NCBI RefSeq assembly: GCF_000002075.1
Contig: NW_004798763.1
Span: forward strand, 22,765-85,105
DNA from: Aplysia californica
Taxonomy: Eukaryota
Direction: 5' to 3'
Length of the DNA stretch: 62,341 nt
Under the pieces are notes generated by a model, which was not told the origin of the DNA, did no database searches, and saw only the letters and a list, made by a program, of their open reading frames with translations. The translations under genes and the position numbers were made by a program. Shown one piece after another: positions 1-62,341 of this stretch. The stretch's first letter is position 1, and each line of letters starts with the position of its first letter.

Positions 1-12943: not shown

Positions 12944-13361
12944 TTTGATTTTCTGCTTATTATTTTGTTTTTATAAATTCAGTGCAGGGGATTGTAGGGT
13001 ACTGCTGTCAGATCCTATTGTTTTCTTTTTCTTCTGTTATTTCTGTCAATTTATCTTACTTTTTCCATGCACTAATTGATTGTTAATGTGTAGATATCAT
13101 TCTATTTGCTCAAACAAGCAAACTAAATTCAGTTTTCGTAAACAAGATTTTGCAAAGATGAATTTTATTTTTGTTACTTCTCATAGTTGTCCTTTTCCTT
13201 TATCTTTTTTGCTGCAAGAGAAGGACGAGTAACAGCTATGCTGAGGACCTTATTTTTCCATTTTCAAGATCTGTTTTTTTAATAAAGACCTTTTGTGTTT
13301 GTATGGATATAACAAATTTGTGCTCAAATTTGTAATTTTTGTTCTTTTTACTTTATTCCAG

Positions 13362-13415
13362 CAATTTGGGACAATTTTAGATGTGGAGATAATTTTTAAT
13401 GAAAGAGGCTCAAAG
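13362..13415 (+). CDS. Rbfox: RBFOX exon C (QFGTILDVEIIFNERGSK)
   Basis: ttattccag acceptor, 54 nt, AAG|gtgagt donor; matches the Fox-1 RRM. Confidence 0.97.
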
Positions 13416-16400
13416 GTGAGTAAGAATTGCATCAGAATCAGATGTAGTCTGTAAAGCTACATCTTGTGACACTTGATGCTCCTAAAATTCTTGGTGCTCA
13501 ACTCATTTCTGCCATTTGGTCTGTGTCATAAAGTAATCCTCATGGATTTGGTAGGTACAGGCCACTGTTGTCAGTGTAGAAGACTTAGCAAAGAAGAATG
13601 AGGTTCAAATCGCCGTGAGGTGAATATTTCTTATGTTTCTTCTTGAGCATTGCCTCTTAAATCCTTGGAGCAAGGATTTTGCTTCCAAAACAAACTTGTT
13701 ATTGAAAAAAAAGAAATTCATAACAGACCTTTGCCATTGCACTTATGTTCTTCAGGTCTGTGTGAGAACATTTATTCATTTCCCCTGAGGAATGAAGGTT
13801 TGTTGGAATCTTTTCCAAATAATCTCTCTGAAAATGGTCATCTGCAACTGTGGGTTGACTAAATAGGCAGTTGTTCTTTTGTATGAGCTGAATAGTGATT
13901 CGTAGGTCCGAACTCACAAGAGAGGTGAAAAATCTATTTCTGGGGTGAGATATCAGAGATATCATGGCTGTTCAGACTGAGGGAGCATCAAGAATGTATT
14001 TATTGTATATGAACTTTGGTTAAAAAAACAAAAAAAAACCGAGGCAAGTTTGATGGTTAATTTAATGAAACAAGTACACTGCATACATTAAAAAAACACA
14101 TTTTGAACAGACTACTTGCAACTTGAAATATGTAAACAGAAGAGTCTTTCATTCAAAGCAAAAATAGCTTATTTCTGATTGTTTGTATGCAGCTTTACCT
14201 AAGTGTCAAACTTGCCTTCGTCAGTAGAAAGTGAGGCATCCTTTTCTTTCATGTTTGAGACAGAAAACCAGTTACTGTTAATGTGCAAATCTATGTGCTT
14301 GACAAAAAGCTTTTGTTTCAAATGAAATCTTGTGTTAGTGAGTACACACGTGTTGGAAAAAAATGAGAAGAAATTTTCTCTGAGGAGTTTACTAACTCGC
14401 GCATAGTAGTTGTAAAAATGTTTACGTCTGATCAAAAGGAGATATCGATGTCCTTTCAGTTGATGTGTTTTGGTGATAACTCATCTAGTTTTTTTCTCCC
14501 TTTTTGGTATATTGTTGCCTCAGGGGTGCTGAATTCTTGCAAAGCAATAAGTAATTGAAAAGAATGCCTGCTTCAAATTGTTAGTTTGTATTATAAAATA
14601 TTGTTTTTATTGATTTTCCTTTTAAAAATTTAAAGAGAAATCTTAAGAAATAACTGTAATTTAGTATTTTGTGTACTCAGCACCTGGAGTGGCTTCAGTG
14701 GAGACTCAGCATTTCTTTTTTGGTTTGGGAATGTTATCGTTCTGAATTCAGTTGATTGTGATGGCATTCTGTGTTCAGAATACTTTTGGCAAAATCAAAG
14801 TGAACATTTTTCGGAGAGGAATACAAACTTATGAAGTTGTTAAATTTGGAAAAAAAATGAGTCTTTGAATTCACTTTAGGGTCTGGGTGATTAAAGCACA
14901 ATTTAAAATGACCTTGAATGTTTGAATATGGGATATTGTGAAACCGTTTAGGATGCCTGCATGTTTACAAGTCTGATGACATTAGTTTTTGTCAGTGGAG
15001 TGAATAGATGTTGACTTTAATAAATGGATTCTTTTGGTTCTGTGACAAAAGGTGGACGCCATTCTTCCTGTTTTGTGGGAGTAACCTTCTTGGTGTAAAA
15101 AAAAAAATGTATTGCATAGAAAGGGAACTTTGGTTTAAAAGATTAAGAAACCTTGTTTTCGTGTGTGTGTACGTGTGTATACAGAGAACTTATTATATTT
15201 CATGCTTTTGCTTTCTTAGTTTTCCTTCTCAATTTCTGTAGCTTCGATAGAGGTGGGGTGTAGGATTTTCCATTTATAATTTCACTTTGGCATCAGATAC
15301 CTATTATGTTAATTTTTCTTAATTTAATTTTTCATTTTTTGCTGAGTCACTGCAGCACTGAGATACAGGTTATGGACTGGTGAAAACCCATGTGTACAAA
15401 TCACTTTTTTCTTGAAACTGTTGATCAGTGCTGAATGCCTATATGAAAGCGAAGGTGGAGATAATTTTCTTGTGTTGATGTACAGTTTAAAGTAAAATTC
15501 TATGAAAATACTACTTTATACACCAAGTGTCATCCACTGTGGCATGACGAGTTATGAATTTGATACACTTGATGAAGTTCACAGTGTGAACCAAGTCGGG
15601 GTCTAAATATTTCTCGTCTTTCTGTATAGTTAGGTCTGTAGCAGGAATTATGTTACAAAATAACTTATTTTATGTATAGGGGCGGGCGTAAATTTTTCTC
15701 TTCAGGAAATAATAGAATCATCACTGCATAAAGAAGATATGTTCCAGCCAAAAAGTATCAGAATGAACTATTTGATAAGGCACCACTGATCCAGTTTGAA
15801 AACATTTTGAGGCCCTCATATCTGAAGGATATTTTCTACACTATGAGGACAGTCAAGATTGTTGCTTTTACACAAGAGATTATCTTTCAAAGTTTTTTCA
15901 GGGAGATAGATGATCATCTTTTCTTGTCATCATTTTGGCTCAATAATAAATAAATCCCATATTCATTCCTTCCTCATTTTATATAGTGCTGTTGATTGAA
16001 ATTTTGATTGATACTTACTTTAATTATTTAATTTTGTTAATTTACTTATCATTGCATCCTCGTTGAATTCATCCATTCATTCTTCACTCATTTATTCGCC
16101 CAAACACTCAAACAGTCACGTACATACACACACTCACACTCCCAAAACGAAAAGCTAAGACAACTAGATAACAGTAAAACTGCCTGTGTTTGCTCTAAAA
16201 ACCAAGAGTGTTGCATCAGATCTAACACTAGTGTCACGTAATCAGCAGTTGTGATCAGGTTGTGCTGTGTTGTCTCTCTAAGATGGAAAACGAGTGTATG
16301 CTATCACTCAAATGGTATGGATCACCTAACAGGAATGAAAACTCATATTTTTGTGGACTTGTTTCTTTATTTGTTTCTTTCTTTATTTATTTGTTTTTTA

Positions 16401-19400
16401 ATTTATTTATATATATATATTTATTTATTTATTCATTCATTTTTATTTACTTATTCAATTATTTTTTTTAATTCTTAAAAAAAGGGTGTTATGAAACAAG
16501 ATGGAAAGAAAGTCTTTTGGTAGACTTGTGGGATGTACCTGATATATTATGAGGGGCAGGATGTGTCAGGGCAGTGGAATCTCTTTTCTGTGTGAGGGCC
16601 CTACATAGCCTACTTGACTGAATCTATAGCACTTCACATTAATGTTTGAAATGTTTTGAAGAACGAGAAAACAAACTGCCGAGCAAAAAGCAGTAAGGCC
16701 AGGTAATATAATCAATGTGAAAAATGAACGTATTTCCAGCTAGATGTTTTCTGAAAAAAGGGTTTATTCTTTTTTCCTAATGTTTGTCTATTTTTATTTA
16801 GGTATTCATTTATATTTATCCAATTAATTTGTTATTTGTTTATTTATTTGCTTAAACCTATCTGTTTATTTTTTGTGTTTTTATTATTTTTAAAAATAAG
16901 TTTTTATAGTTGTGGCATTTGTCAGTGGGCATTAGATTAACTCGTGTACCTCCCCTACTCTTGGTGTGTTTAGGGGTTGTGCTCTTTTCATTCAGATCTG
17001 TTCTCTGGTATCCTCCTGTCTTCATTTTAATATCTTGATTGTCTTCTCTTTTTTATTGTGTTTGGTTATTGTCTTCATTTTATGAACAGTTTATTTTTCT
17101 TGTGAATAGTAACGTTTCAAATATCTTTGTAGCCTCTGTAGTTCAGCTTTGTCTGTCTGGTTTCGTTGGCCCATTGAATTCCCAGCACTGATTGCTGAAG
17201 GCTGTTTGTGTCCATTTTGCTGTCTGGATCTTTGCTTCTGGCTAGTCATTCACCCAAGGACTATCTTTCTGAAAGGGAACTAAAACAAATTTCAGTTCTG
17301 AAAAACTCTAACCCAGTGATCATAGCAGACTCATTTTTATTTTAATTCATTTAAAATGCTTATTTTTTTTGTTTGGTATTTATCCAATTTTTCCCCTGTC
17401 TTTTGCTTGTATGAGTTGAGGTTTTCACTCGCACCACTCCCAATAACATCTAGAAAATATGACTTGTGTGTTGCTTAATATTGATGTAGCTCTAGACTGC
17501 ATTTATTGACAACATTCAATTTACTAAATCTTGGCCACCCTCTGCAGTGTGCTTCCAAGGAAAAAGGCATTCTTGCATTCTGAAGACTGTCAATTGTAAT
17601 ATTTGCATTTGTGTTTGCTGCTTGACTGTCTCGTTTTGTGAATGAAGTGTTTAGTGTCATACTGTGTATGGAATGACTAAATATGCTGGGCGAATAATTT
17701 TAGCTGTGTGCATCAGATTAATCCGAATGTCAGAAGGTCTAGTTCTTCCGTAGTGATACTAATTACATAACCTTTTGAACTGATGTTTAGTATGAGTGTA
17801 TTTCAGTGCATGGCTGACCCTTGTTACACTGGTCGTTCAGTATATTTTGCAAAACTTTTATGGACACCAACAGTATACCTGTTTGAGCTAGCAAACATTC
17901 AAATTTTGCCGAAATTTCTAAAGGATTTTTGACACAATGAATATTTTCCAACTTAATATAAAACACATTTCGGTTAAGCCAAGGGTTAAATAAATAAAAG
18001 AAGAAAGATTTTATGCTTTAGGTATCAAAAGCGTCGTTTAATGTGTACATTTTTGTCTATTAATCTCAATAGTTTTGGAGGTGTTGCAATACCTGAAAGA
18101 GTGATTAAAATCAACTCTATCAAGTTTCCGAAAAAAAACTTTTCAGTAAAAGGCCACGACAAGTTCAAGCAAAGAGATTCAAATGCGGTTCTTTGAAACA
18201 CTTTTGCATGTTGCGCAAAAACTCTGTGCATGTTGACTTGCAGTTTCAAACAAGAGTGTCGAAGTTGTTTTCGTGACGAGCAAGATCAACATTTTTGTGT
18301 GTGTGCAGGAGTGAGCTGTGATTCTGACATTAAAATAATGTAGGAAATGACCGTTAGTTGTAAACAAATCATTGGTTTATCGTGAATGCAATTTAAACCA
18401 CACTCATGGGTTGTGGTGATCGTTTGACTGGTGGGGAAAATCAGTATGATTTTGGAATGTTAAGGTTAATTTGAAATAAGTAATTTATGCCCATCGTTGG
18501 AGTGAATCTTTTTAGAATTCAAAATATCTGTGGAAAGAATTGAATATTTTATTATCCAGTAAGCCGAATCCAAACTGAATTTCCCTGATCCGTGCGTGTT
18601 GTGTGATCAAACTTTTCCCTGAAACGTGGTACATGTATTTTTTTTAGTAGCCATGATGAGTGAGTGACGGTGGTGTGTACTTATGTGTGTGAAGAATAAA
18701 AACAAAAGGGGGTGGGGGTGGGGAGGGGGGTGGGAGACAAGTTCGGTTGGCTCAAAATAAGATGTAGGGCCTACCTTGTACTAGAGCTGTGTTGATTGAG
18801 GGTGAAGCTGATGATAGGGTGTCATCTTTATCTGGTCAGTGGCATAACAAACAGGGGGTGTTTGTTTTTTGTTTTTTAATCAAAAGGAGAGTCTTTGTTT
18901 TGTCAGTAAAAATCTGTGTAGATGATCCTTGTGTTGTTCCCTTTCCAGGTTTACTTCCCCTTCTGCCCCCAAATAAACTGTAGGAGAAAATTGTGCCCAG
19001 TGGCATGGAAGCATGTCGCTTAGTCCAGTAAGCATGCTGTATAATTTCCCCTGCTCATGTCACGTTTTGAATTTCCTGTTCAAACAGATGTTGACATGCC
19101 CTGCAATGAGAACTAATAACATCTTAACAAAAAACAAAAAAAGAGAGAGAGGCTCTTTCACAAAAACAGCATGTGATACCCACAATTCCAAATTCACACA
19201 TTGCAAACACATGATAGGATTCATGATTTATTTGACTCCTTTTTTTTTTTTCAGAAGTATATAACTATTCACATCCACTTTGTTTAGTTGCTTTGACGTT
19301 CATTGTTTTTTTTTTCAAATTCAGACTGACTGAAGACTGACAATCTTTCTTTTTTTTTTCTAACAATGACGCAGTGATGACATTTCATCTAAACCGTAGA

Positions 19401-19473
19401 TAATACCTTGTTTTTCATATTGTTATTTATGACTGATAATAATGATGATGTTCATGTTTCATTGCACGTTTAA

Positions 19474-19608
19474 TGCATGCCCCTTGTTTTCCTTATGCAT
19501 GCAGGGATTCGGTTTCGTAACTTTCGCAAATAGCGGTGATGCCGACCGAGCACGTGAGAAATTGAACGGCACTGTGGTTGAGGGACGAAAGATTGAGGTG
19601 CCTGCATG
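19474..19608 (+). promoter_or_regulatory. RBFOX binding elements (UGCAUG) flanking the 93-nt exon
   Basis: TGCATG at 19474, at 19496 (abutting the CAG acceptor) and at 19603 (intron +6). Confidence 0.85.
19505..19597 (+). CDS. Rbfox: RBFOX exon D, 93-nt RNP1 exon ([31 protein letters not shown])
   Basis: tgcatgcag acceptor, 93 nt in phase 0/0, weak GAG|gtgcct donor; carries RNP1 GFGFVTF. Confidence 0.97.
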
Positions 19609-21566
19609 CTACTTTACATTTTGTGCTAGCACAACTGAAACCATTGCTAAGTATACTATTGATGTGTTGCAGTATGGAGAAATGCCTGATATTATTTCTT
19701 TTTTCCCTCAATAGAATCACCCATCTTTTCCGTGTCTGTTTGTTTGTTACTTTATGTTTTTGATGGCTACATCAATGTTGTATGAGTCAAACTTCCACCT
19801 TAGATCCCTCTTCTTTTAAGTTTTGTGTCTTGTCTTCAGTGTTAACCGTCCGTCTTTTTGAGTCGTTCAGAGTAAAAGAAGCATCGTAGGGTTCTATCTA
19901 TACATAAAACACACGCAAAAACATTCTTCCTTCTGTGTTTTTTTTTTTTTCTTTACCACATACTTTATTTTTTCCTTCTGGAAAATTCCCACTCGGCCAG
20001 GAAGAGGAGTTCACATGACGAGTAAGGCCATCCTAAGTAGGCCAAGTATGTTTTGTTGTGCATTTTTACATGTGCAATGCTCCCAACTGCCCAGCTATTC
20101 TGATCGCACGCCATCGCAACAATATAAAAGTTTCTTCTTGATTTGTAGATATTTGGTGCATTATCCCTCTTTCGTGTATATGGCATTTCTTTATGCTGTA
20201 ATTTTCATTTCTGGGTCATATTTTGCAAAGTTGTTACTAATTGTTTCTCAAGTTTTGGGAGACTAGTATTTTTTAAAAGAAAACTTTAAAGAGAAAAAAA
20301 TTGGGGAAGAAAAGAAAAACATTTTGGTCCACGTTAGTTTTTACGTTTTCCAAAAGTATAGATTTTTTCTGTTTTGTGGGTGGGCTATCTTAACTTTTTC
20401 TAGTGTGGGAAGGAATAGAATTGATAAATATTCATATATGCATAGAGATATTGTTCTAATCTCCACATATTTAAGGCCATAATAACCTTTTTCCTTTCCT
20501 TTTAAAGAAGCTCAAACTTTGGACATTTGGTTTCACTGAAGGTGTTTGGTTTTGTTGAGTGAGGGACTGCCATTTTGAGGCAGGTTGATGGGATGGAGAG
20601 CATTTCCTGAATACAATTCATGGCTGTGAAGTGCTTGTGGAGGGAAAAAAATGCTTTGCACATGGAAAATAAACCGCGATAAACAAAAATGATGTTTTGT
20701 GTATGCCTGCTGGCCCTGTGATTACAAAAGTTTTCATTTTTGGGGGTTTGTGTTAAAACAAAAGTTTGTTGGGTTTGGGAAATTTTGTGAATATTTCTGA
20801 TATTGCTGCTATTGAAAACAAAAATATTTAGAGAGGAAGCAGAATATTTCACTTTATCTCCTTACTATGGAGGAAAATGCATTGTTTTTCATCCTCTTGT
20901 GGCCTTGAACTGTATTAGTGGAGTTTAGAACTTTATGTTTTAATTGGATTTGTAGCTCAATGGCCAGATGTGATATATTTGATTTAATTCTAAAGATGAA
21001 AAATCCATTGCCTTATACCAGAATTGTATTATTGGTATTTTTATCTATTTTTCACTATTATTAAGATTTAAATTTAAATTATTTATCAGAAGACAACTGT
21101 AAATTTAATGCTGTAATGCAAAATGATATTGGTTAAATATCACCTTTAGCTTGTTATGACTTTTAATGTGAAACGTGAAAAGAAGAGAAAATATGTTGGA
21201 CTTACCATGTGCTGGGTTGGTGCTAGAAGTGAAAAATGTTGAATTGAAATATGGTTGGACAATTGAGTTAACGCTGCCTCTGAAGTATGTCATAGCAAGC
21301 TAAAACTGGCCTTAGGTTTTCCTTTGATTTGTCTTGTAAGATTATTTAACAATGTCATGAGACCTTATCTTGAGAGACTCTCCAGACATTTCTAAATTTC
21401 CATATCCTAGTTTGTTTAACTGACAAAAAAAAAAAAGACAAAAAAAGAGATAGAGCAAACAATTTTGCATATATTCAGTGGTCTTGGTTTGTCTCTCAAG
21501 AGAAGAACTTGTGTGTTTGCATTTTGTCTCGCATTTGTTTTGACCCAAACCATGATTCTGTGCTAG

Positions 21567-21627
21567 GTTAACAATGCTACTGCACGGGTCATGACCAAAA
21601 AGGTGACCGCACCCACACTGTCTACCG
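21567..21627 (+). CDS. Rbfox: RBFOX exon E (VNNATARVMTKKVTAPTLST)
   Basis: tgctag acceptor, 61 nt, G|gtaagg donor in phase 1; VNNATARVM ends the RRM. Confidence 0.96.
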
Positions 21628-24010
21628 GTAAGGAATCAGTCTTCCCTATGAATACTCTATTTCCCATTTTCTTTCCTTTGTTCATTGCAAGCATGCATTC
21701 ACGTCCTTTGTTTTTTTGTTGTCTTTTTTTGTTGTTTTTTTGTTTGTTTTATCTTTACTTTTATAATGAGGTACATAGAAGTAGTAGATGATTATGATGA
21801 AGCAACGATTTTCTGCAACAGAAAAGACTTTTTCCTTTCTATTCTGAATAAGTTTTCCACTGTATGTCTTTAGTGTTCTTCAGTAGGCCTCCATTTTGTA
21901 GAAGATTGTAGAGTTGGATTTTGATAGCCTCAGAACTTTCCCCCCCATTGGCTGCTATTCTTTTTTTATAAGCGTCATAGGTGCCTTTTACAGTAGGCCT
22001 CTATTTCTTTCTGATCTTCTGCATGGACTTTGAAGAAACATGCTTACTGTATTTCGGATCCTCTTTTCTTCTATTCACACAAAGATATCCCTGAAAGATG
22101 TGATATGAGTTTTATCACCCTCTATGTTTTCCAAGAAAGAAAAAACAGAGAGAGAAAGATTGACTTTGCTCTTTCTTCCTTATATCATCCTTTGATCAAA
22201 TTGTTTCATTCAAATTACTGTCATAGCTATAGTTTGTTCACTTTTGTCTTTCCATATTTAAAAATAATTTAATTCAATTATTTATTTACCAATGCTCTTG
22301 TAACTTTGCATGACACTACTGTAGGCTGGTGACCAAACAAAAATATATTTTAGAAAATACTTCGATCCAGTAACAAAAAAATGATTTTATTTGGGTGTAG
22401 GCCCTATGTTAAACACCACCCTTTTGGGTGTATACACAGGATCACTGAAATAAAGGATTTACAGTAACCAAGGTTACAAATTGCTCAATTTGAGGCAGTG
22501 ACATCCCACTGCCCCTTTATTACAGTGCAGTCACATAGTCTTCCCTCCCTCTCCCCTCAAAAAAAGGCCTCACAAAAACCTCAAAAAGTCACCACCTGAG
22601 TCTGGAAAAGTACTCAACTGTCTATGAAAGTGTGGTGTTCATGTAAATAAGTCAACTTTTGATGTTTTAGATGTAGGCCTATGCTCTAAATCTCCTATAA
22701 TGTTTAAAAATCGATTTGGGGCTAATATCATAGAAAATGTGCTGGAACTTTTATTTTACAGTGGCTTTCATTCATGGACTTTAAGATTCTATTGGTCATT
22801 CTACTTTAAGGCTCTGGCGCAAAGACCTCAGGAAATTAATCAGAGAGATATTTGTTTTTATTCCTGTTTGAACCACAGACAGGTGAAAGTGAACAATCTA
22901 TAGTTGTAGTAAGTCACCTCTCAATCAGTCGTGGAGCAGTGTGTGACTATGAGAATGAATAAAGAGCCTCTTTGCCGATGATGATTGGATAACATTACAA
23001 TCTTGAATGTTTACATAAAACTAAAGTTGAGGGGTCAGAAGGCTAATTTATTATTTTCTTGTAAAGGATATGTATTTAACTTTAAGGAAGGTGAAATGGT
23101 CAGCGTGATCCTGTCTTCCTCTTTGTTCTTTTGCATATTATCAGTGTCATTTGCATTTTGATTTTTGGTCAATTTGATAGCTTGGCATATTGTGTATATT
23201 TCCCCTTCTGGAGATGTTTGAAAAGAGTTAAATTAACACAAGAACCCTATCCCATCAAAGCTTTGCAGGAGTATGGATTTTTCTTTTACACCTCAAAATT
23301 TCCATGTGAAAGCATGTATACGGCTTTCCTTCTTCCATCCTTCTCAAATTTACTGACAGATTTTTTTTCGTTGTTGTTCACCTTCCATTCCTGATTCTTG
23401 TTCTCTGGAATGAAATCAATACGTTCCCTAGAACGAATGGGAATGTTTTCATCTTTGAAAGCTTTTGCTTCTGTGCATCTTTATGAACGTTTTTTAAATT
23501 TAATTTGTTTCGTTTTTGAGAATAGCTTTGAAAGTTTTGTTTTTACAAAATGAGTTTTCCCACCCATGAATATATGATCTGCATAGTTCAATTTGCATTG
23601 GAGATTCTGGACTAGCCATTGGCTATTTGTGAATAATGTTTGTTGACAGTTTTGCTGGATGTTGGTGAAATAACAAAAGAATTTGTAGGTGTAGTTGGAA
23701 TGTTACGAATAAGCCTGTGATGGCCTGATGTCATTGAATGCTCTTTCCCATGTGGATGAATGATAATTTGAATGGTATGAAAATACTAGAATCACTAAGT
23801 AGCATTTGGATCGGTGCAGTCCTGTTCACATTACATTGCATAGCCCTGGCTGAGACTTAGAGACCAAACCAGGGCTGTAGCCTTTGTTGGACATGCCTGT
23901 ATGCTTTGCAGTCTGTTTTGCCAGCTATGTTATAATATTTATACTATAATTTTGAGTATGTATGCGTGTCAGTAACGGAGGAGTGAAATATTTGATGATC
24001 CTCTTTTTAG

Positions 24011-24182
24011 ATTCGGTAGCTGCTGCAGCTTTACGCGGAGTTGCCTTGACCCGGGGTCGTACTGCTGCAGCTGTGGCAGCCAGAGGGCTCGGTGGTGTGT
24101 ACACAGCTGCAGCTGCAGCTGCTGCAGGTCTGAGGCACCCAACGCCAATTGCTGCTCCGCCCACTGCAATCCCCTATGCTGC
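24011..24182 (+). CDS. Rbfox: RBFOX exon F (DSVAAAALRGVALTRGR...PTAIPYA; Ala-rich C-terminal domain)
   Basis: tttttag acceptor in phase 1, 172 nt, GC|gtaagt donor; the RG..L.RGR motif matches the Fox-1 C-terminal domain. Confidence 0.92.
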
Positions 24183-24850
24183 GTAAGTTCTAGTGCTTTA
24201 CTTATTACTTTTGTTGGTGTAAGACTATAAGTTCTGATGCTGTACTTTTGACTTTAATAAGCTGTATGTTCCTATGCTTTTTTAACTTTTATAAGTGTAT
24301 TTGAGTACTTATATGCTGACTTTTGTTAGTGTAAGTTTGATGCCAAAGTTTGATGCAAAATTTTATGCTCTACTTTTATAAGTACGGAGCTGATTCTGAA
24401 GAAACAACTTGTGCTGAATAGGGGTGATAGAGAAGTGTAAAGAAAAGAAAAAAGCTTTGTCTCCTTTAAGTACAGAAAACATGGTGTCTTTGTCATTCAT
24501 TTTATATTATTGTGATTAAGTATGGATAATAGGTAGGCTTCTCAGAGGGTATTCTGTAAAACACTCTTATGTGCCTTCCGTAATAATGAAGGTACAGTTT
24601 AGCACTAGTGGCACAAACTCAGTAAACTCGAAATCATGGATAGCTTGCACAATTTGCGATTCCTTTCTGGAATCTCTATAATTTTTCGTGATCAGTTAAT
24701 CTGAATTATTATGGATACGTCAAACAGGTTTGTCAATCCCCGTAATGTTTGAGTTATCTGTGCCAGGTTGTAAGTGTTTTTCATAATTGAACCAAAAGTA
24801 AATCTATAGGAATTTACATCAGAGGTCTCTTTTTCTCTTTATGTTCCCAG

Positions 24851-24899
24851 GAGTGTTTATCAAGATCCTTTCTTGACCTATGATCCAGCCCGCTATCAG
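24851..24899 (+). CDS. Rbfox: RBFOX exon G (ASVYQDPFLTYDPARYQ; equivalent to the vertebrate VVYQD exon)
   Basis: ttcccag acceptor in phase 2, 49 nt, CAG|gtaaat donor; VYQD motif. Confidence 0.9.
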
Positions 24900-25199
24900 G
24901 TAAATATGGCTACTTGATGAAGCTTATTTGTCACTAGCTGTTTAGGTTTTGTTAACATGAATAAGTCTTGGGGTTAAAATGTTATGTTTAAATGTCAAAA
25001 TAGTGTCCTCTTTTTATATGTAGCTTTTTATTTTTATTGTTCATTAAATTTTAAAACATTTTTACTTAGGTTCTTTATAAAATTTTAAATGGTATTTGGG
25101 TTCATTATTCTTGCAAATCGAAATTAAAAAAAAAAAATTGCGAATTGAACAAGTTTAAAATGTGGCAGCCTAATTGTTGTACTTCTGTGCCCGTAACAG

Positions 25200-25318
25200 T
25201 TAGTCACAAGTCAGCCATATCCTGCTGCAGCGGCCGCAGCCAGCTACCCTACAGGAGCTGCCCGATATGCTATCCCAGCTGCAGCTGTAGCTACTCCAGT
25301 CACCTACACAGCTGCCGG
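25200..25318 (+). CDS. Rbfox: RBFOX exon H (LVTSQPYPAAAAAASYPTGAARYAIPAAAVATPVTYTAA)
   Basis: taacag acceptor in phase 0, 119 nt, GG|gtaagt donor; Tyr/Ala/Pro-rich, contains the RYA motif. Confidence 0.88.
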
Positions 25319-26027
25319 GTAAGTGGGCTGCTTGCTTTTGGGTTTTTTTGGGTTTGGGATTTTTTTTTTTTTTTCGTTTTTAATAGGGAACCCATCAAAG
25401 CCTTAATTATGTTCGAAGGTTTGTTGAACCCATACATCACATACTGAGAACCTGTTTCTCTACCAGATGTTATTTTCCTATAAAGTAATTTTGAAAATAT
25501 AATAATATGATGACCCAGTTTATGTTTAGAACGGTAAGTGAATCTGATATTTCAGTTGTTTGACTAGTAAAAAGGTCCATATTTTCCGCATTTTGTTCAT
25601 ATTATTTTCAAGAGTTTACATTTATCTGACTTTTGTTTCTTCTTTTCCATAACAACAAACATTTAAAAAATATATAAGTCAGTCAGACTTGACTGACTCT
25701 CAAAGTATTATGGACACACATTCCAATAGCCACGGCTCCAGGATCTGGTTTGGGTAGAGAATGGGAGTAGCCAGAGAGTCAAATGAATTTCTCTAATGGC
25801 AAGAATAACTTGAAACGCTGGAGCTTTCGGTCCTCAATGATTATGTACCAACAAGCAATGGCCTTGAAAGTATGTAGAATGGAGTCTCTCTAACACTGCT
25901 TTGTTGAAAGGGATAGAAAGACTGAATGATTCATGTTCTTGAAGAGTTCTCCATATATAATTTTATGAAACGTGTCATAAATGAGACAATTGCCCCTAGC
26001 TATACCTAAGACGTTTTATAATTTTAA

Positions 26028-27006
26028 CTCATTCGCTACGTATTATTTTCGGCTTGTGGACGAATTCTTTTCGGGAGGGCGAAAAGAGATGATGACTAGT
26101 GCGCAGTTCACAGGTCTTTGGGGTCATAAATTCAAATAAATATCAACATATTATATACCAACATTTTCAGTATGGTTTGTAGAATACATCTGCATTATTT
26201 ATTTGCGTATTTTTCAACTTTGGTTCCTGTAAGAGGCGATTATGCAACACAATTGTGATTGGATGCGGATAAAATTGGAAAATAAAAAATTTATAATCTC
26301 AGGTGAAACTAAAAAAATATGTTTGCACCTAGTCAAATGATACTTCAAAATAACCATAACTGTATATAGAACAGGAAAATATTGAAAAATGTGCAGTTAT
26401 TTACATACATTCCATAATATTTGTACATTTGGATCGTAACATCCGATATTGAAAAAAAATATTTTTTAAAAATAATTTTGAAAAAAGGATCACAAACAGA
26501 GAAAAATACGCGTATCTTATATGGAATTATTCAGAATTGCATTTGGAATAAACCTATACATGTCTTGAGTGGTACTTTTTGATTAATTTCACCCAAAAGT
26601 AGTGATTTTGGGGAGAAAAAAATATTTTGACTATTTAGATCTAGGCCTAGATCTAGCACTCAAAAATATTACAGTGCACCGGCAATTTGCGTCCAATAGT
26701 ATCAATATTATAAAGAAGAGTCATACATTTCTTTATTGAGCAAAATAATGATACATTTTGTTGTGTAAAAGTACTAACACTGGTGTCTGGGCTATAATTT
26801 GGGCTTCGCGATAAAACAAAGTCGAATAAACTACGAAATCGTGTTTCAAAACTGAATCAAAACTTCCGATTTTCGGTGGAAACGCTTGACCCGGAAGTCA
26901 ACATTATATTATGACCTTTATTTTAACATGGATATGTGGATTGGAATAGAAACCAAGCTAAAATTGAACGTCGGTTCTCGAGCCGCCGGGGGGCATAGCG
27001 AATGAG
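26028..27006. mobile_element. piggyBac-like non-autonomous element in an RBFOX intron
   Basis: TTAA|CTCATTCGCTA ... TAGCGAATGAG|TTAA: perfect 11-bp TIR and TTAA target duplication; CpG-richer than its flanks. Confidence 0.8.
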
Positions 27007-27238
27007 TTAAGAGTCGTTCTTTTGAAGTGGACAGACTGACTCAGAGAAATAGAGGCAAGCAATTTTGGGAACTTGAATCTTATTGTGTAAAATCTTGCAT
27101 CAAATCTGGTTGGAATGGTCGATATGCATCTACCACTTATGACATTGCATGAATTGAGAGCTTTCTAGACCTATAGCTAGTGTAGAAAGATACAGTAATT
27201 CTTCTTGTATGCCATGTATTTTATTTTCTCTCATTCAG

Positions 27239-27279
27239 CTCCGGTCATAGCTCTGATCTAACAACCTTGTTAAGAATGT
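27239..27279 (+). CDS. Candidate alternative 41-nt frameshifting RBFOX exon (A53-like nuclear/cytoplasmic switch)
   Basis: Strong acceptor attttattttctctcattcag; TGT|gtatga donor; open in the incoming frame; the shifted frame stays open through exons I and J to TAA 28298-28300. Confidence 0.55.
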
Positions 27280-27369
27280 GTATGAGACGAAGAATGAAAA
27301 TTTGCAGTTTGCTGACTATGAAATTAGATGTTGTATGTTCTCTTGCTTAACATTCTGTTCACGTTTCAG

Positions 27370-27436
27370 CTATGGCCGAGAATATGCTGCTGAACCTTAT
27401 ATTGGACACAGTATTGGGCCAGTTGCTGGCTATGGG
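27370..27436 (+). CDS. Rbfox: RBFOX exon I (GYGREYAAEPYIGHSIGPVAGYG)
   Basis: tttcag acceptor in phase 2, 67 nt, GGG|gtaagt donor; protostome-type YGREYA..PY motif. Confidence 0.93.
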
Positions 27437-28218
27437 GTAAGTAATTTTTTTGGTGTTTTTCACAATTCATTGAAAATAACATTGATCTTTTTTTAATTGG
27501 AAGAACTAATTATGTAACTTGTTTCTTTTTTTCTCTCTCGAAGTGTGTTTTTATTTATTTGGGTTTTTTAATTTGCCAAATTATAAATCTGTCATGAAAA
27601 TTGGAAGAGATAATCGCGACCCCAGTGCTTTCTTGTCATCTCAACAAAAAAAAAAAGTGAAAATGTGACATCTTCTTAAGCTCGGTAAGATCTTCTTAAG
27701 CTAACTCTTTGTTATGAACTGTTTTCACTGTTACTAAAAATGGAGATACAAGAAGAAAACACTGGGGTCGTGTAATATTGTGGATTTGTCATTATGAAAA
27801 ACTGAAGGAAATTCTACCACTCCCATTGGTTGTCTTTTAGAATACACCTTTCTTATATTATTTCCTGTCCTTTTCTGAAAATGTCTACAATTTCATAGCA
27901 CTTTGAGTAATTCTTTTGATCTTTAGTAATTTTACATCTGACTGAAATAAAATCTTTCACTAACTTTTACTCTAAAGATTCCCGTGGTGTTTTTACAAGG
28001 AGAACAATCAAGTTTTGGATTTTTTAAACACTACTCTGACAAAAACGCAGTTTAATTTTTATTTCATACCCATGTAATTGGTATGTAGTGATTTTTAGAC
28101 TTGCAGATTGGTGATTGTCTCCTTCTAAATAATGATCTTTACAATTTTTCTTGAATAATAAATTGAAATTTTTGAGTTTGATGTGCAAATATGATTTTTT
28201 TTCTTCTGTTCTTCTCAG

Positions 28219-28263
28219 GCAACCGTGTATCGAGGAGGGTACCAAAGGTTTGCACCTTATTAG
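28219..28263 (+). CDS. Rbfox: RBFOX terminal coding exon J (ATVYRGGYQRFAPY*; PY-type NLS)
   Basis: Long pyrimidine tract and ctcag acceptor; YRGGYxRFAPY followed by a stop is the canonical Fox-1 C-terminus. Confidence 0.96.
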   Translation, partial: ATVYRGGYQRFAPY

Positions 28264-31200
28264 CCCGGGGCATTCTGAACATGTCTTTACTTTGTTATAA
28301 AAGAAAAGCATTATGGGAAAAGGGACACTGAAGGACTCGAAGCAAGCTTCAATACAATTTTCAACGGCAGGGCAGGCACTGACTTCCGCAGTAACAGCCA
28401 CCAAATCAGATCCGACCTTCTCATCTTTCAGTTTTGACTTCCAAACAGTATTTTACGTTATCTGATGTTTCTGCTTTATGTCAAAATGTCATTGGTGTAT
28501 GGCATTAGCTTGTGGGCTGATTGGTGTCTGCTTTTAACCAGTGTGGATCAGGAGACCACGAAGACCAGTAGCTTAGAGTATTGTGTGACTGAGAACTTAT
28601 GTGTTTTACTCTTGGTATGTACTCATTCTTTTATGCCAGACTTGCTGCTTTTACTTTGGGGCTCGAATTGTTGAAAGTGTGCTTGATAGATAGAATGCAG
28701 TTGTGTATGCAAATACTTTGAGTGATAGGAAGTAGGTTTGTTGTAAACGTGGTCAGTGACATAGGTAGAGAAGGAGGAGGTAAGTAGAGTGTGAGTCGTA
28801 GGAGGAAAAAGTTGAGAGAATGTGTTGCTGTTAAGTCAGAAAATACTTCCGAAGGAAATTTGTCCTATTGTGAAAACATTGCATAGAAGTTGTAATTTCT
28901 TCCTGTAGGGAAAACAATCTATACTGGATCTAGTATAAACACTGAGTTGCACAATTGCCATTTTGCATATGAGCTCATTCTTCATGCCTGATCCTGCCAA
29001 TGTCTGCCTCTTCCAGTAAAATATTATCAAAAAGCTTGGGCTCTTCTTTCCTCAGTCTTTGCAACACAAACATTTCAAGTTGCACAGGACTAGAACCTTA
29101 TAGAAGACATGCAGGCTGATTAGTTGGAGCAGGAATCTGTTTACAAATACTCAAACTGTAAGCTTTATTTTGAACAAATTTATCTAGTCAATATGTCTGT
29201 ATATTCTTCCTTGCATATACATAATGATATTTTTCCCTTCTCATGGATTTTTATATGTACAGAATGTTGTTACAGTCATTAGTTGTCCATTGATTGTTAT
29301 GAACTCACTTTCACAGTGTGAGTGCACAGTCCAGTGTTAATGTTTTCATTCAAACTAACATTTTACAAAAATGTTATGGACTCACTTTACTTTTCTCCTT
29401 TTTTTGACGTTTTGAAAGAAGAAAACTGTAGTAACAGAAAGCAGTCATGCAGTTTTGGAAAGAATATGGTTTCTTGTTTTTACGCAGCTATTCAACTTTC
29501 CAAAAAAATGGATCAAAATTCTGTGGACCATGGTCAACGTCATGAACACCACAGCAAAAAGCTACACTTAAATTTTGCTGAAGATTTCCTAATGTAGTGT
29601 GAGAGAGAAGTTGATTTGCCAATTGTCATCAACCCAACTCTAGCAGAGGACTGATTTGAAAAGAAATACTATTATTCATTTTTTAATCTTATTTAAATTT
29701 AAAATGAATCAGTGATGCTGGATTAATGCATTCACTTGTGGCTTAATCAAAACATTGTTTTGCTGGCAAAAGTTCTTTTCTTTGCAACGCAATCTTGCCC
29801 ACTCATGTTGTATTCATTGCCGAAGAGGTAATCCTGTTGAATTTCTTCCTATCATTCTAGGCTGAGTTTGTTACTTTGAGATGAATTAAAGTCGTTTTAA
29901 TTGTCAGTGACAGTTTTTCTGAATACTGTTCCCTTTATCTTTTATGCCAACTCTTTATTTTGTTTTGTTTTGCCATCAAATTTCACTTGTGATTTCGTTA
30001 CTGAAATTAGTAAAAATGTGTGCACAATTTTAAGTCTGTTCAACCCTTGATTTAAGTTCGTAAGGACTTATAACTTTTTAAACTGCTTATTTATGTTGAA
30101 TCTCAAGACTCGTACATCCAGTTCTTCCTTGAATTATTAACTTTGTACAAATGTGCCAGTAATAGTATTCTTCTCACCTAATCTTACATCATTGCTTCGT
30201 ATGTTCTTTGATGTTTTGACTGAAACAGAAATTCCATTACCCCAAAGGGCCAATGTGCATTACCTTGCAATTTTGCAACTAAAGTAAGTATAAGAGCATA
30301 GGCTCACTTTAGAAATCACAAAACAAAAGTATGTTCAGCCTCAGATCTTCATTCCAATATGGTCCACTGTCACAAGGAGAGAAGGAATTGCCACTGACGA
30401 GATACTGTGGAAACATAAGGATTGTTTTTTGTAAGAGTCACTTCGCAATGAATACGCTTTAGACTTAAAAGTAAAATTTGCCCCCCTTTTTGTAAATTAT
30501 TTTTTTCCCCTGATAGTGTACTCCTAACAACAAGCCTGTTCACAGGGAGACAAAAAGTGACTACTTTGCAGTAATCTGGACACTACTGACTACATACTCA
30601 ATGAATTCACTCATAGTCGTTAATTTTGCTGCTACACAAACATACAGGTCAATTGTATCTGTGCACATGATACGATATACTGCTATTCATGATGCACAAG
30701 TTTATATGTATATTACTGACTGGATATAGCTTTGTATACAATGTTTGCTGTTTTGCAGCTTTTTAATACCCTGTTGATGATACTGTTTAAGTTTGAAACA
30801 CTTGAAGAATCAAAATCTAGTTGTCTGGCACACAAACATTTTCTGTTCTCCTGAGATATTCGTGTTTTCCATTTCATGTAGTTGTCCAGAGTGCAATAAT
30901 GAATGCAGCTGTATTGTTGTAGGTAAATTTGCATATCTGTCTTTTTCAAGTTCTCCGTGACGCAAATATGTGACCTCTAACTTAGGTAAATGTCTGCAAT
31001 CATAATGCTGTCTTTTCTGGTCAGCCTATTCAATTTTTTTTTTAGTTTCAAAAATAGAGATTTATCATAAATAGTTATATTCTTTTTTTAAAAAAAAGGC
31101 AGGGTCTTTAGGATCTCTTTTTATCCAGTCAATAGATATTCAACCCGAATGTCAAAATTATAAAATAGTTTATGGATGCATACAATCTGTACTGTCATAA

Positions 31201-34200
31201 ATATTTTGAAAGTGTATGATTTTTTTTTCTTCACCATGCTGAACTAATCTTGATGCACCAGGCAAAGTTACAGAGGGACATTAATTTTTAAAATAAATGA
31301 TTCGAGAAATTATTGAAATTTAAAGAGAGAAAGATCAGTTTCGTATCTTCCTGAGTTGGTTTTTTGCATCTGCTTTTGTTTTGGAGCATTTAATTTTGTT
31401 CAAGAAAGACCAATGTCTTGCCAGTGTTTCATCAACTCCTTTTGCATCGTTGAGCAATGATTAGATGATCGCAGTTTTCTATAAATACCTGCTACTTTTG
31501 AAGCATTGAAGCATTCGTGTTCATTAATGAATCTTCTTTTAGCATAAGTTATCACAATAGAATGATCTGTAAGTAGTTCTTGCGAGGTTGTTTAAGTACT
31601 GGCATACATATGTTCAAGGTTTTAAAATATCTTGCCAAAGAAGAAATTTGAGTGAAAATGTTTCTTATTCATAAATCTGTGTCTCATAGATATCCCACCC
31701 TGACAAAACTGATCCAGAATATAGAGAAAATTGAGTACGGTACTGGCATGGACTAAACTTATTAAGGGGAGACACTACTGAGACAACAGAACTTCTTTAT
31801 GCACAGCTGAAATTGAATACAGTTTTGAGAGATTTATTGGTGATAACAGGGGTCAACTAATTTAGTCTGGTGGACTAATTGACTCTTCAATTCCTACACA
31901 GGGTCAGTTAGGGGTCTCAGGCAGGCAAAATGATATATTCTGGTGTATCAAATTACTCATTCATCATTACGACATAATCATAAAAAATTTCTGTTAGTAT
32001 TCTCTAGAACATTATACTTGCTAATAACGGAGGGAATTATGGGTGTTTCATTTAGTAAAATTTTGGCAGGTAGCTTATATGAGTGGACGAAATTATTGCC
32101 AAGAAAAATCCTGTTTTATTTTTTTAAGAAAATTTTATTAAAAACCTCTTACAAGCGCTTTTGTTGGTTTCCAGACAAATCCCTCTGAAATAAGTACAGG
32201 CAAACACCTACAAACAGTCGTGCAAAATTTTGAAGAGACTGAAAAGACAGATTTAAGAAATTGTGAATATTATATCCCAAGGCTACCCCCTAAAAATATT
32301 TTGCTTTCTGAGGGAAAAAAAAATTCTTGTATGCCAAAGGATAATGTCGCACCAGCATTAAAAAAAAAATTAAAGACCCTTACACCCACCCCTCCTGTTC
32401 AGACTAATTTTAATAACACCCCAACTCCTCCTTTAAAAGAAAACAACAACCCCAAAAACAACTAGTTTTGCAGGTTTGGGACCCAGTTCAATACTTCAGG
32501 ACTTGCTTTTCATTTGAAAAATAAAGCAAATTTAAAATATCGATATATTAGCACCAATGAATGTAAATTATACGCCCTGTTTTCCCTCAATTGATCTGTT
32601 TCTGTTTTGGGGATATTTTGTTAAAAATATAGTATTTTCTCAGCTCAAAACGAAACTGATTTTTTTCCCCTTATGTTTATCAGTAACTTCGTTTTTGTCA
32701 ATGAAAAGTGAAATTTAAAAAATCGGGACATTTGCCACTGAAGGAGGTGAAGGTGTCTTGGTGTCAGGAAAATTAAGCTAGAAAATGGCTGCCAAAATTT
32801 GGTGACATCCAAAGCCTGAATGTTCTTGGAAACCGGAGATTAACATTTTTTTGTGCCTTTGAGCAATGTTTTGTTTCAGTATAATCCACACAAAAATGTG
32901 TTTTTAAATGGACATTGACGGTGTTGAGCCAAAAATTTAAAAATATTCAATGAAAATGGCTCAACAGTTGGGTAAAATGCTGGTTGCTTTAATGTTTTTT
33001 ACATTTGCTTGAATTCACCACATTGTCACACATGATATGTATTTTTCAAGTGAGATACTAATCAAAACCCATATGAAGGACTATGGGAAGCTGAGTTTTA
33101 TCACTTTAATTTAGTTAAAACTCAGAGCAGTCTTTTAAGGAAGTTGGTTTGGTAATTCAAATGGTGGAATCAGAAGATTGCTTTGTTGTTTTTTTAAAGT
33201 ATTATATTACAGGTGAGATATATGTCTGTATGCTTCCAAGATGTTGGTAAAATGGTAAAATAAAAGAGTTGTTTCAAATGGGGAGTTAATCTGGCATCTA
33301 GTGTATAACTTATGGTAAATGTAGATTCGACGCATGGTGCTAAAGGTAACTTGATACAGTTATTCTCCGTGCTGAAGGCTTAAGCCTCCCATGCAAGAAA
33401 AGTCCAGTCAGTTACTACAACACCATTCTTTTCTCATCTCACTAATCACTGCCATTGTGTATCCTGTATGTAGTCATTACTCGATCTAGTCTTACCCAAT
33501 ATGCCCACTGTTACTGCTATAATGTTTTAGTCAAATTCTCATATACCTCAATTTTTTTTTTAACTGTAAAGATTTGTGGCGACAAGATGCTTCCATTCGG
33601 GAACGAAATAAACCATGATTGTCTTCTGATTGTTTTATTACTCACAGAGGGCACTTTGAATGAGACAAGAAATTTTCAGACGATATGACATTTTCTCTCT
33701 TCGTATTATGTCTGTGTTGGTACAGCGCTACTTCAACTATTTCTCATATTATATGTATGATAACTGCTTCAGAGTATCAACATTGGGGTATTTTTATCGC
33801 ATTTACACTTCGTGATACTACGACCATTGAGGATAAATGGAAATGCCAAAGACAATTCACCCCCTCACTATCTTCACATGAATCTGTATGATGATTGTTT
33901 GTACACCACACCACGTGGCTCACTACAGCTGGTGGGGAGGCTCCAATCTGTTGGTTCTTTTAATACCAAAACGTTTTCATATTGTAACGTGAACGCTCTA
34001 GCATTTACAAAATTTTTTCTGTCCTTAATTTCGCAAGTTGTCTTGTGGAGATATTTTATTTCTAATTGTGTCAATAATGAGTTTTTGAAAAGATACTTTG
34101 TATTTATATATATTTTTTGTTGTTGAGGATCTAGTATAGTGTAAATTATTATTTTCTTTATTTGGTAGGTCAAAAAGGAGACTAAGATAAGGATCAGAGA

Positions 34201-36665
34201 CATTTGTAGTTTTTCAATAGTCTTCTCATTGTTAGGATAGTAAATGTCATTAACCTTTTGGCAATGATGAACAGACACACTAATTGAGACTTGAGGTCAA
34301 TGAATTTGACTCCAAACTGCTGGTCTCTCAGAACGGTCTACATTAGAAGACAGGTCTGATTTGAAATAATCAAATTTAAATACAGGAAATACACATGATG
34401 ATTTTGATAAGTTATAATAATTTTTTAAAAACCTGTTTGGTCTATTTGACGACCTTCATGGATCCCAACTTCAACAGATAGTCCTTTTCTCACTTTAGGT
34501 TCACCGGTTCACTTTTCCATTACAAACGTGGCGACATTGTTTTTACCATCAGGAGGTGATGATATTCCTTGCTTTGTCATTATGTCCTGTGCACATCATA
34601 ATTCAATAGGTGTTTTACTTAACATTGCCTGTTCATCTAAAGAAAAGACAAATACTAGCTTTTTTCTGTTTTATACATATTTATATACTTACCAGACATA
34701 TTTATTAATGTTTGTTTTACTCTTCCTTCTCAGTCTGTGTTGAGCCCAGAGGAATAAATCTCTATAAGAGTCAAGTCTTTACAACTTTGTTGTAACAATG
34801 ACAGTCATCTGAATCCATGTATCTGATCTTAAAAGTTGTTGTGGGAAAACTTGCCGACCTCATAAAGATTTGAATCTTTGGTGCTTAACACAACTCAAAC
34901 AGTATTTTATTTATGTGAACTAAACTTTAATGTCCATTTTTTTCCCCCAAGTCTTTTATGAATTGTATACAGTGATAGTTCTTTCTGAAATTGTTAGCTG
35001 TGACATCATTGTTTGATGTATCAAGAAAAGGGAAAAAATCAAATAAATGTCTTCCATGATATTTTGTTACAGTTGCTATGATTATGATTATATTTAATTA
35101 TATTATAAAGATAAAATTCAAAATTTAAAAGATTGTTCTCTGACTTTGTTGGATTTTGTTATCTTGGTGTGAGGTGATTTACTTCAGATTGCTCCTGTGT
35201 TAATCAACTTTCTCTGTCAGGTACTTCTCGTATCTCTTCCTAAGTTGCATGTTCTGATACATTTGTCCTCGTGAACAAGTAAAATATGGACGAACATTGT
35301 ATGTACCTTGAAGATGTTGGCGTGTCCACCCACCCTTCAATTTTCATCTTCAGTCTCCCTGAAACTGGACAATGTCCATATGCATGTCGTGCTTTTCTTC
35401 ATGTTGCTTTTGGGATTGTTTGACATGAATGGCACTAAAATTGCTGTAGTCTAGCGCATGAACTGAAGAGGACACTGAACATTGTGAATACTTGACAATG
35501 CATTTCTCACTTAAAAAACATGAGTCAACATTTACGAAATTGGAAGGAGGGGGAGGGAGAAGAGTTGTTTTTATTCTCTGGAATATTGATAATGCGTAGG
35601 GATTTGAAACCTAAGCTTTCTCGTGGCATTGTCAAGTCTTCAATAAGTTTGTCTCTCTTTGTAGTTGCCCCACACAAATGACTAACCTTTTTTTTTCGCA
35701 CTGGGATTGTTTTCAAAGATGAGAGAGTAATGTAGAAATAAAAACTTGAAGGGAAGTTTGTCTGCTGTGTTTGTTTAACTTATCGGCTCATGCAAACTTT
35801 TTCTTGATTTTTTGCTTTGTTTTATTGCACAGTGCGATGCATCATTGTTTGTGGCAACATTCTTTTTAGCATGAACGCTTGTTTTTGCTGTGGACTACAG
35901 CTTAACTTTTTTTGCAACTCTCCTGGTCTTAACTCATGGTCACGTTTATATATATATGAGAATGCTTAGACAATGAGCAGGTAGTCTTGGAAAGCATGCT
36001 AATAAAAACTTGAGAAGGCAAATGGTTTTTGCCCATGGTTTCTGTTGAGTTGTATTGTTTGAGATGTTTTAACTGTAAATACTATGCATTTCCTCTTAAC
36101 AATTTCCTCTTATGTTTTGACCACACTGCATTGTATCATCATTATCGTGTAGTAGAAATGATAGAACAGTAGCTACTCTTGTACATGATTATTATTTTCA
36201 CTTCATATGGTTTTGTTGAATGATTAGATGCGTTGCATGTTTGGACTCATTTATATACTGTACTTTTTCAATAACGTTGTTCCTTACTCTATATCATGTG
36301 GGAATGTTCAGTGTGTTAGACATTCTGTTTCTTTTCATTGGCTGTTGTCATTGTGGATTTTTTTTTTTTAACATTCTGATGTATGTAATTTTGGAAACTC
36401 ACTTTGCTTTCTTTATGTTTCCTTTCCCTTCCTAAATGCTTGTATAATATATTCTACCCAAGTTGATTAAAAAAAGAAAAAAAAAGTAAAGAGAGCATGT
36501 CAGGGCCTATTTCTTTCTTAAATTTCAGTTGTCTTTCTCAGCTTCTTTGTATGTAAACAACATATTCTTTGATTCACGTGGCTATTTTAGATTCTCAAGT
36601 TTTGAGTTTTGGCGCTTGTAAGAACAAAACTAAAAAATAAATAAACGATTTCTCCTTATACTTCA
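28264..36665 (+). other. Probable long RBFOX 3'UTR with alternative poly(A) sites
   Basis: No further exons; continuous U-rich sense-strand composition; AATAAA near 34753, 35042, 35737 and 36001, and a tandem pair at 36636-36645. The distal end is inferred. Confidence 0.5.
32500..33050 (+). repeat. Old interspersed repeat inside the putative 3'UTR
   Basis: Inverted homology to about 49590-50130 (agctagaaaatggctgccaaa / tttggcggccattttctagct) and direct homology to about 62020-62110. Confidence 0.65.
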
Positions 36666-36690
36666 TGCTATATTTTATTTTTATTTTGGC
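36636..36690 (+). terminator. Distal polyadenylation signal
   Basis: Overlapping AATAAATAAA, a CA about 20 nt downstream, then a U-rich tract tattttatttttattttgg. Confidence 0.5.
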
Positions 36691-37019
36691 GAGACCCGCT
36701 TCTGAATGCTAGTGTCTCATGACATTAAGGTTCACACCACAGATACGGTCATCTTTTAGCCTCCTCAATCAAGTATAAACTTTTTTCAGATCTGTGAACA
36801 TCACTATTCACCGACATGTAAAGATCCTGAATTCTTGACGAAACACTCTACTGCATTTTCATAATCAGGTCCCCATGTTGGCATTCTTTATTGTGCATTG
36901 CATGCAAGATTCATATCTTGATGAGTCTAAATACTTTCAACAGTGCATGAGATTTTTTGCCCACACCCCTGCATGACCACAATTTGATGATGGGATATAG
37001 AGTGTTTGTCTATATTATA

Positions 37020-37051
<32 letters not shown>

Positions 37052-37276
37052 CTCTCATGTTTACTGCCTGCGGTTACTAACATCTACTGCCCAGTCAGAT
37101 GCATGACTATTTCTTTTTGTTTTAGTTGGTGAGCCTTCGTTTCTTTTTTGGTTTTCTTCTGCCCCTATTTTATTGTTCGCATTGAGAATGCGTGTGTGCT
37201 GTGTACTAATTTGGCCACTGTTTTGAGTCTTTTGTCATGATTCGAAACAGTGTTCTGTGAGGTATCATAGAAGATT

Positions 37277-37705
37277 GTGGGTTGTTGGTGGGTGCTCTGG
37301 TGTGGTTTGTTCCTTCTACTTATCAAGCATCTATAATCTTTATCTCCCCTTCTTCTTTTTTATGTTTGTTACTCTCTTGTAACACCTGTAATCTTCTGGC
37401 GCTCATATGACCTTGTGCAGTTGTGAGTGCTGTAAAACCTCTATTAATACAAAAACAAAATATAAGATTCAAGGTTATGTATGTAACATGATGTCTGCAT
37501 TCAAGTTAAGTTAAATCGAGATCAAAAGGCAGTTATGAGTGGGTGGCAGACAGGTGCTGCTGGTGCAGTTTGCTGCTTCTTACCTATCAAACATTTATCG
37601 TCTTTTTATCTTTCCTCCTTTTTTTGTGTTACCTCTTGTAATACCTCTAGTCTTTGGTACTTTTACGACCAAATTGTGTTTGAAGTGCAGTAAATCTCTT
37701 ACGAA
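37277..37705 (+). repeat. Two adjacent copies of the 673-860 repeat family
   Basis: Direct similarity; the second copy is degenerate. Confidence 0.75.
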
Positions 37706-37927
37706 AGCAAATGAAACAAAGCAGATATGTAGCAAATGAAACAAAGCAGATATGTAACAAATGTAAGAGATGTAACAAAAAACGATTGCCCTATCACTAT
37801 CAGGTCTGTTGGGCAAACTGAACAGAAAGCCTGATCTGATTTTGAAGCTACTATCAAATGTTATAAAACGAACTGAACGTGAAAGGTAAAACTATGACAG
37901 TCTATAATAGGCTACATGAATATTGTA

Positions 37928-38390
37928 CAGTCAAACCCCGTCATACTGCCTGTGTTGGTGTTACAGCAGTATTATAACGGGACAGCACCATTTGCCTTAT
38001 TGACCAGTGGTAAACTGGTAAAGTCGAGAGATAAACTGTAGCCGGTTTTGCCTCGTCTAGATCTGTCTGGAAAGACTGTCATGCACAGGGAAAATGACAA
38101 GCAGAAACCAATTAGGCTTACATGTACAGTTCCAGCTAAACTTTGCGTAAATTCAAATCGAAAGAATTGGAGTCACTGATTGATTTGATCTCAGTCACTC
38201 AGTGTCAGCAAACAGCCCACTGGAAAAGGGTCTGCGGTAATATACATTGTAGTAAGCTGGAGATGCAATGGTAGTTGTAATTTCCCTTGATAATGGTTAT
38301 AACAGGACTTGCTTATAATCAGGGAAAAACTGCAGGTCCTATATTATATATATATACATTTGTATGTCATGTTGTATCTGAGTTTGACGG
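37928..38390. mobile_element. TA-target MITE
   Basis: TA|CAGTCAAAC ... GTTTGACGG|TA. Confidence 0.55.
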
Positions 38391-39348
38391 TATATCAGAT
38401 CAAGCAGCCAGCGAGTGATTGCCGCGTATGGTGTTTACCTCTGGTGGTTAATTCGTTACTAGTAGGCTTACAGCCCGGTGAATAATTTCTGTTACTATTA
38501 CTAGGTCCTACTTCTGTTCTTTTCCTCTATTGCTTCTATTTGTCTGTCTTACTCTTTCCCTGCTCTAAATGATTGTTACTGTGTCGATATACCGCTCACT
38601 GGGTATGTTTTGCGCCTTCTTTTTTTTTTTCATTTTGCCAATTTCGTTCTTTGCGAATGTTTTGAATTCGCAATTTATGTTGTCCAGTGTCATGTATGTG
38701 AAATAATATATTGTCACTTGTAGGCCTACTCAGAGACATTCACTAGTACACATAGTATACAGCTGTCTCATTTTTAAGTGTAAATGAACTCCAATGCCTT
38801 GCAGTGCAGAAAACAAGTTCAAAGAAAACATTGCTGGCATGCCATATATAGGCCTTCATATGAATAACGTGTTGTGAACACATTTTACTAGAGCAGGCAA
38901 ATTTAAGATCTTGGATTTAATGTTGTAGATTCTGTCCGAATTCTTGTGAAAGTGATGAATATTAGTACATTGTACAACATGTATTAGTATTTAATACTAG
39001 TAAGCAATACAAGTACAGTTTTTTGGTTCCAATAGTAACGCCCTTTTTAGCAAATAACTTGCATTCACGGATTTCTCTTAAAATTCACAAAACTTGCAAA
39101 TTCAAGTAGTATTGCACAAAAAAACAACTACCTGGTACTAGTACTCAGCTTTTGTACTCCACTTTACTTTAAAAAAACAAAACTTAACTACTAAGGTACC
39201 ATACACTGAAACTAAGAAGACCATACTATGACTACAGTTACAGCACTTGACTGTTCAGTCACACCAAACTGAATAGCCTACAACCTGAAGTAATAATATT
39301 CGCTGTCCCTCAGCAACACGTTGCTGAAGTTAAAAAGTATTGAGTTAA

Positions 39349-39555
39349 CCCTATCCGTACGCCCTGGGGTCATTTTGTACCCCCGAGGTTGTATTCTTCA
39401 CATTTTAGAATACCGTACTTCTAGTATGAAGATCTTCAGTATTTCTCAAAAAATCATTTTGACAGACTTCTATACAAAGCGTACGGATCGGATGAACGAG
39501 TAAATTTCCTCTTTGGGAAGTGGTGGCCCTGAGTTCCCCATGTCGTTCGTATACC
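39349..39555 (+). mobile_element. piggyBac-like MITE, 3'-truncated copy
   Basis: TTAA|CCCTATCCGTACGCCCTGGG; colinear with the 60387 copy, then interrupted by a TA-MITE fragment at about 39563-39725. Confidence 0.7.
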
Positions 39556-41902
39556 CAATGGGACCTGCTCTAAAGACCACCTGTAGACAGTCACCTCTGT
39601 ACAAATTGACACTCTTCATTTGCCCCTTATCTTTTTTACTTTCTATTTGTTTGATTTATAATGAGACTGTGTTAGATCATGTCTACCTGCCTTAACTGCC
39701 CTTGTGGCTGTCTTAGTACTCTTAGACCATTTTGACTAATAAGAAAAAAAATACCAGTATATAATATACATAGGAGAGGAGTGTTCCTTAGTACACGTAA
39801 TTGTCTTGAACAGGTAGCTCTTGGAGCAGGTCCGACTAACACAGTACTGTACTTAATTGAAGTGGAAAGTTTTGTTTTGAACATACGGTGCATATATTAT
39901 GCTGATTAGCCTACTTATCGTCCACCCCAATGTTTGGGTTTGCTTCCGCCCAGTCAGCTGTTTTTGTTGGCTTTTGCTATCTGACATGACCTCAGTATCA
40001 ATCAGTACACTACATTATATATTTTTAAAGTGCAATCTTGAAAAAAAGTGCTGCATCAGGAACACACGACTACATGATGAATAGTTCAGTCAGGGTTTTA
40101 TTTGTGTGTTTGCTGGACTTAAGAGGCCACTTGGACTGGTTTACATTGCAGTGGGGTCTTGTCTTTTCCCCAACACATACCCTACTTAGTTTCTTTTCAG
40201 TCTTACTGCAGTAGAACTTAACTTAAAAGTGAGAACAGTTGCTGTATGACTGTATGGAGAGCAAAATATAATAGAATAAGAGTCAAGACTTCTACTTTTC
40301 TACTGATATTTTAGAACAAAGACTGAACTGTATGGAATATTCTCAGCCTAATCAATCTGGTTTTTTGGGAAATGTAGCATGTTTTTTTTGTTTTGTTGTT
40401 GAAATAACTTGCCATGCAACTGTCAAAGGAAAGGATCCAAAGAAAAGGCTTGGAACTTGTGAAGGAAGCTGACATAGTTCTTGTTACAAAAATACACTAC
40501 AATAAGCACGAACTTCAAAAGACCAGATAATTTCTTCATATTAAATTAAACAGGTGATGCGCTACCGCTAAGGGAAGTTACAATGCATGAAAATTAAAGA
40601 GGGGAAGAAAAAAATGAAAGTTTGAAATCCTTTCATAGTATCAGGATTTTTATGTTAACGAAGTTGACTGAATTGTGTAAGTGCTGAAATTTTCTTTTAA
40701 TATAATATGACATACCGAAATTTACAAAAAAGTTTTTTTGCGATTGGATGGTGGAGTTTAGTCTGTGGATTTGTTCATGGTCCAGATCACATACATTGAT
40801 CATTACAGGTTTGATAAAATTACAATACAGTAGGCTAATAATAAAGTTAATGTAATGGGAAGATGAAAGAGTAGACCAGTGGTCAGCGTAGGAAGGTAGG
40901 CCTACGTGTTAACGTTGTATATATGGGAAAGGGAAGTGAAAGGTATGGTACTCTAGTAATGTAGGCTATTGCTTTGGTAAGTGTTTTACGGTGCCCGCAA
41001 CTGCATAGGTCATATGTGAGTGCGTGCAGTAATGTCTAATTCTAATGTACTTTGTTGTACTTGTTCATATATTATAGTAGTATTATTATAGAGTGGGATG
41101 TTGTTATAATTACTTCTAATGCATCTTGCCAAAGCATTTTTAAAAAGATATTAATATTACGGTACATGTAACAATTAACATTTATGTAGGGTGCGTGTTT
41201 GTGAACATCTTGATATTTTCCCCAAAGTTCAGAGATGTAGTCAAAATCTAAAGTTTGCTGCGTCATCTTGATGCCCCCCAAAGTTCAAAGATGTAGTGTA
41301 AGGGAATAAAAAAGTTTGCATGTCATCTTGGGCATTACTGTTTCGGCTCAAAATGCTGAGATCTACACAAATTATATATTTTGTGCACTTCATACCGTAG
41401 TCTTTGCTCAGTCTAACCTTTGCCAGCCCTGATTCAAAATTCAAAGTGCAGATTGAGTTTGTATTGTCTTAAAATTATTTTTTAAAGTAAATCACATTTT
41501 GAATGATTTTGCTCGGATGGGTCCCAAAGGTGACCGTGTCAGTTGCAGGCATTTTGGGGCCCCAGTCTCCGGCATCTGATGTCAAGATTATAATAAATAT
41601 TAAAAGAGTTCAAGAAAAAGTCATCAAATTTATAGACCAATTCTTCAAAGGACCTCCTCCAGCGTTTATAAGACCGTGTACGGTAGGCCTATTGTGTTGC
41701 AAGTGCCGTAAAACTTCTTTAAAAACAACTAAAGGACTTCCTGTTTAGTGCCTGTCCTCGGCAAGTTTCTGAATGATATATATTTATATATATATGTATC
41801 AGTATCATGTATTATTTGTAGCCTACAGCCTACAGGGACTTCAACTCCGCAACTTCCCTTTTCTCTCCCAATTAATTCAGACACAACAATGTGTGCTGAT
41901 GT

Positions 41903-42100
41903 TGTGGTGTAGTGGTCAGGCACTTTGCTTTCATTAATCCAGAGACCTGACTTCAATTCCAGAATTTTTATCGAGTTGGAATTTATTGTTCTGTTGGGAT
42001 GTTGTTTTCCTCTCAGTAGTCTCAGTCAGCGTGAGTTGGGCCTGACAGGCAGGATCGGAAGCCCGCTTCCTAAATGGTCTAAATTGTGTTGATAGGAGGT
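41903..42100 (+). mobile_element. tRNA-derived SINE copy
   Basis: A box TGGTGTAGTGG, the shared core, and a ggaagcccgcttcc tail. Confidence 0.65.
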
Positions 42101-42509
42101 GGTTAACAATGAATTACAAAAGGCAAAGGTGCTCTTGGGACACCCTCTCATGGTTCTTTTTTTTTGCGGACCCTAGGAAAAGACAGTCCATGATGCTTTC
42201 TAAACGATTTCTTTGCAATTATGTACCGGTACATATGTACTTGGTGAGGTTCTTCCTTGGTGGATGGATTCCTTTTGAATTCTAAGTTAAGCTGTAGAGT
42301 AGAGTAAGGTTTCATGACATTTTGCAAAAAGTCGTCCACTTCCACTTTTCAGAAATTGTGGTTACACCACTCTTACTGGATTTCTTGTGTCAGGACATAA
42401 CATGCAGTACATGTACCAGTATAGTATAGAAATTATCAATTAAGATTGATGGGCATTCTGTTTTGGAAGCAAAGTAAAGTTCATGGTCTAGTCTCATTTT
42501 ATGGATTAA

Positions 42510-42780
42510 CTCTATCCATATGTCATGTTTTACTCGTATCCCGTATCCATACGATGTGGAGAACTCTGTGTCATCACTTTCCAAAGAAGAAATTTATTCG
42601 TTAATTCCATCCATACGCTTTGCATAGCAGTAGCAGTCTGTCTCAAATGATTTTTTTGAGAAATACTGAAAATTTCAAAGATATCTTCGTTACTACTAGA
42701 AGTATTCTAAAATGTGAAGAATGCAACTCTACAACACCGGGGGTACAAAATAACCCCAAGCCATACGGATCCGGATAGGG
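42510..42780 (-). mobile_element. piggyBac-like MITE, inverted copy of the 60387 family
   Basis: Flanked by TTAA on both sides; reverse-complement similarity to 60387-60632. Confidence 0.75.
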
Positions 42781-43111
42781 TTAACTAATTTTTTTTTCTG
42801 TAACTATCGTGTTCATTTTACTCTTGTTAGTAATAATGTACAAAATGTAGGCTACTTTTGGAATACCTTTTCTATGACTTATTGCACTAAACAAGTCAAA
42901 GCTGGACGATTTTTGAATGTGCGTGAGGGATTTAACTGCTTACTGGCTAGTCTATTATTATTATATTATAATATAATATTATAGCTAGGGCCTACAACAT
43001 CTATGACACAAGTCCACAACTTTGTTTCTTTATCAAAAGTGTGCTTAGGCCCTCGCAAAAAGCCATCACGGGCATCTCTACTGCCCACTTATTTTAGAGG
43101 TTGAGGATTTT

Positions 43112-43322
43112 ACTTAGAGCTTCACGGCACTTGCAACACAATAAGATCAGGTAACATAATAATTATAATATAATATATATAAGTGCAGAAGATTAGTAGA
43201 GCAGGTGTTACAAGAGAGTAACAAACGCCAAAAATTTATAAAAGGACAATACATGTAGAAGTTTTAGTTTGAGAGGAAAGAAGGAGCAAACCACACTACA
43301 GTACTAGAACACCCACCAACCG
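43112..43322 (-). repeat. Inverted copy of the 673-860 family
   Basis: ggcacttgcaacacaat...ggtgttacaagagagtaacaa...gcaaaccacac. Confidence 0.7.
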
Positions 43323-43823
43323 TCCATGTTGAAGTTGAAGGTTTGATTGATCATGGAGCAGGTTAGAGTTGTGCAAATTATTCATTTATATAATAAATAA
43401 ATAAATGTCAATTTAAAAAATGATGTCATTATATTATTATATTAAATTATTAGCGCTCAACCCCGATTAAATAAAGTACATGATGTACACAGGCTCTTTA
43501 GGCAAATTGAAATTGTGTTTACAGTCACTGTACTGTAGTGTTAGAGTAAGTTACTGTAAGAAGAGGATGCTTTTCCTGAACAGTAACTTTTAATAAAACA
43601 CTGACGCTCTTGAGTCTTGAAAAAATTCTGGGTGGAGGGCACTCCATACTTCATTCAGGTATGTAGGCCTACCGGTACCCGAGTAGGCCCACTAACCACT
43701 AAAATGTGAATGATGTAGAATTTGCTCAGCCTTCTACTTGATGTTGAAGACTTGTTGCCCACTTGCAGTTGTTTACCAAAAATAGAAAAGACTTGGAAAT
43801 TCAGGTCTTTGAGACAGCAGGCC

Positions 43824-44072
43824 ACTGTTGGATTGCAGTTAGGTGCTTCACTGTCTCACGCAAGAGGCCCAAGTTAAATTCACAAAATTGGGTACAATTG
43901 TTATCGAGTTGAGTAGGCAATCTTAGTCTTTCTGCTGGGATGTGGTAATACATGTAGTTAGTGTCCCTCTCAGCTCCTACTGGCCCTGACAGTTTGGGCT
44001 GGAAGCCTGCCTCCCCTAAATACTAAATGATGTACATCTAAATTGCATTGACGGGGGCGTAAAAAACACCTA
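43824..44072 (+). mobile_element. tRNA-derived SINE copy (degenerate)
   Basis: Shared core ctgctgggatgt...ggccctgacag...ggaagcctgcctcc and a ggcgtaaaaaacacc tail. Confidence 0.6.
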
Positions 44073-44309
44073 CATAAAAGTATATTATATATAAGTAGGA
44101 ATTAGTTTGCATCAATTGTTCATTGCCCAGAAGTAGACTCACAATCTGAAGAACAAATGATGAGTTAACAAGTCGAACCCGCTCTCTAACACTTTTATCC
44201 GATGTTACCCACATAAAGACAATCATTTGTACCAACGGCCACTTCCCACTTCCCTATGCTTAATAACTTATAATAACTTGACACTGTGTGTAAGACGTCC
44301 ACCTGCTTA

Positions 44310-44795
44310 ATTAAGTCAATAAGTGTGAGGCCACATTACAAGCGAGAGCTGAAGCTATCGGGAAGCTAGCGATGAGCAATAAACTTAGTGGAGGCCATAC
44401 TATGGATCTCTTTTCGCGTGCGGAAAATAAGCAGCAAGCTAGCGGTAAACAGCTGAGGTGAAAAACTGGTGCGTTTTTTTTTGGCTGGTCAGAAACATGA
44501 TTCAAGAGACAGGGTCAAAAATTTTCGAGACTCGCACATGGGGGGGGGGGGGGGGGGGGGGGGTTGTAAGTTGTATGCAATGGAAGGAGTCTCTCCCGTC
44601 CGTCCGCCCGCTCGAATGCATGGAGTCTCTCCCTCCGCCCGCTCGCTAAACGAACTGTTGTAGCAAGTTGTGTAGCAAGTAGAGAACTACTCTTCACAAA
44701 CGGACGATCCGTTACCCGTCCGCTCGTTTGCGGGTAGTGCCAGCGAGTAGTTCGTTACTCACGGACGCTAATTTTGCGAGCCCGACCCAACACTA
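44310..44795. mobile_element. CpG-rich DNA-transposon fragment (hAT-like end)
   Basis: CpG-rich island in AT-rich context ending CCCAACACTA; the partner TIR was not found. Confidence 0.35.
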
Positions 44796-46435
44796 CTGTG
44801 CACCATATAGTGAGTGATAGGTGTGTAGGTTTGAGAAGGATTTTCCTAAGTAAAATGAAATAATAAGTAAGCACTGTCCTGCATATATATTTTGAAAGGT
44901 AATAAAATGTAGCATCGAAATGTGTAAACAAATATCTGATTAGGCAAAGTACATAATTGATACTTGTCAGAGAATGTATACATCACAAGGGAGCTAATAA
45001 AAAGACAGACCAAGTTTCCTACTTTGAATAAATAACGAAATTTAAGTTTCAAAATAACATTCTTGTGCTCATAAAATGAATGTTACATTCAATTGAAAAA
45101 TTCTACCATATTTTATTTTATAAATTTTTTAACATCACTGTGAGAATGCCAAAAGTTGTAATGAATCACAATTTGCCAGAGTGGCATTTGTTATTGTCCA
45201 AGTCTAGATTTAGATTTAGACCTACATCATTATCCTCTTGATTTTCACTTCTCTTGGCTTACTTTCCCTTTAATTTCCCAGCACATCCACTCACTCCTTT
45301 ATCTTCAACTGGCCTCTTTGCTGTCACTGTAGATTTAGATCTACAAATATTGTCTTTTTTCACACCTCTCACTCTCAATTCAATCATCACCCGAATCAGA
45401 ATCTAAAGATAAGGATTCTAGGTCATTATCACCTCTGTTCTCAAGTTTACTAAAGAAAAATTCTCTGGTCTGTTTTACACATTATATGCCCATGGGGTTA
45501 TTAGCTACCAGCCCAGAAACATAACTAGAACTAGTAATGGGTGTGGCCATCTTTCATGTTTTGGTTTCACAAACAGACCACACAAAATACTGAAATAATA
45601 TCAACTTTTCCCCCACTTACGTATAGACACTATATTTCGTTGCAGGAAGTTTCTACTTTAGAGATTTGTTTATATCAAAACTTACAATAATGGATCAAGT
45701 ATGTTTATGAACTAGATTTTCTAAATATATAAAGTTGGTGTATAGCCGGTGCCTATGTATTGGTAATGAGTGAAAATGGTGCGGTCGCACTACCAATATA
45801 TCGGTAATGGGAAGAGAATGAGTTAAACATTTCATCATATGACATAGGTGTGCATTTACGAGAAGCTCTTTTTACACAGCCTGCACTGGTACTTGCAATT
45901 TTATCAACAACAAAAAATTGTCGCATTGCTTTCAACGAATTCTCAGACTCAACAGAAAGCAAAGCCACACCTGGTGACTTTGTTGAATCAAGTTTCACTA
46001 TAAAAGTAACTTGAAACACTTTGAAATTTAAGAGCAGTACTTCATTTGTGCAAAATAAGGCAAAAAGAATGTTCACAAAGTCAAAAAACGTTACTGCCTC
46101 TACAGCATAGAGAAGATGAAATCTTTGTGTGGAATGATAGTAACAGTACCTGTTCATGGATTTTTCTTAGCTCCTGGATGAACCATGTAGAACAAATAAA
46201 TGGCGTCATCACACAAAATATGTATCTAGCTTAAGATTATTTATTGTTTATATTGTTGCTCATTTATATTACGAATGTGATAGTAAGCCTGCATGTGTAT
46301 GCATGTTTGTGTGAGTGTGTTTGCGTGTGCGTGTGCGTTTGTGTGTGTGCATGTTGTGAAACATCAAACCAATGTGCTGTAACGTAACAAATACGCCACA
46401 GCCCCACCTTTCGGTCAAGCCAAGGCCAAACTCAC

Positions 46436-46664
46436 TTTGCTCTGGGCTGGGCTCCAGGTTGCTGCATCTTCTCCTCCAGCTGCCTTCTGAGATCTGCCAA
46501 AGTTTCTTCTGCCTGTCTGACTTGCTTCTTGAGAGTCTCTTCCTGCCTTGTCCTCTGCTCAAACTCGGCTTGCATTCGGTACATGGAAGCCTTGAGACGC
46601 TCCGTCTGCTCTACAGTCATTGTGTCCTCGCGGTTTTGTGAGCAGCTGAGCAGCTCTTGCAGTT
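46436..46664 (-). CDS. Exon of an unidentified coiled-coil protein gene (LQELLSCSQNREDTMTVEQTERLKASMYRMQAEFEQRTRQEETLKKQVRQAEETLADLRRQLEEKMQQ...)
   Basis: ttttctgtcccgtctgcag acceptor; E/Q/K/R-rich heptad-like frame; AA|gtgagt donor, or read-through to TGA at 46432-46434. Confidence 0.7.
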
Positions 46665-47272
46665 CTGCAGACGGGACAGAAAACAACCTTTCTTGCTTGG
46701 GCTAACTGAGCAGCTACCATTAAGTCCCAGGACAAGGAAATTGTCATGGCAGCAGTCAAACCGATAACAAAAAAAAGGAGTATCTCCCTTTTGGGCTATG
46801 GTTCACCAATATTATTAGACCAGTACCAAAAACAACCTATAAAAACACAATTTCTTAAAAAACAGTATCCATTGAATATATATACTGACTAGTTTTCACC
46901 TACTTTGCGTTGAAAAGTGAATTACTCAGAGCATGATACTGATTCATCAAAAGGTAAATCTTTATCAACAGAGACCTCTACTTTGGAACTGCTTTACACA
47001 TTTTCTTTTTTCAACAAACCTTAAAAACATGAAAACAAAATGACAACTTTAAAATGAAAAGAACAAGAATAAAAAGTCTTAGTATCTTTACAGAAAATTT
47101 GTTAGTAATCAGGAAATTTTTTAAAAGAAAAAATTGATCATTACAATAGCAGTGTGCGATTAAAAAAAAATTAGCATCCAAAATTGGTAGAAATCACAAT
47201 TAAATTGAAATATAATGTAATATAAGTATATCCTAACTTGATGGTTTAATTAAATTTGATTACTTGGCATAC

Positions 47273-47421
47273 TTTTTACTTCTGTCTTGAATAAGTATTT
47301 CTCCTCATCACTTTTCTCCTTTACTTGTTTGCTGAGAGCTCCCATTTTATCAATCAAAGCCTTCATTTCCTCCTGTGCAGTCAGAGAGTCTTCATCCATT
47401 TTGAAATCTTGTGTTGTGTCG
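47273..47421 (-). CDS. Upstream exon of the same coiled-coil gene (DTTQDFKMDEDSLTAQEEMKALIDKMGALSKQVKEKSDEEKYLFKTEVK)
   Basis: ttctttatgtttatag acceptor; A|gtatgc donor in phase 1, which joins exon 46664 in frame. Confidence 0.62.
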
Positions 47422-47916
47422 CTATAAACATAAAGAAAAAAGAACAAAGTGTGAATTATACAAAGATGTACACTTTTAGTGGGACAAATTGCATATATTT
47501 ATTCAACAAAAACTGCAGATATTTATCTTTCCCCTCCCAAACACCACATTTGGGCAAGACATCATCATGATGTACTCTTTCAAAAAACGTTATATTGTCT
47601 TGATTGTTCATGTTCACGGGGACTTACATTGAGGAATAAAAGGAATAATTCAGTTTTAACTGTTAAGTTGTACCGGTATCTCAATAATGACAAAACTTTT
47701 CAATTTATAGCCACTTTCTTGTTACTTCTTCAACTCGTACAAAACAGAACCAATCACAATACTGGGTAAATGAAAGGAAAGAATGACTGGTGAGTTTTAA
47801 AACTCAATCAGATTTTTTTTGGGTAATTAATTCACAGCACTCGCAACAGCATTAGGAGGTCATATGAACGTGCAGGTCACATTTAACATTTTTCAGTTTG
47901 TAGGAAATTTTGAAAT

Positions 47917-48328
47917 TTGAGTGGGTGGCGGCCGAAGCCTACTCTTATTGAATTTGGACCACAAAGGGATCTTTCACAAGCGCAATTTGCACACGTGACC
48001 TCCGAGACTTTTCGTCCTTATCCGAGAAGGCTGGGTACTATAAAATCAGGGGTGTGGCTGAAAGACAGCAGTAAGAAGGAGCCAAAGAGTAGCAGTAGAA
48101 AGGCTGCAGAAAGAGTCAGGAGCCCAGAAGAGGGGGCAAAGACTTGAGGGGGTGCTAGGTGGGGGCAGAAAGGTGAGGCGAAAGCAGACGACAGAACATT
48201 GTTAGTTGTTAGAGAGCAGGAAAGGATGTGAAAGAAGAAAATTTTAGAGAAGAAAATTTTCCTTCCTTTTCAGATTCGAACACTCGACCTATTGAATGAG
48301 AGGCGAACACCTTAACCTCTCGATCACC
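47917..48328 (-). mobile_element. Second tRNA-derived SINE family, interrupted
   Basis: The reverse strand of 48271-48328 reads ggtgatcgagaggttaaggtg...gtgttcgaatc (A and B boxes); SINE-like body at 47917-48035. Confidence 0.5.
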
Positions 48329-48506
48329 AGAACCATCAATCAGATGCTTTGACCATAAATAAGAGAGGGACAAAGGATTGAAAAATAAAGTGAAAATCAC
48401 TCAGCGATTGACCTGCTCGACAGAGATCATGTGCCTGCCTCAAAAAAAAAAGTTATTTCTGTAAGTGTGCAGGCAGTCTGTATAAATTTCATGGCACCAT
48501 ACAGTA

Positions 48507-48678
48507 TAGTATAACACGGATAGCTCAAATCCGCCGGGATCGGCCTCAGTAGTTCGAAGTATCCATAGTTCGAGGGATATCTTACAAAGATAAAGTTTTT
48601 AAAAAATGGGACCGCAGGCACAGTTCAACAGAGGAGTTATTTCGAGTCTTCTGTGTCCGACCTATCCGTGTTATACTG
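48507..48678. mobile_element. Short MITE
   Basis: 16-bp inverted repeat AGTATAACACGGATAG / CTATCCGTGTTATACT with a TA flank. Confidence 0.7.
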
Positions 48679-50312
48679 TATCATCTCCTCCTCTGGCTGT
48701 ACTGCTTCTATTAGGAGCCATTATTTTGCTTGAAAGTTAGCATTGCCATTCAAAGTAAGTCAAAGGTGAATGTAAAAGAGCTCACTTCTTTCAACCTCAC
48801 ATGTCCAAAACTGTGTTTATATATAACATATAAAATTGAACTTCAAACCATAATGATAAAAATACAAGTTTATTTTAAGAGTGTAGTTTAGCGCTGTAAA
48901 GGGAGTTATATTTGCATGAGTTAGGTAAAGCAGGACACTTCACTAATAGAAGTGAATTGCCCTTTATAGTTTATGGGGCTCTCAGGTGGATTAAGTCTTA
49001 CAATGAGTTCTTACAAATTATTAGGAAACTTTTTTTTTAAAGTGAAAAAACTTGATGCACATGATCTTGACTGCCAACAACAACAGTATTAACGAGTTAG
49101 TTTCAGGCAAGAAAAGCTTTTTAAACCGAACTTTGACCCTGAGGTACACACAGAAAAATGATAAAACTCTGTCTATAAGCTTCTACTACCACAATAAGAA
49201 CACAAAGAATTTTGGCTTTACTTTCACTCCTTCACACACATGCAGTGCTTTGAGGGGGTCATACTGCAGTAATTTTTAAAGCAGATCACACATGATTAGT
49301 GTATATTATTAAAACTGTCACAAATCAATTATTTTCAAGAAAATTTCAAACCTATGACAAAACATCAAACTATATTAAGAGAAAAACAAGGGGGAAGGGG
49401 CAGGGGCATGCCCCCCTGAGATAAAAATAAAATCCGGGGAGGATACAGGGGAACATGAGGCTCCCTGCCCTCCCCTCCTGATCATACTCATAATTATAAT
49501 TTGTGTTGCCATTTGAAAGGTTTGAAATTTTCTTGGTCCAGAGCACAGAAATTACAACACAATTAGGCTTAGTGTGAAATATATAATGGTTCGATTAGAA
49601 ATCATCAAATGTGAGGCATCATGGTGAAATCTGACACTCGTCAAAATAATGAATGAAATCGAAGAAAACAGTATTTACCTTCCTTCTTGGTAATTTTTAT
49701 TTTTAAAATTTTTTGGCTCAACATTTTTTATGTCCATTTAGAATAAAATCCCTGTGAGGATTTTACTGAAAAAGATTGATTAAAGGCACAATTATGTGAA
49801 TTTACCGTTTCCATGGACTCTCCAGCCTTGGAAGTTATTGATATCAAGCTTTGGCGGCCATTTTCTAGCTAATTTTACCTCTGAAACCAGGCGACCGTGA
49901 CCTCCTTCAATCGCAAATATTTCGACTCTTATTCATAATAGACAGATATTTTTTTCACCAAAACCAAGGCAAATGAACAGGCTTTTTAAGACGATACCAA
50001 TAACTCTATGTTAAAAGATTGACGAGCGCCTGATTCCACCATGTCGTGACACATATTTATTATAAATATAAAAAATGATTCATTTGGTAACGAATAGTCA
50101 ACATTCATGTAAAATTTATCATTAAAAAATAAACAAGAAAAGGGCTTTAGAAAACCAGAGTATGAGACAGTAATGAAAGTAGAATACCCTTTGACAGTTC
50201 ACGTTTGAGGAACAAAGACAAAAGACGAAGGCTTGAAAAATAGTTCAGATGCGAAATCATTCCGAAACAGATCGACTCAACACTCAGAGGTTGGTAAACT
50301 TTTAGGAAGTGA

Positions 50313-50430
50313 TTATTCACACCGGGTGTGCGCATAAGAATTAATTTTATTCACACTGGGTGTGCGCATAGGAATTAATATTATTCACACCGGGTGTGCG
50401 AATAAGAAATAATTCGATTCACACAGGGTC
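50313..50430. repeat. Minisatellite of quasi-palindromic ~35-bp units (tattcacaccgggtgtgcg)
   Basis: 3-4 units; related units in opposite orientation at 52730-52870. Confidence 0.7.
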
Positions 50431-51049
50431 GAGCCTACATTTATTTCGGACATCGTTTGTCACACCCGGGTATCCCACCTTTTGACTAAGGCTTTAAATG
50501 TTAAAACAACTGTACACTGGTATAAAATCATACTTGTTTCAGTTTTAGGGTTAAAGCATGCACTCATCTCTCTCTCTCTCTCTCTCCCAAGGCGCAAGGA
50601 AAACAAAAACGAAAAAAGGGAGATTTGAGTCATTATCTGATTATCATTTACACAATACACAAGTTGAATTCCAATTGAGTGGGTTTTTTCCGTATTGCAT
50701 TGCACAATTAGAATTAGATTCATCCCTACCAAAGATAGCAATAAAACAAGATTGGTCACTCAGCCCGAAAAGTGTTTGCAAAAGTCCGCGCATTGCTTCA
50801 GATGGCGCTGGAGTCTTTATTTTGAAGCTCTCTTTGGTTTCTCCAGAAGAAGAATAGGATAAGCAGAGTCTGTTAATTTCACTTTTATTGTTTTTCACAC
50901 AAGTTAGGTAACTGTTCGCAAATTCCGCACTTTTTCGAAGAGGGCGCAACCAAATTTTGAGGACACTTTTTAATTGGCTCAAAGAGAAGGGTGAACTATC
51001 TTGTTATACATGATCTTTGTCCCGACGCGATGAGGGGGAAAAAATGAGG

Positions 51050-52729
51050 AAATGCTAAGCCTAATTAAACTCGTCCAAAAAAGTCAAGGACAGCTTGTGT
51101 TTTCACCTGTCAAATTTAAACTTCAATATCTCACAAACTCGTTAAGATCAGTCAACCAAACTTGGCACACGCACTGTCGACTAGACACAGTTTGCATGTA
51201 CAGCAAATTTGCCCGCACCAGCTTCACATTGACGGCGCAGGGCATTCTGAAACACAGTCGAAAATCATGAAAAATGGGCTAAATTTCTCTGACTCAGCAA
51301 CATTGACTGTTAGCTAAAACTAAGCTTGGCACGTGCTAAACAGATGTCTCAGCTGTGATTCTTGCTCCCTTACAACCCTTTATAAGGCAGCGATTTTCAG
51401 CCACGTTTCATTACAACACAATGGTCCAACGACGCTTGCTGCCCGACGTCGACAGAGAACGAGTCCTTGCCTGGCTCCAAGATGGCTCCACGTTCTCAAT
51501 TGTTGCACATCGACTTGGGGTGTCCCCATCAGTCATACGGAGGCTGCAAGAACGATGACGAGCGACCGGAAGGGTCCAGGACAGGCCTCAACCAGGGTGC
51601 CATGTTTGACCAACGACAGCATCGACCGGTTCATCGTCGGACAGGGCGTGACGTCATGAACCACTACTGCAAATGGCACGAAGGACCAACTATGGGTGAC
51701 AGCCAATGTCCACGAGAGCGAGGAGATGGTAAGGAACTGTAATCGTAGAGCCAAGTTCGCTTCTCGTGTCCCTGCCAGGCGCCCAAGGCACACGCTGCCC
51801 CACACAGCAGCTGGTCGGGCGTGGTCTGCTTGCCATTCACAGCGGACCCAATGTCAGTGGGACCAGGTAGTCTTCTCGGACGAATCCAGATTCAACCTGC
51901 TGCACCCAGATAGGCGAGCCCACGTCTGGAGGCGCCGAGGAGAGATGTTCCACCCTGAGTGCATCAAGCAGGTGGCGCCCTACGGCAGAGGGCCCGTTTT
52001 GGTGTGGGGAGGCTTTTCAGCTCACCACAAGACCCCCTGTACCATATACAGGGCAATTTGACCGCGGCAAGGTACAGGAAGGAAATCCTGCGTCCCCCTT
52101 GCTGTTTCTCTCTTGCAACAGATTGGACCCCAGGCTATACTGCAGGACGACAACGCCACGCCACATCGCGCACGCATCGTTGGGGATTTCCTGCAGCAGC
52201 GAGCTTTCACCCGCATGGACTGACCAGCTTGTGGTCCGGATTTGAACCCAATAGAGAACATTTGGGATCCCATTGACCGGTGGATAAAAGACAACCACCC
52301 TCCTGCACAAAACCTTAAGCAACTCTTGGCTACCTCGTCCAGGAGGGGCAGAACCTGTACTGCAACAAGTCCTCCGAAGGCATGTCCTGTCCATACGTCG
52401 ACGCTGTGCCGAGTGTTTGATAAAACAGGGTGGCTACACCCACTATTGACCATGTTCATGAAGAACTATGGCTGTTCAGACTTTTGAAATCCGACCAGTG
52501 TGACTTAAACTCATTTTACATGACCTTCTCATTTTTGTTGAAATTTGAAATTGTACACACTTAATCTAAAGAGTCGAAAGCAACATTTTGGAAAAAATGA
52601 ATAAATTTGGTTAATAAACTGTTCTTCAGTTATCTTTCTTTGAATTTTTGTTCCTTGACTTTTTTGTGCGAATTTCCATCCTTCTTTTGGAACGCCCTCT
52701 CTGTGCAAATAATATTTTGTAGTACACTG
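51050..52729 (+). mobile_element. Decayed Tc1/mariner DNA transposon
   Basis: Right end ...GTACACTG|TA at 52729; AAAAAAGTCAAGGA near 51077 is inverted near 52651-52664. The left boundary is uncertain. Confidence 0.8.
51421..52445 (+). pseudogene. Tc1-family DD34E transposase, inactivated
   Basis: N-terminal HTH (VAHRLGVSPSVIRRL), then WDQVVFSDESRF, VLVWGGFS, LQDDNATPHRA and PDLNPIENIW with 34 residues between D and E; several frameshifts and in-frame stops. Confidence 0.93.
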
Positions 52730-53460
52730 TATTCACACACCCTGTGGGAATATAATTTCATAATATTCACAGACCCTGTGCCAGTAACATTTCATAGTAT
52801 TCACATAGTATTCACACACCCTGGGCGAATACAATTCCATGGATAGTATTCACACACCCTGTGCGAATATCTAGATCTAATATCTACAGCAAAACTTTTG
52901 GGCTTTTTTTTAATGCACCCGTCTCATGAAGCCTACTAGACACGTTTTATATATATACTTTTTTACTTTTGCATGCTGAACACGAATATATATATATATA
53001 TGGCTTTCATTTGTGCTACAAATCAATAGTTATTGAGTTATAAATTGATGTTTGAAAATAGTAATATTTGACTTGATTTTAACAAAATGTGGGGTTTCAG
53101 GGGAGGCATGCCCCCCTGCATTTCACAACGATTTGATGTTTTGGCAATTAGGATTGATATTTACTTGAAAACAATTGATTTGCAAGGGTTTTAGTGGCCA
53201 TACGTGTGTTCTACAGGAAAAATTATGGCAGCTTAGCCCTCAAATCAATGCATCTGTGTATGGGTGCAATAGTAAAAATTTACCAAACTTTTACTTTTTC
53301 ACTCCCGCACACAGAGATGCGTACTGTTTTTGGTGGGTCAAACAGTATTTTTTGCGGCCACCTCTATTCTCACCCGGTGTGCGTTCTGTGCCGAGAACAA
53401 ACGTTCCAGCGCTCTTGTGTTACTACTGTTACCCTAAAAGCGTGCAATTTTGTCTGTGGC

Positions 53461-53462
<2 letters not shown>

Positions 53463-53492
<30 letters not shown>

Positions 53493-54073
53493 GAGTAGCG
53501 CAAGAACTTCCGGGCAAAACAAAATGGCGACCCGCGTAGTTCGGCTCAATTCGAAAAGTTAAATAGCCGTAGCATCTTTGTAGACGACCAAATTAATTTA
53601 CTTTTGTGTTTTAACATCATTTTTTAACTTTGGTTTGGTCAATTTGATCGTCCACACCGATAGTATAATTCAGAAAGAGACACGAGAGAGGGGAGGAGTA
53701 GATCTTGAGAGAACTTCTGGGCAAAACAAAATGGTCACCCGCGTAGTTCGGCTCCATTCGAAAAGTGAAATAGCCATAGAGCATCTTTGTAGAAAATCAA
53801 ATTAGCTTAGGCCTAGACTACTTTTGTGCTATAACGTCATTTTTTCTTTGCTTTTACGTTTGTCAATTTTATCATCCACACCGATAGACAGTATTCCAAA
53901 ATTAGAAAAAAAACAGGTCTTGTTTCACACCAGGTGAGAATAGCCAACGCTGGCAACCAAATTAATTTAGTTTTCTTTTTTAACATCATTTTAAAACTTG
54001 TTTTGGTCAATTTGATCGTCCACACCGATAGACAGTATTCAGAAAGAGACACAGAGAGAGAGAGAGGGGGGAG
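53463..54073. repeat. ~200-bp tandem repeat (at least 3 partial units) running into a gap
   Basis: gggcaaaacaaaatgg..acccgcgtagttcggctc..ttcgaaaagt occurs twice; tccacaccgatag occurs three times. Confidence 0.75.
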
Positions 54074-54627
54074 NNNNNNNNNNNNNNNNNNNNNNNNNNN
54101 NNNNNNNNNNNNNNNNNNNNNNNNNNNNNNNNNNNNNNNNNNNNNNNNNNNNNNNNNNNNNNNNNNNNNNNNNAAGGAATTAGGCTTCTAAAGATGGATC
54201 CTTGATATTGATATCTATTAAGATACTCCAAAATCCGAAAACTGATATTTTTTTCAAATTTTTTACTGATCTGACCAGTGGATCCCCTTAAGGACAAGCA
54301 GGCTAACCCAGATTTCGGGGGGATTCCAAAAGTGGGCATTGTCCTACCTATAGGAGAAGTTTGGTTTCATTGGTGTGTTTATTTGTTTGTTTTTTTTAGA
54401 AAACTCTCCTTGTCTTTTACTACAGAGACTGAATATATAAAGATCCAAAAACGTTAACTTCAATTTTCTCAAAACAGCCTTTTTCAAGATAGCCCCCTTG
54501 AGCTTAAAAGCGACCAATATATGCGTATCGAGTTCAATATTCCCCTCAATGAACAAGGTCTAGTCTGTACGAGTACATGTACAAGTGTACGACTTTTTTC
54601 AGTAAGTGTTAGTGTTGTTAACTTAGC

Positions 54628-54775
54628 GTTTTGCGGTACTTGCAACACAATGTTATAAATGCTGAAGATTTAATGGTGTTACAAGAGAGTAACAAGCACA
54701 ACAAAGGAGGAGAGAAAATAAGGACAATAGATTTTTTTTGTAGAAAACCACACCAGAGCACCTGCCAACCATTCG
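54628..54775 (-). repeat. Inverted copy of the 673-860 family
   Basis: acttgcaacacaa...ggtgttacaagagagtaacaa...aaaccacaccagagcac. Confidence 0.7.
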
Positions 54776-56801
54776 CATTACAACTTGGAAGAATAATACC
54801 AATAGAAGCCTACTAAAGTGAAGTCAAAAATTCGTGGCGCAACTTATTTTCAAATGATCTCCTCAACTCAAACTTTTTTCTAATTACGAGATTATTTTTA
54901 TTGAATGCATGTATACGTCTTGAGAACTTTTGTGCAAAAAAGTGTTCACTATAAAATTTATTTTTTTGTAACTCTAGTTCTATCATCCGTAAGCCATTAC
55001 GCAAAATAATGAGTGTGAGAAGTGGGTGGCAAGTGCTGAGAGGGAACAATCCCATTTTCCGCGTGAAGGAGATTTATTCATAATATAATATAAAAATAAA
55101 TTAATGAAGAAAAGTTTTTTAATCCAGCCTCAATTGTGGTGGAAAAATATGATTGAGGACAAATGGATACAAACAGCTGTGCAAAATACAGGTGACATTG
55201 ATTCTCCGGTTAAAAAGAGATCATATATTTGACAAGTTGCGCCAGGAAATCTTGACCGCACTCTTTACAACTACGACTACTATAAGAAGTCAAACCTGTG
55301 CCTAACAAGTCCCAATTGTGAAGGACCAGAAAAAACAAAATCTCCTCCATCTCTGCTTCTCTAGAGATTTAACAAACAATTAGGCTACTTGGTAACCAAC
55401 AATGTTGGCCAACATCAGAATATGTTACAAGAGATCCAGACAGAGGAAAAGAATACAAAAAGATAAGGTCAGACATGACGTTGAATCTTGTAATTTTGTA
55501 TTGGGATCATCACGTTATGAACAAGAACATCGGAACAACAAGAACTAGAAGAAGCTCTACTCTAAAGTCCTGTTTGTGTAAAAATGCAAGGTATTTTTTA
55601 TTATAACATACACAGAGACATCTCTACACTTAAAGTTAAATTCAAACCTTCATTGTGAAATATTCTTTAAAATTACTGATTTTAGAAACCAGACATTCAC
55701 ACTCTTCAGACGTAAACAGGATATATGAATCATAGTGTAGTGCCGGTATTTTATTCATCATTTAAAATGGAGAGGAAATGATAAAACAAAGCTTCACTTT
55801 TAACGGGGGCCAGACACTCATCTTTCAACTCTCACTTTCATACTGAAGAAACTGGAATTAAAATTAAACAGCTGTACGATACACACATTATAAACAGAGA
55901 TCAAGTATAACATGAAATTCAGAGTTCTTTGCGCAGTGTCTATTCTACTCTCTCAAACATGGCATAAATTTAAAGTAAGTGCAGGAAGGTGGAAAGCACC
56001 ACAGAGTGGGACGGAAGGTCCTTCTCTTCTTACTTCTTTTCTCTGTTCTCTCTTGTTTCTGTCCATCTTACCAGTTCACTCCATTAAATTAAATAGCTGT
56101 TGGCACTGATGAGCTTCTCTGTACTAGAACCAATTACCATAAAAACAAAACAACCTGATTTACACGAACTTCATGGGACCGACTATTTCTTCAGGAAGTG
56201 GAAGTTGCGATGCATTGATTTCATTGAATGAAGAGGGGAAGGGGGAGGTGGGGGGGGGGAGGGAAACAGGTGTCTGAAAATATACTGAACAGTGAAATCC
56301 TTTCGTCAGAACAGCGATTTTGTGTTCTGCTTCATCAATTAAAACAGAGTCGATTGTAGAACTAATAAATCAAACTTTCAGCTCGACCTACTAAAAATAA
56401 AGACAAAGTTCACAGAAAACAACAATCAACCTGAAATCAGTAAAGACTCGGACTAAAGTTCACGTGTGAGTGTGAGGCAACTTTTGAGAAGCCAGTTTTT
56501 CAAAGAGAGAGCTCATAACTTATTATTATTATGTAGGCCTACTGGTACTATGCTATTATTAGCAGTAGCAGCAGTATTGGTGCCATGGCAGTGCAGTGAA
56601 ATCAGGATGAGGAGAAATACATCATGAAGAAAAAGAGACTAAGATGATGAAAAATATAGCCCCTCTAGTGTTCAGTTTGTTGAATAAGGGACTCGTAAAG
56701 TATTAAAAGTAATGAGTACAATAAAAGGCATTTGTGTGTGTTGTGTGTGTGAGAGAAAATTAAAATCAAAACAACAGCAGCCTACTAAAAAAATTATATA
56801 T

Positions 56802-57613
56802 GTCAAACCTGTGTAAGACGGCCACCCATTGTCAAGGAGAAAAGTGGCCGCATAAGACAGGTGGCTGTCTTAGGCAGGACTGATCAAGATAAAGAAAACA
56901 AACCATTCCCATCTGAGGCCCCAATCGAAAGTAGCCCCATTGTTGTTGTCTTTGTTGGTGTTGTTGCTGTTGGTTTGTATTTCGTTTGTAATTTTTATTT
57001 TGTCGCTGATTTTGCACAATGGACAATAAAACTAAATGTATCAGACAAGGAAGACCGAGTGCCATGTTAAAACAAACACATGGGTCGCCACCACTCGGAG
57101 AACGAGGGACGCTTCTGTAACAAGTTCATGTTGACGTCCTTTGTTACTTTGTTACAGACTGGGTAAACAGTAACCACTCATCTCACTTACGATTTGTGTA
57201 TGAGTTTTGGGCGGGGCTTATGAGTTATGAGGGATCACACGGTAACTCACCTGCAGCTGAAAATTGGTAGCTATTGGTCAACAGTGGGAGGGGCCTACGC
57301 AACATGATCGGTTATAGGGACTACCTAACAACAACGACAGGTGATTGAATTATGACGGCTCGCCCACAACGCCAGGGGCCAATGCACAATTTATGACAAA
57401 ACGTAATGGATTCACTAAGGTGACCGTCTTAGACAGGTATTATTGCTTAGTATTTTAGGGGTTGTGTGTTAAATTTTTGTGGCCGCGGCCGCGTTGGACG
57501 GTGCCCGTTTTACACAGTTAAATTATATAGAAAAAACGCAAGGGGGAAATGGAAAGTGGCCGTTTGTACAGGTGGTCGTCTTATAGAGGTGGCCGTCAGG
57601 GCAGGTTCGACTG
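56802..57613. mobile_element. TA-target MITE (pogo/Tc1-derived)
   Basis: GTCAAACCTG ... CAGGTTCGACTG|TA with repeated gtggccg/gacagg subterminal motifs; related copy at 60987-61154. Confidence 0.7.
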
Positions 57614-58060
57614 TACAATACACGACATGACTCCTTTGTAAAATAAAAGGCTGAATGACAAAGTGTTGACAAAACTGAAACTGACTTTTCATGGAAAAAT
57701 GGAGGTCACCATACACATTGGGTTCAAAAGCAGTGTTTTGTCAGACTGATGCATGAAAAATGGAATTAAAAAACACAAAAATGATTAAAAAATGTAATTA
57801 AAATAGAGACCTAATACTAATACCTAATAATGGACTTTGGACGTACAGAAAAATACTACCTGACCTGGTACACAAAAAGTAAAAGGGAAAGTAAGAAAGA
57901 AAATTTATACATTATATCGTTGTGCAGTCTATTCAAACGGCTCGGGGGGAAAAGGCAAGTGTATTTTGTCATCAATATATATCGTACAGCATTGTAATGG
58001 AAAACGGAATCTTCAGGAGAAGCAGAACATCTTTGACTTCAGCTATTGACAGTCAGTTAC

Positions 58061-58194
58061 ACAGAATCGCTCATTGCCCATAAACTGTTGGTGATGAAGA
58101 ACTGTGACTGCTTCTCCTCATCAAACTTGAAGGTCTTGGTGCCTGACTTTCTGCAGATAACTGACATCAAAGCTAAGGAATAATGCAGAAAAAC
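58061..58194 (-). CDS. Probable further upstream exon of the - strand gene (...MSVICRKSGTKTFKFDEEKQSQFFITNSLWAMSDS)
   Basis: ttttttctttagtttccag acceptor; GT|gtaact donor in phase 2 matches the phase-2 acceptor at 47421; possible start ATG at 58167. Confidence 0.42.
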
Positions 58195-58344
58195 CTGGAA
58201 ACTAAAGAAAAAATCAGCTTTCGAAAAATGGGAATATAACGTGTACAAAACTCTATGCAGTGCAACTAAAAATCGTGTACACTATATATCAGAAGAACAA
58301 TGTAACATCAAGTAAAGTAGGGAATGACTAGAAGTATAATACAA

Positions 58345-59231
58345 CAGTCGAATCTGCCTTACTTAATGGAAACCTGTGTAAAACGGAAATCTGTCTTTCG
58401 GAATCTCCCCACTCCTCCCTAGATATTCCTCTTTTATTACCTCTGTGTAAAACGGAAACATGTCCAACATGGAAAGGGAAAGAAAATTCGCTCCCTTCCG
58501 AGGGTTTAACCTGAAAAAGACGGAAAATGCTTTGCCCTGATTTGAAACAAAACTGGCAAGGTTTTGTTCCACTGCTAAACCTAACGTCATGCCACCAGGG
58601 GAGGAAAGGGAGTAGGGGTGCAATAATTTAAGGGTAGATGTTACCCCATCTATGTGAGCCCTGAGCGATGCAGATGGTAAGGATAGCGTAGGTATTAAAT
58701 CTCATGAGTACCAGTGAAAGTGCTTGAGTAGCGAGTCACCATGGAAACTTTCCTGGGTAGCAAGAAGCCAGAGGTGTAAAATAAAGTTTGACCAATGACT
58801 GCCGCCCTGATTGCTCCTCGAATCGTTGTTACATGACATGGCAGTGAAGGGTGGCATTGGTTGATGGTGCTTGTTAGACCGATGGGTGAAGCTAAGGGTG
58901 GAAGCAAAGGAGATATTCAACAAAGGCTTCTGTTTTTAATAGGTCAATCAAACAGTGGTCCTATGAAATGCAAGCACAGGTGGTAATTGGATAAATAAGA
59001 AGACTGATGCATGTCCTTATCAGACAGGATAGCAAGTGAGGTGTGGAAGTTTTGACCGTTGCTTGCTGACCTGGCAAGCGACCCATGATGATCCCACCAG
59101 GCTGGGGCTTTGAAACCCCCTTCATCTCCCCCCTAAATTCCCCTGTTTAAGACGGAAAAAGTCGAAGACGAAATTTTTTTGGTCTTTTTTTTCTGGCTCC
59201 CTTGCGATTCCATCTTACACAGATTCGACTG
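58345..59231. mobile_element. MITE with 12-bp TIR
   Basis: CAGTCGAATCTG ... CAGATTCGACTG|TA; tgtgtaaaacggaaa subterminal repeats. Confidence 0.72.
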
Positions 59232-59581
59232 TACATCATGCATCATGTACAAGAAGCGGTAAGAAGACCAGAATTTTATTTGGTAACGCACACCTGGAGG
59301 TCAGATGAGATGCCAAAGTGTTACGGTACAGTATTCTTTTATTAAATATCAACTACATGGCAGTAAAGTGAAAATATCAAGCTCAAAAGAAAGGTCTTGC
59401 CCTCCAGATAATCATGCCTTTTGAATTGTTTTAAATTTCCTCGAGTTCAAAAGTTATGAACATTTTTATGATCAAGTTTTGCCTTGGCCTTCAGTTGGTC
59501 CTTTTTTTTGCACTGATTTTTGTGCTTGAATTAGGATGCATTTTTAGAGAAAAACGACATTATTTCGATAATATAATCATC

Positions 59582-60169
59582 CAAGTGCGTCAAAAAGAAC
59601 CTTGAAACTGTAATCACCCAATCATCGTGTTATAGCCTTGCACTACCCATTCATGCAGCATACCAATTTAAAGAGCTGTAAATAAATTCTGCATCATAAA
59701 GGGTTTGTGCCCTACACAAAACCAACGGCTCCTAAGCAAAATAATATAGTAATAGGCATATTCAATGATAAGTCCAAGTTTTGCATGGCAAAATGCGATT
59801 GTTCTGTTCTCTGTTTTGTCTGAAACTATTGAAATAAAATATTATTTATTGCAAAGACAAAGTACTCTTCATTGGATTAATGCAAAGTATACAAAATGTC
59901 CATTTTATCAATATTGATGCTCCTCAATACAATGCACAAAGACAATTTTACATTTCTTTAACTTCGCAAACTTTTGCCAAGCCTGGTTTTAAAGGTCAGT
60001 TTGGAGTGATCAAATCTTGGGTGTCTCTTAACATAGTTGAATTATTAATGTGTGTCAGATGATGCAGAATTTATCTTTAAATTGGTTTTCTGCATAATAA
60101 GTGGGTAGTGCAAAGATTTAACACAATGAATGGGTGATTACATTTTCAAGTTTCTTTTGGATGCCACTG
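59582..60169. mobile_element. Tc1-like MITE with ~115-bp imperfect TIRs
   Basis: 59582-59697 is the reverse complement of about 60059-60169; ends CCACTG|TA. Confidence 0.75.
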
Positions 60170-60386
60170 TATAAACATACTTGTACTACAGGGTCATGTA
60201 CCACATTTTTAAAATAAAAGTAAAATAAAAGCAATCATAGTGACAAATAAGTTACTGTATAGCTACGCATTTGGGAGAGAGATAGCACGCTTTTAAGATA
60301 GGAATGTCCACTCCAAACGAGCTGAGTAGCAGGCCTACCAGATCAAGTGAAAAATCAGAAACCATGATGGAGAAAAAAAACGTTAA

Positions 60387-60632
60387 CCCTATCTGTACGC
60401 CCTGGGATCGTTTTGTACTTCCGGAGTTGTATTCTTCACATTTTAGAATACTTCTAGATCTAGTTCAAAGATCACTTTGAAACTTTCAGTATTTCTCAAA
60501 AAATCATTTTGACACACGGCTATGCAAAGTGTACGGATCAGATTAACGAGTAAATTTCCTCTTTGGTAAGTGGTGGCACAGAGTTCCCCACAGGGTATGG
60601 ATATGATAGTAAAACACAATGAACGGATAGGG
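60387..60632 (+). mobile_element. piggyBac-like MITE (CCCTATC TIR family)
   Basis: TTAA|CCCTATCTGT...ACGGATAGGG|TTAA; homologous copies at 39349 and 42510. Confidence 0.8.
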
Positions 60633-60723
60633 TTAACCTTCGCCAGCGGTCGTGGGCTAAAAACGACCCAGAGGGTATAAGTCGAAGACTTGCTTTAGCT
60701 GGTCAGCCAAACATGCCACTGAC

Positions 60724-60830
60724 CTCAACTACTACTGAAATCTAAAAGGATACAGCCCTTCACCTCCTGGTTCCTGTCCTCTTCAGACCACCTGATTTTG
60801 CTGACATCTCTGTACAGGTTGACAGAAAAT
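60724..60830 (-). other. Probable exon (5'UTR or coding) of the - strand gene
   Basis: Very strong acceptor ttctcctgtctttctttgcctttcctcag. Two donors: GAG|gtgaag (exon ends 60764, keeps a frame open into 58194) or GAG|gtcagt (exon ends 60724, all frames closed). Confidence 0.45.
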
Positions 60831-60986
60831 CTGAGGAAAGGCAAAGAAAGACAGGAGAAACTTTTATCACAACGCATTCAGGGCACCAAATATTAGCTAT
60901 AATATTAATACGAGGGTCACAGAAGTAAGATTTTATATGAATTCATTATTATATTTATATATATATATATTACATTAATATAATTA

Positions 60987-61154
60987 CAGTCAAAACTGTC
61001 TAAAACAGCCACCCACTGTCGGTGAGAAAAGTGCCCATTTTACATCGTGTCATTATAGTAAAATATACACAAATGAGGGAGTGAGAAGCAGAATTTTGCA
61101 CAGGTGATCACCTTGTCTTATAATAGGTGGTCATTAGTAGAGCAGGTTGGAATG
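60987..61154. mobile_element. Degenerate TA-target MITE
   Basis: TA|CAGTCAAAACTG ... CAGGTTGGAATG|TA; similar to the 56802 family. Confidence 0.55.
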
Positions 61155-62341
61155 TAATTATAAATCATAATCAATATTGGGTCATTACTTCAATATATAT
61201 ATATATACTACAGCAGTTTCATGGTTACAATGATGATGCTAAAATGCAAGAAATTTTACAAAACTATCAAAATCAGCCTTCAACTGATTTGCGAACCAGA
61301 ACTGCAAGATTAATAAAATCACATCATCGCACATGATTTTGTACATAAAACATACTGCAGCAGAAAAAAAGGACTTTTCTATTATAAATAAACCATTGAA
61401 TAAACTATGACAGATGAGTACTTTGAAATAAGGTATGATATAGCAGATGTGCCAACTCCATGATCAAAAACAGTTTTCCTCAAAATCCTCCTAACAAAAA
61501 AATAGGAGTAAGGGAAAAAAAGGCTCCCCCGGAACCCCCCCCCCCCCTCCTCAGAATCTCCTGTAGATTAAGATTACATAACAAACCAACCATGGCAAAT
61601 ACACTTATCTACTGAAAATACACGCAAACAAACGTAAAAATAAACATTATGTCTTTTCACAATTTGCGACATAACTCTCATGTCTCAAGTCAATAAGAAG
61701 AAATGTTTCTGGTCATGCTATTTGCCATAGATATGACTTGGCGGAAACGGCTAGACATAAAAAAATCCAATCAGGTGTTTTTTTACACAAAAAAATATTA
61801 GAAGACCTCTGGTGTTATCGGATAATCGTAGTACTTGGCCGGCCTGTCCGATAGGTATTACAATCATGCACAAATGAAGGAGTTGGCCTTGGAAACAAAC
61901 ATCTTGACTGTTCTTTCTTCCGAGGTAGAATCAGGCTCTTGTCAATTTTTGGGCATATAGAGTTAAAGCTAGTTCATTTGTCTTACTTTGGACGAAAAAG
62001 GTATCCATTTATCTTGAATAGAAGTCGAGATATTTGCGAATGAAGGAGACAGTGGGGGCGCACCTGGTCTTCGAGGTAAAATAGTGAGAAAATGGCCGCC
62101 AAATATGAGTTATTTCTTTACCTTGAAGGTCAGTGGAAACTGAAAATTTATATTTTTTGCGGAGTAAAAAAGCAAAACTAATAAAACATTGGGGAGATTC
62201 ATAGAATAAGAACGGTGAAACTTGCTTTCCAATATACTTGGACTAAATGTAGAAAGAGAAAAGATTACTCGTTTTTGGGGTTTTTTAATATTAATTAAAA
62301 TAAATGAAATATATCTCATATATATATATTCAACAAATAAT

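What the first reader, a model, noticed from the sequence alone, without database searches (positions are those of the whole stretch)
19474..19608. RBFOX's own UGCAUG motif sits on both splice sites of its RNP1 exon (negative autoregulation)
Seen: TGCATG at -31 (19474), at -9 to -4 next to the CAG (19496) and at +6 of a weak gtgcct donor (19603). The exon is 93 nt in phase 0/0, so skipping joins ...ERGSK to VNNATAR... in frame and deletes most of RNP1. Established: RBFOX proteins bind UGCAUG, and mammalian Rbfox genes repress their homologous 93-nt RRM exon to make an RNA-binding-defective, dominant-negative isoform. Inference: the feedback loop exists in this invertebrate with the same exon size, which points to an ancient bilaterian origin.
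Basis: partly seen in the sequence, partly recalled or inferred. Interest (0 to 1): 0.8.

Follow-up and report, generated by a model that had tools for sequence, protein, structure and literature searches.

The report
RBFOX self-repressed RRM exon in Aplysia
The sea-hare gene for the splicing factor RBFOX carries its own binding motifs at both ends of an exon it needs to bind RNA. This self-limiting loop is already known from mammals and reported for flies, and the motif layout turns out to be shared almost letter for letter by molluscs, a brachiopod, an annelid and insects.

Summary
Observation confirmed. The window holds the single Aplysia californica RBFOX gene (XP_005112984.1 maps exactly). 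Its 93-nt, phase 0/0 exon (19505-19597) has TGCATG at -31, -9 and +6. Two further RBFOX motifs (GCACG) lie at -41 and inside the exon; the -41 and -31 motifs bracket the likely branch point. The layout is conserved: a flank-blind scan found GCATG at the acceptor in 17/30 and at the donor in 21/30 non-redundant loci, against 0/29 and 0/29 at neighbouring exons. Named brachiopod, chiton and annelid genomes share it. The donor motif sits at +2, +4, +6 or +9, which points to selection on the motif. Exon-skipped proteins are annotated in molluscs, a brachiopod, arthropods and vertebrates, but none in Aplysia, and the RNA runs available could not test the junction. The loop is known: shown in mammals, the equivalent alternative exon is reported for Drosophila, and autoregulation for C. 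elegans asd-1. Verdict: new member of a known kind. The addition is the cross-phylum, base-level conservation of the element. Non-bilaterian outgroups are untested. The scan had not noted this element on other DNA.

The parts
4445..28263 (+). Coding span of the RBFOX gene of Aplysia californica (11 mapped coding exons; first 12 aa of isoform X2 not mapped)
   Evidence: XP_005112984.1 (P0215) matches the window without mismatch, exon by exon; single copy in G000
13362..13415 (+). 54-nt upstream RRM exon ending in ERGSK (K is the first RNP1 residue), phase 0
19463..19468 (+).
   Evidence: conserved in Lingula, Liolophura, Paralvinella; GCACG as RBFOX motif: 10.1101/840272
19469..19474 (+). Candidate branch point TTTAAT (branch A inferred at 19473, -32)
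   Evidence: Matches the yUnAy consensus (inference); the TAATGCATG block recurs in mollusc, brachiopod, annelid and insect-type loci
19474..19479 (+). TGCATG at -31, abutting the candidate branch point
19496..19501 (+). TGCATG at -9..-4, between the pyrimidine tract and the CAG acceptor
   Evidence: same register in 23 of 40 non-redundant loci
19505..19597 (+). 93-nt cassette exon: RNP1 and second half of the RRM, phase 0/0
   Evidence: 28/31 identical to RBFOX1/2 in the PDB; RRM_1 E 1.5e-8
19550..19554 (+). Exonic GCACG formed by the Ala-Arg codons of R-A-R
   Evidence: Present in 25/29 loci with flank motifs against 3/10 without (not corrected for relatedness)
19603..19608 (+). TGCATG at +6 of a weak donor (gtgcct)
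   Evidence: at +2, +4, +6 or +9 in other lineages
19620..19651 (+). Conserved downstream intronic block (TAGCAC ... TGCTAAG), function unknown
   Evidence: Aligned with Lingula, Liolophura, Paralvinella and in part insect-type loci; no folding signal
21567..21627 (+). Downstream exon starting VNNATAR, phase 0 start

Best explanation
This is the Aplysia copy of the Fox-family autoregulatory RRM cassette exon. SHOWN here: exon, frame, motif positions, their conservation across phyla, and annotated skipped isoforms in relatives. INFERRED: when nuclear RBFOX is abundant it binds GCAYG sites that bracket the branch point (-41, -31), sit between the pyrimidine tract and the AG (-9), lie in the exon (+46) and overlap or abut the weak donor (+6). 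This hinders SF1/U2AF and U1 binding, so the exon is skipped in frame (13415>21567). The product lacks RNP1, cannot bind RNA, and either competes through its intact C-terminus or is degraded. The result is negative feedback on active RBFOX. The arrangement was present in the protostome ancestor and, with the vertebrate data, most simply in the last common bilaterian ancestor.
For: Identity and single copy. Flank-blind DNA scan: GCATG at the acceptor 17/30, branch zone 15/30, donor 21/30, all three 13/30; controls at neighbouring exons 0/29 acceptors and 0/29 donors. Lingula, Liolophura and Paralvinella carry GCACG, branch-point TGCATG, -9 TGCATG and GTGCATG donor. The donor motif shifts register (+2, +4, +6, +9) but is kept. 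111 skip-type proteins (GSK joined to VNNAT) from bivalves, gastropods (Littorina, Pomacea, Babylonia), Lingula, chelicerates, insects, hagfish and fish. Literature: three upstream and one downstream UGCAUG at Fox-2 exon 6 with skipping on overexpression, and a -34 element blocking SF1 at calcitonin exon 4 (PMC2777236).
Against: No skip isoform among Aplysia RefSeq X1-X3 or among the best 120 hits of the junction search, although the Aplysia flanks match the query at 26/28 and 12/14. RNA reads gave no exon coverage, so skipping is untested. Downstream UGCAUG usually enhances inclusion (PMC2777236). 11 of 40 loci lack the flank motifs. No binding or dosage experiment was possible.
Confidence: 0.8

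Rival explanations
1. Mixed-sign switch: the upstream sites repress, but the site at +6, moved off the GT dinucleotide in Aplysia, acts as a downstream enhancer. The exon would then respond to RBFOX dose in two phases or even positively, as proposed for chicken Rbfox3.
For: General position rule that downstream sites activate (PMC2777236). Chicken Rbfox3 has three downstream UGCAUG and is predicted to be activated (PMC3575530); rbfox3-type loci here have GCATG only at +77..+282.
Against: In 14 loci the motif overlaps the donor itself (GTGCATG) and in 11 it is at +4, where a bound protein would block U1 (inference). Three upstream sites sit on core signals.
Confidence: 0.1
2. The element works, but in Aplysia the outcome is intron retention or an unstable transcript or protein rather than a dominant-negative skipped protein.
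For: No annotated Aplysia skip isoform. One contig of run X12 runs unspliced from 19441 to 21541 at depth 52 against 7-18 around it. A lophotrochozoan-type contig (L032) keeps the upstream intron while lacking the downstream one. Chicken Rbfox3-d31 is rapidly degraded.
Against: X12 is only guessed to be RNA and a filter drops conserved spliced records, so the contig proves nothing. Skip isoforms are annotated in three other gastropods and many bivalves.
Confidence: 0.07
3. The motifs are inherited remnants or plain splice-signal sequence, and the exon is constitutive in Aplysia.
For: All three Aplysia RefSeq isoforms include the exon. The -9 motif overlaps an ordinary TGCAG-type acceptor.
Against: 0/29 neighbouring acceptors and 0/29 donors carry the motif. 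Aplysia kept a perfect TGCATG after it moved to +6, and the rest of the intron is not conserved.
Confidence: 0.03

Closest known systems
Mammalian Rbfox2 exon 6 and the equivalent Rbfox1/Rbfox3 93-nt RRM cassette exons (Baraniak 2006; Damianov and Black 2010, as cited in PMC2777236, PMC3126832, PMC3575530)
   Same: Same 93-nt exon, same phases and boundaries, 28/31 residues identical, several upstream UGCAUG and one downstream, in-frame loss of RNP1.
   Different: Single-copy gene, so only self-regulation and no cross-regulation among paralogues. Donor motif at +6 rather than overlapping the GT as in most lophotrochozoan loci and a fish-type locus (L024). One upstream site is GCACG. Function not tested.
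Drosophila Rbfox1/A2bp1 equivalent alternative exon (PMC3126832, introduction)
   Same: Invertebrate with the same alternative exon. A dipteran-type locus (L004, assignment from memory of the protein) also has TGCATG at +6 and one at -24.
   Different: L004 lacks the -9 site; Aplysia keeps the fuller set.
Chicken Rbfox3 93-nt RRM exon (PMC3575530)
   Same: Same cassette and same 31-aa deletion product.
   Different: Motifs lie in the downstream intron, the exon is predicted to be activated, and the skipped protein is degraded. Rbfox3-type loci here lack splice-site motifs.
Calcitonin/CGRP exon 4 repression by Fox proteins (PMC2777236)
   Same: A -34 upstream element that blocks SF1 at the branch point plus a +45 exonic element; comparable to the -31 and +46 sites here.
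   Different: A target gene, not the regulator itself; the likeness is positional only.

Membership tests
RBFOX/Fox-1 family | Single highly conserved RRM of the Fox-1 type | tested here: met
   28/31 identity of the exon to RBFOX1/2 chains 2cq3, 4zka, 2err; RefSeq name
RBFOX/Fox-1 family | C-terminal RF(A/T)PY nuclear localisation signal | tested here: met
   Last coding exon 28220-28263 reads ...GGYQRFAPY-stop
RBFOX/Fox-1 family | Pfam Fox-1_C (PF12414) domain | tested here: inconclusive
   No hit in G000, but the search is exon by exon and no control rang; only vertebrate hits carry it, so it is not diagnostic for invertebrates
Fox autoregulatory RRM cassette exon | 93-nt phase 0/0 exon from GFGFVTF to RKIE whose skip is in frame | tested here: met
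Fox autoregulatory RRM cassette exon | Conserved (U)GCAUG elements upstream and downstream of the exon | tested here: met
Fox autoregulatory RRM cassette exon | Exon is skipped in transcripts of this species | tested here: inconclusive
   3'-end-type libraries with zero exon depth; the junction spans 8.2 kb, over the 6,000-letter limit; not annotated in Aplysia, annotated in relatives
Fox autoregulatory RRM cassette exon | Skipping depends on RBFOX binding and dose | not testable with these tools
   Needs a minigene, knockdown or CLIP
Fox autoregulatory RRM cassette exon | Skipped protein acts as a dominant negative | not testable with these tools
   Needs a functional assay

The most novel reading that the evidence does not exclude
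A five-site RBFOX element (GCACG and TGCATG around the branch point, TGCATG at -9, an exonic GCACG written into synonymous codons, and a donor-side TGCATG that slides between +2 and +9), plus a downstream block, has been kept almost base for base across molluscs, brachiopods, annelids and arthropods. That would make it one of very few intronic splicing elements alignable across animal phyla, and its full layout may not have been described. It would block all three core splice signals at once and was lost independently in several lineages and in rbfox3-type paralogues.
Probability: 0.45. Interest if true: 0.5.

Novelty: new member of a known kind. Interest (0 to 1): 0.35.

Why it matters
It extends a known feedback loop of a major neuronal and muscle splicing regulator to Lophotrochozoa and to a classic neurobiology model with a single RBFOX gene, where self-regulation can be studied without paralogues. 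The cross-phylum alignment names the sites to mutate and suggests a simple mechanism (blocking branch point, acceptor and donor). Natural variants of the donor register (+2, +4, +6, +9) are a ready-made series for asking when a downstream RBFOX site represses rather than enhances. The loop's existence and great age are not a surprise.

Tried and rejected
Reads: runs X23 and X24 pile up on one strand just 5' of genomic A-runs and have no depth on any exon, which fits 3'-tag libraries (the tool also drops human-like reads without notice), so nothing can be said about skipping. The tool did not refuse the stretch. The skip junction spans 8.2 kb, over the 6,000-letter limit, and a joined (spliced) query was left out. 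The large protein search was wasted by my error: I sent residues 22-52 of P0063 (intron read-through) instead of the exon at 53-83. Damianov and Black 2010, and the ids I tried for Baraniak 2006 and Conboy 2017, are not held; I rely on papers that cite the first two. RNA structure in either flank: rejected, z-scores -0.6 to +1.3. Four loci (L007, L009, L035, L070) encode an exon identical to the human-type RBFOX1/2 peptide and may be human; they were left out, their flanks unread. Some short ORFs are of the same type and were not pursued.

Full report
Observation. The exon between the CAG acceptor and the gtgcct donor is 19505-19597, 93 nt, phase 0/0. The flanking exons are 13362-13415 (ends ERGSK) and 21567-21627 (starts VNNATAR), so skipping keeps the frame. 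It removes seven of the eight RNP1 residues and positions 40-70 of the 70-position Pfam RRM model. The gene holds 14 plus-strand TGCATG in 23.8 kb; three within 60 flank positions has a Poisson chance of about 7e-6 (window chosen after the fact), and none of the other ten exons has GCATG near a splice site.

Identity. The exon is 28/31 identical to RBFOX1/2 in the PDB and occurs once in the genome. A word search with a related transcript returned RBFOX of Aplysia californica, XP_005112984.1, which maps onto the window without mismatch over 11 exons. All three Aplysia RefSeq isoforms include the exon.

Extra anatomy. Two more RBFOX motifs are present. TGCACG at 19463 and the -31 TGCATG bracket TTTAAT, a good branch-point candidate (branch A at -32 is my inference). 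A GCACG lies inside the exon at 19550. GCACG is a recognised variant primary motif (10.1101/840272). A further conserved block lies at 19620-19651; it shows no folding signal.

Conservation. I scanned metagenome contigs with a degenerate pattern for the exon's 3' end only, which is blind to the flanks. After leaving out four possibly human loci and merging near-identical flanks, 30 genomic loci remained. GCATG lay at the acceptor in 17 (always in the -9 register), in the branch zone in 15, and at the donor in 21; 13 had all three and 8 had none. At the neighbouring exons of the same loci the counts were 0/29 acceptors and 0/29 donors. Most of these loci have no species name. Named genomes fill this in: the brachiopod Lingula, the chiton Liolophura and the annelid Paralvinella carry GCACG, TTTAATGCATG, the -9 TGCATG, a GTGCATG donor and the downstream block. 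The donor-side TGCATG starts at +2 in 14 loci, +4 in 11 (arthropod-type exons), +6 in 2 (plus Aplysia) and +9 in 1. A motif that changes register but stays intact is better explained by selection on the motif than by a frozen sequence (inference). The exonic GCACG occurs in 25/29 loci with flank motifs and 3/10 without (Fisher p 0.002, not corrected for relatedness), and GCA is used at that alanine in 29/39 loci against 32/94 at other alanines. Some lineages lack the motifs: a fluke (Opisthorchis), several unnamed loci, and rbfox3-type vertebrate loci, which have GCATG only at +77 to +282, as described for chicken Rbfox3 (PMC3575530).

Is the exon skipped? A search aimed at the skip junction returned 111 proteins in which GSK joins VNNAT or VNHAT: bivalves, the gastropods Littorina, Pomacea and Babylonia, Lingula, spiders, scorpion, horseshoe crabs, ticks, many insects, hagfish and fish. 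Most are RefSeq 'isoform X' models, which from my own knowledge rest on RNA-seq introns; some are plain gene predictions and may be errors (Opisthorchis has no motifs). No Aplysia skip form was found. The one read call (18301-24300) was uninformative: the two raw RNA runs behave as 3'-tag libraries and have no depth on exons, the junction is longer than the 6,000-letter limit, and a joined query was left out. So skipping in Aplysia is inferred from relatives, not shown.

Mechanism. Most likely (0.8), RBFOX binds its own pre-mRNA at sites that cover the branch point, the acceptor and the weak donor, the exon is skipped, and the RNP1-less product lowers RBFOX activity. Precedents: Fox-2 exon 6 has three upstream and one downstream UGCAUG and is skipped on overexpression; at calcitonin exon 4 a -34 element blocks SF1 and a +45 exonic element blocks U2AF65 (PMC2777236). 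Rivals are a mixed-sign switch with the +6 site as enhancer (0.1), retention or degradation rather than a dominant-negative product (0.07), and a constitutive exon (0.03).

What is known. The mammalian loop is established. The equivalent alternative exon is stated to exist in the Drosophila homologue (PMC3126832, citing Damianov and Black 2010, which is not held), and similar autoregulation is mentioned for C. elegans asd-1. The ancient origin is therefore anticipated in print. In nine literature searches I found no description of the lophotrochozoan case or of the base-level cross-phylum layout, but the library lacks the key paper. Whether the element predates Bilateria remains open: my one large protein search was sent with the wrong residues and was wasted.

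Verdict. Real, well conserved and very probably functional; a new member of a known kind. Interest 0.35. The most novel reading not excluded is that the full five-site element, alignable across phyla, is undescribed (probability 0.45, interest 0.5).

Noticed in passing
window 21100-21420 (also 20100-20300, 18900-19100): One-strand read piles in both raw RNA runs (depth about 70, 20 and 15-19) end just before genomic A-runs. Most likely internal oligo-dT priming on unspliced introns around the cassette; an intronic poly(A) site is not excluded.
   Followed up: partly
window 19441-21541: One contig of run X12 runs unspliced across the cassette exon and its downstream intron at depth 52, against 7-18 around it; possible intron retention, but the run type is a guess.
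   Followed up: no
window 19620-19651: Downstream block shared with brachiopod, chiton and annelid, and in part with insect-type loci; contains TGCT (MBNL-like) and, in relatives, ACTAA (QKI-like) words; the TAGCA/TGCTA arms do not fold better than shuffles.
   Followed up: partly
window 8824-8880: A 57-nt in-frame alternative exon: present in RefSeq X1 and X2, absent from X3.
   Followed up: partly
window 35246-37105 and 46290-46353: Clusters of plus-strand TGCATG downstream of the stop codon (28263); possible RBFOX sites in a long 3' UTR or in another gene.
   Followed up: no
Between 27438 and 28219 I found one AG..41 nt..GT candidate (27504-27544) that looks intronic and is in no RefSeq isoform; 27146-27370 was not scanned.
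   Followed up: partly
L010, L037, L074: RBFOX loci that appear to have lost the intron after the 93-nt exon (L010 both flanking introns), which would abolish the cassette; no GCATG in the 60 nt upstream.
   Followed up: no
P0239 (Elysia crispata): Gene model with a 7-residue insert before the RNP1 exon; alternative acceptor or annotation error.
   Followed up: no
window 51391-52071: GC-rich stretch whose translation has VVFSDESRF, typical of a Tc1/mariner transposase remnant (from memory).
   Followed up: no
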